NCBI GenBank assembly: GCA_937892155.1
Contig: CALAUG010000021.1
Span: forward strand, 13,653-77,652
DNA length: 64,000 nucleotides
Reading direction: 5' to 3'
Source: an uncultured Bacteroidales bacterium
GTDB taxonomy: Bacteria; Bacteroidota; Bacteroidia; Bacteroidales; UBA1715
In this document: in pieces, positions 1 through 64,000 of the stretch
How positions within the stretch are numbered: the stretch's first letter is position 1
How the letters are laid out: every line of letters begins with the position of its first letter
The notes under the pieces: model-generated
Database searches by the model: none
What the model saw: only the letters and a program-made list of their open reading frames with translations
Told to the model about the DNA's origin: nothing
Program-made: the position numbers and the translations under genes

Positions 1-122
1 TCCATTTGCTGGAAGAACGTTGCGTCGTCTTCGGCAAATTGTTTGATTTGCTGTGCATTTGTCAACAATGTTGCACAAATAAACGTGCATAGCAGAATAA
101 TTTTTTTGAAACGTGTTACCAT
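1..122 (-). CDS. hypothetical secreted protein, N-terminal fragment (gene runs off window start)
   Basis: ATG at 122 on the minus strand, 2 nt downstream of the prmA stop. Open to position 1. Translation MVTRFKKIILLCTFICATLLTNAQQ... resembles a signal peptide. Confidence 0.4.
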   Translation of the reverse strand, partial: MVTRFKKIILLCTFICATLLTNAQQIKQFAEDDATFFQQM

Positions 123-124
123 AA

Positions 125-964
125 TTATAAACGTGTAAAAATTGTTAGTGTCCAATTATTTTTTGATTTGCTTTCAACAAATTTCAGTCCATGTTCTTCG
201 GCCGATTTTTGTACGTCTGCGACGTCTTCCAAATAAAAACCGCTTAGTAGGAGTGTGCCTTTGTGTTCAACGGAATGGGATAAATATTCCATATTTTCAA
301 TTAGAATATTTTTGTTGATGTTTGCCAAAACAACATTAAATGTTTTGTTTGAAAGCAAGTCTAATTTTCCTAATTCAATAGAAATATTACTAATGCAATT
401 CAATTGCATATTTGTTTTCGTGTTCTCAATACAGCAAGAATCATAATCAAAAGCAAATACAGATTTCGCTCCTAATATAGATGCAAAAATTCCTAAAATT
501 CCCGTTCCACATCCACAATCAGCAACAGTTTTATTGTTGAAATCATATTGTTGCATAGTCTGCATTATCAATGACGTAGTTTCGTGGGTTCCTGAACCAA
601 ACGACATTTTAGGTTCAATAAGAATTTCGTATTTATATGTTTTTTGGGGGGTGTACGATGGAATTCTTACAATAATGTCATTGCTGATTTCCGCTGATTC
701 AAACGTAGATTCCCATTCTTTATTCCAATTCTGACTGGGAATATTTTGTATTGTGTAGTTGATTTCACCAATGAGTGGTTTGGCGCATTCTATGGTCTCT
801 TGCAATGCTTGTTTGTCAATGTTCTCGGTTTGTACGTATGCTTTGAACATGTCGTTCTCTTCAATGAAACTTTCGAAGCCAACTTCGGCAAGAAATGCCG
901 TCAGCAGGTCCTTTGTCTCATCGGACAAACATTGTAAGTCGCACGCGAATTCAGAATATTCCAT
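125..964 (-). CDS. prmA: ribosomal protein L11 methyltransferase
   Basis: SAM motif VADCGCGTGILGIFASILGA and LLLSGF near the C-terminus. Track ORF starts at TTG (1036); trimmed to ATG at 964 (MEYSEFACDL...), which fits the usual PrmA N-terminus. Confidence 0.9.
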   Translation of the reverse strand: MEYSEFACDLQCLSDETKDLLTAFLAEVGFESFIEENDMFKAYVQTENIDKQALQETIECAKPLIGEINYTIQNIPSQNWNKEWESTFESAEISNDIIVRIPSYTPQKTYKYEILIEPKMSFGSGTHETTSLIMQTMQQYDFNNKTVADCGCGTGILGIFASILGAKSVFAFDYDSCCIENTKTNMQLNCISNISIELGKLDLLSNKTFNVVLANINKNILIENMEYLSHSVEHKGTLLLSGFYLEDVADVQKSAEEHGLKFVESKSKNNWTLTIFTRL

Positions 965-1155
965 ACTATCACTTTGCGTCAAATTTCCATTTTTTTCTGC
1001 TTTTACAGATGAATTGAACTTTGTACTTATCAACAATTTTTCTACGGAGAAATCACCAAAAGTTTTATTAGTTTTATGATTTTCATGGATATTGCTTTCT
1101 AAAAATTACGTCCTAATTTTTACACAATGCATTTATCTATTAATTTTGTCGTGCG

Positions 1156-2508
1156 ATGGTACGAATAAGTAAAGTTGATGAGGATTTAGGTCAGAAAAGC
1201 ATAGGGATGCTTTTGTGGCAATATTCGTTGCCTGCAATTATTGCGACCGTTGCGACATCCGTTTACAATATTGTTGATAGGATTTTCATAGGTCAAATTG
1301 TAGGTCCGTTTGCTATCGCAGGTATGACAGTTACGCTTCCGTTGATGAATATATGTACGGCCTTTGGTATGTTGGTTAGTTCGGGTGCAGCTGCTATGGT
1401 TTCTATCCGTTTGGGCGAAAATCGTACGCAACATGCGGCACATACGTTGGGGAATGCTGTTTTGTTGAATTTGTTGATAAGTGTGGTAGTCTCTGTTGTT
1501 GGGCTGGTTTTCTTGGATGACATTTTGTATTTGTTCGGCGCAAGCAGTCTGACGATATTATATGCGCGAAATTTCATGCGTATCATTTTGATAGGAAATC
1601 CAATAACGCAGGCATTTTTCTGTCTCAATGCTATTATGCGATCGTCTGGTTATCCGTCAAAAGCGATGATTTCCATATTGCTGACTATGGTCGTGAATAT
1701 TGTATTAGTATTTGTGTTTGTGTATGTCTGCGATTTAGGAATAGAAGGTGCTGCATTGGCGACGATATGGGGACAGGTGGTTGGTCTCATATGGGTGTTG
1801 TTACATTTTTGTCTTAACGATTCTCATCTTCATTTTACTAAAAGAATTTTTAAACTGCGTCGTCATATATGCCGACATATTTGTTTCATAGGTCTATCTC
1901 CGTTTTTCATACATTTATGTACTTGTATTGTTGTCGCAGTGTTCAATTGGCAGTTGAGTGTGTATGCTGGCGATTATGCGATAGGAGCCTACGGCATTAT
2001 CAATACGGTTGTGAATTTTGTAACAGTAATTGTTTTGGGACTTTCTCAGGGTATGCAGCCGATAGTTGGTTATAATTACGGCGCAAAGCAATATGGCAGA
2101 GTGGAAAAAGCATTGTGGCGTACGGTGATGATTGGTATGTCAATAACAATAGTCGGTTTTGTATTGATGGAATTATTCTCGTTGGAAATTGGACTTGCTT
2201 TCACCAAAGATTTGGTAATGTCGGATATAATTCGTTCCGCTATGAAGATTTGTGTTCTTGCATTTCCACTGATAGGTTTTCAGGTTGTGGTTTCAAATTT
2301 CTTTCAGTCGATAGGAAAGGCAAATGTGTCAATTTTTCTTTCTTTGTCACGTCAGGTCTTGTTTTTAGTACCACTTTTGTTAGTATTACCTCGTTATTTT
2401 GGATTAAATGGTATTTGGTATGCAATGCCAGTTGCCGATTTTCTTGCTTTTGTCGTTACGGCGATTGTTTTAATTTTCTTTTATAGAAAATCAGAGCAGA
2501 TAAAATAA
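1156..2508 (+). CDS. MATE family efflux transporter
   Basis: 450 aa with about 12 predicted TM helices. N-terminal LLWQYSLPAIIATVATSVYNIVDRIFIGQ is typical of MATE/NorM-like proteins. Confidence 0.88.
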   Translation: MVRISKVDEDLGQKSIGMLLWQYSLPAIIATVATSVYNIVDRIFIGQIVGPFAIAGMTVTLPLMNICTAFGMLVSSGAAAMVSIRLGENRTQHAAHTLGNAVLLNLLISVVVSVVGLVFLDDILYLFGASSLTILYARNFMRIILIGNPITQAFFCLNAIMRSSGYPSKAMISILLTMVVNIVLVFVFVYVCDLGIEGAALATIWGQVVGLIWVLLHFCLNDSHLHFTKRIFKLRRHICRHICFIGLSPFFIHLCTCIVVAVFNWQLSVYAGDYAIGAYGIINTVVNFVTVIVLGLSQGMQPIVGYNYGAKQYGRVEKALWRTVMIGMSITIVGFVLMELFSLEIGLAFTKDLVMSDIIRSAMKICVLAFPLIGFQVVVSNFFQSIGKANVSIFLSLSRQVLFLVPLLLVLPRYFGLNGIWYAMPVADFLAFVVTAIVLIFFYRKSEQIK

Positions 2509-2511
2509 TGA

Positions 2512-3252
2512 TTATGCAAATAGTAAAACTATTGCCGAAATGCACGAAAGTATCAAAATGATAGTTTTGTAGAGGTTGTCAGGCAATTTGTTGATGAGCC
2601 AGTTACCACAGAACACTCCGAAAATCATAAGTGGAATGTAATAAAAGTCGCGTATGAGAGTTTGGCTTGTAATTGTGTGCCAATAAAATACGTGGAATGG
2701 TATTTTTAATACGTCAGTAATAAAACAGAACCATACGTATGTTGTTACGAACTGTTTTTTCGGAAATCGTTGTAAAATAAATAATGTGGAAATAAGTGGT
2801 CCTGTGACGTTTCCAACCATTGCTGCAAACCCAGAAAGCAGTCCGAAAATGATTACGAATATTCCGTGGTTATCTTTAAACAGTGTATGGTTGTAGTGTT
2901 GCATTATAGACAATATGCAACCTATTATGATGACGATTGCCAATAAAATAAAGAATTGTTTTTCGTCGGCAATCTCTCCGAGGAATGCCCCTAAGCATAT
3001 ACCAGCAAGTGCAAATGGTAAAACTTTTGCCAATGCTTGCCAATTGACATCCTCACGGTTTCGTAGGGCCGATATGAAAGAAGCTCCTAAAGAAATTGGG
3101 AACAGGAAACCAACGGAATCTTTTCCGCCTAAAGTAAGCGCAAGGACGGGAACTATTACCGAACTTGCTCCAGCCAATCCTCCTTTGGCGATTCCCGTGA
3201 AGAATACGCAAATACAAATAATTACTATTGTACTTACAGAAATAGGCTCCAT
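2512..3252 (-). CDS. TauE/SafE (TSUP) family membrane transporter
   Basis: 246 aa polytopic membrane protein with the two-fold internal repeat pattern and Gly-rich helices (GGLAGASSVIVPVL) of TSUP family proteins. Confidence 0.8.
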   Translation of the reverse strand: MEPISVSTIVIICICVFFTGIAKGGLAGASSVIVPVLALTLGGKDSVGFLFPISLGASFISALRNREDVNWQALAKVLPFALAGICLGAFLGEIADEKQFFILLAIVIIIGCILSIMQHYNHTLFKDNHGIFVIIFGLLSGFAAMVGNVTGPLISTLFILQRFPKKQFVTTYVWFCFITDVLKIPFHVFYWHTITSQTLIRDFYYIPLMIFGVFCGNWLINKLPDNLYKTIILILSCISAIVLLFA

Positions 3253-3284
3253 ATCATCGGTAAAGGTACAATTATTTTATCAAT

Positions 3285-3320
3285 AAAAAAAGGATTGACG
3301 TGTCCGCCAATCCTTTTTTC
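3285..3320 (-). terminator. Rho-independent terminator after pfp (hairpin usable in both directions)
   Basis: aaaaaaggattg (3286-3297) pairs with caatcctttttt (3308-3319) around a 10-nt loop. On the minus strand the GGATTG/CAATCC stem is followed by a T7 run. Confidence 0.7.
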
Positions 3321-3341
3321 TATTGCACTAATAATCTTAGA

Positions 3342-4997
3342 TTATTTTTTGTGTTCCAAGCAAAGTGTTTTTGTTGGTTGGTCACAAACTTCTGTTGGAC
3401 CGAAGTATTGGATAGGTCCTGGATAGATGTAGCAAGTCTCGTTTGCCCATTTGTCGCGTTTTGAAGCGAAGAATTTGAAAGGACCACCATTAAGTTTAAC
3501 AAGTGCTTTTTGGATAACAGGTTTCATTTTACCGTTACGTTTTTCCATATTCATCATTGCTGTGATAGGAATACCGCCAGCCAACCATTCGTCTGCTGGT
3601 TTCGTAGTGTTACGAACAGAAGACATATAACCAGTTTTACCAGAAGCGATAAGACGAGCAGCAACTTGTCCTAATGAATAGCAGTAGTCTGCATCGAAAT
3701 TAGATGGGGCTGCGCAACGACCTTCGTAACCGAAGAAATGGTGTTGTGTAGAGAATTTACCAACAAATTTTCCTTCTTTTTTCCAAGCTGCAAGTTTCTT
3801 AGCAACCATTTCAGCAAGCAATTGTTCTGTCTCGATTAATGAAACTTGAACGTTTCCATGAGGGTCGCGTTCTAGTGCCAATTGTTTTGAAACTGCTGTT
3901 GGAAGACTTTCGAAGATTGCTGCATTTTCTTTTGACAAGTGGTCAACGATGAATTTGATTTTTTTGTCAACGTTGTCGAATTTGTCAAATTCTGCTTGGT
4001 TTGCAGCCAACATATCGTTCAATTCTGCGATAAGTTTCTTGATTGCAGGAATGAATTCAATCAAACCTTCAGGAACTAACAAAGTACCGAAGTTCATACC
4101 TTTTGCAGCACGGTTTGCAACGATTTGAGCAATGTATGTAACAATATCGTCAAGAGTTTGGTTCTTTGCTTCAACTTCTTCACCAATAAGAGTGATGTTT
4201 GGTTGAGTTTGAAGAGCGCATTCCAAAGTAACGTGAGATGCTGAACGTCCCATCAATTTTATGAAGTGCCAGTATTTTTTTGCAGAGTTTGCATCACGTT
4301 GAATGTTACCGATAACTTCTGAGTAAACCTTAGTTGCCGTATCGAAACCGAAAGAAGTTTCAATCATTTCGTTTTTAAGGTCACCGTCGATAGTTTTTGG
4401 ACAGCCAATTACTTGGATGCCAGCTTTCTTTTGTAAGTAGTATTCTGCAAGAACGCAGGCGTTTGTGTTGGAATCATCACCACCGATAATGATTAAAGCT
4501 TTAATTCCCAATTTGTTGCAGATTTCAATACCTTTGTCGAATTGCTCAACTTCTTCCAATTTAGTACGGCCAGAACCGATAATGTCGAAACCACCAGTGT
4601 TACGATATTCATCAATAATTTTAGAAGTTAATTCAATATATTTATGATCAACCAATCCGCTTGGTCCGCCAAGGAAACCATATAATTTGCAGTTTTTGTT
4701 GATTGCCTTCAATCCGTCGAAAATACCCGAAATCACATTGTGTCCACCAGGAGCTTGTCCGCCAGAAAGAATTACACCAACGTTGAATGCTGCCATTTTA
4801 GCTTTGCAACCGCTTGCTTTTTCAAACGTTACGATTGGCATTCCGTACGTGTTAGGGAATAATTTTTTGATTTCTTTTTGGTCTGCAACAGATTTCGTGG
4901 CAGCACCTTCTTTTACTTTTACATTTCCCGATTTTATTGATTTCGGAAGTTTTGGAGAGTATTGAGCTCTCGCTTGTTGTAATGCACTAATAGCCAT
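3342..4997 (-). CDS. pfp: diphosphate--fructose-6-phosphate 1-phosphotransferase (PPi-dependent phosphofructokinase)
   Basis: 551 aa. GGDDSNT motif (Asp where ATP-PFKs have Gly), PKTIDGD and MGR motifs. Length is typical of long PPi-PFKs. Confidence 0.93.
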
Positions 4998-5192
4998 ATA
5001 ATTATTTTTAAATGATACAATAATTTGACGTTTGCGAATATACGAAATTAATGTTAATGAATTGTTGTTGACAGGAAGATTTTAAATCAGCATTTTTTTG
5101 TGTTCGCCCAATAGCCTATAAGATGCTTAAAACCGATGATTATTCAAAATGATTTTTTATATTTGGAAAGTTTCGTTTAATCTATATTGAAA

Positions 5193-5588
5193 ATGGTAAT
5201 TTATATAAAAAAACTGATAGTTTTGTTATTGTGCTTATTGCCAATAGGGGTGTATGCCCAAGATTGGACTCGTGTTGCTTGTCCAGGGAAAGGTCACACA
5301 GCTATTTATAACCAAATAATGAATGGTATAGTAAATCCATTGGGGGCAGATCTCGGGTATGATGATGGTCACCAGTTTAAGTTTTACGTTGCGCCACCAA
5401 GCGAGAATTGTTACGAAGTAATTCATACTATTGATATTGTTTTGTATGACGAAGCATTTCTTTATGCGATAGATCAGTCTGTGTCATTTGGTAACGATAT
5501 GCATTCTTGTATGGAAGAAGTTCGTTCGCAAGTGGGATTGTTGGAATATGCACTTCAAAATGTATTTGATCTACCAAAATCAAAATAA
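5193..5588 (+). CDS. hypothetical secreted protein
   Basis: Track ORF starts at TTG 5187; ATG at 5193 gives MVIYIKKLIVLLLCLLPIGVYAQ, a signal-peptide-like N-terminus. No recognisable domain. Confidence 0.5.
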   Translation: MVIYIKKLIVLLLCLLPIGVYAQDWTRVACPGKGHTAIYNQIMNGIVNPLGADLGYDDGHQFKFYVAPPSENCYEVIHTIDIVLYDEAFLYAIDQSVSFGNDMHSCMEEVRSQVGLLEYALQNVFDLPKSK

Positions 5589-5647
5589 TGTTTTAATAAA
5601 ATAAATTTGTTGACGAAAAAGCCAGTTTTTTCGTATATATCAAGACT

Positions 5648-6172
5648 TTAATCGTTAATCTTGAATCCTATAGGTTTGCGGTTTTCAAAAGTTTTTCTAA
5701 TTGTTTTTTCTACTTGCAATTCCGCCAATGCTTGGTTTATCAATTCTAATTGTGTGGCGGTGTCTTCGTTTATGTCGTTTTGGTCGTGAAGAACTTCGTC
5801 AATATAATTTTGTAGCTTTTCAAAACGCATATCTATGCTATCAAATCGAAGGTCTAAGTTTATTAAGTTAGGTAGATTTTTTTTCATAAACACAAATGCC
5901 CGCATAATTCGAATATTCATTTGAATTGCAAGTTCTGAAGATAGAACGGAGCTGAGCATTGCTATTCCCAATTCTGTAAATGCAAATGGTCTTTCGCGGG
6001 CACCCATTTTTATAGAATTGGATGTCGCATTTTGCGATATCCAATTCTCAAATTCGGCTTGCGACAGTTGAAACATAAAATCTTCTGGAAAACGGTTCCT
6101 GTTTCTTTTTACTTGTTCGTTAAGTCTTCTTGTCTCAATTCCATATAGATAAGCTAAATCTTTATCCAACAT
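5648..6172 (-). CDS. ORF6N (KilA-N-like) domain protein with coiled-coil C-terminus; N-terminus apparently disrupted
   Basis: MLDKDLAYLYGIETRRLNEQVKRNRNRFPEDFMFQL is the ORF6N core. The family-typical IHEIRGQKV segment lies in-frame upstream (6173-6238) but has no ATG (see findings). Confidence 0.75.
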   Translation of the reverse strand: MLDKDLAYLYGIETRRLNEQVKRNRNRFPEDFMFQLSQAEFENWISQNATSNSIKMGARERPFAFTELGIAMLSSVLSSELAIQMNIRIMRAFVFMKKNLPNLINLDLRFDSIDMRFEKLQNYIDEVLHDQNDINEDTATQLELINQALAELQVEKTIRKTFENRKPIGFKIND

Positions 6173-6369
6173 TACTTTCTGTCCACGTATTTCATGGATT
6201 TTTGTCTTAATTTCTTCTACGTTCGTAGGTAGAAGTGTTCATACAATTGATATAATTGGTTAGGCTCGCAAAATTAAGAAAAAAGGGAAATCCTAAATCC
6301 GAAAATAAGATTTTTAGTTGTCGGTAACTATTCGGTGTTGCATTTTTGTCTATTTTTGAAAACAAAATA

Positions 6370-7185
6370 ATGTATATGTTGAAATTCCGTAATTGTTTAA
6401 TAGCATGCACGTTGGGTGTGGCCGTTTGTTTGATGGCGTTGCCTTCGTGCGATAAATCTACATATACCGAAGAACTTGACACACTTCGTGGTATTTGGGG
6501 TAAGGCATTGTTGTATAATGAGTTTGGAAGTCGGGAATCTGATAATTCTAATATTTCTATACAAGTTCGTTGTATCGATACTGTTGATCAAAGTCCGTTG
6601 ACGATTTTCGACACTTCGTACTATATTACAACCGATACAAAAGGAAACTGGGAATTATATAAACCTGAAGGAGGGTGGTATTTCCTCGAGTTTTCAAAAA
6701 ATGATTATTGTAAAACAACGGTGTATGCTCATCATTACGATACGTCGCGTGCCGATACGCTTGAGACGGTTTATTTGGCAAAACCAACGCAGGGGAGTGT
6801 GGAGATTGATTCCGTGAGTATAAAAGACGATGTGTTGTCAATCTATCGTACGTTGTATTTTACGGCAAATTATTCTTCGTATGGTTTGGCTACGTGGTAT
6901 TTCTTTGGAAAATCGGCTTCGGTTTCACCAGAAGATTATGAATATGCGTACGTGTCGGGTAGTGCTACGGGAAAAGGTAATTCTTCGCAAAATGGAGTTG
7001 TGTACAAACCATTGGATAAATTGTTCGAGAATGGTTTTCAGGAAGGTGAAACGGTTTATATGCGTGCCTATTGCGATAATGCTCGGGCTGTTTCGTATCA
7101 GGTTGGCGAAGAAGAATGGGTGTTCCCTAATATTTTAGATGGCTCTAAAGTGTTCTCGTTTGAAATTCCTATATCAGAAGAATGA
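6370..7185 (+). CDS. hypothetical lipoprotein (possible carboxypeptidase-regulatory-like beta-sandwich)
   Basis: Track start is TTG 6346; ATG at 6370 gives MYMLKFRNCLIACTLGVAVCLMALPSCDKS (lipobox LPSC). TDTKGNWELY...FLEFSKNDY resembles CarboxypepD_reg-type domains. ATGA overlap with the next gene. Confidence 0.6.
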   Translation: MYMLKFRNCLIACTLGVAVCLMALPSCDKSTYTEELDTLRGIWGKALLYNEFGSRESDNSNISIQVRCIDTVDQSPLTIFDTSYYITTDTKGNWELYKPEGGWYFLEFSKNDYCKTTVYAHHYDTSRADTLETVYLAKPTQGSVEIDSVSIKDDVLSIYRTLYFTANYSSYGLATWYFFGKSASVSPEDYEYAYVSGSATGKGNSSQNGVVYKPLDKLFENGFQEGETVYMRAYCDNARAVSYQVGEEEWVFPNILDGSKVFSFEIPISEE

Positions 7186-9770
7186 AACGTATCGTACTTT
7201 GTATTTCGTTGATCCTCTGTTGCTTTGCTTCCTTTGCAACGCACAATAGGGCTGGCGAAATTACGTATCGTCACGTTTCAGGCTACATTTACGAAATAAC
7301 CATTCTTACTTATACTTACACGCCAAGCGAGGCGAACAAATCCCGTGATGTGCTTCCACTTGATTGGGGCGATGGTTCTACGGGCGAGATTCCACGAATT
7401 TCCGAAGAATATCTTCCTGATAATTTCACTAAAAACATATACAAAACAACCCATACGTATCCTGGTCCCGGCACATATACCATTGCAATGGAAGATCCGA
7501 ACCGTAACGAAGGTGTGATTAATATTGTTGAGTCCGTGAACGTGCCGTTTGCAATTACCACTACGTTGCGAATTGATGCCATTTTAGGTGGAAATACTAC
7601 GCCGGTGTTGACGAATCCACCAGTTGACAATGCTGCTATTGGTGTGAAATTTATTCACAATCCTGCTGCGTACGACGCCGATGGCGATAGTCTTGCGTAT
7701 CGTTTAACGACGTGTTCGGGCGAAGGTGGCGATTTCATTAGTGGTTATACGTTCCCGATGACAAGCAAGGATTTTTATGTTGATGCTACGTCGGGAGATA
7801 TGGTTTGGGATGCGCCTATTGTTTTAGGAAGTTACAATGTGGCGATGATTATTGAAGAATGGCGCAAAGGCACAAAAATAGGTGAAATTGTCCGTGATAT
7901 GCAGATAGAAGTTTTTGATGCAAACAACACGGTGCCTCGTATTGCTGATTTAGAAGATGTGTGCGTGCGCATTGGCGATACGGTTCGTTTTCAGGTAGTT
8001 GCAACCGATGCGGACAGTAATAATGTGTTTCTCACTGCAAGTGGCGGTCCGTTTGAAGTGGAAAATAAGGCAACATTCAAAACTATTTCGTCTGAACGGG
8101 GAAAAACGGTGTCGGAATTCGTGTGGGTTCCAACTTGCGACGAAATCCGTGAACAATCGTATATGGTTTTGTTTAAGGCGGTTGACGATGATAAAATTTC
8201 GTTGGCCGATATGAAATATGTCAACATAAAAGTAATTGGTCATCCACCAGTTGCATTGTCGGCAAATCCACAATCTGTATCCATTTCGCTTGCGTGGAGC
8301 GATTCTTTGTGTTCTCCAAATATTGTTTCGTACGATATTTATCGTTCCCGTAAGCCAATTTCCTATACGCCTGAATATTGCGAAGTAGGTTTGCCTGATA
8401 CTTTAGCGGCTGATTATGAAAAAATTGCAACGGTTGCTGCTTCGCAAAAAACGTATTTAGACAATAATAACGGTATGGGGCTGACGCCGGGATTCACCTA
8501 TTGTTATCGTTTGTGTTCCGTGTTTGGTGGAGGATTTCCGAGTTACATTTCGCAGGAAATTTGCGCTACGTTAGTTCCGTCGTCGCCAGTTCTTACGAAT
8601 GTGAGTGTGCAGAAAACTGATGCTAAAAAAGGTGAAATATATGTTGCTTGGTCAATTCCGCGTGAATTTGATTCCATAACGTATCCAAAACCTTATCAAT
8701 ATTGGTTGTATCGTTCGTCGGGATTGTATGGCGAGCGTCTTACGAAAATTGCAGAAATAGATGGACTGACAGATACATCCTTTGTTGATGTGGGGTTACA
8801 GACGGAGGATTCTGTATATTCATATAAAATTGAATTTTATTCAATTGCAACAGGAAAACCGATTTTGATTGGTACGCCGCCTGTTTCATCGGCGCCATAT
8901 TTGACGTATGAGGCGTACAATCATAAAGTTCGCTTGTTGTTGCAGGCAAATGTTGGTTGGAAAAACGATACTATTTTTGTGTATCGTCAACGGGAAAATT
9001 CATCGGAGTTTGATTCGTTGGGCATTTTCGAAAATGGCGAATTTTGGGATACGGGATTGGAAAATCAGAAAGAATATTGTTACTATGTGAAAACCAGTGG
9101 CTTCTTCGATTATTATTTATTGCCGAACCGTGTGTACAATAATTCGCAGATTATGTGTGCGATACCTGCTGATACGATTCCGCCAAAGCCAATGCCCTTG
9201 AAAATTGTGCAGGATTGTGATAATTTTTCTCGCACAATTTCGTGGACAGTCGATGCTGATGATGAAATAAAAAACGTTCATGTCTTTTATAAAGATTGTG
9301 CCGATTCCGATTGGCGAATAATTGCAACGGTTTCCGCAAGCCTATCTTCGTATATCCATTCTTTTGTTGATAGCGTAGGTAATATGGCAGGTTGCTATTA
9401 TCTTGCGGCAGAAGATTCTGCAGGAAATATAGGCGCTCATAAATACGATACTTGTCTGTATAATTGTCCGCAATATGAACTACCAAATGTGTTCACACCA
9501 AATGGCGATGGCGAAAATGACGTGTTTCATCCAATTGTGAATCGATTCGTGCAGAAAGTCGATATGAAGTTGTATGATGCGTGGGGACAATTAGTTTTTG
9601 AATCCGAAAATCCCGAGTTGAATTGGGATGGAAAACATTACAAAACGGGCAAAACATTAACCGATGGGGTATTCTATTATGTATGTGAGGTATACGAGTA
9701 TTGGTCGGATTGTGAAATTCACACGCGTGAATTAGCAGGGTTTGTTCATAAGTTTTGCGACGGGAAATAA
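7182..9770 (+). CDS. T9SS type B sorting domain (gliding motility-associated C-terminal domain) cell-surface protein
   Basis: C-terminal ELPNVFTPNGDGENDVFHP...WDG motif set (CHU_C/type B CTD). N-terminal signal peptide followed by HNRAGEITYRH, as in this family. Ig-like/cadherin-like repeats (DADGDSL). Confidence 0.85.
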   Translation: MKRIVLCISLILCCFASFATHNRAGEITYRHVSGYIYEITILTYTYTPSEANKSRDVLPLDWGDGSTGEIPRISEEYLPDNFTKNIYKTTHTYPGPGTYTIAMEDPNRNEGVINIVESVNVPFAITTTLRIDAILGGNTTPVLTNPPVDNAAIGVKFIHNPAAYDADGDSLAYRLTTCSGEGGDFISGYTFPMTSKDFYVDATSGDMVWDAPIVLGSYNVAMIIEEWRKGTKIGEIVRDMQIEVFDANNTVPRIADLEDVCVRIGDTVRFQVVATDADSNNVFLTASGGPFEVENKATFKTISSERGKTVSEFVWVPTCDEIREQSYMVLFKAVDDDKISLADMKYVNIKVIGHPPVALSANPQSVSISLAWSDSLCSPNIVSYDIYRSRKPISYTPEYCEVGLPDTLAADYEKIATVAASQKTYLDNNNGMGLTPGFTYCYRLCSVFGGGFPSYISQEICATLVPSSPVLTNVSVQKTDAKKGEIYVAWSIPREFDSITYPKPYQYWLYRSSGLYGERLTKIAEIDGLTDTSFVDVGLQTEDSVYSYKIEFYSIATGKPILIGTPPVSSAPYLTYEAYNHKVRLLLQANVGWKNDTIFVYRQRENSSEFDSLGIFENGEFWDTGLENQKEYCYYVKTSGFFDYYLLPNRVYNNSQIMCAIPADTIPPKPMPLKIVQDCDNFSRTISWTVDADDEIKNVHVFYKDCADSDWRIIATVSASLSSYIHSFVDSVGNMAGCYYLAAEDSAGNIGAHKYDTCLYNCPQYELPNVFTPNGDGENDVFHPIVNRFVQKVDMKLYDAWGQLVFESENPELNWDGKHYKTGKTLTDGVFYYVCEVYEYWSDCEIHTRELAGFVHKFCDGK

Positions 9771-9880
9771 CTTTCAAGATTCAAATTGAAATTTGAAAAA
9801 AGAATTTTTTTTTCTTGAAAACTCTTTTATGTAATATTTTTTTTCTAATTTTGCTGAAAACGAAAAAATAATAGTTTATT

Positions 9881-10573
9881 ATGAACATTAAATCAAAAGA
9901 GGAATTAGTCAAGGATTTGTCAAAGACAAAACTTGCACAGACTTTAGACAAAAAGGATTTTGACAAAATTGCAAACAATGCAACTGTTGTAATGTACAAA
10001 AAAGGTGAGACTATTTTTAAACAAGGTTCTTTTATTAGCCAATTCGCCATTTTAGTACAAGGCCTTTGTAAGATTACAGTAGAAAATCCTATGAATGAAC
10101 CAGGTACTATTATTTCTATTCAAAAGCCAATTTCACTTGTCGGCGTTATGTCATTTAGTGATGAAATTTACAATGCGACCGCATCTGCTATGTGCGATTC
10201 TATTGTAGTTTTCGTTCAGAAAGATGACTTTTCAAACGCAATGAAAACTAATGTGAAATTTGCCAATGAAATGTTTGAACAACTTTGCAATTATGCAAAA
10301 AGATTTTGCCGTCAAATCGTTGACTTTGGTCAAAAATCAATTATGTCGAGAGTTGCAAGTTCGATTTTGTACATTTCAGATTTAGTTGGTGATGATTTTA
10401 TAGATATTCCAATTTCAAGAAATGATTTGGCTGAATATTCAGGAATTGCTACAGGAAGTACAATTCGTTTGTTGAGTGAATTAGAAAAAGCGGGAATCGT
10501 AATTCTTGATAAGAAAACAATACGTATTAAGAACAAAAAAGAACTTATTCGTATTTCCCAAGGAGAAGAATAG
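9881..10573 (+). CDS. Crp/Fnr family transcriptional regulator
   Basis: 230 aa. N-terminal cNMP-binding-like beta-roll (YKKGETIFKQG) and C-terminal HTH (RNDLAEYSGIATGSTIRLLSELEKAGIV). Confidence 0.85.
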   Translation: MNIKSKEELVKDLSKTKLAQTLDKKDFDKIANNATVVMYKKGETIFKQGSFISQFAILVQGLCKITVENPMNEPGTIISIQKPISLVGVMSFSDEIYNATASAMCDSIVVFVQKDDFSNAMKTNVKFANEMFEQLCNYAKRFCRQIVDFGQKSIMSRVASSILYISDLVGDDFIDIPISRNDLAEYSGIATGSTIRLLSELEKAGIVILDKKTIRIKNKKELIRISQGEE

Positions 10574-10598
10574 AATATATTGATATGTAATTTTTCAG

Positions 10599-10629
10599 AA
10601 GGACTTCCAAAATGGGAGTCCTTTTTTTA
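10599..10629 (+). terminator. Rho-independent terminator after the Crp/Fnr gene
   Basis: aaggacttcc (10599-10608) pairs with gggagtcctt (10614-10623), with one G-U pair and a 5-nt loop, followed by T7. Overlaps the 3' end of the convergent YolD-like gene. Confidence 0.6.
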
Positions 10630-11049
10630 TTCAATATTCTCAAAGATTTTTCCATCAATGCCAATAATAGATTGTAATGGTATGATGGTTCCATTACTCA
10701 AATGGATTTGCTGTTTGTCGTTGTCAATTTTATTTACAATACCAGATTTGATATTATATGCTCCGCCAGATTTTTTATTATCAGGGATAAAATATGTTAT
10801 TGTAATTTCTGGATGCTTTGACAATTGTGAACGAAGATAGAATAGTTTTCTGTTTAGAACATTTGTGTCGCTTTCGTCTAAAGTAATCTGATAATCAGTC
10901 AACCGTGCAGTTTCTTCTATTGCATCGCGATGGCCGTTCAGTGCGGCAAAAGGTGCGAATTGAGCAGCACGGTTTTGCATAGACATTGGTGAATGCTTAT
11001 GCGAAGTGTGGTGTGGAAGATTAATTATGTCGTCGTAGTTGTTTTTCAC
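10627..11049 (-). CDS. YolD-like family protein
   Basis: RAAQFAPFAAL...ITITYF...SGIVNKID...IHLSNG..IPLQSIIGI matches the YolD-like pattern. GTG start overlaps the polymerase stop (GTGA). Confidence 0.7.
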   Translation of the reverse strand: MKNNYDDIINLPHHTSHKHSPMSMQNRAAQFAPFAALNGHRDAIEETARLTDYQITLDESDTNVLNRKLFYLRSQLSKHPEITITYFIPDNKKSGGAYNIKSGIVNKIDNDKQQIHLSNGTIIPLQSIIGIDGKIFENIE

Positions 11050-12554
11050 GCCTTGTGTCCTCCAATTTGTTTGTTGCGTTCTTTTGCAGTTGCTCCCTCT
11101 TCATAATTGAGTCCTTTTAGAATCGCATTTTTCCCAAATTTTTCTTTTATTGTCAATATTGTCTCTTGAATAGAGCGTTCTTTTTGTTCCTGTTTTTGTT
11201 CTGTTTCATCTTTTGGTGTAAAGAAGTCTTCATCGGAAAACAAATCGAGTTGACTTGACTGGATTTGTTTATGTGCATCATTTTCGTTGATGACGTGGTT
11301 CGCAACAATGCTCAGTTTTCGAATTAATAGATTTGTGTCAACGATGGAATCAAATAACGATGCTGTTGCATTAATGATGTATTTGGTTGATGATGTGTGT
11401 TTCTTGAGATTTGTGCTTCCGTGCGCTTGTTTGGGAACTTTTCTTCCGTAAAAATCTATGGTAATTTTGCCATTATATTCCGTCTCATTTTTTATGTTTC
11501 CGGCATCGTAGTGTAAATTAATGACAATTTGGTCGGTAACTAAATGTTTTGCCACTAGTTCAAGAGATAGTGCATCTGCCATTTCCTTTATGACAACCCG
11601 TGCTTTTTTGAAATCGTATGGATGTTGGAGAACTTGTCCAGAACTGAGAGAATTTGTTTCGGGATGATAGTTTTTTATCATGTCTATTGTACAGGGTTCC
11701 CAGCCCCATGCATGATCAATCAGCAGTTCGGCGTTGACACCAAATAAACCATAGAGAAAATCTTCGTCTTCCAAAGAACAGCGCGCAATGTCGCCCATGG
11801 TGAAAATTCCGTAAGGTTCCAATTTCTGACTGATACCTTTCCCGATGCGCCAGAAATCAGTCAAGGGAGTGTGGTTCCATAATAGTTTTCGATAACTCAT
11901 TTCATCCAATTCTGCAATGCGCACGCCGTTTTTGTCGGCTTCTATGTGTTTTGCAACGATGTCCATTGCAATCTTGCAGAGATAGAGGTTAGTTCCAATA
12001 CCTGCTGTTGCTGTAATGCCAGTTTCTTGTAAAATAGTGTGAATGATTGTGCTGGTAAGTTCCCGTGCCGTCATTTTATAACTTGCGAGATAATTGGTAG
12101 CATCAATAAATACTTCGTCGATGGAGTACACCTGAATATCTTCGGGAGCGATGTATTTAAGATAAATATTGTAAATCCGCGTACTGTAGTCAATATAGTA
12201 CGACATACGTGGTACCGCTGTGATATACGATAATTCTAATTCTGGATGTTCTTTGAGTTCTATAGCATCGACAGATTTTCCTATAAATGTGTGGTTGGGT
12301 GCCAATTGCCTCCGCTTTATATTGATTTCTGTCACTTTTTGAATGACTTCAAACAATCGTGCACGTCCAGGAAGTCCATAGGCTTTTAACGAAGGAGACA
12401 CAGCCAAGCAGATGGTTTTTTCTGTTCTTTCAACATCGGCAACGACAAGATTTGTTGTAAGAGGATTTTTATTTCTTTCAACACATTCAACTGAAGCAAA
12501 ATACGACTTCAAATCAATGGCGATATACGTTCGTTTTGTTTCAGTTTTATTCAT
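11046..12554 (-). CDS. Y-family (UmuC/DinB/UvrX-like) translesion DNA polymerase
   Basis: IAIDLKSYFASVE (catalytic Asp motif) and YSIDEVFIDAT (DE motif). 502 aa with little-finger region and a Lys/Glu-rich tail. Confidence 0.9.
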   Translation of the reverse strand: MNKTETKRTYIAIDLKSYFASVECVERNKNPLTTNLVVADVERTEKTICLAVSPSLKAYGLPGRARLFEVIQKVTEINIKRRQLAPNHTFIGKSVDAIELKEHPELELSYITAVPRMSYYIDYSTRIYNIYLKYIAPEDIQVYSIDEVFIDATNYLASYKMTARELTSTIIHTILQETGITATAGIGTNLYLCKIAMDIVAKHIEADKNGVRIAELDEMSYRKLLWNHTPLTDFWRIGKGISQKLEPYGIFTMGDIARCSLEDEDFLYGLFGVNAELLIDHAWGWEPCTIDMIKNYHPETNSLSSGQVLQHPYDFKKARVVIKEMADALSLELVAKHLVTDQIVINLHYDAGNIKNETEYNGKITIDFYGRKVPKQAHGSTNLKKHTSSTKYIINATASLFDSIVDTNLLIRKLSIVANHVINENDAHKQIQSSQLDLFSDEDFFTPKDETEQKQEQKERSIQETILTIKEKFGKNAILKGLNYEEGATAKERNKQIGGHKA

Positions 12555-12581
12555 ACAATGTTATTTCTTACAATTCATGTA

Positions 12582-12596
12582 GGTCTAGTTTAGACC
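12582..12596. promoter_or_regulatory. candidate operator palindrome upstream of the polymerase/YolD pair
   Basis: Perfect inverted repeat GGTCTA-gtt-TAGACC, flanked by ATGTA direct repeats, 28-42 nt upstream of the ATG at 12554. Function not established. Confidence 0.25.
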
Positions 12597-12613
12597 ATGT
12601 ACTCATTCAATAG

Positions 12614-12655
12614 AAATGAAAAACCTCCCGACAAACAATGTTCACCGGGAGGTTT
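12614..12655 (-). terminator. Rho-independent terminator after nfnB
   Basis: aaacctcccg (12621-12630) pairs with cgggaggttt (12646-12655). On the minus strand the hairpin is followed by TTTTTCATTT. Confidence 0.7.
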
Positions 12656-12677
12656 GCTATATAATCGTGTTGTACGA

Positions 12678-14150
12678 TTATTTCTTAGAATTTAAGTAAT
12701 CCATAATTCCTGCTGCTGCACGACGGCCGTCGCCCATTGCAAGAATAACTGTTGCACCACCACGAACAATATCACCACCTGCGAAAATGTCAGGAATGTT
12801 ACTTTGCATTGTTTCTTGGTTTACAACAATTGTACGTTTTGGAGACATTTCCAATCCTTGAACGCTATTAGGAATCAATGGGTTAGGAGATACACCAACA
12901 CTTACAACAACTAAATCAACATCAATGTCGTATTCTGAACCGGCTACAGCAACTGGTTTTCTACGTCCAGATGCATCAGGCTCGCCAAGTTCCATTTTTT
13001 GAACGCGAACTTTATTTACGTGTCCTTTTTCGTCAGCGAAGTATTCAATTGGGTTGTTCAAGCAAAGGAATTCTACGCCTTCTTGTTGTGCGTGGTGAAT
13101 TTCTTCTTTACGTGCTGGCATTTCGTCAAGAGAACGACGGTAAATAATCATTGCTCTTTCAGCACCAAGACGTTTTGCTGTTCTTACAGAGTCCATTGCT
13201 GTGTTACCACCACCGATAACGGCCACATTCTTTCCAAAGAATGTTGGAGTATCGTAATCTGGTTTTGCTGCGCTCATCAAGTTTACACGTGTTAAGTATT
13301 CGTTTGATGAAAGGATTCCGCAGTAGTTTTCACCTGGAATTTTCATAAAGTTAGGAAGACCGGCACCACTACTTACGAAGAATGCATTGAAACCTTCTTC
13401 ACGCAAATCGTCAATTGTAGCAGTATTTCCGACAACGAAATCTTTTACGAATTTTACGCCCATTTTTTCCAAGTTGTTGATTTCTACGTCAACAATGCTG
13501 TTTGGCAGACGGAATTCAGGAATACCATATTTCAATACACCGCCAATTTCGTGCAAAGCTTCGAATACGGTAACGTCGCATCCTGCTTTTGCCAAGTCAC
13601 CAGAACAAGCAAGACCGGCAGGTCCCGAACCGATAACGGCAACTTTGAATCCATTCTTTGGAGCAACTTCCGGCAATGACATTTTGCCTGATTCACGTTC
13701 GTAATCGGCAACAAAACGTTCCAAATTACCAATTGCAACAGCAGGTTTCTTCATCTTCAAGTATGTACATTGTGATTCACATTGTTTTTCTTGAGGACAA
13801 ACACGACCACAAACTGCAGGTAATGCACTTGTTTGTTTGATAACTTTGGCAGCGCCTAAGAAATCTTCATTTTCTATACATTTAATGAAACTAGGAATAT
13901 GGATACCAACAGGGCAACCGTCCATACAAGTAGGATTTGGGCAGTCCAAACATCTGTGTGATTCTTGAACAGCCATTTCCTTGGTAATACCCATATTTAC
14001 TTCCTTGTAGTTTTTGCTACGTTCTATAGGATCTTGTTCAGGCATAGAAATTCTTTCAATGTTGCCACGATCCTTTGCAGACATTTTTTTGCGTAATTCT
14101 TCACGCCATGCTTGTGCACGTTCTTCTTTTATTTGTTCTAAGTCCTTCAT
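12678..14150 (-). CDS. nfnB: NADH-dependent reduced ferredoxin:NADP+ oxidoreductase subunit B (GltD-like, 'homotetrameric glutamate synthase' family)
   Basis: Two Cys clusters (CLDCPNPTCMDGCP; CGRVCPQEKQCESQC) plus two Rossmann motifs (VAVIGSGPAGLA; VAVIGGGNTAMD). Paired with the NfnA-like gene directly upstream. Confidence 0.82.
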   Translation of the reverse strand: MKDLEQIKEERAQAWREELRKKMSAKDRGNIERISMPEQDPIERSKNYKEVNMGITKEMAVQESHRCLDCPNPTCMDGCPVGIHIPSFIKCIENEDFLGAAKVIKQTSALPAVCGRVCPQEKQCESQCTYLKMKKPAVAIGNLERFVADYERESGKMSLPEVAPKNGFKVAVIGSGPAGLACSGDLAKAGCDVTVFEALHEIGGVLKYGIPEFRLPNSIVDVEINNLEKMGVKFVKDFVVGNTATIDDLREEGFNAFFVSSGAGLPNFMKIPGENYCGILSSNEYLTRVNLMSAAKPDYDTPTFFGKNVAVIGGGNTAMDSVRTAKRLGAERAMIIYRRSLDEMPARKEEIHHAQQEGVEFLCLNNPIEYFADEKGHVNKVRVQKMELGEPDASGRRKPVAVAGSEYDIDVDLVVVSVGVSPNPLIPNSVQGLEMSPKRTIVVNQETMQSNIPDIFAGGDIVRGGATVILAMGDGRRAAAGIMDYLNSKK

Positions 14151-14159
14151 AACGCAAAT

Positions 14160-14987
14160 TTATTTAGTAGTCTGTGAATATTTTTCGAATGCTTCTTTTT
14201 CCTCAGCTTTGTAAGCGCCCATACGCATCATCATTTCGCCGAAATCAACTTTGTGTGCATCGAATTCTGGACCATCAACGCAAACGAATTTTGTTTGACC
14301 GTCAACAGAAACACGACAAGCACCGCACATACCAGTTCCGTCAACCATAATGGTATTCAAACTTACATACGTTGGAATATCATATTCTTTTGTTTTTAGC
14401 GCTGCGAATTTCATCATGATGGCAGGACCGATAGCCATACAGAAATCGATTTTCTCTTTCTTAATAGCTTTTTCCATACCAACGGTAACAACGCCTTGTT
14501 CTCCGTAAGAACCATCGTCAGTCATAATGATTACTTCGTCGGATGCCTTGCGGATTTCGTCTTCAAGAATAATCAAATCTTTGGTACGAGCAGCCAAAAC
14601 GGAAATTACTTTATTTCCAGCAGCTTTCATTGCCTGAACGATTGGCAATAGGGGAGCAACGCCAACACCACCGCCGCAACAAAGAACTGTACCGAATTTT
14701 TCAATGTGAGTTGCTTTTCCAAGTGGACCAACAACATCGTGCAAATATTCGCCCGGATTAAGCGAAGCAACTTTGCTACTAGTAACACCAACTTTTTGAA
14801 GAATCAACGTGATTGTTCCTTTTTCGATGTTGGCACTAGAAATCGTAAGCGGAATACGTTCGCCTTTTTCGTCAACACGGACGATTACGAAGTGACCGGC
14901 TTTTCTTTTTTTCGCGATTTGAGGAGCTTCAACTTCAAGCTCTACAACAAGTTCGGAAAGAAATTTTTTGTTAACTATCTTATTCAT
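14160..14987 (-). CDS. nfnA: NfnA-type ferredoxin-NADP+ reductase subunit (sulfide/dihydroorotate dehydrogenase-like FAD/NAD-binding protein)
   Basis: FNR-like fold (GHFVIVRVDEKGERIPLTI; GGGVGVAP) and C-terminal 2Fe-2S motif GTGMCGACRV. Track start is TTG 15011; trimmed to ATG 14987. Confidence 0.82.
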   Translation of the reverse strand: MNKIVNKKFLSELVVELEVEAPQIAKKRKAGHFVIVRVDEKGERIPLTISSANIEKGTITLILQKVGVTSSKVASLNPGEYLHDVVGPLGKATHIEKFGTVLCCGGGVGVAPLLPIVQAMKAAGNKVISVLAARTKDLIILEDEIRKASDEVIIMTDDGSYGEQGVVTVGMEKAIKKEKIDFCMAIGPAIMMKFAALKTKEYDIPTYVSLNTIMVDGTGMCGACRVSVDGQTKFVCVDGPEFDAHKVDFGEMMMRMGAYKAEEKEAFEKYSQTTK

Positions 14988-15208
14988 TAGTTTTTGCTTT
15001 AAGTCCCGCAAAATTACAATTATTCGCTGGAAATCAAAAGAATTGGATAAAAAGATGTTGTATTTATTTGTCGTTGGAGTAGAAGAAATATTTTAGTCCG
15101 TCAATTTGTCTTATTCGTCTGCTTTGGAAGATAAAAGGAGGGGAGTGCTCTTGCCTTATTTTCTTTATAGTTGTAGGTTGGTATTTGTTAAAAGAGTCAT
15201 TTGAAACA

Positions 15209-15242
15209 ATAAAAAAGGCAACTCATAAATGGGTTGCCTTTG
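15209..15242 (-). terminator. Rho-independent terminator after the ion-channel gene (end of the 11-gene block)
   Basis: aaaggcaac (15214-15222) pairs with gttgccttt (15233-15241) around a 10-nt loop. The minus-strand RNA reads hairpin + TTTTTTATTG. Confidence 0.75.
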
Positions 15243-15267
15243 GTAAATGAGTTTTGCGATTCTTTTT

Positions 15268-16089
15268 TTAATCATTTTTTTTCCTATCCTCTTCGTCGAT
15301 GGCTATTTGATAGTTGTTTATAACGGCACCAGTAACTAAGTTCAAAAGTAAAAATGCAGCTAAACAAAACCATGTTACATGATAGGTTGTAATAACAGCT
15401 GAACTTGTATTAATTAATCCATATTCTGATGCTGTGATTTGGTTATATCTTATATCAGTCCAATCTTCTCCGGTTAGTTCTCTAAATAGTGTAAAAACAG
15501 CTTCTCCTAAATCACCAAACGGATCTGGTGCATTTGCTGGTGCGTTCGGCGCTTTTTCTATGTACAATTCGTAATTTTTTAGTTTTTCATTCTCTAATGT
15601 TGTAGGGTCTGGCAATCGGAACATGTAGACTCCAGCAATGGCGTATAAGTAAACAAAAATTAAAAAAAGTATAAGATTGTAAAACATTGATGTTAATGAT
15701 TTCATCAATACTGTTACAATAAGTTTTATCTCTTTCGAAGTTCGAAGAAGTCGCAATATTCTAAATACACGCAATACACGTAATGCAGTCATCATGGAAG
15801 CATTCGCAAATAGTGTTTCGGGAATATAGCCGATTATGACTAATGTTAAATCGAATACATTCCATCCATCACAAAAAAATTTTTTTATGCTTTCGGCTGC
15901 AATAAATCGTAGAGATATTTCAATTGTAAAAATATATAAGATGACTTCCTGAATTGTACTAATTATGTGGTTGTCTGTAAAAGTTTCGACGCCAATTAAA
16001 ATGGAATTTACAATGATTATTCCTACTATGAATAGTTCAAATATCTTATTGCTCGCAATTAAAGTTGCTGTGTTTTTCAGATTGCTCAT
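15268..16089 (-). CDS. voltage-gated cation channel, BacNav/NaChBac-like single 6TM domain
   Basis: S4 LRVLRVFRILRLLR has Arg at every third residue. Pore helix/filter is FTLFRELTGEDWTDI. Six TM segments, 273 aa. Confidence 0.85.
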   Translation of the reverse strand: MSNLKNTATLIASNKIFELFIVGIIIVNSILIGVETFTDNHIISTIQEVILYIFTIEISLRFIAAESIKKFFCDGWNVFDLTLVIIGYIPETLFANASMMTALRVLRVFRILRLLRTSKEIKLIVTVLMKSLTSMFYNLILFLIFVYLYAIAGVYMFRLPDPTTLENEKLKNYELYIEKAPNAPANAPDPFGDLGEAVFTLFRELTGEDWTDIRYNQITASEYGLINTSSAVITTYHVTWFCLAAFLLLNLVTGAVINNYQIAIDEEDRKKND

Positions 16090-16179
16090 GATTTTTATTT
16101 ATTCACAGATTCTATTTTTGAATATGGGATATTTAAGGATTGATGTAACGTATATTGCATCGAAATGAATGATAATCTC

Positions 16180-16524
16180 CTACATATTTGCTTTTACTAC
16201 AGAATAAATAGAAATTATAAATATTAAAAATAGAACTCCGTTTATTATAATATACGGAGGTACTGTAAACTTGAAAAAAGCTATTATCAGATTTGATATA
16301 AAAAACAATACGCAAAAGATAGCAGCAATAAGTTTTGAGTTAACTGCAGTACCTTGTCTTTCAAAAGAAACGCCGAGACACATGATAGATGAGCAAGCTA
16401 ACATGAAAAAACTTCCTATACCAAGGAGGACAAAATTTTCACTATTTGTTATAGATACAAAAAGATAAGCAAAAAGTGCACTTAAGGCTACTGCTACTAG
16501 TGTTAAAATAGGATTTATCTTCAT
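16180..16524 (-). CDS. hypothetical 4-TM membrane protein
   Basis: 114 aa with four hydrophobic helices. ATG start 6 nt after the stop of the upstream GYF_2 gene. Confidence 0.6.
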   Translation of the reverse strand: MKINPILTLVAVALSALFAYLFVSITNSENFVLLGIGSFFMLACSSIMCLGVSFERQGTAVNSKLIAAIFCVLFFISNLIIAFFKFTVPPYIIINGVLFLIFIISIYSVVKANM

Positions 16525-16530
16525 AGTTTA

Positions 16531-16872
16531 TTATTTATCAAATGGCGGGGGCATCAGTGCCACTAATTTTAATATTTCAGGTAATTGTTCTGCAGTTTTC
16601 CAGTTCGTAAAGCCGGGTTTCCAGATGTAGGAATCCTTCGTTACTTGTTTGTTTGCAATAAGGTTTGATAATTCTTGTTCTGATATTGGACCAACTTGTT
16701 TATTATCAATTATTACATAATAAAATTGCTGGGATTGTAGTGGGTTCATTACACCAGGTACTTGCATGTTTTGCATTGCATAATTCATAGTTTGAACCAT
16801 TTGGCGAGCCATTGCTAAGCCCATGCCAAACTCCACTAATCGATCAATTGAGAAAAAACTGTCTTCATTCAT
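16531..16872 (-). CDS. GYF_2 (DUF4339) domain protein with proline tail
   Basis: FYYVIIDNKQVGPISEQELSNLIANKQVTKDSYIWKPGFTNWKTAEQLPEL matches the bacterial GYF_2 pattern (G-P...W..G...W). Ends in MPPPFDK. Confidence 0.7.
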   Translation of the reverse strand: MNEDSFFSIDRLVEFGMGLAMARQMVQTMNYAMQNMQVPGVMNPLQSQQFYYVIIDNKQVGPISEQELSNLIANKQVTKDSYIWKPGFTNWKTAEQLPEILKLVALMPPPFDK

Positions 16873-16881
16873 ATTTATATA

Positions 16882-17076
16882 TTATAATCCGATTAGACCC
16901 TTTATAAAATTCCAAATTCCTTCTTTTGCTTTGTCCTTAGTTTCGGTAACGAATTCGGATTCATTTATTTTTTCTTTGATGTTGTTCTTAACATCGCTTT
17001 TAATGTCATCAACGATGCCAGATTTTTTTATTGCTTCAACAACAGCTTGTTGTGTATCTATATCTTGTGTACTCAT
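16882..17076 (-). CDS. small charged/amphipathic hypothetical protein (64 aa)
   Basis: ATG start, 9-nt gap to the next gene. Lys/Asp/Glu-rich helix ending in a hydrophobic WNFIKGLIGL. No family recognised. Confidence 0.5.
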   Translation of the reverse strand: MSTQDIDTQQAVVEAIKKSGIVDDIKSDVKNNIKEKINESEFVTETKDKAKEGIWNFIKGLIGL

Positions 17077-17092
17077 TGTCTTATTTTTTTTA

Positions 17093-17118
17093 AAACGGCA
17101 GGAATGACCCTGCCGTTT
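17093..17118 (-). other. GC-rich intra-operon stem-loop (weak attenuator, terminator or processing site)
   Basis: Perfect 10-bp stem aaacggcagg / cctgccgttt with a 6-nt loop, lying between the 96-aa and 64-aa genes. On the minus strand it is followed by only about 4 U, then an A-run. Confidence 0.5.
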
Positions 17119-17125
17119 AATTTAA

Positions 17126-17416
17126 TTAAGCTGTAACCATGCTATAAATGTTCCATGCAGCCCATGCAAAATCGACGATGGCCCATTTTATAGTTGTTTT
17201 TGTCTTTAATGGTTTTACCGTGAAAATCAATATTGCCAATGCTAATGTTGCAATGGTGATAAACCAAATGGCAGTTTCAGCACCAGAAAACATCGTAGAT
17301 AAATTTCCACTTGTTATGGCTTTATAGCAAAGGAAAAAGTAAACGGCAATTAATACTATTTCAATAATTGAAACTATTAATCCAGCTTTGATATTTTTTT
17401 TTGTTGATTCTTCCAT
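17126..17416 (-). CDS. hypothetical 3-TM membrane protein
   Basis: 96 aa with three hydrophobic helices. 17-nt gap from the upstream lipoprotein gene. Confidence 0.6.
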   Translation of the reverse strand: MEESTKKNIKAGLIVSIIEIVLIAVYFFLCYKAITSGNLSTMFSGAETAIWFITIATLALAILIFTVKPLKTKTTIKWAIVDFAWAAWNIYSMVTA

Positions 17417-17433
17417 AATTGTGTAGAATGAGA

Positions 17434-17859
17434 TTATTTCATAGAATTCATCATGTCTAATGCTGCACCAGCAGCTTTCATAGCATCTTCAGGATCGTCT
17501 GAATAAGCTGCTTTAGCAGCTTTACTATATGCGTCTACAGCTTTTTTTGAGGTTTCAAGAGCTTTTTTTACATCCTCATCTTCAGTAGCTTCATCCAATG
17601 TTTTTTTTGCAGATGATACAGCATCATTGATTGCATTGGATGCTTCGTCAACTACATCTGATGTAGCATCTTCCATTGCATCAACAGCTCCAGATGTAGC
17701 GTCTTTCATTGCATCAACAGCTTCTGATGTCGCTGATTTCATTTCTTCTACTGCTGCAGAATACTCGTCTTTTGAATCTTTTGTGTTTGAAGAAGATTCA
17801 CCTGAACATGCAAACATGAATGCTGCACATACAGGAATTAATAATAATGTTTTTTTCAT
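17434..17859 (-). CDS. lipoprotein with 11-residue amphipathic repeats
   Basis: MKKTLLLIPVCAAFMFACSGE (lipobox MFAC). 33-nt coding repeats at about 17657-17755 encode AVDAMKDATSG / AVDAMEDATSD / VVDEASNAIND. Confidence 0.7.
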   Translation of the reverse strand: MKKTLLLIPVCAAFMFACSGESSSNTKDSKDEYSAAVEEMKSATSEAVDAMKDATSGAVDAMEDATSDVVDEASNAINDAVSSAKKTLDEATEDEDVKKALETSKKAVDAYSKAAKAAYSDDPEDAMKAAGAALDMMNSMK

Positions 17860-17930
17860 AAAAATAAATATTTATAAATGCCTACTCTGTTATGGATTTT
17901 CGGTATCCTCCATTTCATATTATTTAATTC

Positions 17931-19268
17931 TTACATTGCTGGTGGTGGAGGAGGGACAGCCCCAAATAATTGAGATAATTCTTGAACATTACCAGCAAGT
18001 TCCCAATTTGCCATACCTTGTTTCCAAACATATGTGTTGGTTGTTAATTGTCCATTTTGTACCATTTGTGCAAGTTGTTGCATATTATATGGACCTGAAT
18101 TTTGACCATTAATAGAAACATTGTATTGTACTTGAGGTGGAGCGGGAGGGGTATTCATTGCCTGATTCATGTTTTGTCCCATGTTATTCATCATGCCTGC
18201 CATTTGCTGACCCATAGCTCCTCCCATCATCATTCCGGTCATCATTCCAGCAGGATTCATTCCGCCGCCGTTGCCACCATTCATGCTGCCCATTTGACCA
18301 AGGTTGCTTGCTGCAGTCTGTAGTACATTTGTTTGTTGATCAAGAGCATGTGCCCCCATAAAGTTGGTTTCCGTTTGCAAGCGTTGTGCACGTTGAGCTT
18401 CTTCTCTTTGAATACGTAAGGTCTCTTCCATGTTTTGAGCATTGATATTTTGCATATCCTGTGCATTTTTTATGTTGAGATCTGTTTGTGCACTAATTGT
18501 TTTTGCTTGTTGCTCTGCTGTTACTTTACGAAGTTCTGCATAACCGTCACTTTCCTTGTCTGGCTCAATTGTTGCCAAATCAAAACCTTTCATGTTTACA
18601 CCAAAATCAGATTCTAATCTTGGTTTTAGATGTTGTGCTATGATTTCGTTTATATCAAGGATTTTCCTTTCCATTTGGAGAACAGGAATACCATTGTCAG
18701 CTGGAATGTTAGTGATGACACCCTTTACATATTTAATAACTGCATCTTTTACTTGTGTCTTGAATTCTTCCAATTCAAAGTTTATTAAACGATGAAGTTT
18801 TATGAATGCTTTATAATCTGTGATATTAAATGTGATGGTGCCTCGCGCAGACATAGGAACTGCAAAATCTAAAAATCTTGGATCAAATACATCAAAATAT
18901 GGTACGGCAAATTTTATTTGTATTATACCAGATAGGTTAATGTAATAGATTTCTGCTTGGAATGGTGTGGCGCCTCCAAAAGCTAATCCAACGATACCGG
19001 AAAGAATAGGAAAGTTTGCTGTTTTTATTGTGTCGTCGTATGGTCCTACAATAAAATCCTGCATAGAACCATCTTTTTGTTTGTACACGAATACAGCGAC
19101 TTCTCCATCTTTAACTCTCAGACTACTACCAAAACGTATAGAATTTTCTTTGTTAGTTGAATTTAAATCAGCACCTGCAGGACGCCATTTCCATACTAGA
19201 TATTCCGCTTCATCACAGCGGATGACATCCATCAATCCACCTTCTTTTCCTTTACTAAATAAACCCAT
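17931..19268 (-). CDS. SPFH/Band-7 family protein of the YdjI ('virion core protein-like', COG4260) type, with low-complexity linker and C-terminal GYF_2 domain
   Basis: The N-terminal 250 aa (MGLFSKGKEGGLMDVIRCDE..YLVWKW...GS.L.V...E.AVF) match the YdjI-type SPFH pattern. Then a coiled coil, an M/G/N/Q-rich tract, GYF_2 (GPYNMQQL...YVWKQGMANW) and a PPPPPAM tail. Confidence 0.82.
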   Translation of the reverse strand: MGLFSKGKEGGLMDVIRCDEAEYLVWKWRPAGADLNSTNKENSIRFGSSLRVKDGEVAVFVYKQKDGSMQDFIVGPYDDTIKTANFPILSGIVGLAFGGATPFQAEIYYINLSGIIQIKFAVPYFDVFDPRFLDFAVPMSARGTITFNITDYKAFIKLHRLINFELEEFKTQVKDAVIKYVKGVITNIPADNGIPVLQMERKILDINEIIAQHLKPRLESDFGVNMKGFDLATIEPDKESDGYAELRKVTAEQQAKTISAQTDLNIKNAQDMQNINAQNMEETLRIQREEAQRAQRLQTETNFMGAHALDQQTNVLQTAASNLGQMGSMNGGNGGGMNPAGMMTGMMMGGAMGQQMAGMMNNMGQNMNQAMNTPPAPPQVQYNVSINGQNSGPYNMQQLAQMVQNGQLTTNTYVWKQGMANWELAGNVQELSQLFGAVPPPPPAM

Positions 19269-19286
19269 TTTCTTACGTGTTATAGA

Positions 19287-20360
19287 TTAAAGAATATCGT
19301 TGTTAACAGCATCTATGCCTTTTTTGATTAAAATGGCAAAAACACAGACTCCTACAAATCCAAGTGTTGCAAGTCCACCAGAAACAATACAACCAATTAT
19401 GAAAATTATAAATGATACTCCCAAGCCAATACCTCTCCAGCTTTTGAATACTGATAATATCTTTTCTTTTTTTGCGTTTTTTTCTGCTTGGAGCTCAGCT
19501 TCAATCTTTCCGTGTAATTCTTGTGGAATTTTTGTGAATCGTTTGTAGTTTTTGGGTAATCTTTTCATTAATGAGATAACCGTGTTTGTTGCTTGCTCAA
19601 GAAATGTTTTGTCGTTTCCTGACATCATAACAATCTTTTGATAGACTTGGTCTGCTTTTTGAATCCAAACTTCCTCTTCCTTGCCAATCACACCATCGTT
19701 ATCATAAGCGTTACTAGTAGCCATTGCTAATAGTTCTAACAAATCCTCTTTGGTATTTGGGACAGGGAAGTTCTTTATCACATTGGCTTTCTCGGCCATT
19801 ATCTTTCTCTCAATTTCTTTAGACTGTTCGTTTAGTTGTCTCATCAAATCTTCACGTTCCTCATCTTGTCTTTCTTTTTTACTACCATTGCCGAAAATAT
19901 CTACAGCGGCATTTAATACACCACTTCCGCTATTATGTCTGGCCGATAGTTCGTTAAGACTTTGTGTTTTTACTTTTTCAAAATCTGCAAGTTCTTTCGA
20001 CTTTTTCATTTCTATTTGTTGCAGCATTTCAAAAAGTTGATTTGCACTTTTGACAGACTCAATACCTTTAAATTCGAAACCACATTCTGGACATTTTGAT
20101 TGGAAACCAGATATTGGTGCACCGCAAGCTGGACATTTTTGCACAACACCATATTTGTTTGACTGTGGGTTTTGTGCAGGTTTCTCAGCTTCTTTCTTTT
20201 TGTTCATTTCAAAAATTCGAGAGTTCAAAACCATCTCAAATTCGTCTTTGTCAATGCCGAAAGCTTCTGCTTTCTTTATCAGAACGTTTTTTTCACTATC
20301 AGTGACTTCTCCATCTGCTAGAGCGGCGGAAATCAAATTTTCAAGTTCTTCGTTATACAT
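19287..20360 (-). CDS. TerB-like N-terminal motif / double zinc-ribbon / C-terminal TM-hairpin protein
   Basis: ALADGEVTDSEKNVLIKKAEAFGIDKDEFEMVL (TerB-like ADG-x-E helix pair). CPACG...CPECG at aa 76-93. Long helical middle. C-terminal GIGLGVSFIIFIIGCIVSGGLATLGFVGVCVFAILI. Confidence 0.7.
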   Translation of the reverse strand: MYNEELENLISAALADGEVTDSEKNVLIKKAEAFGIDKDEFEMVLNSRIFEMNKKKEAEKPAQNPQSNKYGVVQKCPACGAPISGFQSKCPECGFEFKGIESVKSANQLFEMLQQIEMKKSKELADFEKVKTQSLNELSARHNSGSGVLNAAVDIFGNGSKKERQDEEREDLMRQLNEQSKEIERKIMAEKANVIKNFPVPNTKEDLLELLAMATSNAYDNDGVIGKEEEVWIQKADQVYQKIVMMSGNDKTFLEQATNTVISLMKRLPKNYKRFTKIPQELHGKIEAELQAEKNAKKEKILSVFKSWRGIGLGVSFIIFIIGCIVSGGLATLGFVGVCVFAILIKKGIDAVNNDIL

Positions 20361-20409
20361 ATTCTTTTTTAATATTTAGTACTATATATGAGTGTATATA
20401 AGTTTGCAG

Positions 20410-21345
20410 TTACTCTTCTACCACTTCTCCTTTTTTGTTGATAATTACATCCTTATCATTAAGCTCTACCTGTGCTTTACCATCTTTGAAATCCTCTGCA
20501 TCTTCATAAATGGCTGGTAAAACGATGTTGCCTTTTGTGTCCATGTAGCCAAAGGTATCTTTATCGTCATCTTTAAAAGCAAGCATACCATCTTTTACGC
20601 AGGAATATCTATATTTTGTTGGCAAGGCGCATATGGTTTCCCCTTTGGTGTTTATTAATTTGAGATGTTCATCTTTTGTTTCAACAATTGCAAATCCTTC
20701 ACTAAAATCATCTGCATCTTCAAATTGGAATGAAATACTTATTTCTCCATTTTTGTTTATGTATCCAAATTCTCCATTGTTGTTTGCTACGGTGGCAAGA
20801 CCATCTTTTGTGAAAGATCCGGCATGTTTAAATGTCATATCAAATTTAGTGTCCCCTTTGGTATCAATGTAACTATAAATCCATTCGTCTGTCGTTCTAA
20901 CAACTGCAAAGCCTTCAACAAAATCTTCCGCATCGTAGTATTTACAATCAATAGCTATTTCGCCTTGATGATTGATGTACCCATATCTTGTGTTCATATA
21001 TGATGGTTTTGTTGTGTCTGTAATCTCAACTCTTATGAGAGCAAGTCCATTCGAAAAATTTTGTATGGATTTTAATTTATAGCCCTTGAAATCCATATTA
21101 TCTACAAACCATGGTAATACTTCTTCACCTTTAGTGTTGATGAATGTGCAGCTGTCATATCCTTCAGCTCTGACCATTGCGAGACCATCGGAGAAATCGC
21201 CAATGCCACGATATTGTGTACTTAGTTTATTGTAAACTTTTTCACCCAAAACGTCTTTGGGAGCTCCTTCTTGTAGTGATGAACTACAAGAACAAAAGAA
21301 TAAACCGCTAATTAATACAGAAAGTGTTAATATATTTTTTTTCAT
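20410..21345 (-). CDS. WG-repeat (KWG) lipoprotein
   Basis: Signal/lipobox LFFCSC. Repeated YGYINxxGExxIxxxYxDAxDFxEGFAxV units are typical of WG-containing repeats. Confidence 0.8.
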   Translation of the reverse strand: MKKNILTLSVLISGLFFCSCSSSLQEGAPKDVLGEKVYNKLSTQYRGIGDFSDGLAMVRAEGYDSCTFINTKGEEVLPWFVDNMDFKGYKLKSIQNFSNGLALIRVEITDTTKPSYMNTRYGYINHQGEIAIDCKYYDAEDFVEGFAVVRTTDEWIYSYIDTKGDTKFDMTFKHAGSFTKDGLATVANNNGEFGYINKNGEISISFQFEDADDFSEGFAIVETKDEHLKLINTKGETICALPTKYRYSCVKDGMLAFKDDDKDTFGYMDTKGNIVLPAIYEDAEDFKDGKAQVELNDKDVIINKKGEVVEE

Positions 21346-21362
21346 AATAGTTACTTGTTAGA

Positions 21363-21599
21363 TTATTCAAATTGTTTGTTTGCACATTTAACTGTTATTT
21401 TGGTAAGTCTAGCTTTTTGTTCTTCCGTTAGTTTGCTTTCATCTTCTTGATCTAGACTTGCTGCCGCTTTTGTGATAGCTGTGATGTCTCCAGATTCGCA
21501 TGCTTTTTCCAATGCGTCAAGTTTTGAGTCAATACTATTGCAACTGGCAAATACAAATGCTGAAATTGCAATACCAATGGTAAATAATGTTTTTTTCAT
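21363..21599 (-). CDS. small lipoprotein (78 aa), paralog of the upstream gene
   Basis: MKKTLFTIGIAISAFVFASCNS lipobox. Shares IDSK..A.EKAC.SGD.TAITKAA..L...EEQKAR..KI.V.C with the 76-aa neighbour. Confidence 0.6.
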   Translation of the reverse strand: MKKTLFTIGIAISAFVFASCNSIDSKLDALEKACESGDITAITKAAASLDQEDESKLTEEQKARLTKITVKCANKQFE

Positions 21600-21628
21600 A
21601 GTTGTGTATTATGTTTAAATTTATATTG

Positions 21629-21859
21629 TTATTTGTTTTTGCATTCAACGAATATTTTTGCTACTCTGGCTTTTTGTTCCTCTGTTGCCAGATTCTTGTC
21701 TACTTTCTCTAATGCTTCAGCTGCTTTTGTGATTGCTGTCGGATCTCCAGACTTACAAGCCTTTTCAAATGCGTTAATTTTGGAATCAATTTCATTGCTA
21801 CAACTAGCAAATACCGTTAATGAAATAATTGTACCGATAACTAATAATACTTTTTTCAT
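21629..21859 (-). CDS. small lipoprotein (76 aa), first gene of the block
   Basis: MKKVLLVIGTIISLTVFASCSN lipobox. Tandem paralog of 21363-21599. Confidence 0.6.
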   Translation of the reverse strand: MKKVLLVIGTIISLTVFASCSNEIDSKINAFEKACKSGDPTAITKAAEALEKVDKNLATEEQKARVAKIFVECKNK

Positions 21860-22030
21860 TTTTTTTATTTTTTTTGTTATACATAAATTTTACAGTGACA
21901 AATTTTTGATTTTTATTTTATTAAAAAAAAGGTCTTTTTGGGTCATTTGTGAGTGGTTGTTAGTTAGTGATTTAGTGTTTTTGTAAGTTTTTTGTGTCAT
22001 ATTGAGTCTGTTTTGTATGATTAATTTTTT

Positions 22031-22155
22031 TGCATTTGGAGTGGTAGACATAAAATAAAATCTTGCATTTGGTGCGGTAGATATAAAATAAAATCTTGCA
22101 TTTGGTGCGGTAGGTGCAAAATAAAATCTTGCATTTGGTGCGTTAAATAAAAAAT
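22031..22155. repeat. 33-bp tandem repeat array (3 full copies plus 1 partial) in a divergent intergenic region
   Basis: Copies start at 22031, 22064, 22097 and 22130. Consensus is TGCATTTGGTGCGGTAGATATAAAATAAAATCT, with variation concentrated at unit positions 10-12 and 18-21. Confidence 0.9.
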
Positions 22156-22193
22156 ATGTGTATATTTGTTGTGTGTAAAATATTGATAATCAA

Positions 22194-23546
22194 ATGAAAC
22201 GTAAGATTTATAGTGAATTGCTCAATTGGAAGCAAAAATATAATGGAGAAGTGGCAATTCTTGTCGACGGTGCTCGTCGTATTGGCAAGAGTTTTATAGT
22301 TGAGGAATTTGCCCAAAAAGAGTATAAATCGTACGTGCTTTTTGATTTTGGAAAAGTGGGCGAGGGTATAAAAAATTTGTTTGAAAATTATCTAGATAAA
22401 TTAGATGTTTTTTTTCAATATGTTTCATTGGAAACTGGTGTGAAATTGTACGAACGGAACACGGTTTTTATTTTCGATGAGGTTCAAAATTATCCCAAAG
22501 CTCGTGCCGCTATCAAATATCTTGTTGCCGATGGTCGGTACGATTACATAGAAACTGGCTCGTTGGTAAGCATTAACAAAAATGTGAAAGATATTATCAT
22601 TCCGTCGGAAGAACGACGAATTGATATGTATCCAATGGATTTTGAGGAATTTCTTTGGGCAATGGGGAACGACAATCTGATGGATTTTATTCGTGATTGC
22701 TTTGCAAATAAACGTCCTCTTGGAAATTCGTTGCATAGAAAAGCAATGGAATATTTTCGTCAGTATATGATTGTTGGCGGTATGCCTCAAGCTGTGGAAA
22801 AATACATAAAGACTCGTGATTTTGTTGAGGTGGATAAGATAAAACGTGACATTTTAAAATTGTATCGTAATGATATAAGTAAATATGCAACAGGTGTGGA
22901 AGCAAAAGTTACTGGCATTTATGATAAACTTGCTTCACAGTTGCAGCGACACGAAAAGCGTTTTAAGTTGAGCGACGTTCGTACAGGTGGAAAAATGCGG
23001 GATTTTCAAACTTCTTTTTTTTGGTTGAGCGAATCTCGTGTAGTAAATATTTGTTATAAGTCAACGGAGCCAAGTATTGGTTTGGAACTAAAGTTGGACG
23101 ATAGTACAATAAAATTGTATATGGCAGACACAGGTTTGCTCATTTCTCATGCATTTAGCGAAGCGCAAATAACAAATAATCAATTATATAAAAAGTTGAT
23201 GCTCGATAAGTTGGAGATTAACAAAGGTATGCTTGTGGAGAATGTTGTTGCTCAAATGCTTGTGGCAGGAGGTCATAAGTTGTTTTTCTATTCAAATGCA
23301 ACGCGTGAAAGCGTTGACGATAGGATGGAAATTGATTTTTTGATAGCTAAACCAGTTATAACCAATCGTCATAATATTTCGCCTATAGAAGTGAAGTCAA
23401 GTAGTAACTATACGTTAACATCATTAGAAAAGTGCATAAAAAAATACAATGCGTACTTAGCAACGCCGTATGTGATTCATTCTGCTGATTTAGAAGAAAA
23501 AAATGGCATATTGTACTTGCCGTTGTATATGACACCATTGTTGTAG
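22194..23546 (+). CDS. AAA-family ATPase with DUF4143-type C-terminal domain (COG1373-like)
   Basis: Walker A GARRIGKS and Walker B FIFDEVQ. 450 aa, with the C-terminal EIDFL...PIEVKSS motif typical of DUF4143 (restriction-endonuclease-like) modules. Confidence 0.82.
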   Translation: MKRKIYSELLNWKQKYNGEVAILVDGARRIGKSFIVEEFAQKEYKSYVLFDFGKVGEGIKNLFENYLDKLDVFFQYVSLETGVKLYERNTVFIFDEVQNYPKARAAIKYLVADGRYDYIETGSLVSINKNVKDIIIPSEERRIDMYPMDFEEFLWAMGNDNLMDFIRDCFANKRPLGNSLHRKAMEYFRQYMIVGGMPQAVEKYIKTRDFVEVDKIKRDILKLYRNDISKYATGVEAKVTGIYDKLASQLQRHEKRFKLSDVRTGGKMRDFQTSFFWLSESRVVNICYKSTEPSIGLELKLDDSTIKLYMADTGLLISHAFSEAQITNNQLYKKLMLDKLEINKGMLVENVVAQMLVAGGHKLFFYSNATRESVDDRMEIDFLIAKPVITNRHNISPIEVKSSSNYTLTSLEKCIKKYNAYLATPYVIHSADLEEKNGILYLPLYMTPLL

Positions 23547-23742
23547 AATGTTACGAAGGATATAGGTGGCATTTTATATGGACGAATTTTTACACTTGTT
23601 AATGCATATTTCGTATGTGGCTATTGAGGTACAAATAGGTTTCCGTCTTGTTGTTTCTGTCAACAGCTGTGGGTTTATAAATGAATTGGTAGAAGATTGT
23701 TGTATAGATGCGAAATGTTCTGGACTGTATATTATTTAGCAA

Positions 23743-25224
23743 CTAGTATAGTGGTAAGTTTTGCATATACTTTTGAAATTTTGTTTCGCATTGCAAGTAT
23801 ATTGCATTGACGTCTTCTCTAGCCTGTATGTCTGATAGTAATTCTTGACTTTGTAATATTTCACGAACGGAAAGCCTAAATTGCGTTATGTCGGTGAGGG
23901 CTTCGTCTTGGGTTGTGTATTTGTTATTCTTTAAGTTGTTGAGAATTGGTGCCGCAAGTTGTTCTATTTTTTGTTTGAATTTATTTGTCTTGTCGTTTTC
24001 TGCCTTTTGTGGCAAAAATTTTAGAGCATGGATGCTTCTGCATTCCTCGGCGTATTTCTGTTGGATAGAAATAAGCGCATTGCTGTAGTCGTGATAGTGT
24101 GGATCGCTCGCAGAAACTTCTTTGAGTAATTCCATTCGTTTGCTATATGTTTCGGTGAGACATTTTGTGAGTAATGAATCGGATTCGTGAAAGGAAGTTG
24201 CCGTTGGTAGTTTTGCAAGGATAGGTTCTGCAATATTTCGCATTGCTACATCTGCTTTGTTTATTTTTTCTTGTAAATCTATTGGTAATCTATTATCATT
24301 TCTAGTGTTTCGTTGTTCTAATTTTTGAACAGTGTCGACTTGTTTAATAACAATTGTATCGCTTTTTTGAATGACAATTGTATCTGACGTTTTTGTGTCT
24401 ATTGTTGGTGCTTCTGGTCTTTGTTTGTGAGAATGTGTAAAAAAAATAGATGCAAGACCTATGATAATAATACAGAAAGCAATAATGGTTATTGGTTTGC
24501 GTAATTCAATGCGATGAATGATTTCATTGGCATTGTTGAATCGTTTTTCTTTATAAGTTTTGGTACATTTTTGTTTTATGAAATAGTACCGATGTGGAAA
24601 TATAAGGTTGAGTAGTTTTCCGAAAGCATAAATATCGCAACGTAAATCTACATCCTTTGTTTCGTCGAGTTGCTCGGGTGCTGCATAACCATCGCTGCCA
24701 GCAGCTTGTTTGAAGATTGCGTATGTGTCGGAGTCGGAGAGTCCGAAGTCTATGATTTTTACATTGTTGCCCTTACGTGTTATGAGTATGTTTTGTGGTT
24801 TTAGGTCGCGATGAATAATTTGCATGGAATGGAAATAACTCATCGCCGACAAAATCTCTATGCAAATTCGTTTTTTTGTTCTTCGAGATGGATTTGTCGC
24901 TAAGAATTCGGCAAGTGTCCAACCATCAACGTATTCCATAGTGAAACAAAGTCCAAATTTCTCGTTGTTCTCGAGCGAAATGGCGCGGACAATATTTGGA
25001 TGTTCCAGTTGGATTTCGAGTTCAAATTCTTTCTTAAGAAATTCTTTGTATGTGGTCAATTCGGCATATTCGGGTTGCAACCCTTTCAAAAAGAACCATT
25101 TCCCGAACCGCTTAACTTTACAGAGAGAATAAAATCCTTTATTGCTGACTTCGCCGTATTCGCTTGTCTTGAATACGTTTGACGGGTCGTTTACTATGAA
25201 TCCAGAATTTGAATTGTTTTCCAT
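23743..25224 (-). CDS. membrane-anchored Ser/Thr protein kinase, paralog 1 (two C-terminal helical modules)
   Basis: HRDLKPQNILI, DFGLS and YAAPE motifs. TM helix PITIIAFCIIIIGLASIFF follows the kinase domain. Start trimmed to ATG 25224 (MENNSNSGF), which aligns with the paralog start. Confidence 0.85.
   Translation of the reverse strand: MENNSNSGFIVNDPSNVFKTSEYGEVSNKGFYSLCKVKRFGKWFFLKGLQPEYAELTTYKEFLKKEFELEIQLEHPNIVRAISLENNEKFGLCFTMEYVDGWTLAEFLATNPSRRTKKRICIEILSAMSYFHSMQIIHRDLKPQNILITRKGNNVKIIDFGLSDSDTYAIFKQAAGSDGYAAPEQLDETKDVDLRCDIYAFGKLLNLIFPHRYYFIKQKCTKTYKEKRFNNANEIIHRIELRKPITIIAFCIIIIGLASIFFTHSHKQRPEAPTIDTKTSDTIVIQKSDTIVIKQVDTVQKLEQRNTRNDNRLPIDLQEKINKADVAMRNIAEPILAKLPTATSFHESDSLLTKCLTETYSKRMELLKEVSASDPHYHDYSNALISIQQKYAEECRSIHALKFLPQKAENDKTNKFKQKIEQLAAPILNNLKNNKYTTQDEALTDITQFRLSVREILQSQELLSDIQAREDVNAIYLQCETKFQKYMQNLPLY
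24556..25095. repeat. 540-bp perfect direct repeat, copy A (kinase catalytic core)
   Basis: Identical base-for-base to 25815-26354 (offset 1259 bp) in the end regions and interior lines I aligned by hand; the encoded proteins are identical across the block. Flanking sequence stays homologous but diverged. Confidence 0.9.
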
Positions 25225-25268
25225 ACAACAAAAATAATGGAAAATTGTTTGTTTTTCTCTAATCAACT

Positions 25269-26483
25269 TCAATATGTTGGTGCGGTGAAATCTATTAAAC
25301 TTGCACACTTATCAACATACTTTTGTTGAATGGTATTGATGATGTTGGAGTAGTTGTAGTAGTCGGGTGATTCCGTGGAAATGTTTTTGAGTAATTCCAC
25401 TCGTTTTTCGTATGATTCGGCAAGAAACTTCGAATACAATTGTAATGCCTCTTCCTGTGTTACATTTGTATCCTGCAATTTCGCAATTATAGGTTTTGCA
25501 ATTTCGTCAAATTCTTTATTGGCGTTGTCTATTATTTTTTGTTGTGTATCAGTTTTTCTGTTTGTGGGTGTGTTATTTTGTGAATTGGTCGAATAAATTG
25601 TGTCAATTTGTTTAATGACAATTGTGTCGTGTTGGTGGATAAAAATTGTGTCAAAAGTTTGTTTTACGGTTTGTTGTAATTCGGTGTTTTGTCTTGTCCC
25701 TAATATTAAAAACCAACCGAGTGATAAGAATAGTAAACAGATAGGAATAATGAGGCTACGAATACGAATTTGAGTCAATATCTCATCGGCAATTTTGTAA
25801 CGTTGTTCTTTATCAGTTTTGGTACATTTTTGTTTTATGAAATAGTACCGATGTGGAAATATAAGGTTGAGTAGTTTTCCGAAAGCATAAATATCGCAAC
25901 GTAAATCTACATCCTTTGTTTCGTCGAGTTGCTCGGGTGCTGCATAACCATCGCTGCCAGCAGCTTGTTTGAAGATTGCGTATGTGTCGGAGTCGGAGAG
26001 TCCGAAGTCTATGATTTTTACATTGTTGCCCTTACGTGTTATGAGTATGTTTTGTGGTTTTAGGTCGCGATGAATAATTTGCATGGAATGGAAATAACTC
26101 ATCGCCGACAAAATCTCTATGCAAATTCGTTTTTTTGTTCTTCGAGATGGATTTGTCGCTAAGAATTCGGCAAGTGTCCAACCATCAACGTATTCCATAG
26201 TGAAACAAAGTCCAAATTTCTCGTTGTTCTCGAGCGAAATGGCGCGGACAATATTTGGATGTTCCAGTTGGATTTCGAGTTCAAATTCTTTCTTAAGAAA
26301 TTCTTTGTATGTGGTCAATTCGGCATATTCGGGTTGCAACCCTTTCAAAAAGAAACATTTCCCGAAACGTTTAACTTTACAGAGGCAATAGATCCCTTTG
26401 TCAATAATATCTCCATATTCGCTTGTTTTGAATAGATTAAGCGAATCGTTTACTATGAATCCAGAATTTGAATTGTCTGCCAT
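25269..26483 (-). CDS. membrane-anchored Ser/Thr protein kinase, paralog 2 (one C-terminal helical module)
   Basis: Same kinase motifs as paralog 1. TM helix LIIPICLLFLSLGWFLILG. Start trimmed to ATG 26483 (MADNSNSGF). Confidence 0.85.
   Translation of the reverse strand: MADNSNSGFIVNDSLNLFKTSEYGDIIDKGIYCLCKVKRFGKCFFLKGLQPEYAELTTYKEFLKKEFELEIQLEHPNIVRAISLENNEKFGLCFTMEYVDGWTLAEFLATNPSRRTKKRICIEILSAMSYFHSMQIIHRDLKPQNILITRKGNNVKIIDFGLSDSDTYAIFKQAAGSDGYAAPEQLDETKDVDLRCDIYAFGKLLNLIFPHRYYFIKQKCTKTDKEQRYKIADEILTQIRIRSLIIPICLLFLSLGWFLILGTRQNTELQQTVKQTFDTIFIHQHDTIVIKQIDTIYSTNSQNNTPTNRKTDTQQKIIDNANKEFDEIAKPIIAKLQDTNVTQEEALQLYSKFLAESYEKRVELLKNISTESPDYYNYSNIINTIQQKYVDKCASLIDFTAPTY
25815..26354. repeat. 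540-bp perfect direct repeat, copy B
   Basis: Identical to 24556-25095. First mismatches at both ends were checked by hand alignment. Confidence 0.9.
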
Positions 26484-26695
26484 ACGACAAAAATAATGAA
26501 TTGAGTTAATAATAAAGAAATAAGAATTAAGAATTATGTAAAGATGGAGCGTGCTCAATCTAATCTGAATCAGAAACTAAGGGATACCTGAGCTTGTCGA
26601 AGGTAGAGACTGTTAAGAGTTGGAGAATTACGTTCAACATAAAATATCGTCGTTAAATAATGATTTTGGTGTTAAAAGATACGTAATGACCTAAG

Positions 26696-27325
26696 ATGAC
26701 CCATAATTTTGTTGTTATAATACTTTTATTTTTATTTTCTTTGTACATCAAAAAAGTATTAATGGTAGAAAAAGAACAGGTAGTCCTACTGAGAAAAGTA
26801 GAGGCAAATTGTAATAGAAAAATGAAAACTCCTGCGGATTTTGATTTCCTTGCTGGAGTAATATGGAATGCAGTTCATGAATCTATTAGTTCTTCCACTC
26901 TAAAACGTGTTTGGGGGTATGCAGGAAAGGAGACAGATGCTCGTTTCGTTACGAAAACCATTTTATCCCGATATATTGGTTATAAAGATTGGGATGACTT
27001 TGTAGAACGATTGAATTCACCAGAAATAGAATCAAAACAAGTTGTGACACAAACAATCAGAACACAAAATTTGGTAAAGGGACAAAAGGTAGAAGTATGC
27101 TGGTATCCCGATCGTCGTTGCGTATTTCAATACGAAGGTGGAATGCAGTATACGGTAATAGTTTCAGAGAATTCGCATTTACAAGCTGGTGACACGTTTA
27201 TGTGTGGCATTTTTATGTTAGACGAGCCGTTGTTGTTGGACAATGTCGTTCACCAAGGTATGCAACCAACTCCATACATTGCTGGCAGTAAAAGTGGTTT
27301 AACAAGTATACGATTGGTAGAATAG
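26696..27325 (+). CDS. hypothetical protein, divergent from the kinase pair (alternative start 26762)
   Basis: ATG 26696 adds a hydrophobic 22-aa N-terminus; ATG 26762 gives MVEKEQ... Contains an FDFLAGVIW...SSSTLKRVWGY...YIGYKDWDDF motif that I recall at N-termini of uncharacterised Bacteroidales proteins. No assignable function. Confidence 0.5.
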   Translation: MTHNFVVIILLFLFSLYIKKVLMVEKEQVVLLRKVEANCNRKMKTPADFDFLAGVIWNAVHESISSSTLKRVWGYAGKETDARFVTKTILSRYIGYKDWDDFVERLNSPEIESKQVVTQTIRTQNLVKGQKVEVCWYPDRRCVFQYEGGMQYTVIVSENSHLQAGDTFMCGIFMLDEPLLLDNVVHQGMQPTPYIAGSKSGLTSIRLVE

Positions 27326-27475
27326 TTTTATCTGCTATTTAATTCATATTGGTGCAAGAATCAATGATTTGTGTACTCCCGCAATAATAATACTTGTTAC
27401 TTTCTCTGCTTTCTATAGGCTCGTACATTTCTTAATTTTTAATTACGAATAAAAGAAGTTTTCTTTATTTATTCG

Positions 27476-28411
27476 CTACACTAACATTGATTTAGAAATA
27501 CACATCTTGGAGAACGCAAAAAGTCGTTTGCCCAATTCGTTAAGCGAAGCGCCAAGATGGTAAACCATATCATCAATGATGAGAAATCTATCGTGCATAC
27601 GCTGAGATGTTTCGCAGAGTTCTATCAGTCTTCCTGTTTGGAATTGTGATGTTTGCTGCAGAGTACGGAGACCTTTACCGATGTGTTCCACATGGATAGC
27701 ACATATAACATTTTGATTACGAGTTTCAAGAATCTCAAATGTACGAGCATCAATATAATTATCAATGAGCAATACTTCGTGCTGAGCAGATTTGATGAGT
27801 TGCTCGGCGAAAGCACGGGCATCAAGTACTTGTCCTTCATAGAAGATACCTTCAATAGGAGGAAGATTTGTCCGTATAAAGAAATCAAGTTGTTGCTGTT
27901 GCTGGTCGAGTTGTTGTTGTAGGCGAGACACATGTTCGTTTGTGTATTCCTGCAATACAATAAACCGATTGTCAATCCGTTGCTCAAGTTGTTGCATTTG
28001 ACAATGAATGGCATAACCTTTAAGTAGGTATTGTCGCAGAACATTGGTCGCCCAAATGCGAAATTGAGTGCCTCTTTGACACTTGACGCGATACCCTACA
28101 GAAATAATGACATCAAGGTTGTAGAGAAACAATTCATTGTCTTGTGTTTTACCAGGAATGGCACCATGTTGTGTGGTAGTTCGAAATTTTCGAACAACCA
28201 CTTTTTCATCAAGTTCTTTCTCTTTAAAAATGTTGTGGATATGATAACTTATGGTTGACTTGGCTTTCTGGAAAAGCTCACATATTTGCGCCTGCGACAA
28301 CCAGACGGTTTCTTTGTCAATTGTAACTTCTAATTTTATGCTTTCGTCAGGCTGATATAGAACAATTTCGCCTTCGTTGGATGTTATAGCGAGTTGTGGT
28401 TCGTTAGACAT
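27476..28411 (-). CDS. RhuM-family protein with C-terminal HDRFLIIDD...GASL..LGK..FAFS domain
   Basis: N-terminal ...VRKFRTTTQHGAIPGKTQ....LYNLDVIISVGYRVKCQRGTQFRIWATNVLRQYLLKGY is the RhuM core. The C-terminal module is common in Bacteroidales RhuM/ORF6N fusion proteins. Confidence 0.8.
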   Translation of the reverse strand: MSNEPQLAITSNEGEIVLYQPDESIKLEVTIDKETVWLSQAQICELFQKAKSTISYHIHNIFKEKELDEKVVVRKFRTTTQHGAIPGKTQDNELFLYNLDVIISVGYRVKCQRGTQFRIWATNVLRQYLLKGYAIHCQMQQLEQRIDNRFIVLQEYTNEHVSRLQQQLDQQQQQLDFFIRTNLPPIEGIFYEGQVLDARAFAEQLIKSAQHEVLLIDNYIDARTFEILETRNQNVICAIHVEHIGKGLRTLQQTSQFQTGRLIELCETSQRMHDRFLIIDDMVYHLGASLNELGKRLFAFSKMCISKSMLV

Positions 28412-28523
28412 ATTTGTTTCTTCATAATTTGATTATGGACTATGCAAAAGTAATATTTTTTACGAAGTATATTCCTTATCGTGATAATAAATGAAGAGAA
28501 ATTATGATTAACGTGTATATTGT

Positions 28524-28560
28524 TAAAAAAAATCCCCCGCTTCAAACGAAGCGGGGGATT
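28524..28560 (-). terminator. Rho-independent terminator after gdhA
   Basis: 13-bp perfect stem aatcccccgcttc / gaagcgggggatt with loop aaac (28544-28547). T-run on the minus strand (A7 at 28524-28530). Confidence 0.85.
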
Positions 28561-28584
28561 TTTGTGATATAGTAAAGTAAAGAA

Positions 28585-29940
28585 CTATACTAAACCTTGT
28601 GCCATCATTGCATCAGCAACTTTGATGAATCCAGCGATGTTTGCGCCTGCTACATAGTTGATGTAACCATCAGCTTGTGTACCGTATTTAACACAGTTTT
28701 CGTGGATTGATTTCATGATTTGTTGCAATTTGTTGTCAACTTCTTCTGCAGTCCAAGAAATACGACCTGAGTTTTGACACATTTCCAAACCTGATACTGA
28801 TACACCACCAGCGTTAGAAGCTTTACCAGGAGCGTAAAGAATCTTGGCATTTTGGAATACTGCTACAGCTTCTGGGCTACTTGGCATGTTAGCACCTTCT
28901 GCAACACACATTGTTCCATTAGCAACAAGTGCTTGAGCATCGCTTTCATCCAATTCGTTTTGTGTAGCACATGGCATAGCAACATCAACTTTGACGTTTT
29001 TCCAAGGACGTTGTCCTTCGAAGTATTTACAACCATATTTTTCAGCGTATTCTTTAATACGGCCACGTTTTACGTTCTTCAATTCTTGTACGAAAGCCCA
29101 TTTTTCTGGAGAAATTCCATCTTCGTCAACGATACAACCGTTTGAATCAGACATTGAAACAACTTTTGCACCTAATTGAGTACATTTTTGTACTGCGTAT
29201 TGAGCAACATTACCAGAACCAGAGATAGCAACTCTCTTGCCTGCTAATGATTCACCTTTAGTTGCCAACATTGATTGAGCGAAGTAAGTTACACCGTAAC
29301 CTGTAGCTTCTGGACGAACCAATGAACCACCGAAAGAAAGACCTTTACCAGTCAAAACGCCTGTGAATTCGTCACGGATACGTTTGTATTGACCGAACAT
29401 ATAACCAACTTCACGACCGCCAACACCTATATCTCCAGCTGGAACGTCAGTGTCAGGACCGATATATTTTTGAAGTTCTGTCATGAAGCTTTGGCAGAAA
29501 CGCATAACTTCATTGTCAGATTTTCCTTTTGGATCGAAATCAGAACCACCTTTACCACCACCCATAGGAAGAGTAGTCAAGCTGTTTTTGAATGTTTGTT
29601 CGAAAGCCAAGAATTTAAGGATACCCAAGTTTACTGTTGGATGGAAACGAATACCTCCCTTGTAAGGACCGATGGCACTGTTCATTTGAACACGAAAACC
29701 ACGGTTGATTTGCCAATCACCTTTGTCATCAATCCAAGGAACTCTGAAGATGAAAACTCTTTCAGGTTCAACCATTCTTTCCAAAACTTTAGCAGCTTTG
29801 TACTTTGGATTTTCATCCAAGAATGGAAGAATTGATTTTACTACTTCGTGAACTGCTTGGTGAAATTCAGCTTCACCTGGATTCTTAGCGATAACTTTCG
29901 CCATGAAATCGTTCAATTCTTTGTCGAAATTTTTTGCCAT
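28585..29940 (-). CDS. gdhA: NADP-specific glutamate dehydrogenase
   Basis: 451 aa. Catalytic-Lys signature GGGKGGSDFDPKGKS, with Rossmann GSGNVAQYA. Hexameric GDH family length. Confidence 0.95.
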   Translation of the reverse strand: MAKNFDKELNDFMAKVIAKNPGEAEFHQAVHEVVKSILPFLDENPKYKAAKVLERMVEPERVFIFRVPWIDDKGDWQINRGFRVQMNSAIGPYKGGIRFHPTVNLGILKFLAFEQTFKNSLTTLPMGGGKGGSDFDPKGKSDNEVMRFCQSFMTELQKYIGPDTDVPAGDIGVGGREVGYMFGQYKRIRDEFTGVLTGKGLSFGGSLVRPEATGYGVTYFAQSMLATKGESLAGKRVAISGSGNVAQYAVQKCTQLGAKVVSMSDSNGCIVDEDGISPEKWAFVQELKNVKRGRIKEYAEKYGCKYFEGQRPWKNVKVDVAMPCATQNELDESDAQALVANGTMCVAEGANMPSSPEAVAVFQNAKILYAPGKASNAGGVSVSGLEMCQNSGRISWTAEEVDNKLQQIMKSIHENCVKYGTQADGYINYVAGANIAGFIKVADAMMAQGLV

Positions 29941-30082
29941 TTTTTTAGGTATTTAATAAAACAGTTTGTTCTTTTTATACGAGGACAAAAGTAGAAAAAA
30001 ATTTAAAAATGCAATGCTTAAACGATTGAATTTTAGAAAATTGCGTATAATTCGCAATGCTATACGTGAAACACGTATCAGT

Positions 30083-33000
30083 CTACAATGATGTCTTTTC
30101 TTTACTATTTATTTCTTCAATATATTTATTGAAATCAAATCCCATAACAATCACATCGTCAACTTGTTCCCATTTCCCCTGCCATTGTTGGAACAATTTC
30201 CTCAATTCATTTCCTTGTTTCATCATTGGCACGTGCTGTACGGTAAGTATATTGTGCTTGAAATGTTTGAATTTCATCTTTTTCCCATTTTCTCCACCGA
30301 ATTGGTCGGCGTATCCATCGCTGAACAGATAAAATCTATCGTTTGGTTGAACGCGGATGATTGTGTTGGTATATAAATCATCTTGTTCGTTGCAAAGTCC
30401 TACAGGAGATTTGTCGCCTCTGTAAATAATGACTTGGTTGTTGCGTACAAGTATCATTCTGGTCAGTGCGCCTGCAAATTCCAACACACCTGTTTTTTTG
30501 TCAAATACGCAAATAGAAATGTCCATGCCGTCTTTTACGGCAGAGTCATCGTCCAATTCGTTTTTTGTGAAAAGTTCTATGATAGATTTGTTAAGATAAT
30601 CCAATATTTCTGATGCCCGGTGTATGCCTCTGTTCTTCGTCGCAATACGAAGTAGGTTGTTGCCGATAATTGACATGAATGCGCCAGGAACGCCGTGCCC
30701 CGTACAATCTGAACAAACAACGAAAAGTTTGTCGCCAATTTCACGTATCCAGTAGAAATCACCACTGACTATGTCTTTCGGCATATACAATATGAATGAT
30801 GACGGTAGCAGTTGTTTGAATTTTGCACGTGCTGGCAAAATAGCAAGTTGAATACGTTTTGCGTAATTGATACTGTCAAGGATACTTTTATTTTTGACTT
30901 CAAGCTCTGCCTGTTGTTTTTCCAAACGATCTGCCCATACTTGCTTTTCCAATAATCTGCGGTTTTCTCTACGAAGTTTTACAGTAATTCTGTGTCCTAT
31001 AAAGAAAATTATGGCGATTAGTAGAAGTATTCCCAAAACATAAGCAAGGTCGGTCCGCCAAAATGGTGGCTTGATAATAATCGTGATATATTTCTCTTCT
31101 GACCAAACACCGTCAACATTTGCAGCCTTTACTTTCAGCGTATAGTTTCCGATTGGAAGTTTTATGATGTTGATGTAGTTCTGATTGTTTAATTCTATCC
31201 ATTTGTCTTCCAATCCGCTCAACATATATTTATATTGATTCATCTTTGGTTGGGTGTATTCCAACGCTGCAAATGAAATGGAGATGTTCGAGTTGTTCCA
31301 TGGCATGGTGATTTCTTGTTTGTCTTTCAGTGGCAGAGAATATCTTTTATCCTTAATAGTATATTCCAAATTAAGGAATTCAAGATTTGTGTTTTGTAAG
31401 TTGTTCTTTATTGAGTCGGGATTGAAGATGTTTATACCTTGCGTGCCACCGAAAAACATATATCCGTTATTGGTCTTAAATGCCGAATGTGGAGAAAATT
31501 CTGAATCTTGTATTCCGTCGTGTATTGAAAATGTTTTACAAATATTCGAATCGGGAAGGAATGATGCTAATCCGTTGTCGGTACCAACCCAAATTTCATT
31601 GTCATTTGTTAAAATAGAATAGATTTCATTTGATATGAGACCTTCGTTTGTAGTGTAAAACATGCGTGGCTGATAATTTGGTTGCGTGCATTTGATTAAT
31701 CCTACATTGGTTCCAATCCAAATATCACCATTGTAATCTTCCGCAATGTCGTATATATGTTGATGTGTACCGTTTATGAAATTATGGTCCAGTTTGATAG
31801 GGGTGAATTTCTGTGTTTTGTGGTCGAAATAACAAAAACCATTCTCGCAGCCTATGAAAATATTGTTTTTGTAATTCTCATAAAAACAGTTGATAAGGTT
31901 TGATGGCAATTTTGAACCGTCAATGTGAACAACGGAATCTTTTGCTTGGTCATAAAATATGATGCCAAAATTGGTACCAATCCACAAATTGTTTTTGGAA
32001 TCTTTCAGCAAACATTTAATTCTTTTTTTCGTCAAGCAAAACGAGTGTAGTGCTGTAATCCTTTCGTCGATTGAGCTGAATTTTTTTGTGTCTATATTGT
32101 ATATATGTATGTAGCCGTCACTGCCGACGAGTATTTCGTTGGGAGAGAATGATTCGATTGCCGTTATGTAGTTCGTCGGAAAATTTCCTTTATCTGCAGA
32201 GTAAGATTCTTTCGTGTGCCTGCTCAAATCATAAATCTGTAAACCTCCGAATTTTGTACCAAAAAATACATGGTTTTTTTCTACATGAATAGCTGTTGTG
32301 TAATTGTATTTTATTCCAAAATTTCCATCTTCTTTACCCAAAACTTGGAAACGTTTCGGTTTAATGTCTAACTTGTTTAGACCATTTTGTGTTCCAATCC
32401 ATAAAATTTTACCTGTACTGCGTGTTATGCAGTTTGTCTGGTTTGTTGATATTCCTTGTCGTTGCGAAGTGTGGGCGCAATGAATAAATTTTTTGCTATT
32501 CGTGTTAAAATAGTACAATCCGTTACTTTCTGTGGTGATCCACAATTCTTCGGGACGATATCCTTCTGCGATGCCGTTTACAATGGATTGAGTTTGTTGT
32601 GGATAATAATAACTATAAAATTTTTTGTTCTTTTTGTCGAACTGATTAAGTCCGTTTCGTGTTCCAATCCATAGATTGTGTTTTGAATCTTCAAAAATTG
32701 ACAGAATTTTGTTGTCGCTGATTGTATTTGAAATAAAATCATCGTGCCTGAAGAAAATAAAATCGTCGTTGTGTGGCTCGTAATATCCTAAACCGTTATC
32801 TGTTCCGACCCATAGAATGCCGTTGGAATCTTGAAAAAGTGGGTAGGAGTATTGTTCAAATTCTTCGTTGAATATGTCTGAATAGAGCTGGTATGATTGT
32901 ATTTTTCCTGTTTTTATGTTGAGTTTGCTTATGTTTTTTCTCGTTTTTACCCAAATATTCCCTTCGTTGTCGCACAGCACATTATGTATTATATTTTTTT

Positions 33001-33400
33001 CTATATGATAATTTTGGGTTGTGTCAACAAAATAGCGGTTGAATTCAAGTGTTTCGCGTATTAATTGATTGAGACCAAATTCTGTCGCTATCCAGATGTT
33101 TTGGTTTTTGTCTTCGCAGATGCCTAAAATATTATTTGAAGAAATCGTTTTTTTGTTCAGTGGATCTGAACGAAAGGTAAGGAAATTTTTACCGTCAAAT
33201 CTATTCAGTCCCGATGTCGTGCCAATCCAAAGGAAGCCTTTGGAATCTTGAAATATGCACTTAATATTGTTGTGTGAAAGTCCGTCGTCGTTGGAAAAAG
33301 TCTCGAAGTAGAGGAAATCGTCTAACTTGTGCTCCTGTGAGAATGTTGGAGAAATGAATAGTATTAATATAATGAATATGGATAATACTTTTGATTTCAT
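30083..33400 (-). CDS. periplasmic beta-propeller/Y_Y_Y sensor fused to a cytoplasmic PP2C (SpoIIE-type) Ser/Thr phosphatase
   Basis: Signal peptide and many WIGT..GL..F propeller blades. Y_Y_Y-like Ig domain (YKYMLSGLEDKW...PIGNYTLKVKA). TM LAYVLGILLLIAIIFFIG, coiled coil, then DCTGHGVPGAFMS...LFSDGYADQFGG. The first track Met is GTG; ATG at 33400. Confidence 0.85.
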   Translation of the reverse strand: MKSKVLSIFIILILFISPTFSQEHKLDDFLYFETFSNDDGLSHNNIKCIFQDSKGFLWIGTTSGLNRFDGKNFLTFRSDPLNKKTISSNNILGICEDKNQNIWIATEFGLNQLIRETLEFNRYFVDTTQNYHIEKNIIHNVLCDNEGNIWVKTRKNISKLNIKTGKIQSYQLYSDIFNEEFEQYSYPLFQDSNGILWVGTDNGLGYYEPHNDDFIFFRHDDFISNTISDNKILSIFEDSKHNLWIGTRNGLNQFDKKNKKFYSYYYPQQTQSIVNGIAEGYRPEELWITTESNGLYYFNTNSKKFIHCAHTSQRQGISTNQTNCITRSTGKILWIGTQNGLNKLDIKPKRFQVLGKEDGNFGIKYNYTTAIHVEKNHVFFGTKFGGLQIYDLSRHTKESYSADKGNFPTNYITAIESFSPNEILVGSDGYIHIYNIDTKKFSSIDERITALHSFCLTKKRIKCLLKDSKNNLWIGTNFGIIFYDQAKDSVVHIDGSKLPSNLINCFYENYKNNIFIGCENGFCYFDHKTQKFTPIKLDHNFINGTHQHIYDIAEDYNGDIWIGTNVGLIKCTQPNYQPRMFYTTNEGLISNEIYSILTNDNEIWVGTDNGLASFLPDSNICKTFSIHDGIQDSEFSPHSAFKTNNGYMFFGGTQGINIFNPDSIKNNLQNTNLEFLNLEYTIKDKRYSLPLKDKQEITMPWNNSNISISFAALEYTQPKMNQYKYMLSGLEDKWIELNNQNYINIIKLPIGNYTLKVKAANVDGVWSEEKYITIIIKPPFWRTDLAYVLGILLLIAIIFFIGHRITVKLRRENRRLLEKQVWADRLEKQQAELEVKNKSILDSINYAKRIQLAILPARAKFKQLLPSSFILYMPKDIVSGDFYWIREIGDKLFVVCSDCTGHGVPGAFMSIIGNNLLRIATKNRGIHRASEILDYLNKSIIELFTKNELDDDSAVKDGMDISICVFDKKTGVLEFAGALTRMILVRNNQVIIYRGDKSPVGLCNEQDDLYTNTIIRVQPNDRFYLFSDGYADQFGGENGKKMKFKHFKHNILTVQHVPMMKQGNELRKLFQQWQGKWEQVDDVIVMGFDFNKYIEEINSKEKTSL

Positions 33401-33427
33401 CACTGAGCTGTAGCTGGACGATTAGTT

Positions 33428-34039
33428 TCAATCTGCGTCTTTGAAGAATTTATGTTGAAAAATCAACAAATAGAAAACACCGATTGTAATTGCAGAATCT
33501 GCAATGTTGAATATTGGCTTAAAGAATGTGAATGGTTCTCCGCTCCAAATTGGGAACCAATCAGGAAAAGTTCCTCGTAAAATAGGACAATATATCATAT
33601 CAACAACGCGACCTTGTAGGAATGGGGCGTAACCGCCACTCTCGGAAAACATTTCGGCCACTGTTCCGTATGTGCTTTCGTTGAAAATCAGTCCGTAAAA
33701 CGCACTGTCAATAATGTTTCCTGCTGCGCCGGCGAGAATTGCACTCAAGCCTAAAATGACATCGAGCGGCGCATCACGTTTGACTAATTTGTGAATGTAG
33801 ATTCCTATTAATATCGAAGCGATTAGCCTGAAAAGCGTTAAGGCAATTTTACCAATTGCACCACCGAAACTCATTCCGAATGCAAAACCTGGATTTTCGA
33901 CAAAATAAACGAAAACCCTGTCACCAATGACAGGGATCATTTCGTCTAAATGCATATTGGTTTTTACTAAAATTTTGGTTACCTGATCAATAATCAAAAT
34001 TAATAAAACCATTAAAATTGCCCAATGCTGTTTTTTCAT
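33428..34039 (-). CDS. lspA: lipoprotein signal peptidase II
   Basis: VENPGFAFGMSFG and FNIADSAI motifs. Four TM helices. ATGA overlap with the upstream dksA-like gene. Confidence 0.92.
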   Translation of the reverse strand: MKKQHWAILMVLLILIIDQVTKILVKTNMHLDEMIPVIGDRVFVYFVENPGFAFGMSFGGAIGKIALTLFRLIASILIGIYIHKLVKRDAPLDVILGLSAILAGAAGNIIDSAFYGLIFNESTYGTVAEMFSESGGYAPFLQGRVVDMIYCPILRGTFPDWFPIWSGEPFTFFKPIFNIADSAITIGVFYLLIFQHKFFKDAD

Positions 34040-34455
34040 ATCAGCGGTTTGTTTTTCTTTTCATTTACTTTTGCATCAACGCTCAAAGTTGCGTGGGGAA
34101 CTGCGCGAAGACGTTCTTTCGGTATCAATTTACCTGTTTCGCGGCAGATTCCGTATGTTTTGTTTTCAATACGTATCAACGCTTCTTTTAAGTGCTTGAT
34201 GAATTTTTCTTGACGTTCTGCCAATTTACCAGTTTCTTCTTTTGAAAGATTTGACGCTCCTTCTTCGAACATCTTGAATGTTGGCGATGTATCTTGAATG
34301 TCGTTGCCATCTAAATACTGAATTGACTGTTTCAACTGGTCATAATCTTTCATTGCTTTGTCAAGCTTTTCTAAGATTATCTGCTTGAACTCTTCTAATT
34401 CTGCATCAGAATATCTTGTTTTTTCTTCTTCTGCAACTTGTTTCTTTTCTGCCAT
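34036..34455 (-). CDS. DksA/TraR family protein (degenerate zinc finger)
   Basis: Coiled-coil N-terminus and C-terminal YGICRETGKLIPKERLRAVPHATLSV. Conserved ileS-dksA-lspA order as seen in Bacteroidota. Confidence 0.8.
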   Translation of the reverse strand: MAEKKQVAEEEKTRYSDAELEEFKQIILEKLDKAMKDYDQLKQSIQYLDGNDIQDTSPTFKMFEEGASNLSKEETGKLAERQEKFIKHLKEALIRIENKTYGICRETGKLIPKERLRAVPHATLSVDAKVNEKKNKPLI

Positions 34456-34473
34456 AGTCGTGCGAATTAAAGG

Positions 34474-37400
34474 TTATACTTTTTGAACTGCCATATATGT
34501 CTGCACATCAGAGTCAATTTCAACAGGTTTCTTGTTTTCGTTGTTGATTGTGTCAACCAATTGTATATCAGCGCATAATGTTTCTGATGCGATATATGCT
34601 TTATGAATTTCTATAGCTTTGTTGATTGCGTCGTGTTTCTGTATTTCCAACTTGATTTTGTCGGTAACATCAAAACCGCTGTCTTTACGAAGATTTTGGA
34701 TTCTGTTGACGAATTCACGTGCAATTCCTTCGTTAACCAAATCTTCTGTCAACGTTGTGTCCAAAGCAACAGTGATGTTTCCTTCGTTTGCAACTTGCCA
34801 ACCTGGAATATCTTTGGAAATAATTGTAACATCGTCAAGTGTCAAGTTGATTGTTTCGCCAGCAACAACAATCGTTTTCGCTCCATTGCGTTCGAATTCG
34901 CAGATTTCTTCGTTAGAGAATGCAGTGATTGTAGCAGCAACTTCTTTCATTATTTTTCCGCATTTCGGACCTAATGCTTTGAAGTTTGGCTTGATTGTCT
35001 TTACAAGAACTTGCGAAGCGTCTTTCAACAAATCAATTTCTTTTACGTTTACTTCTGTCTTGATAATGTTCTCAACGGCTTTTAAATTTTGTTCAAATTC
35101 ATCATTGATGATTGGAATGATGATTTTTTGAAGTGGTTGACGAACTTTTATAGCAACTTTACGACGCAGTGCCAAAATCATTGAAGAAACGGTTTGAGCC
35201 ATTTCCATTCTTGTTTCCAACTTCTTGTCGATTACCGATTCGTCGGCATTCGGGAATGTTGCTAAGTGAACAGAATCAACGTCGAAGCGGTTTGTTACTT
35301 TGTTCAAGTCGCAGAATAATTGATCTGCAAAGAACGGAGCAATAGGAGCCATAAGTAACGAAACTGTTTCCAAACAAGTGTACAATGTCTGGTAAGCCGA
35401 AATCTTGTCGCTGTTCAATTCGCCTTTCCAGAAACGTTTACGGGACAAACGAACGTACCAGTTACTCAAATTATCGTTTACGAAATCTTGAATCATACGG
35501 CCGGCTTTTGTCGGTTCGTAGTTTTCGTATTGTTCCGTAACATTTTTAACCAGTGTGTTCAACAATGATATAATCCAACGGTCGATTTCCGAACGTTGTT
35601 CGTTTGGAACAGGGGCTTGTTGCATTGCAAAATTGTCGAGGTTTGCATACAACGCAAAGAACGAATACGTGTTGTATAACGTTCCAAAGAATTTACGTTT
35701 AACTTCTTCAACACCTTCGCTGTCGTATTTCAAGTTGTCCCAAGGAGACGAGTTGGTAATCATATACCAGCGAACAGGGTCAGTTCCTTGTTGCTCAATT
35801 TCCTTGAATGGATCGATTGCGTTGCCAAGACGTTTCGACATTTTGTTACCGTTCTTGTCAAGTACCAAACCATTGGAAACCACGTTTTTGAAAGCCACAC
35901 TGTCGAACAACATTGTTGCAATTGCGTGTAGTGTGAAGAACCAACCACGAGTTTGGTCAACACCTTCGGCAATAAAATCAGCAGGGAAAACAGTGTTGAA
36001 TTTGTCCTTGTTTTCAAAAGGATAGTGAATTTGAGCGTATGGCATTGAACCTGAATCAAACCAAACGTCAATAATATCGCTTTCGCGGTACATTTTCTGT
36101 CCTTTTGCTGATACTAATATGATGTTGTCAACATACGGACGGTGAATGTCGAATTTATTGTAGTTTTCTTTAGAAAAATCACCAACAACGAAGTCTTTCA
36201 AAGGATTTTCTTTCATAAATCCTGCTTTGATTGAAAGTTCGATTTCGTTTTTCAATTCTTCCAAAGAACCGATACATTTTTCTTCGGTTTTGTCTTCCGT
36301 CATCCAAATTGGGAGTGGAGTTCCCCAGAAACGCGAACGTGACAAATTCCAGTCGTTCAAGTTCTCCAACCATTTACCGAAACGGCCAGAACCTGTTGAT
36401 TCAGGTTTCCAGTTGATAGTTTTATTCAATTCTATCATACGCTCTTTGCATTCTGGACTCTTAATGAACCAGCTGTCAAGAGGGTAGTATAGAATTGGCT
36501 TGTCGGTTCTCCAGCAATGAGGATAATTGTGGACGTGTTTTTCGATTTTGAATGCTTTGTTTTCTGCTTTCAAAGCCATACAAATGCTGATGTCAAGAGT
36601 CTCGTCCTTGTCTGTCAATGTTGCATCGTAAGCATTTTTTACATAACGACCAGCGACAGAATTGTAAGCTTCAACATTTACGTTTGATGTAACAAAAGCA
36701 GCATCCATTTCCTCTACAGGAATCATACGTCCTTGTTTGTCAACAAGAGGTGATTGTTTGCCGTTTTTGTCAATTACAAGCATTCCGGCAATTCCAGCTT
36801 TTTTCGCAACAAAAGCATCATCTGCACCGAAAGTAGGAGCGATGTGGACAATACCAGTACCATCTTCTGTTGTTACATAATCGCCAGCAATTACTTCAAA
36901 AGCTTTTCCATCAACTTTAACCCATGGTTGCAATTGTTCGTATTGTACGCCAATAAGTTCACTTGCAGGCATTTCTGCTAAAATCGTATAAGGAACAATT
37001 TTATCTCCAGCTTTGTATGCAGAAAAATCCGCATTTTCTCCTTCTTTATGGAAATATGCAGAAACACGGTCTTTTGCCATGATTGCGGTCATTGGTGTTC
37101 CTGTATAAGGATTGAATGTTTTGATTTTTACGTATTGGATTTTTGGACCAACACAAAGAGCAGTGTTGCTACTCAATGTCCATGGAGTAGTTGTCCAAGC
37201 CAAAATGTATAAGTCGGTTTCAACGCCTGCGAACAAAGATTCGCTTTTTGCATTGCGGACAACTTTAAATTGCGCAGTACACGTTGTGTCTTTTACGTCG
37301 CGGTAGCAACCCGGTTGGTTTAGTTCGTGGGAACTCAAACCTGTTCCTGCTGCTGGCGAATAAGGTTGAATGGTGTAACCTTTGTAAAGCAATCCTTTTT

Positions 37401-37908
37401 TATATAATTCTTTCAACAAATACCAAAGAGTTTCAATGTATTTGTTGTCGTACGTAATGTAAGGGTCTTTCATGTCAACCCAGTAGCCAATGCGTTGTGT
37501 AAGGTTTTCCCATTGGCTTGTATATTTCATCACATTGCTACGGCACGCATTGTTGTATTCTTCAACGCTGATTTTTGTACCAATATCTTCTTTTGTGATG
37601 CCCAATTCTTTTTCAACGCCAAGTTCCACAGGCAATCCGTGGGTGTCCCAACCAGCTTTACGATGAACTTGGAAACCTTGCATTGTTTTATAACGGCATA
37701 CGGAATCCTTGATGGTACGAGCCATTACGTGGTGAATTCCTGGAAGACCGTTTGCAGAAGGAGGACCTTCGAAAAATACAAATGATTTATGTCCTTCACG
37801 AGTTGACACGCTCTTGTTGAACGTATCATTTTTAATCCATTTTTCTAGAACATCCTTGTTGACTTGAGAAAGGTCTAACCCAGAATATTCCTTAAACTTC
37901 TCACTCAT
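34474..37908 (-). CDS. ileS: isoleucine--tRNA ligase (type 2, long form)
   Basis: 1144 aa. HIGH-region PSANGLPGIHHVMARTIKD, KMSKRLGN (KMSKS), and a CP1 editing domain. Confidence 0.97.
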   Translation of the reverse strand: MSEKFKEYSGLDLSQVNKDVLEKWIKNDTFNKSVSTREGHKSFVFFEGPPSANGLPGIHHVMARTIKDSVCRYKTMQGFQVHRKAGWDTHGLPVELGVEKELGITKEDIGTKISVEEYNNACRSNVMKYTSQWENLTQRIGYWVDMKDPYITYDNKYIETLWYLLKELYKKGLLYKGYTIQPYSPAAGTGLSSHELNQPGCYRDVKDTTCTAQFKVVRNAKSESLFAGVETDLYILAWTTTPWTLSSNTALCVGPKIQYVKIKTFNPYTGTPMTAIMAKDRVSAYFHKEGENADFSAYKAGDKIVPYTILAEMPASELIGVQYEQLQPWVKVDGKAFEVIAGDYVTTEDGTGIVHIAPTFGADDAFVAKKAGIAGMLVIDKNGKQSPLVDKQGRMIPVEEMDAAFVTSNVNVEAYNSVAGRYVKNAYDATLTDKDETLDISICMALKAENKAFKIEKHVHNYPHCWRTDKPILYYPLDSWFIKSPECKERMIELNKTINWKPESTGSGRFGKWLENLNDWNLSRSRFWGTPLPIWMTEDKTEEKCIGSLEELKNEIELSIKAGFMKENPLKDFVVGDFSKENYNKFDIHRPYVDNIILVSAKGQKMYRESDIIDVWFDSGSMPYAQIHYPFENKDKFNTVFPADFIAEGVDQTRGWFFTLHAIATMLFDSVAFKNVVSNGLVLDKNGNKMSKRLGNAIDPFKEIEQQGTDPVRWYMITNSSPWDNLKYDSEGVEEVKRKFFGTLYNTYSFFALYANLDNFAMQQAPVPNEQRSEIDRWIISLLNTLVKNVTEQYENYEPTKAGRMIQDFVNDNLSNWYVRLSRKRFWKGELNSDKISAYQTLYTCLETVSLLMAPIAPFFADQLFCDLNKVTNRFDVDSVHLATFPNADESVIDKKLETRMEMAQTVSSMILALRRKVAIKVRQPLQKIIIPIINDEFEQNLKAVENIIKTEVNVKEIDLLKDASQVLVKTIKPNFKALGPKCGKIMKEVAATITAFSNEEICEFERNGAKTIVVAGETINLTLDDVTIISKDIPGWQVANEGNITVALDTTLTEDLVNEGIAREFVNRIQNLRKDSGFDVTDKIKLEIQKHDAINKAIEIHKAYIASETLCADIQLVDTINNENKKPVEIDSDVQTYMAVQKV

Positions 37909-38193
37909 TATAAAAAAACGTTTTTTTAGTCCGCAAATATAGTCTTATTTTAAGATGAATGAATGTGTGATTTTCTAAACTTATTAAAAAAACAGCTGAA
38001 AATTGTTGATAAGTTTTTTGGAAATGATTTTTTCGACTAAATATTCGTTTGAAAAAAAATATTGGCTTGTGCTATTTTGCTCAAAAAGTCGGTACATTGT
38101 GTTGTTGACTTAATGAAAATTTGTAATATTGCAAAAGGATTTTGCGAGTCATTTCGTGAAATTTTAATTTTAACGTTTAATACATAAAAATTT

Positions 38194-40578
38194 ATGCAGT
38201 ACGGATATTTTGATGACGAAAGGAAAGAGTACGTTGTGACTCGTCCTGACACTCCTCGTTCTTGGAGTAACTATTTAGGTGATGTGAACTATGGCGCATT
38301 GATTACAAACAATGCTGGTGGTTATAGTTTCTACAAATCCGCAGCTCAAGGTCGTTTCATGCGTTTCCGCCCAAATACGATTCCAATGGATCAACCGGGC
38401 CGTTATGTGTATGTTCGCGATAACGACAGCAAAGATTATTGGAGCACAGCTTGGCAACCAGTAAGCAAATCGTTGAAGGAATACGAAACAACCTGTCGTC
38501 ATGGTAGCGCATATTCTATCATTGAATCAAAATATTCCGACATTGTAATGAAATCAACGTATTTCGTGCCACTAGGCAAACAATACGAATGTTGGATGGT
38601 GAAACTTACTAACAACAGTAAGAAAACTCGTAAGTTGAGTGTGTTCACATACGTTGAATATGCCAGCCACTGGCAATTGTGGATGGATTTGATCAATCTT
38701 CAATATACTCAATATATTATGAAGATGTCTTTCAAAGACGGAATCATCAATCACTGTATCAATCCTCATCTTGACATTGAAGACAGAATTGATGCTGGTC
38801 AAAAGAATACATTCATCACTATGGTTGGTACCGAGGTTACAGGTTTCGATACAGACCGCGAGAAATTTATCGGCCCTTATCGTTCATACAACAATCCTCT
38901 TGTTGTTGAACAAGGAAAATGTAATGGTTCTTTAGCTGAAGGTGACAATGGTTGTGGTACTTTGCAGTCGGATATTACATTGAAAGCTGGCGAATCAAAA
39001 GAATTCGTCGTAATTATGGGTATCGGCCAAGGTTCAAAACAAGGTAAAAAAGCACAAAAAGAAATCCCTTCGTATGCAGTTGCAGAAAAAGAATTCAACA
39101 AATTGGTTGAATACTGGCACAATCGTATTCAAGGAATGACAGTTAAGACTCCTGATGCTGAATTTAACAGCCAAATCAATATGTGGAGTCCATTCAACTG
39201 TTTGATGACATATTCTTGGAGCCGTGCTGCAAGTTTGGTTTACAGTGGTGAACGTGATGGTCTTGGCTACCGTGATACAGTTCAAGATATGTTGGGCGTT
39301 CTTCCTGTAATTACGAAAGAAGTTACCGAACGTTTGGAATTAATGATTACTGGTCAGGAATCTAACGGTGGTGCTATGCCTGTTGTTAAACCATTCGACC
39401 ACACTCCAGGTAAAATGCCAAAAACAGCTGACGAAGATTATCGTTCAGATGACTGTATGTGGTTGTTCAACACAATTCCTGCATACGTTAAGGAAACTGG
39501 CGATTTGAAATTCTACGATAAAGTACTTCCTTTCTCTGATAAGGGTGAGGCTACAGTTCTTGGTCACTTGCGCCGTGCTATCGAATTTAACCTTGAAAGA
39601 GAAGGCGCTCATGGTCTTCCTTGCGGTTTGAAAGCAGACTGGAACGACTGCTTAGTACTTGGTCAAAAAGGTGAAACTACTTTCGTTGCTTTCCAATTGC
39701 GTTATGCGTTGAAGACTTACGCAGAAATCTGCGAAATGAAGTCAATGCCTAAGGAAGTTGAATGGGCAAATAAAGAAATGAAGAAACTTGATGCAGCTAT
39801 CGAAAAATATGCTTGGGACGGCGAATGGTTCGTACGTGCATACAACGAAGCTGGTGAAGTTTACGGTTCTAAGAAATCAGCAGAAGGTCAAATTTGGTTG
39901 AACCCACAATCTTGGTCGGTTTACAGTGGTTATGCAACTGGTAAACGTGCTGATGTTGTTTTGAATTCCGTAAATAAGAAATTGGCAACAGAACACGGAG
40001 TTATGTTGGTAACAAAACCATATATCAAAACAGATCTTTCTGCAATCAAAGCTCCATTGTTCATTCCTGGTATGAAGGAAAATGGTGCTATTTTCCAACA
40101 CCCACAAGGATGGATTGTAATTGCTGAAACATTGCGTGGAAATGGTGAAAATGCTTACAAATATTTCCGTGCTTATATGCCAGCAGCTTACAATACGAAA
40201 GCTGAAATCCGTGAAATTGAACCATACGTTTATGCTCAATCAACGAATAGTAAATTCAACACACGTTTCGGTTCATCTCGTTTGCCTTGGTTGACAGGTG
40301 CTGCAACATGGTCTTATTATGCTGCAACAAACCATATTATGGGTGTTCAACCAGATTATGATGGTTTGATTATTGATCCATGTGTTCCAAAATCATGGAA
40401 AGATTTCGGCATGACACGTCGTTTCCGTGGAAAAATGCTTGACATCACAGTAAAGAATCCAAAAGGCGTTCAAAAAGGTGTTAAATCAATCACAATCAAC
40501 GGAGAAAAGGTAAAAGGAAATAAGATTCCAATGAGTAAAATCAAAGCTCAAAACACTGTAGAAGTTGTAATGGGATAA
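38194..40578 (+). CDS. GH94 family glycoside phosphorylase (cellobiose/chitobiose phosphorylase-like)
   Basis: 794 aa. The N-terminus MQYGYFDDERKEYVVTRPDTPRSWSNYLG...NNAGGYSFY closely parallels cellobiose phosphorylase N-termini. Confidence 0.88.
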   Translation: MQYGYFDDERKEYVVTRPDTPRSWSNYLGDVNYGALITNNAGGYSFYKSAAQGRFMRFRPNTIPMDQPGRYVYVRDNDSKDYWSTAWQPVSKSLKEYETTCRHGSAYSIIESKYSDIVMKSTYFVPLGKQYECWMVKLTNNSKKTRKLSVFTYVEYASHWQLWMDLINLQYTQYIMKMSFKDGIINHCINPHLDIEDRIDAGQKNTFITMVGTEVTGFDTDREKFIGPYRSYNNPLVVEQGKCNGSLAEGDNGCGTLQSDITLKAGESKEFVVIMGIGQGSKQGKKAQKEIPSYAVAEKEFNKLVEYWHNRIQGMTVKTPDAEFNSQINMWSPFNCLMTYSWSRAASLVYSGERDGLGYRDTVQDMLGVLPVITKEVTERLELMITGQESNGGAMPVVKPFDHTPGKMPKTADEDYRSDDCMWLFNTIPAYVKETGDLKFYDKVLPFSDKGEATVLGHLRRAIEFNLEREGAHGLPCGLKADWNDCLVLGQKGETTFVAFQLRYALKTYAEICEMKSMPKEVEWANKEMKKLDAAIEKYAWDGEWFVRAYNEAGEVYGSKKSAEGQIWLNPQSWSVYSGYATGKRADVVLNSVNKKLATEHGVMLVTKPYIKTDLSAIKAPLFIPGMKENGAIFQHPQGWIVIAETLRGNGENAYKYFRAYMPAAYNTKAEIREIEPYVYAQSTNSKFNTRFGSSRLPWLTGAATWSYYAATNHIMGVQPDYDGLIIDPCVPKSWKDFGMTRRFRGKMLDITVKNPKGVQKGVKSITINGEKVKGNKIPMSKIKAQNTVEVVMG

Positions 40579-40599
40579 TACGATTTTAGAATGATAGAG

Positions 40600-40636
40600 A
40601 AGCGGCGAAACCTTTTGATTTCGCCGCTTTTTTTTG
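40600..40636 (+). terminator. Rho-independent terminator after the GH94 gene
   Basis: aagcggcgaaa (40600-40610) pairs with tttcgccgctt (40619-40629), followed by a T-run to 40636. Confidence 0.78.
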
Positions 40637-40673
40637 TTTGTCAGTTGTATGTTTCAAAAATAAAGAGACTGGT

Positions 40674-41360
40674 TTATATAAACAAAATTCCTCCGCCGTC
40701 GTACAGGTTGCCGTCGTGTAATTCCATAATGTCGAGTCCGTGTTTGTGTATGAAGTTTTCTATCGCTTTTCCTTCGGAATGGTTGGCGAGCGAGCCGTTT
40801 ATGTAAATCGTTTTACCATGTTTTCCCATGCAGCCTCCAATAAATCCGTATTGATAGGGTGGTAATTCTATTCCTCGTGGACTGACGAACAAACATTCGC
40901 AATTATTTGATTCTAAGTTCTTTTGAATGTTTGCGTCGGAAGTTATAAATGCACCTTCTGATATTGCAATTAAGTTGCATCTTGTGTATGCTTGGTTTAC
41001 AGAAATATAGTTTTTCCTCTCGTTAGTTCGCAATATTTGTTTATCGGTGTGTCCTTGTTTGTGGATAATATAAGATTTTGTTACAACGCAATTGTATGGC
41101 GTAGAATTGATTACATCGCTGCCAACGGGTGTTTCTCCAACAGTGTATGAAATTGATTCCAATTCTTTCAAAATAGCATTGGGTAGGTTGGGGGCGACAA
41201 CCAATGTGTCTCCTTGACAGAAAAATATATCAGGATGTCCTGCTATTGCATCGTATGTGATATCTTCGGTTAAGAATGGAATCACACGGAATTGCTCGGA
41301 AAGTTTGTCTATGGCTTTCTGTGGACTGCGTGCATCAATTATGGCAATAGGTGAATTCAT
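40674..41360 (-). CDS. hypothetical protein, possibly guanidino-group-modifying-enzyme (amidinotransferase-like) fold
   Basis: 228 aa. GHPDIFF and C-terminal GFIGGCMG (Gly-Gly-Cys as in the GME-fold catalytic loop). Overlaps the upstream radical SAM gene by 26 nt. The family assignment is tentative. Confidence 0.5.
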   Translation of the reverse strand: MNSPIAIIDARSPQKAIDKLSEQFRVIPFLTEDITYDAIAGHPDIFFCQGDTLVVAPNLPNAILKELESISYTVGETPVGSDVINSTPYNCVVTKSYIIHKQGHTDKQILRTNERKNYISVNQAYTRCNLIAISEGAFITSDANIQKNLESNNCECLFVSPRGIELPPYQYGFIGGCMGKHGKTIYINGSLANHSEGKAIENFIHKHGLDIMELHDGNLYDGGGILFI

Positions 41361-42345
41361 ATCCGTGCAGAATTGGATCGGTTTTGAAGGTTACCGAATG
41401 GAATGTTTTGAGTAGTTCATTCCGGTTCTTTGAATTGTAACCGATGGCGTTGTTTATCTCTTCTTCGCTAATGAAAATTGTGAGATTTGCATTAGCGCAT
41501 TTATCTTGCATTAATGGAGATAACTTGTCAAACCATATCTCCGACAATACTAGTTCCTTGAACGAAGGATGGAAAGGGCCAGCCAGTAAATATTTATTGG
41601 AAGCAAAATCTTTGTTGGGATGTAATCCGACTTTGAGTATGGTTACATTATTTTGAAGGAATAAGGAATAGATTTCTTTTGTCCATTGAATTGCTTCGCC
41701 AAGTGGTAGTGCCTGATATTTCCCTTGTTTGTACAATGTGGCGAGTGGCGTGTCGGTGACGACCAATGTTGGATAAATTCTGGTTGTTTTTGCTCCGAAT
41801 GCAATTATGTCGTGTGCAGTTTGCAGTGCGATTTCGTGTGTGTCGCCGGGAAGTCCGAGCATCATTTGTAAACCGAGATTGAAGCCGTTTTCATTTATTT
41901 TTTGTGACGCAATTCGTATGGCTTCTCTGTTATGACCACGGCCAGAACGTTGCAGTACAGTGTCATTTGTGGATTGTGCGCCCAATTCTATGTCGCGCAC
42001 TTTGTAGTGTTTCAATAATTGCAAGATTTCGTCGGTGATATAATCCGGGCGGGTAGAAAGTCGTATTCCAGAAACTTGTCCCGATTCAATATATGGTTGT
42101 GCAACACGCAGATAAGATTCCTGAATATCTATTGGTAAGCCCGTGAAACTTCCACCGAAAAAAGCAATCTGCACGTCGTAATTTTGGGGAATTGTTTTTA
42201 GATTCCTTTTGATTATTTCATCGGTTTCTTGCAGAGTGGGAACGTGGTCCTGCGAACTAATGTGGTTTTGGTTGCAGAAAATACAACGATGCGGACAAGC
42301 CAACTGTGGCAAAAAAATAGGAATGTTTGCGTGGTTGCTATTCAT
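41335..42345 (-). CDS. radical SAM protein, ELP3-like core without acetyltransferase domain
   Basis: CPHRCIFCN (CxxxCxxC) near the N-terminus. FFGGSFT, RLSTRPD and ELGAQS motifs as in ELP3/COG1243-type radical SAM enzymes. Confidence 0.82.
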   Translation of the reverse strand: MNSNHANIPIFLPQLACPHRCIFCNQNHISSQDHVPTLQETDEIIKRNLKTIPQNYDVQIAFFGGSFTGLPIDIQESYLRVAQPYIESGQVSGIRLSTRPDYITDEILQLLKHYKVRDIELGAQSTNDTVLQRSGRGHNREAIRIASQKINENGFNLGLQMMLGLPGDTHEIALQTAHDIIAFGAKTTRIYPTLVVTDTPLATLYKQGKYQALPLGEAIQWTKEIYSLFLQNNVTILKVGLHPNKDFASNKYLLAGPFHPSFKELVLSEIWFDKLSPLMQDKCANANLTIFISEEEINNAIGYNSKNRNELLKTFHSVTFKTDPILHGYEFTYCHN

Positions 42346-44747
42346 TAGTATAGTTTCACTATTGTTATTCCGTCGCCACCCATTTCTATTGGCGCATCAT
42401 CGCACGATTCAACAAAACTGACTGTGTTTAAATATTCACGGATAAGTTTCCGCAAAATGCCGTAGCCTTTGCCGTGCAATATTTCCACGTGTTTGATTTG
42501 AAGCATGTTTGCTGTTTCGATAAAGTCTTTTACTTGATATAAGGCTTCATCTCCGCGTATGCCACGCAAATCAAGATGTGGTTTGAATGTTTTTCGTTTT
42601 TCCGAAATGTTTTGTATGGTTGAGGCAACGACAACTGTCTGTGTATTGATTTTCGGTTTGCTTGCTGGTTCAAGTGTGTTGATTTTTACGGTCATTTTTA
42701 GGTTTCCGAACAAAACTACTGCTTGTTTACCGTCAAATTCCAATATTTCTCCCGATGTTGTTTGTCCTTTAATTTTGACAAAACTTCCGATTGCTAATTC
42801 TTTGTCGTTCAATGGTTTGTTGGAACTTTGGACTTTGTTCGCATTGTGAATGTTTGCAGTCTTTTGTCGTGTTTTGTCTATAAATGTGCGTAACTCTTCT
42901 CTGGCTTGTTTGGTCGTTTCTTTTTCGGCTTGCGATTCCTTAATAACACGGATGGTTTGTTCAATTTGTTTGTTTGCGGAATCTAAAACAGCATTGATTT
43001 CTCGTTCGGTGTCTTCAATGATTTCTTGTCGCTTTTCGTTGATTTTCTTGAGTTTGAGCGAATATTCCGTTTTGAGGTTTTCTAGTTGTATTTCTTGTTT
43101 TTTGAGTTCGTCTTTTTTCTTATAGACGTATTGTTTTTCAATTTCAAGTTTCTTCAGGTTTTCGTCAAAATCAATATGTTCTTGTTTGATTTTTGTTTTC
43201 GCTTTGTCTAGTGTGCTTTGTGGCAATCCGATTGAGCGTGCAATTTCAAAAGCAAACGAGTTTCCTGCCGATCCCATACGAAGTTTGTAGAGTGGCTTCA
43301 TATTTTCCATGTCAAACAGCATTGCGCCGTTTATCAGTCCTTTGAGCGACGATGCGGTGTGTTTCAGGTTGCTGTAGTGGGTGGTGATTATACCGAAGGC
43401 TCCTTTGGCGTTGAGTGTTTCCAACACGCTTTCTGCGATTGCGCCACCTAAAATCGGTTCGGTTCCGGTTCCGAATTCATCTATCGCAAGCATTGTTTTG
43501 CTGTTTGCTTGCTCAAGAAATATTTTCATGTTGAGCAAGTGCGATGAATATGTACTGAGGTCATTTTCAATTGATTGCTCGTCGCCAATGTCTATGAGCA
43601 GATTGTTGAATATGCTCATTCTACTTTGACTTTCGGCAGGAATAGGCAATCCGCATTGAAACATATATTGCAATAAAATGACCGTTTTCATGCATACGGA
43701 TTTTCCGCCTGCATTTGGGCCGGAAATGACAATGATTCTCTGTGATTTGTTTAGTACAATATGAAGTGGAATAACTTCTTTGTTGCTTTTCTTGAATGCC
43801 AAAAACAGCAACGGATGTCGTGCCCGTACGAGTGAAAGTTCCTGTTCGTTGGAAATTTCTGGAATTTGTGCTTCAATATCTATTGAAAATCGTGCTTTCG
43901 CATTAATTGCATCGATTGTCCCAAGAAAATCGTACGCACACTCAACGTCGGTAAGGTACGGACGGATTTCAGCAGTTGCTTCGCGAAGTATGCGAATAAT
44001 CTCTTTTTGTTCCTCGAACTCTAAATTCGCAATTGCGTTGTTTGTCTCGAAAGCTTCGACAGGTTCTACAAACGATGTTTTTCCCGTAGAAGATTCGTCG
44101 TGTACAATTCCTTGGATTTTACGTTTGTATGTGCTGTTGAGTGGAAGTACCAATCGACCGTCGCGAACGGAAAGTTCGGAATCTTGTTCAATCCAGCCTT
44201 CCTGACGGGCAATTGCCAATTTTTGCGACATTATTTTACTGATTATGCGTCGCTTTTGGGAAATTTCGCTACGGATTTCCACCAATTTAGGTGATGCGTT
44301 ATCTTTAAGATTCCCGTTAGAATCGACAATTCTGTCGATTGTTCTGCAAATTTCTTTTGAAACTTCTATAGGTTCCGACAAGGCAAAAAGTGCAGGAAAT
44401 CGTTCTTGATTTTTATTGAAAAACGAGGTTATTTCCTGAATTTCCAGCAATGATTTTCGAAGAACGTGTAATTCGTTTGCCAGTAGGTAGGTTCCCTCAG
44501 GTTTTATTCGTGTAATTGCATCGTAAATGTTTGAAAATGATGGAGTGGGAAAGTCTTGCTCGGCCACAATAATTTCCATCATTTCCTTAACTTGTTGCAG
44601 CCAATCTTGGATTGTGTACTTGTCTATCGAAAATGATAATTCTGAAATTTGTTTTTTCCCAATTTCGCAATGACATTTGGAAATGAGTATTTCACGGATT
44701 TCGGAAAAACCGATTTTATGTTCAATGCTATTCGGATAGACTGACAT
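42345..44747 (-). CDS. mutS2: endonuclease MutS2 (MutS domain V ATPase + Smr)
   Basis: Walker A GPNAGGKS, DEFGTGT, and C-terminal Smr LDLRGIRGDEAL...HGKG. 800 aa. Confidence 0.93.
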   Translation of the reverse strand: MSVYPNSIEHKIGFSEIREILISKCHCEIGKKQISELSFSIDKYTIQDWLQQVKEMMEIIVAEQDFPTPSFSNIYDAITRIKPEGTYLLANELHVLRKSLLEIQEITSFFNKNQERFPALFALSEPIEVSKEICRTIDRIVDSNGNLKDNASPKLVEIRSEISQKRRIISKIMSQKLAIARQEGWIEQDSELSVRDGRLVLPLNSTYKRKIQGIVHDESSTGKTSFVEPVEAFETNNAIANLEFEEQKEIIRILREATAEIRPYLTDVECAYDFLGTIDAINAKARFSIDIEAQIPEISNEQELSLVRARHPLLFLAFKKSNKEVIPLHIVLNKSQRIIVISGPNAGGKSVCMKTVILLQYMFQCGLPIPAESQSRMSIFNNLLIDIGDEQSIENDLSTYSSHLLNMKIFLEQANSKTMLAIDEFGTGTEPILGGAIAESVLETLNAKGAFGIITTHYSNLKHTASSLKGLINGAMLFDMENMKPLYKLRMGSAGNSFAFEIARSIGLPQSTLDKAKTKIKQEHIDFDENLKKLEIEKQYVYKKKDELKKQEIQLENLKTEYSLKLKKINEKRQEIIEDTEREINAVLDSANKQIEQTIRVIKESQAEKETTKQAREELRTFIDKTRQKTANIHNANKVQSSNKPLNDKELAIGSFVKIKGQTTSGEILEFDGKQAVVLFGNLKMTVKINTLEPASKPKINTQTVVVASTIQNISEKRKTFKPHLDLRGIRGDEALYQVKDFIETANMLQIKHVEILHGKGYGILRKLIREYLNTVSFVESCDDAPIEMGGDGITIVKLY

Positions 44748-44755
44748 TTTGCTGA

Positions 44756-46156
44756 TTATTTGCCCACGCAGAATTTACTAAAAATGTTGCCTAGCATTTC
44801 TTCTTCGTTGATCTCGCCAACAATGGAGCCAATGTAGAACAATACTTGCCTTAATTCAAGGCTTATTAAATCGTTGGTGAGACCGTTTTCAAATCCTTCG
44901 TTTATGTTGTGTAAAGATTCCAATGCTTTTTGCAGTGCTTCAAAATGACGTGCGTTTGTAACAATAGCATCGTCTTGGGAAATTTTTCCTGCATTTATGG
45001 CTGTTAGAAGTTTATCTATGAGTTCATCAATATTTGTTTGCTCTTTTGCTGAAATATATATCAGTGCGTCATTTTGGGATAATCCTTTGAAATCGTTTAC
45101 GTTATATTTAGACTGATAGTCTGGTGCGATATCTATTTTGTTGATTATCACAAAGATTGTTTTGTCGCCAGCGTGTCGCTTAACGGAAGAAATTGTTTCT
45201 TGTAAGGTTGCTGGATCTGCTGTTGCATCGGCCAAAACGAAAATAAACGAGGCTTTGTCTATATTTTCAAATGTCTTTTTTATGCCGATTTGTTCTATTT
45301 CGTTGTCGGTTTCACGGATTCCAGCAGTATCAATAAAACGGAATGAAACACCGCCAATTACAATCGTGTCTTCTATAACATCGCGTGTTGTTCCTGGAAT
45401 AGACGAAACAATTGCTTTATCTTCGTTTAAAATGGCGTTCAGCAAGGTTGATTTACCTACGTTAGGCTCACCGACGATACAAACAGGTACGCCTTGTTTT
45501 ATGGCGTTCCCAAGTTTGAATGAGTGTACGAGTTTCTCAACTCTATTCGTGAGGTCTGCACAGATGTTTGTCAGTTGCGTGCGGTCGGCAAATTCTAAAT
45601 CCTCTTCACTGAAATCAAGTTCCAATTCTAATAAAGATAAGAAGTTGAGTAGTATTTCCCGTAAGTCTTTTAACTCTTTCGCATAGCCACCTTTCATTTG
45701 CGACATTGCTAAATTGTGCGATGCGGCAGAACTGGATGCAATTAAGTCGGCTACGGCTTCAGCTTGTGAAAGATCTAATTTCTTGTTTAAAAATGCCCGT
45801 TGCGTAAATTCTCCCGGGTGAGCCAATCGTGCTCCATTTTTTATGAGTAGATTTAAAATCTCGTTTTGAATGTAGGTTGAGGCGTGACAGTTTATTTCTG
45901 CCGAATCTTCGCCAGTATATGAATTTGGAGCATTGAAAATAGATACCAAAACAGAATCTATTATATGGTTTCCGTCTTTTATTTCTCCGTATGTAAGCTT
46001 ATAACCAATATTTTGCCAATTGTCTGATTCTCTGTATGGCTTGAATATGCGAAGAATGATATTTTTTGTGTCTTCTCCGCTAATTCGTATAATGGAAATG
46101 GCACCCTTGCCTTGTGCGGTAGCAATGGCACAAATAGTATTTGATTCAACAATCAT
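44756..46156 (-). CDS. mnmE: tRNA uridine-5-carboxymethylaminomethyl modification GTPase MnmE
   Basis: G1 GEPNVGKSTLLN, G3 DTAGIR, G4 NKID, and C-terminal CVGK tetrapeptide. Confidence 0.95.
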   Translation of the reverse strand: MIVESNTICAIATAQGKGAISIIRISGEDTKNIILRIFKPYRESDNWQNIGYKLTYGEIKDGNHIIDSVLVSIFNAPNSYTGEDSAEINCHASTYIQNEILNLLIKNGARLAHPGEFTQRAFLNKKLDLSQAEAVADLIASSSAASHNLAMSQMKGGYAKELKDLREILLNFLSLLELELDFSEEDLEFADRTQLTNICADLTNRVEKLVHSFKLGNAIKQGVPVCIVGEPNVGKSTLLNAILNEDKAIVSSIPGTTRDVIEDTIVIGGVSFRFIDTAGIRETDNEIEQIGIKKTFENIDKASFIFVLADATADPATLQETISSVKRHAGDKTIFVIINKIDIAPDYQSKYNVNDFKGLSQNDALIYISAKEQTNIDELIDKLLTAINAGKISQDDAIVTNARHFEALQKALESLHNINEGFENGLTNDLISLELRQVLFYIGSIVGEINEEEMLGNIFSKFCVGK

Positions 46157-46824
46157 TTGTTGTTTTTTAATATTGGTACGTTAGTGTTGTCTAATTTTTC
46201 CTCAACAGGAGAGAAGGCGTTGTATGCAGCAAACAAACCAAATAAAACGATTAATATGCCGGCAATTTTGTTAATGTAAAATATGACACGCAGTCTAAAG
46301 TATTTTCTGAAGATATTGACAAATGTTGACAATACAAACCAAATACTGATTGCTCCACAAAAGATACCCGAAAGTAGGAGACCAAGTGACATGAAATTGT
46401 CTTGTACCATACCCAAACTGGCAAATACAATACCATAGAAAATTATAGTAATTGGATTAGTAATCGTCAATACAAACACAGAGAAAAAATCAGATATAAG
46501 ATTGGATTGCTTGTATTTGTATGCTCTTACTTGTTTAATCGTATTACGGAAAAACATTCGTAATCCGAGTGCAATTAGTATAAGTGCACCGACAAGCATA
46601 ATGTACAATCGTTGTTCTTGGAAGAAATCTGAAACCATGGTAAGACCAAACCCTGCAATACTTGCAAATAGAGTGTCGGCGCAGGCAGCACCTAAGCCAG
46701 ATATGAAACCTGAGAGTCTTCCTTGCTGTAAAGTTCTTTGAATACAAAGTACGCCAATTGGTCCCATTGGTATCGAGACAAATAGACCGATTAAAATACC
46801 TTGTATGAATAAGTTTGTCAGCAT
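46153..46824 (-). CDS. LysE/RhtB family amino-acid exporter
   Basis: 223 aa with six TM helices. N-terminal GILIGLFVSIPMGPIGVLCIQRTL is typical of the LysE family. ATGA overlap with mnmE. Confidence 0.82.
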   Translation of the reverse strand: MLTNLFIQGILIGLFVSIPMGPIGVLCIQRTLQQGRLSGFISGLGAACADTLFASIAGFGLTMVSDFFQEQRLYIMLVGALILIALGLRMFFRNTIKQVRAYKYKQSNLISDFFSVFVLTITNPITIIFYGIVFASLGMVQDNFMSLGLLLSGIFCGAISIWFVLSTFVNIFRKYFRLRVIFYINKIAGILIVLFGLFAAYNAFSPVEEKLDNTNVPILKNNK

Positions 46825-46863
46825 ATTCTTTTAAACACGCAATAATACGATTTTCTCTCTAAA

Positions 46864-47451
46864 TTAGTGTGCTGTTGATTTGTAAAAATTCATTTCGTCC
46901 AAATATTTCCATGCAGCCTGTGGCATAAATCCTTGTACGTTTTTTCCGTCTTTTATGCATTGCCGTATAAAACTTGAAGAAATTTCCATTAACGGGGCTT
47001 GTATGGCTCGTATGTTTTGTTTGTTTTGAAATTCCTCAGGAATGGAATAACCAGGGCGTTGGTACACATAAATAGTGTAATTTTCCATTATCTTTTGATA
47101 ATTTTTCCATTTGGAAAACGACTGTATGTTGTCGCCACCCATGATGAGTGAAAACGTATGCTGTGGATATTGTGCTTCTAAATGTGCCAGTGTATTAACG
47201 GTGTATGATGGTTGTGGTAATTTAAATTCCACAGACGATGCACGTAGGTGAGGAATGTCTTCTATTGCAAGTTCAACCATGTGAAGACGCTGATAATCAT
47301 CTAATAGCGTTTTTTTTTCTTTTAGCGGATTTTGTGGAGAAACCACAAACCAAAGTTCGTCAATAGGTGAGAATTCCAATAGGTAATTCGCAATCACCAA
47401 ATGACCAACATGTATTGGATTGAAAGAGCCGAAATAAAGTCCAATTTCCAT
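46864..47451 (-). CDS. nadD: nicotinate-nucleotide adenylyltransferase
   Basis: GSFNPIHVGHL (HxGH) and ISSSFIR motifs. Start trimmed to ATG 47451 (MEIGLYFG). Confidence 0.9.
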   Translation of the reverse strand: MEIGLYFGSFNPIHVGHLVIANYLLEFSPIDELWFVVSPQNPLKEKKTLLDDYQRLHMVELAIEDIPHLRASSVEFKLPQPSYTVNTLAHLEAQYPQHTFSLIMGGDNIQSFSKWKNYQKIMENYTIYVYQRPGYSIPEEFQNKQNIRAIQAPLMEISSSFIRQCIKDGKNVQGFMPQAAWKYLDEMNFYKSTAH

Positions 47452-47511
47452 AAGAAAAAAAATGCTGTCTATGAGTGTCATAAACAGCATTTGAGAATTT
47501 TAACAATATTT

Positions 47512-48291
47512 TTATTTTTCAGTTTCGCCTTCTGATGGGCAAACCATTTCTTTGTCAACTAAAATTCTACCGCAGTATTCGCATACGATGATTTTTTTCT
47601 GACCTTTAATGTCAAGCTGTCTTTGAGGTGGAATTTTATTGAAACATCCACCGCACGCATCACGTTCTACAGAAACCACAGCTAAACCGTTGTGTGCGTT
47701 CTTGCGCAAACGTCTGTATGCATCTAATAAACGGTCTTCAATAGTTGCTGATATTGCGTCTGCTTCTGCTTGAAGCTCGTCTTCCTCTTTTTGAGTCTCT
47801 TTAATGATGGTGTTTAATTCTGTTTGTTTTGCATCCAAATCAACTTTACGATCATCATGTTTAGCACGTGAATCTTCAAGTTGTTTCTTACGATTTTCAA
47901 CATCTAACGTATATTCTTTGATACGTTTCTCGTACAATTGTATGTTAAGATTCTGAAATTCGATTTCTTTGGCAATTGCTTCGTATTCACGGTTGTTACG
48001 AACTTCATTTTGTTGTTCTTCGTAACGTTTTACCAACGCTTGAGCATCTTTAATTTCTTCTTTCTTTGTCTTGATGTCATTCTCTTTTTGAGCAATTTCA
48101 TCTTCTATTTTTGAAATACGCGTCTCTAAACCAGCCAATTCGTCTTCCAAATCTTTTACTTCCAGTGGAAGTTCACCACGAAGACGGTAGATTTCGTCAA
48201 TTTTAGAATTTGCTACCTGAAGTTTATACAACGCTGTAAGTTTTTCTTTTACAGTTTGTTGTGAAGCAAGGTCTTTTGTATTTTTTGCCAT
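47512..48291 (-). CDS. coiled-coil/C4 zinc-ribbon protein (COG1579, DUF164 family)
   Basis: Long coiled coil followed by CGGC...CEYCGRIL. Conserved position next to the Nif3-like gene. Confidence 0.8.
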   Translation of the reverse strand: MAKNTKDLASQQTVKEKLTALYKLQVANSKIDEIYRLRGELPLEVKDLEDELAGLETRISKIEDEIAQKENDIKTKKEEIKDAQALVKRYEEQQNEVRNNREYEAIAKEIEFQNLNIQLYEKRIKEYTLDVENRKKQLEDSRAKHDDRKVDLDAKQTELNTIIKETQKEEDELQAEADAISATIEDRLLDAYRRLRKNAHNGLAVVSVERDACGGCFNKIPPQRQLDIKGQKKIIVCEYCGRILVDKEMVCPSEGETEK

Positions 48292-48292
48292 T

Positions 48293-49075
48293 TTATAAAT
48301 AGTTTATCGGGTTCGTATTAACCTTTGAAATTTGGATTGCAAAGTTATAAAATTTTTTTATTAATAATTCATAAAAAAGTTCTTTTGTGAATTGTTCTGA
48401 TTCATAATGTCCGATGTCGGCAATAATAATTTTGTTTTCAGCTAAAAAGAAATCGTGATATTTTATGTCTGCCGATATGAAAATATCTGCTCCGGCGGCA
48501 ATGGCGTCGTGAATGAGAAAACTTCCTGCACCGCCACAAACGGCAACTTTTTGTATGTCCTTTTTGCAGAGGTTTGTGTGGCGTATAGTACCGCAATGAA
48601 ACGTGTTTTTTATTCTCTCTAAAAATTTTTCTGTGTTTTCAGCTTGTGGCAGTTCCCCAATCATACCGTCTCCGTATGGTTGCTCCTGATTTTGTGGAAC
48701 TAAAAATTTGCAGTTTTGTAATCTAATCTTAGAACAGATTTTTCCATTTACGCCATTCATAACACTGTCCATATTGGTGTGGCTGGCATATATGGAAATG
48801 TCGTGCTTGATTGCCATTGAAAGACATTTTTCCGTGTCGCCGTCGTTGTTGAATTTTTTTAACGGGTGAAAAATAAATGGATGGTGGGCTATAATTAAGT
48901 TTGCATAGCAGTCAATAGCTTCCTGTACAACTTCGGGAGTAACATCAAGTGTGATTAGGACTTTGTTAACTTGACTGTACGGACTTCCGACGAGTAATCC
49001 TGCATTGTCGTAGTCTGCTTGGTAGGCAAGAGGTGCCATTTCTTCAAGAACAGAAGAGAAATCTTGTACTATCAT
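48293..49075 (-). CDS. Nif3-like dinuclear metal center protein (GTP cyclohydrolase 1 type 2 homolog)
   Basis: IIAHHPFIF, YASHTNMD and CGGAGS motifs. 260 aa. Confidence 0.87.
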   Translation of the reverse strand: MIVQDFSSVLEEMAPLAYQADYDNAGLLVGSPYSQVNKVLITLDVTPEVVQEAIDCYANLIIAHHPFIFHPLKKFNNDGDTEKCLSMAIKHDISIYASHTNMDSVMNGVNGKICSKIRLQNCKFLVPQNQEQPYGDGMIGELPQAENTEKFLERIKNTFHCGTIRHTNLCKKDIQKVAVCGGAGSFLIHDAIAAGADIFISADIKYHDFFLAENKIIIADIGHYESEQFTKELFYELLIKKFYNFAIQISKVNTNPINYL

Positions 49076-49135
49076 TGCTCAAATTTTCTCCAAATGTATG
49101 AAATTCATTATTTTTGCCGTATATATTTCTCAAAT

Positions 49136-49315
49136 ATGGAAAAGAAATTAAAAAGATCATCTGATAGAAGAATTGCTGGCGTTGCTGCTGGTGTGGCTGA
49201 ATATTTTGAATTAGATCCCAGTTTGGTTCGTATTATTTGGGTTTGTTCGGTCTTTGCTGCTGGATTTAGCATTTTGGTGTACATAATTTGTTGGCTTGTA
49301 ATGCCGAAAGCATAA
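49136..49315 (+). CDS. stand-alone PspC-domain membrane protein (59 aa)
   Basis: LKRSSDRRIAGVAAGVAEYFELDPSLVRIIWV plus one TM helix is the PspC domain signature. Start trimmed to ATG 49136. Confidence 0.8.
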   Translation: MEKKLKRSSDRRIAGVAAGVAEYFELDPSLVRIIWVCSVFAAGFSILVYIICWLVMPKA

Positions 49316-49318
49316 GAT

Positions 49319-50566
49319 ATGGAAGTTTCTTTGTTGAGTATTGGAGATGAATTGCTGATAGGAAAAACTATCAACACAAATGCATCTTGGTTGGGCGGGA
49401 AGCTTTCTGCGTTAGGGTTCAATATTCATTGTGTTGAAACTATTTCCGACAATCGCGAGCAGATTCTTTCTTCTCTTGCACGTTTGATGTCTGAAAGTAA
49501 TGCCGTTGTCATTACTGGTGGTTTGGGGCCTACGAATGACGATATTACCAAACACGTGTTGTGCGAATTTTTTGAGACAGAGTTGGAGTTTAATCAACAG
49601 GCATACGATGGAATGGCTCGTTATGTCCTTGCGCGTAATCAAGATATTAATGAGAAAAATATGACTCAGGCGCAGTTTCCGAAAAAGGCACGTTTTGTTC
49701 CAAATCCGTGTGGCACAGCGTCTGGTATGTGGTTTGAGAAAAATGGAGTTGTTGTTGTATCCTTGCCTGGTGTTCCAAGGGAGATGAAGGCTATCATGTC
49801 TGAATCGGTGTTGCCATGGTTCAAGAAGCGGTTCGAGTTGCCGTCCATTTATCATCGCCACGTTCTGGTGTCAAATATCGCAGAGTCAAAATTGGCAGAA
49901 ACTATTGCCGATTGGGAGTCGCAGTTGCCACCGCAAATACATTTGGCTTATTTGCCAGCCCCGGGGATTGTTAAATTGCGGATGTCGTGTGTTGCAGAAA
50001 ATGAGGAGATTGCACGAAAACTTGTTGCTGATGAAGAACAAAAACTAACTCAAATAATAGGGGAGTACATTTGGGGATATGATGACGAAACTATAGAAGG
50101 AAATGTAGGGGCTTTGCTTTTGCAATACGGAGAAACCGTCGCAACGGCCGAAAGTTGCACAGGTGGAAATATTTCACGGATGATTACAAGCATTTCTGGT
50201 AGCTCTGCGTATTATTGGGGGAGTGTTGTGTCGTATGATAATTCTGTGAAAATTAATGAATTAAACGTTTCTGCAAACGATATTGAACAATATGGGGTTG
50301 TGAGCGAACAGGTTGTGAAAACGATGGCGTCGGAAGTGCGAAAGAAAATCGGTACAACGTATGGTGTTGCAACGTCGGGCGTAGCCGGACCAACAGGTGG
50401 CTCGCAGGAAAAACCAGTCGGTACCGTTTGGATTGCTGTTGCTTCGAAATGCAATAATATTGCACAGAAATATACATTTGGTACGGAACGCGATACAAAT
50501 ATTGAAAAAGCAAGTGTTGCAGCTTTACGAATGTTGCAGCAATTAATTCAACTCGAACACAAATAA
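49319..50566 (+). CDS. cinA: CinA family protein (competence/damage-inducible; NMN amidohydrolase PncC-type C-terminal domain)
   Basis: N-terminal MoCF-like LSIGDELLIGKTINTN..., C-terminal TAESCTGG...SGVAGP. 415 aa. Confidence 0.9.
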   Translation: MEVSLLSIGDELLIGKTINTNASWLGGKLSALGFNIHCVETISDNREQILSSLARLMSESNAVVITGGLGPTNDDITKHVLCEFFETELEFNQQAYDGMARYVLARNQDINEKNMTQAQFPKKARFVPNPCGTASGMWFEKNGVVVVSLPGVPREMKAIMSESVLPWFKKRFELPSIYHRHVLVSNIAESKLAETIADWESQLPPQIHLAYLPAPGIVKLRMSCVAENEEIARKLVADEEQKLTQIIGEYIWGYDDETIEGNVGALLLQYGETVATAESCTGGNISRMITSISGSSAYYWGSVVSYDNSVKINELNVSANDIEQYGVVSEQVVKTMASEVRKKIGTTYGVATSGVAGPTGGSQEKPVGTVWIAVASKCNNIAQKYTFGTERDTNIEKASVAALRMLQQLIQLEHK

Positions 50567-51042
50567 TGAGCGATAAGAAGAAGATATTGTTTGTCTGCAT
50601 GGGAAATATTTGTCGTTCTCCTATGGCCGATACCATAATGAATAAATTGATTTCGGACAAAGGCTTAATAGATAAGTATGAAGTTGATTCTGCGGGTGTT
50701 TTGGATTATCACGAAGGCGAAAGGGCTGACTATAGAATGCGGTGCCATGCAAACTTTCGTGGGTACGAGATAACGCATATTTCCCGTCCTGTCACTCGCC
50801 GTGATTTTGACTACTTCGACTTCGTGTTTGCAATGGACGAACAAAATGTTCGTGATTTGGAATACGTTGCACAAACCGATGAACGTAAAGCTAAAATCCG
50901 CCGCTTGGTTGACTATTGTAGGGATTTTAATCGCCCAACCATTCCCGATCCATATTATGGCGGAGATAGTGGGTTCACCTTGGTTATAGATATGTTGGAA
51001 GTTGCATGTGCAAATTTGTTGCATGAATTAGAAGCGGAATAA
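50566..51042 (+). CDS. low-molecular-weight protein-tyrosine phosphatase
   Basis: P-loop CMGNICRSP and the DPYY general acid region. 158 aa. Start overlaps the cinA stop (TAATG). Confidence 0.9.
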   Translation: MSDKKKILFVCMGNICRSPMADTIMNKLISDKGLIDKYEVDSAGVLDYHEGERADYRMRCHANFRGYEITHISRPVTRRDFDYFDFVFAMDEQNVRDLEYVAQTDERKAKIRRLVDYCRDFNRPTIPDPYYGGDSGFTLVIDMLEVACANLLHELEAE

Positions 51043-51046
51043 AATA

Positions 51047-51991
51047 ATGGAGAAGTTACCAATATTGCCAATAATCATCGGACCGACTGCAACGGGAAAA
51101 ACCCGTCTTGCAGCGTTGGTTGCTGCTGAATTTAATGGTGAAATATTGTGTGCTGATTCTCGTCAGGTGTACCGAAATATGGATTTAGGTACTGGTAAGG
51201 ATTATAGCGATTACGTTGTAGAGGGGAAAATTGTTCCGTACCATTTGATGGATATCGTTGATGCGGGGGAAAAGTTTAATTTGTTCAAATTCTACGAAGC
51301 TTTTCAGTCTGCCTACGATTTAATCGTTGCTCGTGGAAAACAACCGTTGGTATGTGGTGGAACGGGTATGTACGTAGAATCTATAATCAAGGATTACAAT
51401 ATGCATCCGGTTCCCGAAGATGCTGAATTTCGTAAATCGTGCGAATTGCGGGATTTTGATGACTTGGTAGAGGAATTGAAAGGGTATAAAACTCTTCATA
51501 ATACGACGGACATTGATTCAAAAAAACGTCTTGTCCGGGCTTTGGAAATTGCTCGTTATGAAGCATCTCATCCGGTAGAATTACAGGAACACGTGCGTAA
51601 ATATGAACCCTTCACTATTGGTGTTTCAGTGTCTCGTGATGTCCGTCGCGAAAGAATCACGATGCGTTTTCAAAAACGATTGGCAGACGGAATGACAGGT
51701 GAGGTGGAACAACTTTTACAAGCGGGTGTTCCAGCGGAAACGCTTATTTACTACGGTTTGGAATATAAATATCTAACTTTGTATGTGACGGGGCAGATTT
51801 CCAAAACAGAAATGGAGGACCAGTTACTTACGGCAATATGTCAGTTCGCAAAACGTCAAATGACGTGGTTTAGAGGTATGGAACGCCGTGGAATAACAAT
51901 ACATTGGATTGATGGTGAATTGCCAATGGAAGAACGGAAAAATGCCGTGCTTGATTTGCTGCGGAAACAAGGAATAATCCACAATGCATAA
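51047..51991 (+). CDS. miaA: tRNA dimethylallyltransferase
   Basis: P-loop GPTATGKT, DSRQVYR and the QMTWFR motif. Confidence 0.93.
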   Translation: MEKLPILPIIIGPTATGKTRLAALVAAEFNGEILCADSRQVYRNMDLGTGKDYSDYVVEGKIVPYHLMDIVDAGEKFNLFKFYEAFQSAYDLIVARGKQPLVCGGTGMYVESIIKDYNMHPVPEDAEFRKSCELRDFDDLVEELKGYKTLHNTTDIDSKKRLVRALEIARYEASHPVELQEHVRKYEPFTIGVSVSRDVRRERITMRFQKRLADGMTGEVEQLLQAGVPAETLIYYGLEYKYLTLYVTGQISKTEMEDQLLTAICQFAKRQMTWFRGMERRGITIHWIDGELPMEERKNAVLDLLRKQGIIHNA

Positions 51992-52024
51992 AAAGGAGCA
52001 TCGCTTCGTATTTTTCTTTAATCT

Positions 52025-52594
52025 CTATTTTAGTTGTCTTACTAGTTTGTGCACCTTGGTTGTTGTTACCCGTTCTTTTTTGCGTGTGAATTCGTCGGGA
52101 GTAGTGCTTGTAGTATGGTGAAAATTTGCGGCGATATAATTTCCCTTGCTGTTGAAAGTTTGCAGATAAAATTGAATAATCTCGACATTGGCTTTTCGTA
52201 GGCTTTCCATGTTTCCTGCGGTAAGTACGTATGTCGCTGCGGCGCGTCCGTCAATGAAATCATTTATGCCATTGTCTTTGCAAATGATAGTGTCGCCATT
52301 TGCTAATTCAAGCGCTATATCGCCGGAAATGCCACATTTGTGGAAGTAATCGCATAAATCTTTATCAGCTGGTAAATCAATGGAAATTTCTATAAATCCA
52401 GTCGTGCCGTTTTTGGCTATTGCTATTTTTATGTCCTTGTCAGGAAATAATCGTTCGTCGCCATACGATACGTATGATGTGAAAACACAAGAAACGGCAG
52501 GATAGGTTTTTCCTTTAACTGTTAATGTTTCCTTTTGGGCGAACGAAAATGTATATACGATACTAAATATAAGTATGGTAAGTATTCGTTTCAT
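52025..52594 (-). CDS. hypothetical secreted protein
   Basis: Track start is TTG 52627; ATG 52594 gives MKRILTILIFSIVYTFSFAQ, a signal peptide. No domain recognised. Confidence 0.5.
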   Translation of the reverse strand: MKRILTILIFSIVYTFSFAQKETLTVKGKTYPAVSCVFTSYVSYGDERLFPDKDIKIAIAKNGTTGFIEISIDLPADKDLCDYFHKCGISGDIALELANGDTIICKDNGINDFIDGRAAATYVLTAGNMESLRKANVEIIQFYLQTFNSKGNYIAANFHHTTSTTPDEFTRKKERVTTTKVHKLVRQLK

Positions 52595-52752
52595 TGATTC
52601 TTTGTTCTTGTTTTTTTCGCTTGGCAAAAATATGAAATTTTGAGTGAAAGATGTAAATCGTATGTTTTTTTAGAAACAAAATGCATATAGTCGTTGGAAA
52701 TAGAAAAACGTGCATAATTTGTCGTACTTTTGAATAATTAAAATCTAACAAA

Positions 52753-53694
52753 ATGAAAATTTTATTGACGGGTGGAACAGGATTTATAGGTTCTCATGTA
52801 TTGATGGAATTGTTAAGGCTGGGACACTCTGTGACAGTGCTTGCGCGTAATACAGACAAGGTTCCGGCATTCAAAACAATGAAAAACGTTATAATGTATC
52901 AGGCTGGTATGAATGAATACGATAAAATATCGGCTGCTGTAGCTGGTCAGGATGCAGTGGTGCACGTTGCGTTGAGCATGGTTGGCTCTAATGCCTATGA
53001 TGTGCTGATGAGCGACACTGCGGCAACGGTCTTTCTTGCCACGGAAGCTGCGAAAGCGGGGGTTAAGTCATTCGTGTACACATCGTCAACAGCTTCGGTC
53101 GATTCTGTGTATGCTTCGCCAAATCCTGTCTGTATAAAACCTGGCGATACGTCTGTAACCATAGATTGCCGACACGATCCGTGCTCTTTTTATGGAGCGA
53201 CGAAGGCTGCTTCGGAAGATTTTTTATTTGCGATATCGGGCGAAACGGGTATGAGAGTTTCCATTATCCGTCCTGGATATACGTTTGGTAATCCTGTCGT
53301 TCCTGGCGCTTATATTCAACCAGATACTCGCTTTTCTGATATTGTCAAATGTGCTTTGGCAAATCAGGATATCAATGTCGTGAAAAATGACGGAACGCAG
53401 TTTATATGGGCTGACGATATAGCAAAAGTTTATGCAAGTATTTTGCAATGCAAGGAGTCAAAAAAAACGTATTTTGCTCTGTCAAAGGAATTTGTAACGT
53501 GGGAACGTATTGCGAATGATGCAGTAAAATTATGTAATTCATCGTCTAAAATTATTGTCGAGGATTTAGGGTGGAGCAACACTCCATTGCTGTTTGATGT
53601 GTCAAATATCAAAGAGGATTTTGGATATGAATTTTCTCCATATCCACATATTATATCACATTTAACGCATCTCATGGAAACATTTTCCCGTTGA
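52753..53694 (+). CDS. NAD-dependent epimerase/dehydratase family (extended SDR) protein
   Basis: GGTGFIGSH Rossmann motif and YGATKAASE (YxxxK). Confidence 0.85.
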   Translation: MKILLTGGTGFIGSHVLMELLRLGHSVTVLARNTDKVPAFKTMKNVIMYQAGMNEYDKISAAVAGQDAVVHVALSMVGSNAYDVLMSDTAATVFLATEAAKAGVKSFVYTSSTASVDSVYASPNPVCIKPGDTSVTIDCRHDPCSFYGATKAASEDFLFAISGETGMRVSIIRPGYTFGNPVVPGAYIQPDTRFSDIVKCALANQDINVVKNDGTQFIWADDIAKVYASILQCKESKKTYFALSKEFVTWERIANDAVKLCNSSSKIIVEDLGWSNTPLLFDVSNIKEDFGYEFSPYPHIISHLTHLMETFSR

Positions 53695-53782
53695 GTTGTT
53701 AATACAAACATTTTGGAGATAACTAGTACATTGTTTCCTATTTTTTTGTATTTTTATGAAATTCTTTTGAAAAAGTAAAATT

Positions 53783-55120
53783 ATGGCAGAAAAGAAACCT
53801 AAAATTTTTGTGTTGGATACCAATGTTATCCTGCATAACAATAGAGCAATATATGCGTTCCAAGAAAACGATATCGTAATTCCAATAACTGTGTTGGAAG
53901 AATTGGATAAATTTAAAAAAGGTGAGGATGATTTGAGTTGGAACTCTCGTCAATTTGCCCGTGAACTTGATGCGTTAATGGGGGATTCGATTCCTTCAGA
54001 TGGCATTTCGTTGGGAAAACATTTTGGAAAACTCTACGTTAAGTCTCATTCTCCATATCCTGAAATTGTTAAAAATGCCTTTGTGGAGCAGATACCTGAT
54101 CATAGGATTTTGGCAACGGCACTGATTGTTAAGAACGAAAATCCTGATAGACAGGTCATTATGGTGACAAAGGATATCAATATGCGTATGAAGGCTAAGT
54201 CTATAGGTTTGGTTGCTCAGGATTTTGAGAGTGATAAAATTCGTGATTTGGACCGAATAGAGGAAGGTATCCGTATATATGACAATATTCCAGTGGAATA
54301 TATTAATAGGTTGTATGCAAAAAATACGACTGATAACGTCGTGACGCCGGAAGAACTTGGTATTACGAAACCAGAATCGCATGATTATTTCGTGCTTGAA
54401 AATGGCAATACTTCAGTCATGGCATATTACAATCCTATGACAAACAAAATATCCCGGGTGAATAAATATCGCGTAATGGGTATTGAACCAAGGAATTCGG
54501 AACAGTCCTTTGCAATGCATGCGTTGTTGAACGATGATGTGAAGTTGATGGCATTGACAGGAACTGCAGGTACAGGAAAAACCTTGCTTGCGTTGGCAGC
54601 TGCGTTGGAACAGCACGAGAATTATGACCAAATATTATTGGCACGTCCGATAGTGGCACTTGGTAATAGAGATTTGGGATATTTGCCGGGTGGTGAAAAA
54701 GAAAAAATAAAACCATATATGCTGCCTTTGTTTGACAATTTGCAGGTTATTAAACAGAATCTTCGTAATAATGGCGCAAAAGTCAATATGATAGATGGTA
54801 TGCTTGCGGATGGTTCGCTGGAAATTTCACCGTTGGCATATATTCGTGGACGATCGTTATCTCACGTGTTCTTTATTATTGACGAAGCGCAGAATTTAAC
54901 TCCTCACGAGGTAAAAACTATTATCACGAGGGCAGGTGAAGGTACCAAAATTGTGTTTACGGGCGATGTTCAGCAAATAGATTCTCCATATTTGGATGCA
55001 TTTTCAAATGGTTTGTCGCATCTGAGTACAAAAATGGACGGACAAAAAATCTTTGCCCACATGAATTTGGTCAAAGGTGAGAGAAGTGAATTGGCAGAGT
55101 TAGCAAGTAAGTTGCTGTAA
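53783..55120 (+). CDS. PIN-domain/PhoH-like ATPase (YlaK-type)
   Basis: N-terminal PIN (VLDTNVILHN), Walker A GTAGTGKT, and DEAQN. Confidence 0.9.
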   Translation: MAEKKPKIFVLDTNVILHNNRAIYAFQENDIVIPITVLEELDKFKKGEDDLSWNSRQFARELDALMGDSIPSDGISLGKHFGKLYVKSHSPYPEIVKNAFVEQIPDHRILATALIVKNENPDRQVIMVTKDINMRMKAKSIGLVAQDFESDKIRDLDRIEEGIRIYDNIPVEYINRLYAKNTTDNVVTPEELGITKPESHDYFVLENGNTSVMAYYNPMTNKISRVNKYRVMGIEPRNSEQSFAMHALLNDDVKLMALTGTAGTGKTLLALAAALEQHENYDQILLARPIVALGNRDLGYLPGGEKEKIKPYMLPLFDNLQVIKQNLRNNGAKVNMIDGMLADGSLEISPLAYIRGRSLSHVFFIIDEAQNLTPHEVKTIITRAGEGTKIVFTGDVQQIDSPYLDAFSNGLSHLSTKMDGQKIFAHMNLVKGERSELAELASKLL

Positions 55121-55173
55121 AAGAATCAAAAATGGATTTGTTTGTCCTGATTCTTGATTCCTGATTCCAAATA

Positions 55174-56586
55174 TCATTTTTCGCCGAAAAACTCTTTCTT
55201 GAAATTTACGAGGTAAATTTTTTCTGTTGCACGGGTGAATGCCGTGTAAAGCCAGCGGAGAAAGTCTGTATCTACCATTTCTTCTGTGAAATATCCATGG
55301 TCAATATATACGTGCTTCCATTGACCGCCTTGTGCTTTGTGGCAGGTGACGGCATAGGCGAATTTAATTTGTAATGCGTTGAAATATGGATTTTTTTTGA
55401 TTTGCTCGTATAGCGTTTTCTTGTTTTTTATTTCGGGATAGTCGGCACAGACTTCGTTGTAGAATTTCGTTCCTTCTTCGTACGTCAACGATGGCGATTC
55501 TGATGAAAGTGTGTTCAAAAGCACTTTAACGTCAAGTTCTAAATCGTGGTAGTCGGGAAAACGGAGAGTGACGTCTGCGAAATCAAATCCATACATAGAT
55601 TCGTGTCCTTTTATGGACACAATTTCGGCAATGTCGCCGTTTGCAATAAATGGTACATCCTTGTTGTTTTCGGTCCAAAAATAATTGTTCTTTACAATCA
55701 TAATGTAGTCTCCGCGGCTTATGGTGGATTCTTTCCAGAGAATCATCCGCCGTATGCCTTCGTTGTAGCGGTTTGCCAATTTGTTGGAACGAGTGATGAC
55801 GATAGTGTCCTGGATACCTACTTTCGACTGTGATTTTTCCAAGGCGTCAAGCAACATGCTTCCGTCAATACGTTCAACATCGTCAAATATCTGTAACTGT
55901 GGTAGAGAAATGGTATTACTGTCCAATAAATTTCTGATGTTTGTGGCATTAATCAAAATGCCCGAATTTTCAGCTTGTCGTATGATGTTGGTCAGTCGGG
56001 TCGATGTCGCTTTTTTGAAAAAATTTTGTTCGAGATATTCAACATTAAGCGCTGGTGATTCCGAAACGCCGATAGGAGGAAGTTGGGCAGTATCGCCCAT
56101 AAGAATGAGTTTGCAGTTGTGGTCGTTAAAGATGAATTGAAATAAATCTTCCAAAACGGAACCTGAGCCAAAAATAGCATTCTCTCCAACTTTGTCCGAT
56201 AACATTGACGCTTCGTCAACGATGTACACCATATTCTTGTCGGCGTTGAAATTCATTCCGAACTTTTGAACACCATTTTGAATATTTTTTTGTCTATAAA
56301 TTTTTTTATGAACGGTATAGGCAGGTTTTTCTGTGTAGTTAGCAAGAACTTTTGCTGCACGCCCGGTGGGAGCAAGCAGCATATATTGCATTTCAATATC
56401 TTGTAATGTGTCGATGACGGATTTTATGAGCGTTGTCTTTCCTGTACCAGCAAATCCGTTGATGATAAATATTTCATTTTCGGAAGTAAGAAATCCCGCT
56501 AATGCTGTGAATGTTTTCCTTTGGTCGTCGGTTGGCTCAAAGGAAAAATTCTTTAATAATTTCTTCTCTATGTAATCCTTTAGCAT
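55174..56586 (-). CDS. RecD/TraA-like SF1 DNA helicase
   Basis: Walker A GFAGTGKTT, VDEASM, GDTAQLPP, and C-terminal CHKAQGGQW. Start trimmed to ATG 56586. Confidence 0.85.
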   Translation of the reverse strand: MLKDYIEKKLLKNFSFEPTDDQRKTFTALAGFLTSENEIFIINGFAGTGKTTLIKSVIDTLQDIEMQYMLLAPTGRAAKVLANYTEKPAYTVHKKIYRQKNIQNGVQKFGMNFNADKNMVYIVDEASMLSDKVGENAIFGSGSVLEDLFQFIFNDHNCKLILMGDTAQLPPIGVSESPALNVEYLEQNFFKKATSTRLTNIIRQAENSGILINATNIRNLLDSNTISLPQLQIFDDVERIDGSMLLDALEKSQSKVGIQDTIVITRSNKLANRYNEGIRRMILWKESTISRGDYIMIVKNNYFWTENNKDVPFIANGDIAEIVSIKGHESMYGFDFADVTLRFPDYHDLELDVKVLLNTLSSESPSLTYEEGTKFYNEVCADYPEIKNKKTLYEQIKKNPYFNALQIKFAYAVTCHKAQGGQWKHVYIDHGYFTEEMVDTDFLRWLYTAFTRATEKIYLVNFKKEFFGEK

Positions 56587-56680
56587 TTGTTGAAAAATTC
56601 TTTGTAATAGTAGCAATAAAAACCTCAAAATGTCTTATGTTTGTAGAGGTTTTTTACAAAATTATAAACTATTAGGAAAA

Positions 56681-57301
56681 ATGAATAAAGGTCTAAAAAT
56701 TGGTATCGAAGCAGCGCTTGCTGTTGTTATTGTTGTGCTAGTCTATTTAATTTATAACACGGTAAATGTTGATATTTACTTCGGTGAGGAAAAAGCCAAA
56801 AGAGAAAAGATGGTGATTCAGAAGTTGGAAGACGCGAGAGAATTGCAATATGCATACGAACAAAAATATGGCAAATATGCCGATAAATGGGACGAATTGA
56901 TTCGTTTTGCCAAAGAAGATTCGTTGGAATTTACGAAAACCATAGGTGATATAGAAGATTCTGTTGAAGTTGCAGAAGGTCGTGCTTGGCAGGAAAAGGT
57001 TAAAATTCCTGCTTACGAAAAATTAATGGCTGATTCGTTGTTATCTGCAAATTTTGATTTGGATAATATTGCAAAAGTTCCTGGAACAGATAAGGAATTT
57101 GAAATCGCTGCTGGTGAAATTACTTCTGGTGGTGCTAAGATTGCTACATTCCAAATGGGAGTTCTTTGGGATGATTTGTTGCCAGACTTAGACCGTCAGT
57201 TGGTTGTTAATACGAAAGAATATTCTAAAAAGAAGAGCGGATACGAAGGCCTGAGAATCGGTAAGATTGATGAGGCTTCGACGGACGGTAACTGGCAATA
57301 A
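56681..57301 (+). CDS. hypothetical N-terminally membrane-anchored protein
   Basis: MNKGLKIGIEAALAVVIVVLVYLIY anchor. Immediately followed by the next gene. Confidence 0.55.
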   Translation: MNKGLKIGIEAALAVVIVVLVYLIYNTVNVDIYFGEEKAKREKMVIQKLEDARELQYAYEQKYGKYADKWDELIRFAKEDSLEFTKTIGDIEDSVEVAEGRAWQEKVKIPAYEKLMADSLLSANFDLDNIAKVPGTDKEFEIAAGEITSGGAKIATFQMGVLWDDLLPDLDRQLVVNTKEYSKKKSGYEGLRIGKIDEASTDGNWQ

Positions 57302-57302
57302 T

Positions 57303-58112
57303 ATGCAGGATTTATCATTTGTCTCTGAAACATATTCCAAACGCAAACCAAAAGATTGTCGTTTGTCAATTTCGGTTCGCCGTGATGGCTTTTCATTTTT
57401 AATCCAACATAAACAAAACGTAGAAGCATACGCATATACTATAGTTCCTTCTCGGGATAAGGAGGAAGCTTTCCGGAATTTTCTGTCTCAGGAAATCCTA
57501 CAACAAAAATTTGGAGCTGTAACTGTTATAATTGTAACAGATAGGTACACGTTGGTTCCCAAATCATTTTACAGCGATTCTATGGTGAATTCGTATGCCA
57601 ATTTTAATTTTTCAACCAAGGAATCAGAGGCGGTTATTTCGTATGAATCTATAAATACCGATGCGGTGGTTTTGTTCCCGATAGAAACTGCAATCTGGTC
57701 TCTATGCCGTTCCACATTCAAGGCACAGGAAATGGTGTCGTATATACCGCAGGTGGCTCCAATAATGGAAGCAAATTTCAAGACAAAAGGTGAAAAGTTG
57801 TGTGTGTCGGTTGAAAATACTTATTTCACGTCATTGTTTGTAAAAGATAAGCAAATTCGTTTTTCAAACGTGTTTAAATTCAAGAATGTGAATGATTTTA
57901 CATTCTATATCATGAACATTTTTGAACAGTTACACCTTGATCCACTCAAAGTTACTGTTGAACTTTCAGGAAAAATCACTAAGAAATCACCGCATTTTGC
58001 CGCTCTGTGTGTTTTTGTGAAACATGTGACTATAGTGCCTTCCTCGGTTACGTTGCCAAAATTTCCTCATATGTTGTTCTATAACCACTTAAATTCAGCA
58101 TTATGCGAATAA
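57303..58112 (+). CDS. DUF3822-like hypothetical protein
   Basis: About 270 aa directly upstream of and overlapping rsmD, as I recall for DUF3822 in Bacteroidota. Assignment rests on context and rough sequence resemblance only. Confidence 0.5.
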   Translation: MQDLSFVSETYSKRKPKDCRLSISVRRDGFSFLIQHKQNVEAYAYTIVPSRDKEEAFRNFLSQEILQQKFGAVTVIIVTDRYTLVPKSFYSDSMVNSYANFNFSTKESEAVISYESINTDAVVLFPIETAIWSLCRSTFKAQEMVSYIPQVAPIMEANFKTKGEKLCVSVENTYFTSLFVKDKQIRFSNVFKFKNVNDFTFYIMNIFEQLHLDPLKVTVELSGKITKKSPHFAALCVFVKHVTIVPSSVTLPKFPHMLFYNHLNSALCE

Positions 58113-58639
58113 TAAGTGGGGAATTCAGAGGAAGGACGATACAAGCTCCCAAAAATTTTGAACTTCGTCCAACAACCGATATGGCGAAGGAGGGTTTGTT
58201 CAATATTCTTAATAATGAATTTGATTTCTCCGAAATAAGTGTTTTGGATTTGTTTTCGGGTATTGGGAGTATTTCTTTTGAGTGCGCTTCTCGCGGTTGT
58301 ACCGATGTGGTAAGCGTAGAAATGAATGCGAAACATGCAGCGTTTATAAAACAAACATCTCATTTACTGCATATACAAGGACATAAGGTTTTAACCTCGG
58401 AAACACGTGATTTTCTGAAGATTGCCAATCGTCCGTTTGATTTGATTTTTGCTGATCCGCCATACAATTTGCCGTGGCTGTCGGATGTACCAAATTTGAT
58501 TTTTGCTAGTAAGGCTGTTTCTGCCGATACGCTTGTCGTTGTTGAACATCCAGGTGAGGTGGATTTTTCTCAACATCCTAATTTTGCACGTTTGTGTAGA
58601 TATGGAAAAGTACATTTTTCGTTTTTTAGAACTAAATAA
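58103..58639 (+). CDS. rsmD: 16S rRNA (guanine966-N2)-methyltransferase
   Basis: MRIISGEFRGR...RPTTD...LDLFSGIGS...DPPY motifs. Confidence 0.9.
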   Translation: MRIISGEFRGRTIQAPKNFELRPTTDMAKEGLFNILNNEFDFSEISVLDLFSGIGSISFECASRGCTDVVSVEMNAKHAAFIKQTSHLLHIQGHKVLTSETRDFLKIANRPFDLIFADPPYNLPWLSDVPNLIFASKAVSADTLVVVEHPGEVDFSQHPNFARLCRYGKVHFSFFRTK

Positions 58640-58646
58640 TATTATT

Positions 58647-59210
58647 ATGAAAAAAGTTGTAAGTATTTTCGCTGTTGTGTTATTTTCTATAGCTTCGTTT
58701 GCTCAGGAAGAAGAAAAAACTAATCATCAGTTTATTGGTGTTGCAATGAGTGCATGGAATAATTCCGATGCTGGTTATAAAACGGTTCAATTTCAACCGA
58801 AATATGGTTACCATTTCAATCAATGGTTTGCTTTGGGTATTACGTTCGATTATGCGTTTGCTAACGATGAAAATGCGAAAGGAAAGAGTAATATGTATGG
58901 CATCAATCCGTTTATTCGTTTGAAATATGTTTGTCCTGAAAAAAGTACAAATCCAATAATTTTGTTCGCCGATTTAGGTGTAAATTATAGTGTTACCAAG
59001 TTCAATGATAAAGGATATTCCGACGAAATAAATATGTATGTTGGTGCTCGTCCTGGTATTGCATACGTCTTGAGTAGCCGTTTCAGTATTGCTGCATATT
59101 TTGGATTTATTGGCTACCGTCATGCTGATGTGCCAGTAACTACTAATAATGGTAGTGGTTTCACATTGTCAACCAATGGTTTGTCGTTAGGATTGAATAT
59201 TCACTTCTAA
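58647..59210 (+). CDS. outer-membrane beta-barrel protein
   Basis: Signal peptide MKKVVSIFAVVLFSIASFAQ, alternating aromatic/Gly beta-strand pattern, and C-terminal ...LGLNIHF. Confidence 0.7.
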   Translation: MKKVVSIFAVVLFSIASFAQEEEKTNHQFIGVAMSAWNNSDAGYKTVQFQPKYGYHFNQWFALGITFDYAFANDENAKGKSNMYGINPFIRLKYVCPEKSTNPIILFADLGVNYSVTKFNDKGYSDEINMYVGARPGIAYVLSSRFSIAAYFGFIGYRHADVPVTTNNGSGFTLSTNGLSLGLNIHF

Positions 59211-59229
59211 TATCCCATTTTGAGTTGAA

Positions 59230-60057
59230 ATGAAGAAACTACTTTTGCTCATTTCACTTTTTTTTGTCGTCACTGTTTCATATTCGCAGGATTTACGTCC
59301 TGTGGTAGTGCAGGATGGTGTACTCGTGTATAAAGGCGAGTATGGCGATATGCTCGTGTATTATAATCAAAAAGAAGTTGACCAGAAGGAAGGACAATGG
59401 GGATTTATAGATAAAAAAGGAAACGTGGTTATTCCTGTTCAATTTGACGACGCAAATTATTTTAGTTGTAGTCTGGCCTGCGTTAAGAAAAATGATAGGT
59501 ATGGCTACATTGATACTACAGGAAAAGTTGTGGTTTATTATTTCTTTGATGAAGCAAATTCATTTGATCCTGATAATGGACTTGCTTTGGTGAAACGTTC
59601 TGGCAAATGGGGATGGATAAATCATTATGGCGATTATGTGGTAAAGTGCCGGTTCGAAATGGCTTGTCCGTTTATTGATGGTTTTGCTATGGTTAAGTTG
59701 AACGGGAAATACGGTTACATTGATAAAAAAGGAAAATTTGTGGTTCCATGCCGTTTTGATAATCTGAGTCCTTTTGGTGAAGGTGGTATGGCAATGGTTG
59801 AACAAGGTGGAAAATGGGGATTTGTGGATACACTCGGAACTATTCCTATTGCTTGTCAGTTTGATTCGGAAATGCTGTTTCAGGAAGGACTTTCAGCCGT
59901 GAAGCAGGGCAATAAATGGGGCTTCGTTAATACGAGTGGAATTTTTGTTATTCCGGCAGAGTACGATTATGTTGAATCATTCTTTAAAGGCAAAGCCTTG
60001 GTTGAAATAGACGATGAACAATTCTATATCAATAAAAAAGGTGAAATTGTAAAATAA
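59230..60057 (+). CDS. WG-repeat (KWG) protein, secreted
   Basis: Repeated WGFIDKKGNVVIPxQFDxA.xF..G.A.V units and a signal peptide. Confidence 0.8.
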   Translation: MKKLLLLISLFFVVTVSYSQDLRPVVVQDGVLVYKGEYGDMLVYYNQKEVDQKEGQWGFIDKKGNVVIPVQFDDANYFSCSLACVKKNDRYGYIDTTGKVVVYYFFDEANSFDPDNGLALVKRSGKWGWINHYGDYVVKCRFEMACPFIDGFAMVKLNGKYGYIDKKGKFVVPCRFDNLSPFGEGGMAMVEQGGKWGFVDTLGTIPIACQFDSEMLFQEGLSAVKQGNKWGFVNTSGIFVIPAEYDYVESFFKGKALVEIDDEQFYINKKGEIVK

Positions 60058-60072
60058 AGAAATATTGACGAC

Positions 60073-60106
60073 AAAAAAAGCGAACCAATTTGATTCGCTT
60101 TTTGTC
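60073..60106. terminator. bidirectional terminator between the WG-repeat gene and guaA
   Basis: aaaaagcgaa (60075-60084) pairs with ttcgcttttt (60094-60103) around a 9-nt loop. A/T runs on both sides. Confidence 0.55.
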
Positions 60107-60114
60107 AATAATTT

Positions 60115-61719
60115 CTATTCCCACTCAATTGTTGAAGGTGGTTTCGACGAAATGTCGTAGCATACGCGGTTTACACCTTTCACTTTATTTATAATGTCGT
60201 TGGAAACTTTTGCCATAAATTCGTATGGAAGATGAGCCCAATCTGCTGTCATTGCATCGGTACTGGTAACCGCACGAAGCGCAACGGCTCTTTCGTATGT
60301 TCTTTCGTCGCCCATTACGCCTACGCTCTTAATTGGCAATAGAATTACACCAGCTTGCCAAATTTGGTCGTATAGTGAAACTTCTATTTCTCCATTTGTC
60401 ATATTTGCAGGAACACCAGCAGCAAGAACTTTACGAGCTTCTTCGCCAGAAAGTTTCACTTTCCAATCTCTCAAACCTTGAATGAAAATATCATCGGCAT
60501 CTTGAAGGATACGAACTTTTTCTCTTGTTATATCTCCAAGAATACGTACAGCCAAACCTGGTCCAGGGAATGGGTGACGGGTAATCAAATGTTCTGGCAT
60601 ACCAAGTTGACGACCAACACGACGAACTTCGTCTTTGAACAACCATTTTAATGGCTCACATAGTTTCAAGTTCATTTTTTCTGGCAAACCACCTACGTTG
60701 TGATGGCTCTTGATAACCATACCCGTAATGCTCAAACTTTCAATTCTATCAGGATAGATTGTTCCTTGTGCCAACCATTTTGCATCGGTAATTTTTTGTG
60801 CTTCGGCATCAAAAACGTCAATGAAACCTGCACCGATAATTTTACGTTTGCGTTCTGGTTCTGTAACACCTTCCAATTCTTTGAAGAATTTGTCGCTTGC
60901 GTCAACGCCAATCACGTTCAAACCAAGACATTCGTAATCGTGAAGCACGTTTTTAGCCTCATTTTTACGCAACAATCCATGGTCAACAAAAATACACGTT
61001 AAATTTTTGCCAATAGCTTTGTTCAACAATACAGCAGCAACGGAAGAGTCAACACCACCACTCAAACCAAGAATTACACGGTCGTTGCCAAGTTGAGCTT
61101 TTAATTCTGCAACAGTGGTTTCAACAAACGAAGCAGGACTCCATGTTTGATGTCCGCCACAGATGTTTACCACGAAATTCTTTAATAATTGTGTTCCTTG
61201 AGTAGAGTGGAACACTTCTGGATGAAATTGTACACCCCAAACTTTTTCGCCTTCAAATTGATATGCGGCAAATTCAACTTTACTTGTTGATGCTATTTTT
61301 TTTGCACCGGTAGGTAATTTTGTAATTGTATCGCCGTGCGACATCCAAACTTGCGAATTGTCGTCCAAACCTTGTAACAAAGGATTGGTTTTGTCGAATG
61401 ATGACAAATTTGCACGTCCGTATTCACGTGTGCCTGCCGATTCAACTTTTCCACCATACGTTTGAGCCATAAATTGAGCTCCGTAGCAAATACCAAGAAT
61501 AGGATATTTTCCACGAATGTCGGTCAAGTCAACTTTAAATGATTTCTCGTCGTACACGCTGAAAGGCGATCCACTTAAAATTACTCCAATAACGTCTTTG
61601 TCATCTTTCGGAAATTTGTTGTAAGGAACGATTTCGCAGAACGTGTCCAACTCACGGACACGGCGTCCAATCAGCTGGGTTGTCTGTGAACCAAAGTCTA
61701 ATATTATAATTTTTTCCAT
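60115..61719 (-). CDS. guaA: GMP synthase (glutamine-hydrolysing)
   Basis: GATase GICYGAQ, PP-loop SGGVDSSV, and C-terminal PPSTIEWE. Confidence 0.96.
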
Positions 61720-61884
61720 CGGTAAATGTATTACGCTGCAAAAGTAGTAAAAAGTTAAAAATTAAAAACTAAGAACTATGAATTAAAAGTTAGTATTTGG
61801 CGGTAAATTTCTTGATTAACGGCAGTCATCTGACAACTGATAGCTGAAAACTTTTATATTTGCGAAAAGTTTGTTAGTTCGAGG

Positions 61885-62625
61885 ATGGAAAAGAAAACCT
61901 CCGTTGATTATACTGTTTTAGTCCGTGATACGGATTTTTCCCTGCATTCGTCATTAGAATCGGTGGGAAATATATTTATGAATGCAGCTGGTCTTGATGC
62001 GGAACGCAAGGGCTTCGGCATGGACGCACTTCATAAACAAGGATTGGCCTGGGTTGCTTTACGCATATATATTAAAGTAAATTCATATCCGGCTGCGTTT
62101 GAGAAATTACAAGTTTCTACGTGGGTGGAAAATTGGACGAAACTTACAACACAAAGGGATTGTATTCTTTCTGATCTGGATGGAAAGACGCTTGTGGAGG
62201 TTTCTTCGTTGTGGGCTGTGATAGATTTTAATTCACGTCAGCCTGTGAATTTACAGGAAGCTTTGCCGTCGTATGGTCCATGGCTGTTGGATGAGAAGTT
62301 GTCGATTCGTCCACCGGAAAAGGTTCGTTTGTTGACAAATCCGGAATTGGTTGCAACAAGAAAAGTTGTGTATAGCGACATAGACAGCAATATGCACGCA
62401 ACTAGTTTTAAATATGTGTCGTGGATTTTAGATACAGTTCCGTTGGAAGTGTTCCAAAAACAGTTTGTTTCTGATTTTGAAATAAATTATGTGAAAGAAT
62501 GCCGTTACGGAGAAACTGTGCAGATTTTCCGTGAACAAATAGGAGAGAACGTCTATGCATACGATATTAGAAACCAAGAAAATAGTTCTCTCAACCGTTG
62601 TAAATTAACGTTTTCCAACTTATGA
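61885..62625 (+). CDS. acyl-ACP thioesterase
   Basis: 246 aa double hot-dog pattern (VRDTDFS..., W....V.S.WA.ID..SR.P, YSDID.N.H). TGA/ATG overlap with rsmA. Confidence 0.82.
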   Translation: MEKKTSVDYTVLVRDTDFSLHSSLESVGNIFMNAAGLDAERKGFGMDALHKQGLAWVALRIYIKVNSYPAAFEKLQVSTWVENWTKLTTQRDCILSDLDGKTLVEVSSLWAVIDFNSRQPVNLQEALPSYGPWLLDEKLSIRPPEKVRLLTNPELVATRKVVYSDIDSNMHATSFKYVSWILDTVPLEVFQKQFVSDFEINYVKECRYGETVQIFREQIGENVYAYDIRNQENSSLNRCKLTFSNL

Positions 62626-63410
62626 GTAAAACTCCCGTAAGAGCCAAAAAGAATTTGGGTCAGCATTTTTTGAGAAGTGGCGATACGGCCAAAAATATTG
62701 CTGATTGTTTGCCATTAGTCTGCGGAAATTGTTTGGAAATTGGTCCAGGAATGGGAATTTTAACTCAACATTTGTTAGATAAGCCTCTTCATTTGAAAGT
62801 CATTGAAATAGACGGCGAATCAATAGATTTTTTGCTTGCAAATTCTGTAATAGATCCCTTGCAATGTATTCAGGGCGATTTTTTGAAATTGCCGATGACG
62901 GAATTTTTTGGCGGTGAACAATTTATGGTGATGGGGAATTTCCCGTATAATATTTCCAGCCAGATAATGTTCAAAGTTATCGAAAACAGGGAACTTGTTC
63001 CAGCCGTTGCGGGAATGTTTCAACGCGAAGTTGCACGAAGGATTTGCTCTCCTGCAAGTTCCAAGGAGTATGGCATATTGTCGGTGCTGATACAGGCTTT
63101 TTATGATACCAAATATCATTTTACGGTCGATGAGAACGAATTTAATCCACCTCCCAAAGTTAAGTCTGGCGTGATTTCGATGGTACGCAAAGAAAATTAT
63201 ACCTTGCCATGCGATGAAGCTTTGTTTTTTGAGGTTGTAAAGACAAGTTTTAATCAACGACGGAAAACACTCAATAATTCGTTAAAAAAACTGCTCAAAG
63301 ACAAAAAATTGGACGAATCGGTGGGAATGAAACGCCCGGAACAGTTGTCGGTAGAGGATTTTATTGCATTAACAAACTATATTGCAAAAGAGGTTGGTAG
63401 TTGTCGGTAG
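62622..63410 (+). CDS. rsmA: 16S rRNA (adenine1518/1519-N6)-dimethyltransferase
   Basis: KKNLGQHFL, EIGPGMGILT and GNFPYNISS motifs. Confidence 0.93.
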   Translation: MSKTPVRAKKNLGQHFLRSGDTAKNIADCLPLVCGNCLEIGPGMGILTQHLLDKPLHLKVIEIDGESIDFLLANSVIDPLQCIQGDFLKLPMTEFFGGEQFMVMGNFPYNISSQIMFKVIENRELVPAVAGMFQREVARRICSPASSKEYGILSVLIQAFYDTKYHFTVDENEFNPPPKVKSGVISMVRKENYTLPCDEALFFEVVKTSFNQRRKTLNNSLKKLLKDKKLDESVGMKRPEQLSVEDFIALTNYIAKEVGSCR

Positions 63411-63438
63411 TTAGTTTTCTGATACTACAAATTGACAC

Positions 63439-64000
63439 TTATTCAACTTGAAAAAATTTCATACTTGAAATACTCATAAGTGAAACATTTGTGTAGTAGA
63501 ATTGAAGTATTTCTTTGTATGTAAATCCTTGTCGTGCCATTTCCATTGCGCCTTCCTGCGACATTCCAACGCCGTGACCGAAGCCTTTTCCATACAACAC
63601 AACGACTTCGTCACGCGAATCTATGCAGAAAAATGTTGATTTTAGTTTCCATTCCTTGCGTACCGTTGTCAGTAACACCAGTGAGTCGGTACAGTCGGTT
63701 GCTAGGTATTTTTTTCGGGTTGGTTGCTCAAACGACAAGTCCGTAGAATCGGCGAGTGGGTAGCCTTTGGATTGTAAATATAATTCCCATTGCTTACGTG
63801 GAATTGTTTTTGACCATTCGTAGCCTGGTTGTCCAACGCTGTAAGGGTCTTCTTTGCTTCGTAAATAGGGGATTGATTTGTGCCAGACATCTTCGCTGTT
63901 GCAGGTTTCCCCTCCAGAATTTGCGTAAAAGGTCGCTTCAATAAGGTTCTTGTTTTGGTCAACTAGAACCAATCCCTTGGTTGCATTGGTTGCTTCAAGA
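63439..64000 (-). CDS. SpoIID/LytB domain protein, C-terminal part (gene continues past window end)
   Basis: EATFYANSGGETCNSEDVW and GFGHGVGMSQEGA motifs. The track Met at 63972 is a TTG codon, and the frame stays open to 64000. Confidence 0.8.
   Translation of the reverse strand, partial: LEATNATKGLVLVDQNKNLIEATFYANSGGETCNSEDVWHKSIPYLRSKEDPYSVGQPGYEWSKTIPRKQWELYLQSKGYPLADSTDLSFEQPTRKKYLATDCTDSLVLLTTVRKEWKLKSTFFCIDSRDEVVVLYGKGFGHGVGMSQEGAMEMARQGFTYKEILQFYYTNVSLMSISSMKFFQVE

What the first reader, a model, noticed from the sequence alone, without database searches (positions are those of the whole stretch)
15268..16089. BacNav-like channel with a Cav-like TGEDWTD selectivity filter, an expanded turret and no C-terminal coiled coil
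Seen: S4 has five Arg at every third position (LRVLRVFRILRLLR, nt 15742-15780). The pore filter is T-G-E-D-W-T-D (nt 15454-15474), where NaChBac/NavAb-type channels have TLESW(A/S)x. The string LTGEDW matches the domain II pore loop of eukaryotic Cav channels as I remember it. The S5-P turret is long and carries a NAP repeat (KAPNAPANAPDPFGD). Only about 15 residues follow S6, so the C-terminal neck/coiled coil that stabilises BacNav tetramers is missing. Established knowledge: adding acidic residues at the positions equivalent to NavAb 178 and 181 (both Asp here) was part of the engineering of the Ca-selective CavAb. From memory, however, a natural homolog with a very similar TLEDWTD-type filter was reported to remain Na-selective with Ca block, so selectivity cannot be read off the sequence. 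Inference: this is a candidate native Ca-permeable or Ca-modulated prokaryotic channel in a Bacteroidota genome, genetically linked to an SPFH scaffold.
Basis: partly seen in the sequence, partly recalled or inferred. Interest (0 to 1): 0.6.

Follow-up and report, generated by a model that had tools for sequence, protein, structure and literature searches.

The report
Gut-bacterial voltage-gated channel, Cav-like filter
This gene encodes a small voltage-gated cation channel from a previously undescribed branch of the bacterial sodium-channel superfamily, common in gut Bacteroidales, whose pore filter (TGEDWTD) matches part of animal calcium channels and probably binds calcium strongly, though whether it conducts or is blocked by calcium needs electrophysiology.

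Summary
ORF 15268-16089 (-) encodes a 273-aa Ion_trans protein. It has five S4 arginines, the filter TGEDWTD, a turret about 27 residues longer than NavAb's, and only 12 residues after S6.

It is not a one-off. It belongs to a distinct clade (bootstrap 97) of single-domain prokaryotic channels with consensus LTGEDWTD. The clade is separate from canonical BacNavs and from AnclNavs (CavMr, NavPp), and it does not nest among eukaryotic four-domain channels.

The gut subclade occurs in at least 225 species genomes of Bacteroidales and Akkermansia-like bacteria. All examined members keep the voltage sensor, the turret length and G207/D209/W210/D212. None has the coiled coil seen in all 28 reference BacNavs.

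Selectivity cannot be read from sequence. Published work shows that EDWTD gives a Ca-blocked Na channel in NavPp, and that Leu-to-Gly at filter position 2 adds divalent block to NavAb. I therefore favour a divalent-modulated cation channel. A Ca-selective channel remains possible.

The SPFH link is real but facultative. A TerB/Zn-ribbon, SPFH-GYF, GYF and 4-TM cassette lies next to the channel in 14 of 81 species loci. The reverse test gives about 15%.

Verdict: a new variant of a known kind, and a good experimental candidate.

The parts
15268..16089 (-). Coding sequence of the 273-aa single-domain voltage-gated cation channel (stop codon included).
   Evidence: ORF list and translation. Pfam Ion_trans E 9.6e-43. 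AlphaFold2 model with mean pLDDT 85.6 and S0-S6 plus P1/P2 helices. Foldseek top matches are NavAb, NaChBac, CavAb and NavMs.
15742..15783 (-). S4 voltage-sensor helix LRVLRVFRILRLLR, with R104, R107, R110, R113 and R116.
   Evidence: All five Arg are invariant in 80 orthologs, as are the charge-transfer residues F54 (79 of 80), E57 and D80 and the S1 residue N28.
15511..15618 (-). Expanded S5-P1 turret (aa 158-193): an extra helix at 168-179, then the Pro-rich loop APNAPANAPDPFGD.
   Evidence: Secondary structure from the model. It aligns as an insertion relative to BacNav and AnclNav. Its length is invariant (48 residues from the S5 motif to the filter) in the gut clade, and P181, P184, D189, P190 and G192 are conserved.
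15454..15474 (-). Selectivity filter T206-G207-E208-D209-W210-T211-D212.
   Evidence: G207, D209, W210 and D212 are invariant and position 208 is E or D in 80 orthologs. This is partly circular because one retrieval pattern contained the motif. The same consensus appears in the unbiased HMMER representatives.
15403..15453 (-). P2 helix and the lengthened P2-S6 loop (aa 213-229, IRYNQITASEYGLINTS).
   Evidence: The filter-to-S6 spacing is invariant in the gut clade.
15271..15306 (-). Short charged C-terminal tail IAIDEEDRKKND; no neck and no coiled coil.
   Evidence: Heptad and tail-length comparison with 28 reference channels and 83 gut-clade loci.
15208..15241 (-). Terminator-like hairpin plus U-run, 27 nt downstream of the channel stop codon.
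   Evidence: RNA fold -12.2 kcal/mol, z -2.76. The loop is too long for the consensus scan, so one search does not list it.
16180..16524 (-). 114-aa protein with four hydrophobic segments (TM114), 90 nt upstream of the channel on the same strand. Member of the recurrent cassette.
   Evidence: No Pfam family. Next to the channel in 12 of 81 species loci. Present in 51 of 80 SPFH loci from metagenomes.
16531..16872 (-). 113-aa GYF_2-domain protein (GYF113), cassette member.
   Evidence: Pfam GYF_2 E 3.5e-17. Found in 13 of 81 channel loci.
17931..19268 (-). 445-aa soluble SPFH (Band_7_1) protein with a Gly/Met/Asn-rich linker and a C-terminal GYF_2 domain. Core of the cassette.
   Evidence: Pfam Band_7_1 E 2.4e-21 and GYF_2 E 8.8e-18. 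Found in 10-13 of 81 channel loci. At least 506 related loci in metagenomes.
19287..20360 (-). 357-aa protein with an N-terminal TerB-like motif, a zinc ribbon and a C-terminal membrane anchor. Cassette member.
   Evidence: Pfam TerB 23.8 bits, just under the 24.4 cut-off (E 5.9e-5), and Zn_ribbon_3. Found in 13 of 81 channel loci.
16882..17859 (-). Three small, poorly conserved co-directional ORFs (64 aa; 96-aa membrane protein; 141-aa lipoprotein-like protein) and a strong hairpin at 17093-17118 that may split the cluster into two transcripts.
   Evidence: The hairpin folds at -18.4 kcal/mol, z -6.3. Only the 96-aa ORF recurs, in 4 loci.

Best explanation
The gene encodes one subunit of a homotetrameric, depolarisation-gated cation channel of the bacterial Nav/Cav (BacNav) superfamily.

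Shown:
- It has a complete voltage sensor: five S4 arginines and an intact charge-transfer centre.
- It has the P1-filter-P2 pore module.
- It has an S6 with the conserved Asn and a Gly hinge.
- It belongs to a separate clade with consensus filter LTGEDWTD. That clade is closest to, but outside, the ancestor-like BacNavs (AnclNavs).
- Within the clade, the gut Bacteroidales branch gained a roughly 27-residue turret with an extra helix and lost the cytoplasmic neck and coiled coil.

Inferred:
- Four copies of E208, D209 and D212 give 12 acidic side chains in the filter.
- Gly207 opens a water-filled cavity under the filter.
- Together these make a pore that binds divalent cations strongly.
- My committed guess is NavPp-like behaviour: monovalent (Na+) current that external Ca2+ blocks or modulates in the millimolar range, with some Ca2+ permeation, rather than a highly Ca2+-selective pore.
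- The tetramer is held together by the pore domain and perhaps the enlarged extracellular loops, not by a C-terminal bundle.

In this genome the channel is the last gene of a co-directional cluster that encodes a soluble SPFH-GYF protein and its putative membrane partners. This suggests, but does not show, a role in a membrane-stress or ion-homeostasis module.
For: Family and fold:
- Pfam Ion_trans.
- AlphaFold2 model with pLDDT 85.6 and the expected helices.
- Foldseek top hits are NavAb, NaChBac, CavAb, NavMs and CatSper.

Voltage sensor:
- R104/107/110/113/116, E57, D80 and N28 are invariant in 80 orthologs, and F54 is conserved in 79 of 80.

Clade:
- In a neighbour-joining tree of 109 sequences, the 25 TG-type channels are monophyletic (bootstrap 97).
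- All prokaryotic one-domain channels separate from eukaryotic domains (bootstrap 100).
- The query scores 314 bits against a profile of distant TG members, 185 against AnclNav and 138 against canonical BacNav.
- The consensus FTLFRxLTGEDWTDLRYN holds down to 40% identity.

Divalent interaction:
- NavPp (TLEDWTD) has PCa/PNa 0.31 with Ca block.
- NavPp mutants carrying CavAb-like filters stay blocked.
- NavAb L176G, the same Leu-to-Gly change at filter position 2, creates a cavity where hydrated Ca2+ stalls and roughly halves Na current at 40 mM Ca.
- Like AnclNavs and unlike NavAb/NaChBac, the query lacks the one-residue insertion after filter position 7.

No coiled coil.

Context.
Against: - No electrophysiology exists for any member of this clade.
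- The same EDWTD filter placed in the CavMr background gives PCa/PNa 13.8. Acidic residues at positions 4 and 7 make NavAb and NaChBac Ca-selective. A Ca-selective outcome is therefore quite possible.
- The weakly supported nearest AnclNavs, from T. turnerae and H. elongata (TFEDWTD), gave no current when expressed.
- The tree uses neighbour-joining with simple distances, and its deep nodes are poorly supported (bootstrap 13-32).
- Tetramer formation without a C-terminal bundle is assumed, not modelled.
- The cassette is absent from 67 of 81 species loci, including the closest relative.
Confidence: 0.55

Rival explanations
1. It is a native, highly Ca2+-selective homotetrameric channel, a natural counterpart of CavAb. 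E208, D209 and D212 would form the high-affinity Ca2+ sites, and depolarisation would drive Ca2+ entry as a signal.
For: - Positions 3, 4 and 7 are acidic, as in the engineered Ca-selective filters TLDDWSD (CavAb) and TLEDWAD (NaChBac).
- An Asp next to the filter Glu is universal in domain II of eukaryotic Cav channels, whose string LTGEDW is identical.
- The 'beacon' scheme assigns Asp at this site to Ca-selective or Ca-blocked channels.
- CavMr carrying the NavPp filter still prefers Ca (PCa/PNa 13.8).
Against: - In the AnclNav backbone, which is the closest characterised one, EDWTD and its CavAb-like variants give Ca block rather than Ca permeation.
- High Ca selectivity there needs Gly at position 4, not Asp.
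- Gly at position 2 promoted block in NavAb and did not give Ca permeation.
Confidence: 0.3
2. The protein does not work as a free-standing channel. It needs the SPFH/GYF/TerB-like cassette proteins or another partner for assembly or gating, replacing the lost coiled coil. Alternatively it serves mainly as a voltage or divalent sensor for that membrane-stress module.
For: - The cassette is the only recurrent neighbour, in 14 of 81 loci. It appears in several orders and orientations and is scattered over the channel tree.
- In the reverse test, 4 of about 25 informative SPFH loci carry a TG channel.
- The cluster is tight and co-directional here.
- A distant relative, P0132, has a TerB domain fused to its C-terminus at 29.8 bits against a cut-off of 24.4.
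- The nearest AnclNavs were silent when expressed alone.
- B. subtilis YdjG/H/I is a precedent for a Zn-ribbon membrane protein that recruits a soluble SPFH protein under membrane stress.
Against: - Most genomes with the channel, including the closest relative and all Alistipes and Akkermansia branches, have no cassette within 8 kb.
- The cassette is widespread without any channel.
- The TerB match of the window protein is below threshold, and pairwise similarity to the fused domains is not significant.
- No PspA gene is present in the cluster.
- From memory, truncated NavAb lacking its C-terminal domain is functional; PDB entries for NavAb residues 1-226 and 1-239 do exist.
Confidence: 0.1
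3. The gene is of eukaryotic origin: contamination, or recent transfer of one Cav domain. On this view the LTGEDW identity and the long extracellular loops reflect descent from a four-domain channel.
For: - PDB sequence hits that span the whole protein are eukaryotic Cav3, Cav1 and Nav domains, while BacNav hits stop after S5.
- The filter string is identical to Cav domain II.
Against: - The prokaryotic one-domain channels, including this clade, separate from eukaryotic domains with bootstrap 100.
- The strongest single-domain sequence match, over the VSD and S5, is to BacNavs (NavRh 87 bits, against 61 bits for the best single Cav3.1 domain).
- The gene sits in bacterial operon context in at least 80 bacterial genomes, and its GC content tracks the host from 31% to 60%.
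- Basal clade members have TLEDWTD, short turrets and coiled coils, like AnclNavs.
Confidence: 0.02

Closest known systems
NavPp (Plesiocystis pacifica), an ancestor-like BacNav (AnclNav) from Shimomura et al. 2020, eLife (PMC7041947)
   Same: - Single-domain six-transmembrane (6TM) channel.
- Filter positions 3-7 (EDWTD) are identical.
- No one-residue insertion after position 7.
- Lengthened P2-S6 loop.
- AnclNav is the second-best profile match for the query (185 bits).
   Different: - Position 2 is Gly, not Leu.
- About 27 extra residues in the turret.
- No Cys pair in the P2-S6 loop.
- No neck or coiled coil.
- Falls in a separate clade (bootstrap 97).
CavMr (Meiothermus ruber), the only native prokaryotic Cav described (TLEGWVD)
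   Same: Same superfamily, AnclNav-like pore scaffold and Asp at position 7.
   Different: CavMr needs Gly at position 4 and Val at 6 for Ca selectivity. This protein has Asp and Thr there, which is the combination that lowered Ca selectivity in CavMr (G4D gives PCa/PNa 7.7).
NavAb L176G (PDB 8HA1/8HA2) and CavAb (TLDDWSD), engineered NavAb variants
   Same: - Gly at filter position 2, as in L176G.
- Asp at positions 4 and 7, as in CavAb.
- Same fold; both appear among the Foldseek matches.
   Different: - These are laboratory mutants of a canonical BacNav that has a short turret and a coiled coil.
- Here the features are natural, combined and conserved across a clade.
- The backbone is AnclNav-like, and in that backbone CavAb-type filters did not give Ca permeation.
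Domain II of eukaryotic Cav1/Cav2 channels (…FQ(I/V)LTGEDW(N/T)…)
   Same: - Identical LTGEDW string.
- Long S5-P and P-S6 extracellular loops.
- Five S4 arginines.
   Different: - One domain of 273 aa, not one of four domains in a protein of about 2000 aa.
- Four identical filters (12 acidic residues) instead of an asymmetric EEEE+D ring.
- Groups with prokaryotic channels in the tree.
NaChBac / Bacillus-group BacNavs
   Same: - S6 end NLxxGxxxNN with the glycine hinge.
- Similar length.
- Second-ranked Foldseek hit, 6vwx.
   Different: The filter is TLESWAS, the turret is short, and a coiled coil is present.
B. subtilis YdjG-YdjH-YdjI (SamGHI) SPFH module, for the neighbouring cassette only
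   Same: A soluble SPFH/band-7 protein with a low-complexity C-terminal part, encoded beside a zinc-ribbon membrane protein and another small membrane protein.
   Different: - No pspA gene here.
- The SPFH protein ends in a GYF_2 domain rather than a zinc finger.
- An extra GYF_2 protein and a TerB-like motif are present.
- Homology between the membrane partners was not tested.

Membership tests
BacNav superfamily (prokaryotic single-domain voltage-gated Na/Ca channels) | One 6TM domain: an S1-S4 voltage sensor plus an S5-P1-filter-P2-S6 pore. | tested here: met
   Pfam Ion_trans E 9.6e-43. The model shows all helices at pLDDT 85.6. Foldseek top hits are NavAb, NaChBac and NavMs.
BacNav superfamily (prokaryotic single-domain voltage-gated Na/Ca channels) | S4 with Arg at every third position, and conserved counter-charges and hydrophobic plug in S1-S3. 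| tested here: met
   R104/107/110/113/116, E57, D80 and N28 are invariant in 80 orthologs, and F54 is conserved in 79 of 80.
BacNav superfamily (prokaryotic single-domain voltage-gated Na/Ca channels) | Filter T-x-(E/D)-x-W with the Trp in register. | tested here: met
   Profile alignment places W210 under the conserved Trp.
BacNav superfamily (prokaryotic single-domain voltage-gated Na/Ca channels) | Cytoplasmic neck plus four-helix coiled coil after S6. | tested here: not met
   There are 17 residues after the S6 hinge and no heptad window, against 40-86 residues with heptad score 0.6-1.0 in all 28 references. None of 83 gut-clade loci reaches 0.8.
BacNav superfamily (prokaryotic single-domain voltage-gated Na/Ca channels) | Homotetramer that gives a voltage-gated cation current. 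| not testable with these tools
   Needs expression and patch clamp. The structure tool returns no coordinates, so a tetramer could not be assessed.
AnclNav group (Shimomura 2020) | Falls inside the AnclNav clade. | tested here: not met
   The TG clade is monophyletic (bootstrap 97) and lies outside the 17 AnclNavs sampled. A sister link to the T. turnerae and H. elongata channels has bootstrap 32 only. Profile scores are 314 bits for TG and 185 for AnclNav.
AnclNav group (Shimomura 2020) | Filter T-(L/F)-E-(D/G)-W-x-(D/E). | tested here: inconclusive
   Positions 1 and 3-7 fit and are identical to NavPp. Position 2 is Gly, which is absent from all reference AnclNavs.
Ca2+-selective prokaryotic channels (CavMr, CavAb) | PCa/PNa much greater than 1. 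| not testable with these tools
   Sequence does not decide this. The same filter gave PCa/PNa 0.31 in NavPp and 13.8 in CavMr.
Ca2+-selective prokaryotic channels (CavMr, CavAb) | CavMr-type determinant: Gly at filter position 4. | tested here: not met
   Position 4 is Asp209, invariant in the clade.
Eukaryotic four-domain Cav channels | Four linked homologous domains, and descent within the eukaryotic domain tree. | tested here: not met
   It is a single domain of 273 aa. Prokaryotic one-domain channels split from eukaryotic domains with bootstrap 100.
YdjGHI/PspA-type SPFH membrane-stress module (neighbouring cassette) | A soluble SPFH protein encoded with a zinc-ribbon membrane protein and a second membrane protein. 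| tested here: met
   Band_7_1 protein without a TM segment, a Zn-ribbon plus TM protein, and a 4-TM protein.
YdjGHI/PspA-type SPFH membrane-stress module (neighbouring cassette) | A PspA/IM30 gene in the operon. | tested here: not met
   None of the nine cluster ORFs hits a PspA family in Pfam or NCBIfam.

The most novel reading that the evidence does not exclude
Gut Bacteroidales, and Akkermansia-like bacteria by gene transfer, would have a native homotetrameric channel with the Cav domain II filter that admits Ca2+ on depolarisation. In a subset of genomes it would be wired to a TerB-like/SPFH/GYF membrane module. On this reading, loss of membrane potential, for example from envelope damage, is turned into a Ca2+ signal that recruits an SPFH-based repair or remodelling system. 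That would be a bacterial voltage-to-calcium signalling pathway in major gut commensals.
Probability: 0.1. Interest if true: 0.85.

Novelty: new variant of a known kind. Interest (0 to 1): 0.55.

Why it matters
Only one native prokaryotic calcium channel (CavMr) and one Ca-blocked relative (NavPp) have been characterised. Both come from a different clade.

This clade offers a small, fourfold-symmetric protein that naturally combines three features studied so far only one at a time in mutants:
- Gly at filter position 2;
- Asp next to the filter Glu, the 'beacon' residue of animal Cav domain II;
- Asp at position 7.

It could show whether the Cav domain II motif is enough for Ca selectivity in a symmetric pore. 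It is also a natural test of whether BacNav tetramers need the C-terminal bundle.

The clade is abundant in human, mouse and ruminant gut Bacteroidales and is present in cultured Muribaculaceae isolates. Its physiology is therefore open to experiment and bears on ion and voltage signalling in the microbiome. The facultative link to an SPFH cassette recalls stomatin-family regulation of eukaryotic channels.

Tried and rejected
- **Eukaryotic origin.** Rejected by the tree, the genomic context and GC tracking.
- **Anti-phage defence role for the cluster.** No PADLOC family matched above noise.
- **Mobile-element carriage.** No phage hit. The only plasmid hits are distant BacNavs (under 31% identity) on Pseudoalteromonas and Ruegeria plasmid records of 0.68-0.9 Mb.
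- **A named NCBIfam family.** None found, only a 20-bit hit to a K-channel model.
- **'No conserved neighbourhood'.** This was my first conclusion from three loci. The 81-locus analysis overturned it.
- **Domain fusion as strong evidence for a TerB link.** Downgraded. The window protein is just below the Pfam cut-off, and BLASTP against the fused C-termini is not significant (E 0.26 and 2.9).
- **Concatenated-tetramer AlphaFold run.** Prepared but not submitted, because the tool returns no coordinates and would probably refuse the sequence.
- **First genome scan with the 26-sequence alignment.** It failed for lack of a conserved stretch. I repeated it with 9 sequences.
- **Literature searches.** Searches for TGEDWTD, or for BacNav together with Bacteroid*, found no description of this clade. 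One search was badly designed and uninformative.
- **The 'NAP repeat'.** It is not conserved as a repeat.
Full report
**1. The observation**

The minus-strand ORF 15268-16089 starts with ATG and encodes 273 residues. It matches Pfam Ion_trans at E 9.6e-43 over residues 14-262.

- S4 is LRVLRVFRILRLLR (aa 103-116, nt 15742-15783), with five Arg spaced by three.
- The filter TGEDWTD is aa 206-212, nt 15454-15474.
- The turret peptide KAPNAPANAPDPFGD is aa 179-193.
- Twelve residues follow ...INNYQ.

The gene is 32% G+C in a 38% window. A hairpin with a U-run follows it (-12.2 kcal/mol, z -2.8).

**2. Fold and register**

An AlphaFold2 model built on 26 homologs has mean pLDDT 85.6. Its helices are:

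| Element | Residues |
|---|---|
| S0 | 2-12 |
| S1 | 15-35 |
| S2 | 41-64 |
| S3 | 75-87 |
| S4 | 97-116 |
| S4-S5 linker + S5 | 119-157 |
| extra turret helix | 168-179 |
| P1 | 194-205 |
| P2 | 210-222 |
| S6 | 230-272 |

Foldseek against the PDB returns NavAb, NaChBac, CavAb, NavMs and a CatSper subunit first.

By sequence, BacNav structures align only over residues 11-164. Eukaryotic Cav and Nav domains align end to end. The reason is that eukaryotic domains also have long pore loops.

It also shows that this protein, like AnclNavs and eukaryotic domains, lacks the one-residue insertion that NavAb and NaChBac carry after filter position 7.

**3. It belongs to a large clade**

A word-indexed search found 1780 clusters at E below 1e-5. 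The best 120 are all at least 81% identical and come mostly from gut metagenomes.

An exhaustive HMMER search of 50%-identity representatives returned about 25 single-domain relatives at 33-57% identity among the best 150. Their consensus pore is FTLFRxLTGEDWTDLRYN.

I combined these with 28 reference BacNavs and AnclNavs taken from the Shimomura 2020 source data and with 56 domains cut from 14 four-domain channels. The neighbour-joining tree (235 columns, 100 bootstraps) gives:
- The 25 'TG' channels form one clade, bootstrap 97.
- All prokaryotic one-domain channels separate from eukaryotic domains, bootstrap 100.
- The nearest outgroup is the T. turnerae / H. elongata pair of AnclNavs, with weak support (bootstrap 32).

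A profile built only from distant TG members scores the query at 314 bits. The AnclNav profile gives 185 and the canonical BacNav profile 138. Reference channels score 144-196 against the TG profile.

Basal TG members have TLEDWTD, TCEDWTD or TGDDWTQ, a short turret and a heptad-patterned tail. The likely order of events is therefore an AnclNav-like ancestor, then Leu-to-Gly at position 2, then turret growth, then loss of the coiled coil in the gut branch.

The method is crude and the deep nodes are weak. The clade itself is robust.

**4. The gut branch**

A scan of one genome per species found 225 genomes with a relative, and 80 loci were fetched.
- They are Prevotella, Muribaculaceae (including two cultured isolates), Paludibacteraceae, Alistipes, Barnesiella and Bacteroides MAGs.
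- Nine are Akkermansia or Verrucomicrobiales MAGs. These nest inside the Bacteroidales part of the tree.
- Gene GC follows host GC from 31% to 60%. The gene is therefore long resident, and the Verrucomicrobia copies are best read as old transfers rather than contamination.

Across 80 orthologs at 57-87% identity:
- The five S4 Arg, E57, D80 and N28 are invariant, and F54 is conserved in 79 of 80.
- G207, D209, W210 and D212 are invariant, and position 208 is E or D.
- The turret and P2-S6 loop lengths are fixed.
- The Pro-rich motif xPxxPxNxPDPFG is conserved.

One retrieval pattern contained TGEDWTD, so filter invariance in this set is partly circular. The representative set is not biased in this way and agrees.

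The tail after the S6 hinge has a median of 25 residues (range 15-52), and no locus has a heptad score of 0.8 or more. All 28 references have 40-86 residues with scores of 0.6-1.0.

**5. What the filter implies**

Published data constrain the options but do not settle them.
- NavPp (TLEDWTD) conducts Na with PCa/PNa 0.31 and is blocked by external Ca.
- NavPp with the CavAb-type filters TLEDWSD or TLEDWAD remains blocked.
- The NavPp filter placed in CavMr gives a poorly selective channel with PCa/PNa 13.8.
- High Ca selectivity in this scaffold needs Gly at position 4.
- In canonical BacNavs, Asp at positions 4 and 7 does create Ca selectivity.
- The Asp beside the filter Glu is the conserved 'beacon' of Cav domain II.
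- Irie et al. 2023 showed that replacing the position-2 Leu of NavAb with Gly opens a cavity below the filter where hydrated Ca2+ lodges. This roughly halves Na current at 40 mM Ca (PDB 8HA1/8HA2).

The natural TGEDWTD filter combines all of these divalent-binding features on an AnclNav-like backbone. I therefore expect strong divalent interaction. My estimates are about 0.45-0.5 for NavPp-like block with partial Ca permeation, about 0.3 for true Ca selectivity, and the remainder for silence or partner dependence.

**6. Neighbourhood**

Nine co-directional ORFs with gaps of 6-90 nt precede the terminator hairpin:

| Coordinates | Product |
|---|---|
| 20410-21345 | WG-repeat lipoprotein |
| 19287-20360 | TerB-like + Zn-ribbon + membrane-anchor protein |
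| 17931-19268 | SPFH (Band_7_1)-GYF_2 protein |
| 16882-17859 | three small ORFs |
| 16531-16872 | GYF_2 protein |
| 16180-16524 | 4-TM protein |
| 15268-16089 | the channel |

A strong hairpin at 17093-17118 may divide the cluster.

My first look at three orthologous loci showed unrelated neighbours. An unbiased clustering of all flanking ORFs in 81 species loci changed that picture:
- The only recurrent neighbours are the TerB/Zn protein (13 loci), the GYF protein (13), the 4-TM protein (12) and the SPFH protein (10-13).
- Altogether 14 loci plus the window carry the cassette, or part of it, in five different orders and orientations.
- These loci are scattered over the Bacteroidales part of the channel tree and are absent from the Alistipes and Akkermansia branches.

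In the reverse test, the SPFH protein has at least 506 relatives in metagenomes from gut, freshwater and marine samples. Of the 80 fetched loci, 4 carry a TG channel just downstream, and about 25 had enough downstream sequence to be informative.

The cassette is thus an autonomous, widespread module, and the channel is a facultative companion, at about 15% in either direction. That is far above the sub-1% I would expect for two unlinked genes in a 3 Mb genome (my own rough figure). Shared ancestry inflates the observed count.

The cassette's architecture resembles B. subtilis YdjG/H/I, in which a Zn-ribbon membrane protein and a second membrane protein recruit a soluble SPFH protein during membrane stress. 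No PspA gene is present here.

A distant channel relative, P0132, carries a C-terminal TerB domain above the Pfam threshold. Another, P0129, has three ADGxIxxxE-type repeats. This hints at a channel-TerB connection, but pairwise similarity to the window protein is not significant.

**7. Comparison with what is known, and novelty**

The protein works like a BacNav or AnclNav channel and meets the fold, voltage-sensor and filter-register criteria.
- It fails the coiled-coil criterion.
- It falls outside the AnclNav clade.
- It has a position-2 residue not seen in the reference sets.

Public annotations call it 'ion transporter' or 'voltage-gated sodium channel'. NCBIfam has no model for it.

In the searchable literature, TGEDW occurs only as the eukaryotic Cav domain II motif and TGEDWTD never occurs. 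No paper links BacNavs with Bacteroid* in a relevant way. The library is incomplete, so prior description elsewhere cannot be excluded.

I rate it a new variant of a known kind.

**8. Verdict**

The case is somewhat stronger than stated, because this is a conserved, abundant clade and there is experimental precedent for the Gly. It is weaker in one respect, because the SPFH link is facultative.

Function beyond 'voltage-gated cation channel with a divalent-binding filter' remains inference until currents are recorded.

Noticed in passing
window 16180-20360 (minus strand); loci L086-L165: There is a conserved four-gene cassette: a TerB-like/Zn-ribbon membrane protein, an SPFH(Band_7_1)-GYF_2 protein, a small GYF_2 protein and a 4-TM protein. 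It is very widespread, with at least 506 metagenome loci from gut, freshwater and marine samples, mostly without any channel. It resembles B. subtilis YdjGHI/SamGHI but lacks PspA. It appears to be an uncharacterised Bacteroidota membrane module in its own right.
   Followed up: partly
window 17934-17963 and 16534-16557 (minus strand): Both GYF_2-domain proteins end in short proline runs just after the GYF domain (…GAVPPPPPAM and …LMPPPFDK). GYF domains bind proline-rich peptides in eukaryotes (from memory), so these tails could be self or mutual ligands that drive oligomerisation.
   Followed up: no
window 17093-17118: A strong palindromic hairpin (-18.4 kcal/mol, z -6.3) lies in the 49-nt gap between the 96-aa membrane ORF and the 64-aa ORF. 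It could be an internal terminator or attenuator that splits the cluster into two transcripts.
   Followed up: partly
L046, L052, L058, L060, L069, L074, L077-L079: Nine Akkermansia or Verrucomicrobiales gut MAGs carry the channel (57-59% identity, filter TGDDW(T/S)D). They nest within the Bacteroidales branches, and gene GC (44-60%) is close to the flank GC (51-62%). This looks like an old inter-phylum transfer among gut bacteria.
   Followed up: partly
proteins P0121, P0132, P0129, P0126, P0127 (representatives): The wider clade contains unusual architectures:
- P0121 has an extra N-terminal S1-S4-like module ahead of a complete channel.
- P0132 has a C-terminal TerB domain.
- P0129 has three C-terminal ADGxIxxxE repeats.
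- P0126 (marine Parvicellaceae, Tara Oceans) has a degenerate filter, TLGYEWW.
- P0127 joins a lipoprotein-like N-terminus to the pore half only, which may be an assembly or gene-call artefact.
   Followed up: no
window 12678-16089 compared with L001 8001-11295: The closest sequenced relative (GCA_024402335.1; channel 87%, gltD-like 91% and FAD/NAD-binding partner 92% identical) keeps the channel next to the same two downstream genes. Upstream it has a metallophosphatase and a 177-aa ORF instead of the SPFH cassette. A rearrangement breakpoint therefore lies at the channel's 5' side.
   Followed up: partly
window 20410-21345, 22194-23546, 23743-25308: Upstream of the cluster lie a WG-repeat lipoprotein, an AAA_14/DUF4143 ATPase on the opposite strand, and a 521-aa Ser/Thr protein kinase with a mid-protein hydrophobic segment. 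They did not recur near the channel, apart from the ATPase family in 4 loci.
   Followed up: no
window 12678-15011 (minus strand): Directly downstream of the channel terminator is a two-gene pair. One is a 283-aa FAD/NAD-binding ferredoxin-reductase-like protein and the other a 490-aa protein that, by inspection of its sequence, looks like a glutamate-synthase small chain (gltD-type) with Cys-rich Fe-S motifs. No family search was run on them. They are probably an unrelated redox enzyme.
   Followed up: no

Follow-up and report, generated by a model that had tools for sequence, protein, structure and literature searches.

Proline motifs conserved beside the GYF_2 domains of a Bacteroidota SPFH protein and its small paralogue suggest a putative reader-plus-ligand module

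Why should two neighbouring bacterial GYF_2 proteins both end in a run of prolines placed just after the domain? In the window, the 64,000-nucleotide stretch of Bacteroidales DNA analysed here, the only two GYF_2 domains lie in a small protein ending ...PEILKLVALMPPPFDK and an SPFH protein ending ...QELSQLFGAVPPPPPAM; both protein sequences quoted in the initial annotation match the DNA, with a Pro run following each domain. Each tract had been placed fewer than 10 residues past the domain core, and indeed both begin 8 residues after position 50 of the Pfam profile. The SPFH Pro codons had been put at about 17941–17955; they read CCT CCT CCA CCA CCA and span 17940–17954, one base off. Those of the small protein read CCC CCG CCA (16543–16551), and the mixed codons in both tails rule out a slippage-prone homopolymer. 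Chance can be ruled out as well, given the rarity of PPP in the window: its 56 open reading frames (19.5k residues, 3.4% Pro) hold only three such runs, two of which are these tails, the third being the FNPPPKV motif of a presumably RsmA/KsgA-like reading frame.

Table 1. Features of the GYF_2 block and its operon neighbours (window coordinates)
Feature	Position	Strand	Basis or remark
Small GYF_2 protein, 113 aa	16531..16872	-	ORF; Pfam GYF_2 E 3.5e-17
N-terminal helical segment, small protein, residues 1-48 (SFFSIDRLVEFGMGLAMARQMVQTMN...)	16729..16872	-	Conserved
GYF_2 domain, small protein, residues 51-100	16573..16722	-	Pfam PF14237, 62.3 bits
C-terminal helix extension LKLVALM, small protein, residues 101-107	16552..16572	-	AF2 helix 98-105
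PPPF motif, small protein, residues 108-111	16540..16551	-	General form PPx[F/L/I], fixed +8 offset
Soluble SPFH (Band_7_1) protein with C-terminal GYF_2 domain, 445 aa	17931..19268	-	Pfam Band_7_1 E 2.4e-21, GYF_2 E 8.8e-18
SPFH / Band_7_1 domain, residues 41-234	18567..19148	-	Pfam PF13421
Met/Gly/Gln/Asn-rich low-complexity segment, SPFH residues ~325-371	18156..18296	-	Joins SPFH part to GYF_2 module
Upstream Pro run TPPAPP, SPFH residues 373-378	PPAPP (374-378) 18135..18149	-	4-8 residues before GYF_2 domain
GYF_2 domain, SPFH protein, residues 382-431	17976..18125	-	Pfam, 64.3 bits
C-terminal helix extension SQLFGAV, SPFH residues 432-438	17955..17975	-	AF2 helix
Polyproline tail PPPPP, SPFH residues 439-443, then AM and stop	17940..17954	-	DNA sequence
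Upstream operon partner, 357 aa: TerB-like N-terminus, zinc ribbon, C-terminal TM segment	19287..20360	-	Weak Pfam TerB and Zn_ribbon matches
Downstream operon partner, 114-aa multi-TM protein	16180..16524	-	Start codon 6 nt after small protein stop
Window-specific insert, three small genes: 141-aa lipoprotein, 96-aa TM protein, 64-aa protein	16882..17859	-	Between GYF_2 genes

Both domains score above the Pfam gathering threshold for GYF_2 (PF14237, DUF4339; 25.8 bits), at 62.3 bits in the small protein (match over residues 51–99) and 64.3 bits in the SPFH protein (residues 384–431). The predicted fold is that of GYF domains, a beta-sheet packed on helices, with the GYF domain of GltJ as best Foldseek match (7z3c, E 6.6e-4). 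Next come eukaryotic GYF domains whose structures were determined with Pro-rich peptides; the eukaryotic matches include 3fma, 7rup and 1gyf. The GP...W...G...W core (G27, P28, W50, G53 and W57) is invariant across both families. The G-Y-F signature that would follow GPF-x4-M-x2-W-x3 is absent: the window domains read GPYNMQQLAQMVQNGQL and GPISEQELSNLIANKQV, with GQL and NKQ, by reading the sequence, at the G-Y-F positions, and a Pfam scan found no match to the canonical eukaryotic GYF family (PF02213) at E 0.01 in either protein. Half of the GYF_2 proteins surveyed do also score on PF02213 (Pfam scan of 133 representatives). Bacterial GYF domains lack the G, Y and F (Attia et al. 2024, PMC11135422).

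The SPFH protein, whose Band_7_1 domain (PF13421) scores 76.8 bits against a Pfam gathering threshold of 24 bits, has no transmembrane segment visible on inspection of its sequence, and a contig profile search with the full SPFH alignment found relatives encoded in at least 578 species genomes. Its GYF_2 domain is modelled by AF2 at a pLDDT of 80–90 and runs into a C-terminal helix (model residues 64–71, protein residues 429–436) in which L434 and F435 are invariant among the aligned orthologues. The domain of the small protein is modelled at a pLDDT of 85–90, and its LKLVALM helix extension is part of the fold beyond the Pfam model; across 120 orthologues of 60–100% identity, L101, K102, L103, V104, A105 and L106 are nearly invariant. 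The same orthologues share an N-terminal segment with R11, L12, E14, F15, G16, Q24 and M25 invariant, in which AF2 predicts helices at residues 9–14 and 19–35.

The two proteins are related well beyond the domain. Residues 17–112 of the small protein match residues 348–443 of the SPFH protein (hhalign, 38% identity, probability 98.7), and a BLASTP alignment of the modules is gapless through PPP, with identical spacing from domain to Pro; small-protein residues 17–48 are matched in the SPFH protein by its MGGAMGQQMAGMMN segment, and the SPFH low-complexity segment aligns with small-protein residues 17–40. Profile comparison shows the small protein to be paralogous to the C-terminal module of about 100 residues of the SPFH protein, here standing alone as a separate protein with one conserved helix added at its N-terminus. 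The tails therefore cannot be counted as two independent occurrences: because the proteins share ancestry over this module, they are one conserved feature.

We found this feature to be strongly conserved among about 80 species-level Bacteroidota loci, from which 79 SPFH tails and 77 small proteins could be scored. PPP is present in 76 of the 79 SPFH tails and PPPPP in 61, the longest run ranging from 2 to 10 residues, and a separate upstream PPP lies at most 14 residues ahead of the SPFH GYF_2 domain in 78 of 79 loci. In the small protein, 64 of 77 loci have PP at +8, every one of these 64 with a hydrophobic residue at +11, and P108, P109 and F111 are each at least 90% conserved in the 120 orthologues. 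At +8 to +10, Pro is invariant or nearly so across both families, comparable to the GP/W/G/W core, and the domain-adjacent motif is conserved beyond composition or linker drift, as a self-ligand would be. Counting against a self-ligand, about 10 of 77 lineages have lost the motif from the small protein while still retaining both domains. All four CCN codons are used for the SPFH tail prolines and vary among orthologues; this synonymous variation rules out a DNA-level role of the CCN run and indicates that selection on Pro acts at the protein level.

The association between GYF_2 domains and Pro runs, a check set beforehand, was present in close orthologues, in the Bacteroidota loci and in 150 diverse proteins. 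In these 150 representatives, a sample skewed towards relatives of the window's domains, PPP density within 20 residues of a GYF_2 domain was 6.3 times that in the remainder of those proteins (bootstrap CI 4.1–10.6). Tails after the last GYF_2 domain were the most Pro-rich class of flank (PPP in 47%, Pro fraction 0.26). Pro was enriched on both sides of the domain, however, with mild enrichment of Ala, Gln and Ser as in ordinary linkers, which we counted against the tails being self-ligands. PPP accompanied only 3% of GYF_2 instances less than 30% identical to the window domains, and because the signal fades with this divergence the PPP run is a subfamily trait; in distant relatives, polyproline is replaced by (Q/G)MPxMP repeats. 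Where three or more GYF_2 domains stand in tandem, the protein has no Pro tail at its end, which rules out a leftover repeat linker as the origin of the tail. The domain itself is widespread: at E<=1e-3, a domain-only profile matches 13,880 cluster representatives.

The SPFH and small GYF_2 genes are adjacent in 77 of 79 loci, the small gene starting about 20 nt past the SPFH stop in most, and a natural fusion of the two proteins exists (P0267). The three genes inserted between them in the window have 0, 4 and 0 matches among the 80 loci and fall outside the conserved module. Of the 80 loci, 67 have a same-strand homologue of the TerB-like/zinc-ribbon partner upstream, and these homologues share no conserved PP motif; 56 have a same-strand homologue of the multi-TM protein downstream, with PP in only 5 of 57. 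Because neither of these two other conserved partners has a conserved PP motif, the conserved Pro runs of the operon only flank GYF_2 domains, and the conserved operon holds no other known Pro-binding domain or partner with a conserved Pro run. Flanking the operon are genes for a lipoprotein (WG_beta_rep) and a channel (Ion_trans). An association with anti-phage defence was rejected on PADLOC models, which gave no significant match for the SPFH, small GYF_2 and TM proteins, the only other matches lying at E > 1e-3.

The initial annotation took the function of bacterial GYF_2 domains to be essentially unknown, a statement that is now outdated. In Myxococcus xanthus, the GYF_2 domain of GltJ has micromolar affinity for the proline-rich sequence of AglZ, binding being shown by ITC and NMR (Attia et al. 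2024, PMC11135422), so that a ligand class for bacterial GYF_2 domains has already been suggested. Binding is at a non-canonical beta-sheet face, where the GYF residues best conserved among prokaryotes lie; GltJ does not bind the canonical eukaryotic CD2 peptide (PMC11135422), which counts against taking the window tails as ligands. GltJ (AgmX) is of the same Pfam family as the window domains and is their top PDB match by sequence (7z3c, E 2.3e-7) as well as by structure; like them it is without the eukaryotic G-Y-F triad, and it has a Pro-rich stretch after its C-terminal helix. Reading of Pro-rich sequence, established for GltJ, is a prediction for the window domains. The systems differ in that the GltJ ligand is on another protein and its GYF domain is N-terminal, beside the zinc ribbon of a TonB-like protein for gliding motility, whereas the window domains are C-terminal on an SPFH protein and its small paralogue, where true Pro runs flank them at a fixed distance and no MglA/AglZ system takes part. 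Eukaryotic GYF domains (CD2BP2, GIGYF1/2 and Smy2) have the fold in common with the window domains, though GltJ uses a different binding face from theirs (PMC11135422). Their consensus ligand is PPPG-phi (PMC4748815), which the PPP[F/L/I] of the small protein resembles but for the Gly.

Together, the block is likely to encode a putative self-contained reader-plus-ligand module. Our best reading is that binding occurs in trans within a candidate complex of the SPFH and small proteins; we infer both that the tails are ligands and that they act in trans rather than in cis. We tentatively suggest, while holding it somewhat short of an even chance, that the Pro segments are polyproline-II ligands, which the GYF_2 domains within this pair of proteins read mainly in trans. 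The block would then combine the interaction module at the C-terminus of a soluble SPFH protein with a paralogous module that stands alone, each ordered as a Met/Gly/Gln-rich segment, the GYF_2 domain, a short C-terminal helix and a Pro motif at fixed offset (polyproline in the SPFH protein, PPx[F/L/I] in the small protein), the SPFH copy having a second Pro run just ahead of its domain. SPFH subunits would grip one another by their C-termini, and the small paralogue would join the network so formed.

The alternative in which the prolines bind nothing seems to us somewhat unlikely. They would bring the C-terminal helix to an end and, as rigid polyproline-II spacers or bristles, insulate GYF_2 from adjacent low-complexity sequence, which fits the general two-sided enrichment of Pro with Ala, Gln and Ser typical of inter-domain linkers, the start of the Pro run exactly at the predicted helix end, the variable length of the SPFH tail and the Pro-rich flank of GltJ (APRPSKP...APEP), whose ligand is nevertheless a different protein. 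At a C-terminus, however, there is nothing to space, yet C-terminal tails are the most Pro-rich class of flank, and Pro tails are missing from proteins with three or more tandem domains; a single Pro would be enough for a helix cap, whereas most SPFH tails have at least five in succession; and the exact PPx[FLI] of the small protein, with its unfailing hydrophobic residue, is patterned like a short linear binding motif. A passive linker role may apply to the internal flanks. It is unlikely that the tails instead dock to a protein encoded elsewhere while the GYF_2 domains read another protein's proline-rich sequence, as in GltJ/AglZ. The sole characterised bacterial GYF_2 domain does bind a Pro-rich sequence on a separate protein, and because the tail of the small protein can be lost with its domain retained, the function of that domain does not depend on the tail; the conserved operon, however, offers no candidate with a conserved Pro run or known Pro-binding domain, and reader and motif have been kept together at fixed spacing in both paralogues across phylum-level divergence.

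Autoinhibition in cis, which the initial annotation had proposed for the tails, is not supported by the AF2 models and is improbable. Reader and motif do share a chain at a fixed short distance, such that the tail could fold onto the ligand face of its own domain and be displaced on activation, and GltJ also switches intramolecularly, although between its zinc ribbon and linker (PMC11135422). In single-chain AF2 models, built from alignments of 120 and 32 sequences, the tails reach a pLDDT of only about 51–65 in the small protein (FDK 51; LKLVALMPPP 76, including helix residues) and 56 in the SPFH block GAVPPPPPAM, against 80–90 for the domains; the low values count against a fixed structural or cis-docked role, and the 7-residue helix between domain and motif would probably leave the motif little reach to the beta-sheet face. 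Polyproline stalls ribosomes, and the runs of 3–10 Pro lie 2–12 codons from the stop, usually with the small gene about 20 nt later, so the tails could impose EF-P-dependent stalling at PPP/PPPPP that tunes the SPFH protein or the downstream gene. Such translational control is highly improbable, since the (Q/G)MPxMP repeats of distant relatives would not stall strongly, the small protein's motif tolerates a non-Pro third position and requires a hydrophobic fourth, the upstream SPFH Pro run is not close to a stop codon, and the tail is kept in the window despite three genes separating the pair.

Returning to the reading of the tails as ligands in trans, a bolder form of it, which we regard as speculative and rather doubtful, is a self-complementary "clasp" formed by GYF_2 and the two polyproline segments flanking it: in an SPFH ring or cage each domain would read its neighbours' prolines and so zip the C-termini into a multivalent lattice, which the small paralogue would cap, compete with or extend, coupling it to membrane partners. 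If true, this would be the first bacterial GYF-fold reader-ligand polymerisation module, and a general rule for the GYF_2 subfamily with Pro-rich C-terminal tails. SH3/PxxP systems pair reader and ligand intramolecularly or multivalently, as in Src-family autoinhibition and SH3-PRM multivalent assemblies. By analogy, a small Pro-reading domain with a matching Pro motif in one chain could allow autoinhibition or head-to-tail assembly here too, the likeness being purely functional, as fold and lineage are unrelated.

The gene content of the operon, with a zinc-ribbon TM gene upstream (67 of 80 loci) and a multi-TM gene downstream (56 of 80), resembles that of the membrane-stress module YdjGHI/SamGHI, in which a TM-less SPFH protein is likewise encoded beside small membrane proteins in one operon. 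YdjI is a Band_7_1 protein and YdjG carries zinc ribbons; to our knowledge, YdjI has no GYF_2 domain. In Bacillus subtilis, the soluble SPFH protein YdjI/SamI is recruited by YdjG/YdjH, which are membrane proteins (PMC8581546; bioRxiv 10.64898/2026.02.06.704340). The window operon differs in that no pspA adjoins it, a Pfam scan of nine window proteins returning no PspA family match, and its small paralogue has no described counterpart in B. subtilis YdjGHI/SamGHI.

Bacterial GYF_2/DUF4339 domains are very common, with a known ligand for only one, GltJ. Should the tails be passive, our finding shrinks to a compositional signature of GYF_2 linkers. Should the flanking Pro motifs be the cognate ligands, a large subfamily would gain a concrete peptide specificity, and an SPFH operon found across the Bacteroidota phylum would gain a first mechanistic handle on SPFH assembly and partner recruitment; the Pfam GYF_2 boundary would then merit an extension of about 12 residues, taking in the helix and the Pro motif.

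Both minus-strand ORFs carry the C-termini quoted in the initial annotation, with Pro runs after GYF_2, and its placing of these runs fewer than 10 residues from the GYF_2 core was borne out: in the small GYF_2 protein and the SPFH protein alike, the run starts eight residues past position 50 of the Pfam profile (+8; negative offsets lie before the domain). The Pro-containing stretches are VALMPPPFDK in the small-protein tail, LFGAVPPPPPAM in the SPFH tail and NTPPAPPQVQ upstream of the SPFH GYF_2 domain. A BLASTP alignment of the two proteins without gaps (37% identity) spans the domain, the next helix and PPP. The window's 56 non-overlapping ORFs (19.5k residues, 3.4% Pro) hold three PPP runs in total, two of which are the GYF_2 tails; we found no further GYF_2 domain in the window beyond those of these two proteins. 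The third PPP run, an FNPPPKV motif, lies in an ORF that we take to encode an RsmA/KsgA-like protein (16S rRNA dimethyltransferase) and is unrelated to the GYF_2 finding.

Features of the window that bear on the two GYF_2 proteins and their operon (nucleotide positions in the window unless residues are stated)
Feature	Position	Strand	Description
Four-gene operon	16180-20360	-	Conserved unit across Bacteroidota
Operon gene 1			TerB-like, zinc-ribbon, TM protein; upstream of SPFH gene in 67/80 loci
SPFH protein (operon gene 2, Band_7_1 SPFH-GYF_2)	17931-19268	-	445 aa; Pfam Band_7_1 41-234; GYF_2 384-431, E 8.8e-18
Small GYF_2 protein (operon gene 3)	16531-16872	-	113 aa; Pfam GYF_2 residues 51-99, E 3.5e-17
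Operon gene 4			114-aa multi-TM protein; downstream in 56/80 loci
Small-protein Pro codons	16543-16551	-	CCC CCG CCA
SPFH-protein Pro codons	17940-17954	-	CCT CCT CCA CCA CCA
SPFH upstream Pro run	residues 373-378		TPPAPP, directly before GYF_2; absent from the initial annotation
SPFH low-complexity segment	18156-18296	-	Residues ~325-371
Three inserted small genes	16882-17859	-	Between SPFH gene and small GYF_2 gene
Ion_trans gene	15268-16089	-	273 aa, single domain; directly downstream of operon
ORF with FNPPPKV motif	62622-63410	+	Third PPP run

Profile-profile comparison of 120 small-protein orthologues with 38 SPFH orthologues aligned small-protein residues 17-112 with SPFH residues 348-443 (96 columns, 38% identity, probability 98.7%), which makes the small protein a stand-alone paralogue of the module at the SPFH C-terminus, in which GYF_2 is preceded by a Met/Gly/Gln-rich segment and followed by a short helix and a Pro motif. 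Given this paralogy, we rejected the view of the two tails as independent coincidences; they are one ancestral feature kept in both copies. In a joint alignment of both families, conservation of the prolines at +8 to +10 is complete or at least 90%, matching the GP/W/G/W core of the domain. Only the small protein has about 16 extra N-terminal residues, which are highly conserved. Ahead of the GYF_2 module the SPFH protein carries a long Met/Gly/Gln/Asn-rich low-complexity segment (GGNGGGMNPAGMMTGMMMGGAMGQQMAGMMNNMGQNMNQAM), and a homologous segment starts the small protein. Among the surveyed representatives, P0267 shows a natural fusion in which an SPFH-type GYF_2 domain is joined to a complete small protein.

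The ending LKLVALxPPPF occurs in nearly all of the 120 closest small-protein relatives (P108, P109 and F111 conserved in at least 90%), while all 120 closest SPFH relatives have LFGAVPPPPP... with 5-10 prolines, plus NTPPPxP before the domain. Scanning a single genome for each species, we found relatives in at least 578 genomes; the counts that follow come from the best 80 loci, which range over Bacteroidales, Flavobacteriales, Chitinophagales, Sphingobacteriales and Kapaibacteria/Ignavibacteria. SPFH tails (Pro fraction 0.44) contain PPP in 76/79 loci and PPPPP in 61/79, the first PP starting at +8, +9 and +6 in 49, 14 and 10 loci, respectively; PPP also falls inside the 14 residues ahead of the SPFH GYF_2 domain in 78/79. 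The small gene lies downstream of the SPFH gene in 77/79 loci, usually about 20 nt past its stop. Small-protein tails have PP exactly at +8 in 64/77, with F, L or I as the fourth residue in all 64, which defines the motif from these alignments as PPx[F/L/I]; another three tails have PVPF. The small-protein motif has been lost in about ten lineages (Alistipes, some Bacteroidaceae and others), which retain the two GYF_2 domains and the two Pro runs of the SPFH protein. At these loci (L011, L013, L042, L051, L058, L062, L073, L076, L080 and L083) the SPFH runs are all intact and the helix before the small-protein tail is also altered; in the small proteins of L013 and L042 the invariant GP has become GG or GA.

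To place this pairing among GYF_2 proteins at large, we searched 1.84 billion cluster representatives with a domain-only profile (50 columns, tail excluded), obtaining 13,880 proteins at E<=1e-3, and analysed the best 150, a sample ordered by resemblance to the domains in the window. Pfam GYF_2 matched all 133 representatives scanned, 66 of which matched eukaryotic GYF as well. Across 369 domain instances Pro is scarce at +1 to +7, a helix with consensus A-x-L-F, then climbs to a frequency of 0.24-0.27 at +8/+9 and holds at about 0.2 as far as +13, against 0.067 overall; before the domain it is 0.16-0.21 at -4 to -13. In 110/124 proteins the flanks exceed the protein's own distant regions in Pro content (Wilcoxon p = 1.4e-19), and Pro is the only strongly enriched flank residue (2.7-fold). 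Per 1000 residues, PPP runs number 9.0 in the flanks and 1.44 in distant regions, and there are none within the domains. The most Pro-rich class comprises tails after the last GYF_2 with the protein end within 30 residues (PPP 47%, PP 66%, Pro fraction 0.26); in some C-terminal tails (Q/G/S)MPxMP replaces polyPro. Proteins with many tandem GYF_2 copies, by contrast, stop directly past the helix and lack a Pro tail. The association of GYF_2 with adjacent Pro runs that the initial annotation set as a check is present: in the best 150 the flank-to-far ratio of PPP is 6.3 (bootstrap CI 4.1-10.6). Pro enrichment extends upstream as well, and PPP fades from 26% of instances at >=40% identity to the window's domains to 3% at <30%, where the Pro fraction is still 0.10. 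By these frequencies, mildly Pro/Ala-rich flanks are a general property, and a sharp PPP run at +8 belongs to a subfamily.

AF2 models the GYF_2 cores of both proteins at pLDDT 80-90, with a C-terminal helix running beyond the Pfam boundary, so the true domain is longer than the 50-residue model; that model stops about 5-7 residues short of the predicted helix end (consensus E-L-x-x-L-F), and ...LF is the very C-terminus of many GYF_2 proteins. Structurally, the closest match is 7z3c, the GltJ GYF domain solved by NMR, ahead of eukaryotic GYF domains solved with Pro-rich peptides. Bacterial GYF_2 function is no longer essentially unknown, as first described: the GltJ domain binds the proline-rich sequence of AglZ with micromolar affinity (ITC and NMR) and fails to bind the eukaryotic CD2 peptide; the face that it uses, a non-canonical beta-sheet face, bears the residues best conserved among prokaryotic GYF domains (Attia et al. 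2024, PMC11135422). In the main text of that paper we found nothing on Pro runs beside GYF_2 domains, and full-text literature searches returned no other bacterial study on DUF4339, GYF_2 or PF14237. Past its helix GltJ continues ...ELASVLAPRPSKPVIVAPEPVSG, Pro-rich but, unlike the window proteins, without a run. The small protein's PPP[F/L/I] resembles PPPG-phi, the motif read by eukaryotic GYF domains (PMC4748815), minus the glycine. That GYF domains read Pro-rich sequences is already known, with one case in bacteria. Novelty appears to lie in the conserved coupling, at fixed spacing, of a GYF_2 domain to Pro motifs in its own flanks and, likewise, in the occurrence of this coupling on a phylum-wide SPFH protein and the existence of a co-transcribed free paralogue of the module.

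Our tentative reading is that the GYF_2 domains of this pair of proteins would bind the Pro segments as polyproline-II ligands, mainly in trans: SPFH subunits would pair with one another, and the SPFH protein with its small paralogue. This reading draws on the precedent for Pro-rich binding, the motif-like conservation at a fixed offset, the strict co-occurrence, the natural fusion and the lack of another Pro-rich candidate in the operon, whose two membrane partners lack any conserved PP motif and whose only conserved Pro runs adjoin GYF_2 domains. Docking to an unlinked partner is an unlikely alternative.

The runs follow closely on the helix, where a passive cap or spacer would sit. AF2 confidence is low in the SPFH blocks (GAVPPPPPAM 56, upstream NMNQAMNTPP 57) and the small-protein FDK (51), and 76 in LKLVALMPPP, helix residues included. 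As indirect evidence, judged from the confidence of these blocks, the models lend no support to a fixed structural role or to stable cis docking. A cap or spacer is a somewhat doubtful account of the segments, and the autoinhibition in cis suggested initially is, for all the closeness of tail and domain, improbable. All four Pro codons are used, varying between orthologues, which places selection at the level of the protein rather than the DNA. EF-P-dependent translational control by the runs seems very improbable. Of these readings, the proposed recognition of the Pro segments by the GYF_2 domains, mainly in trans, has the most support.

The operon resembles B. subtilis ydjGHI/samGHI, in which the membrane proteins YdjG/H recruit YdjI/SamI, a soluble SPFH protein, but no pspA gene adjoins the operon here. 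PADLOC defence models gave no match. In P0278, another representative, an SPFH protein carries two GYF_2 domains and Pro-rich linkers and has TerD at its C-terminus; together with the TerB-like N-terminus of the upstream gene product, this domain content links the system to Ter-type stress modules. The inserted genes, which are unrelated, encode a 141-aa Ag473-like lipoprotein, a 96-aa TM protein and a 64-aa protein; nearly all 80 related loci lack them and have about 20 nt between the GYF_2 genes. The Ion_trans protein, by appearance a bacterial voltage-gated-type cation channel, is encoded next to the operon in only 1/80 related loci.
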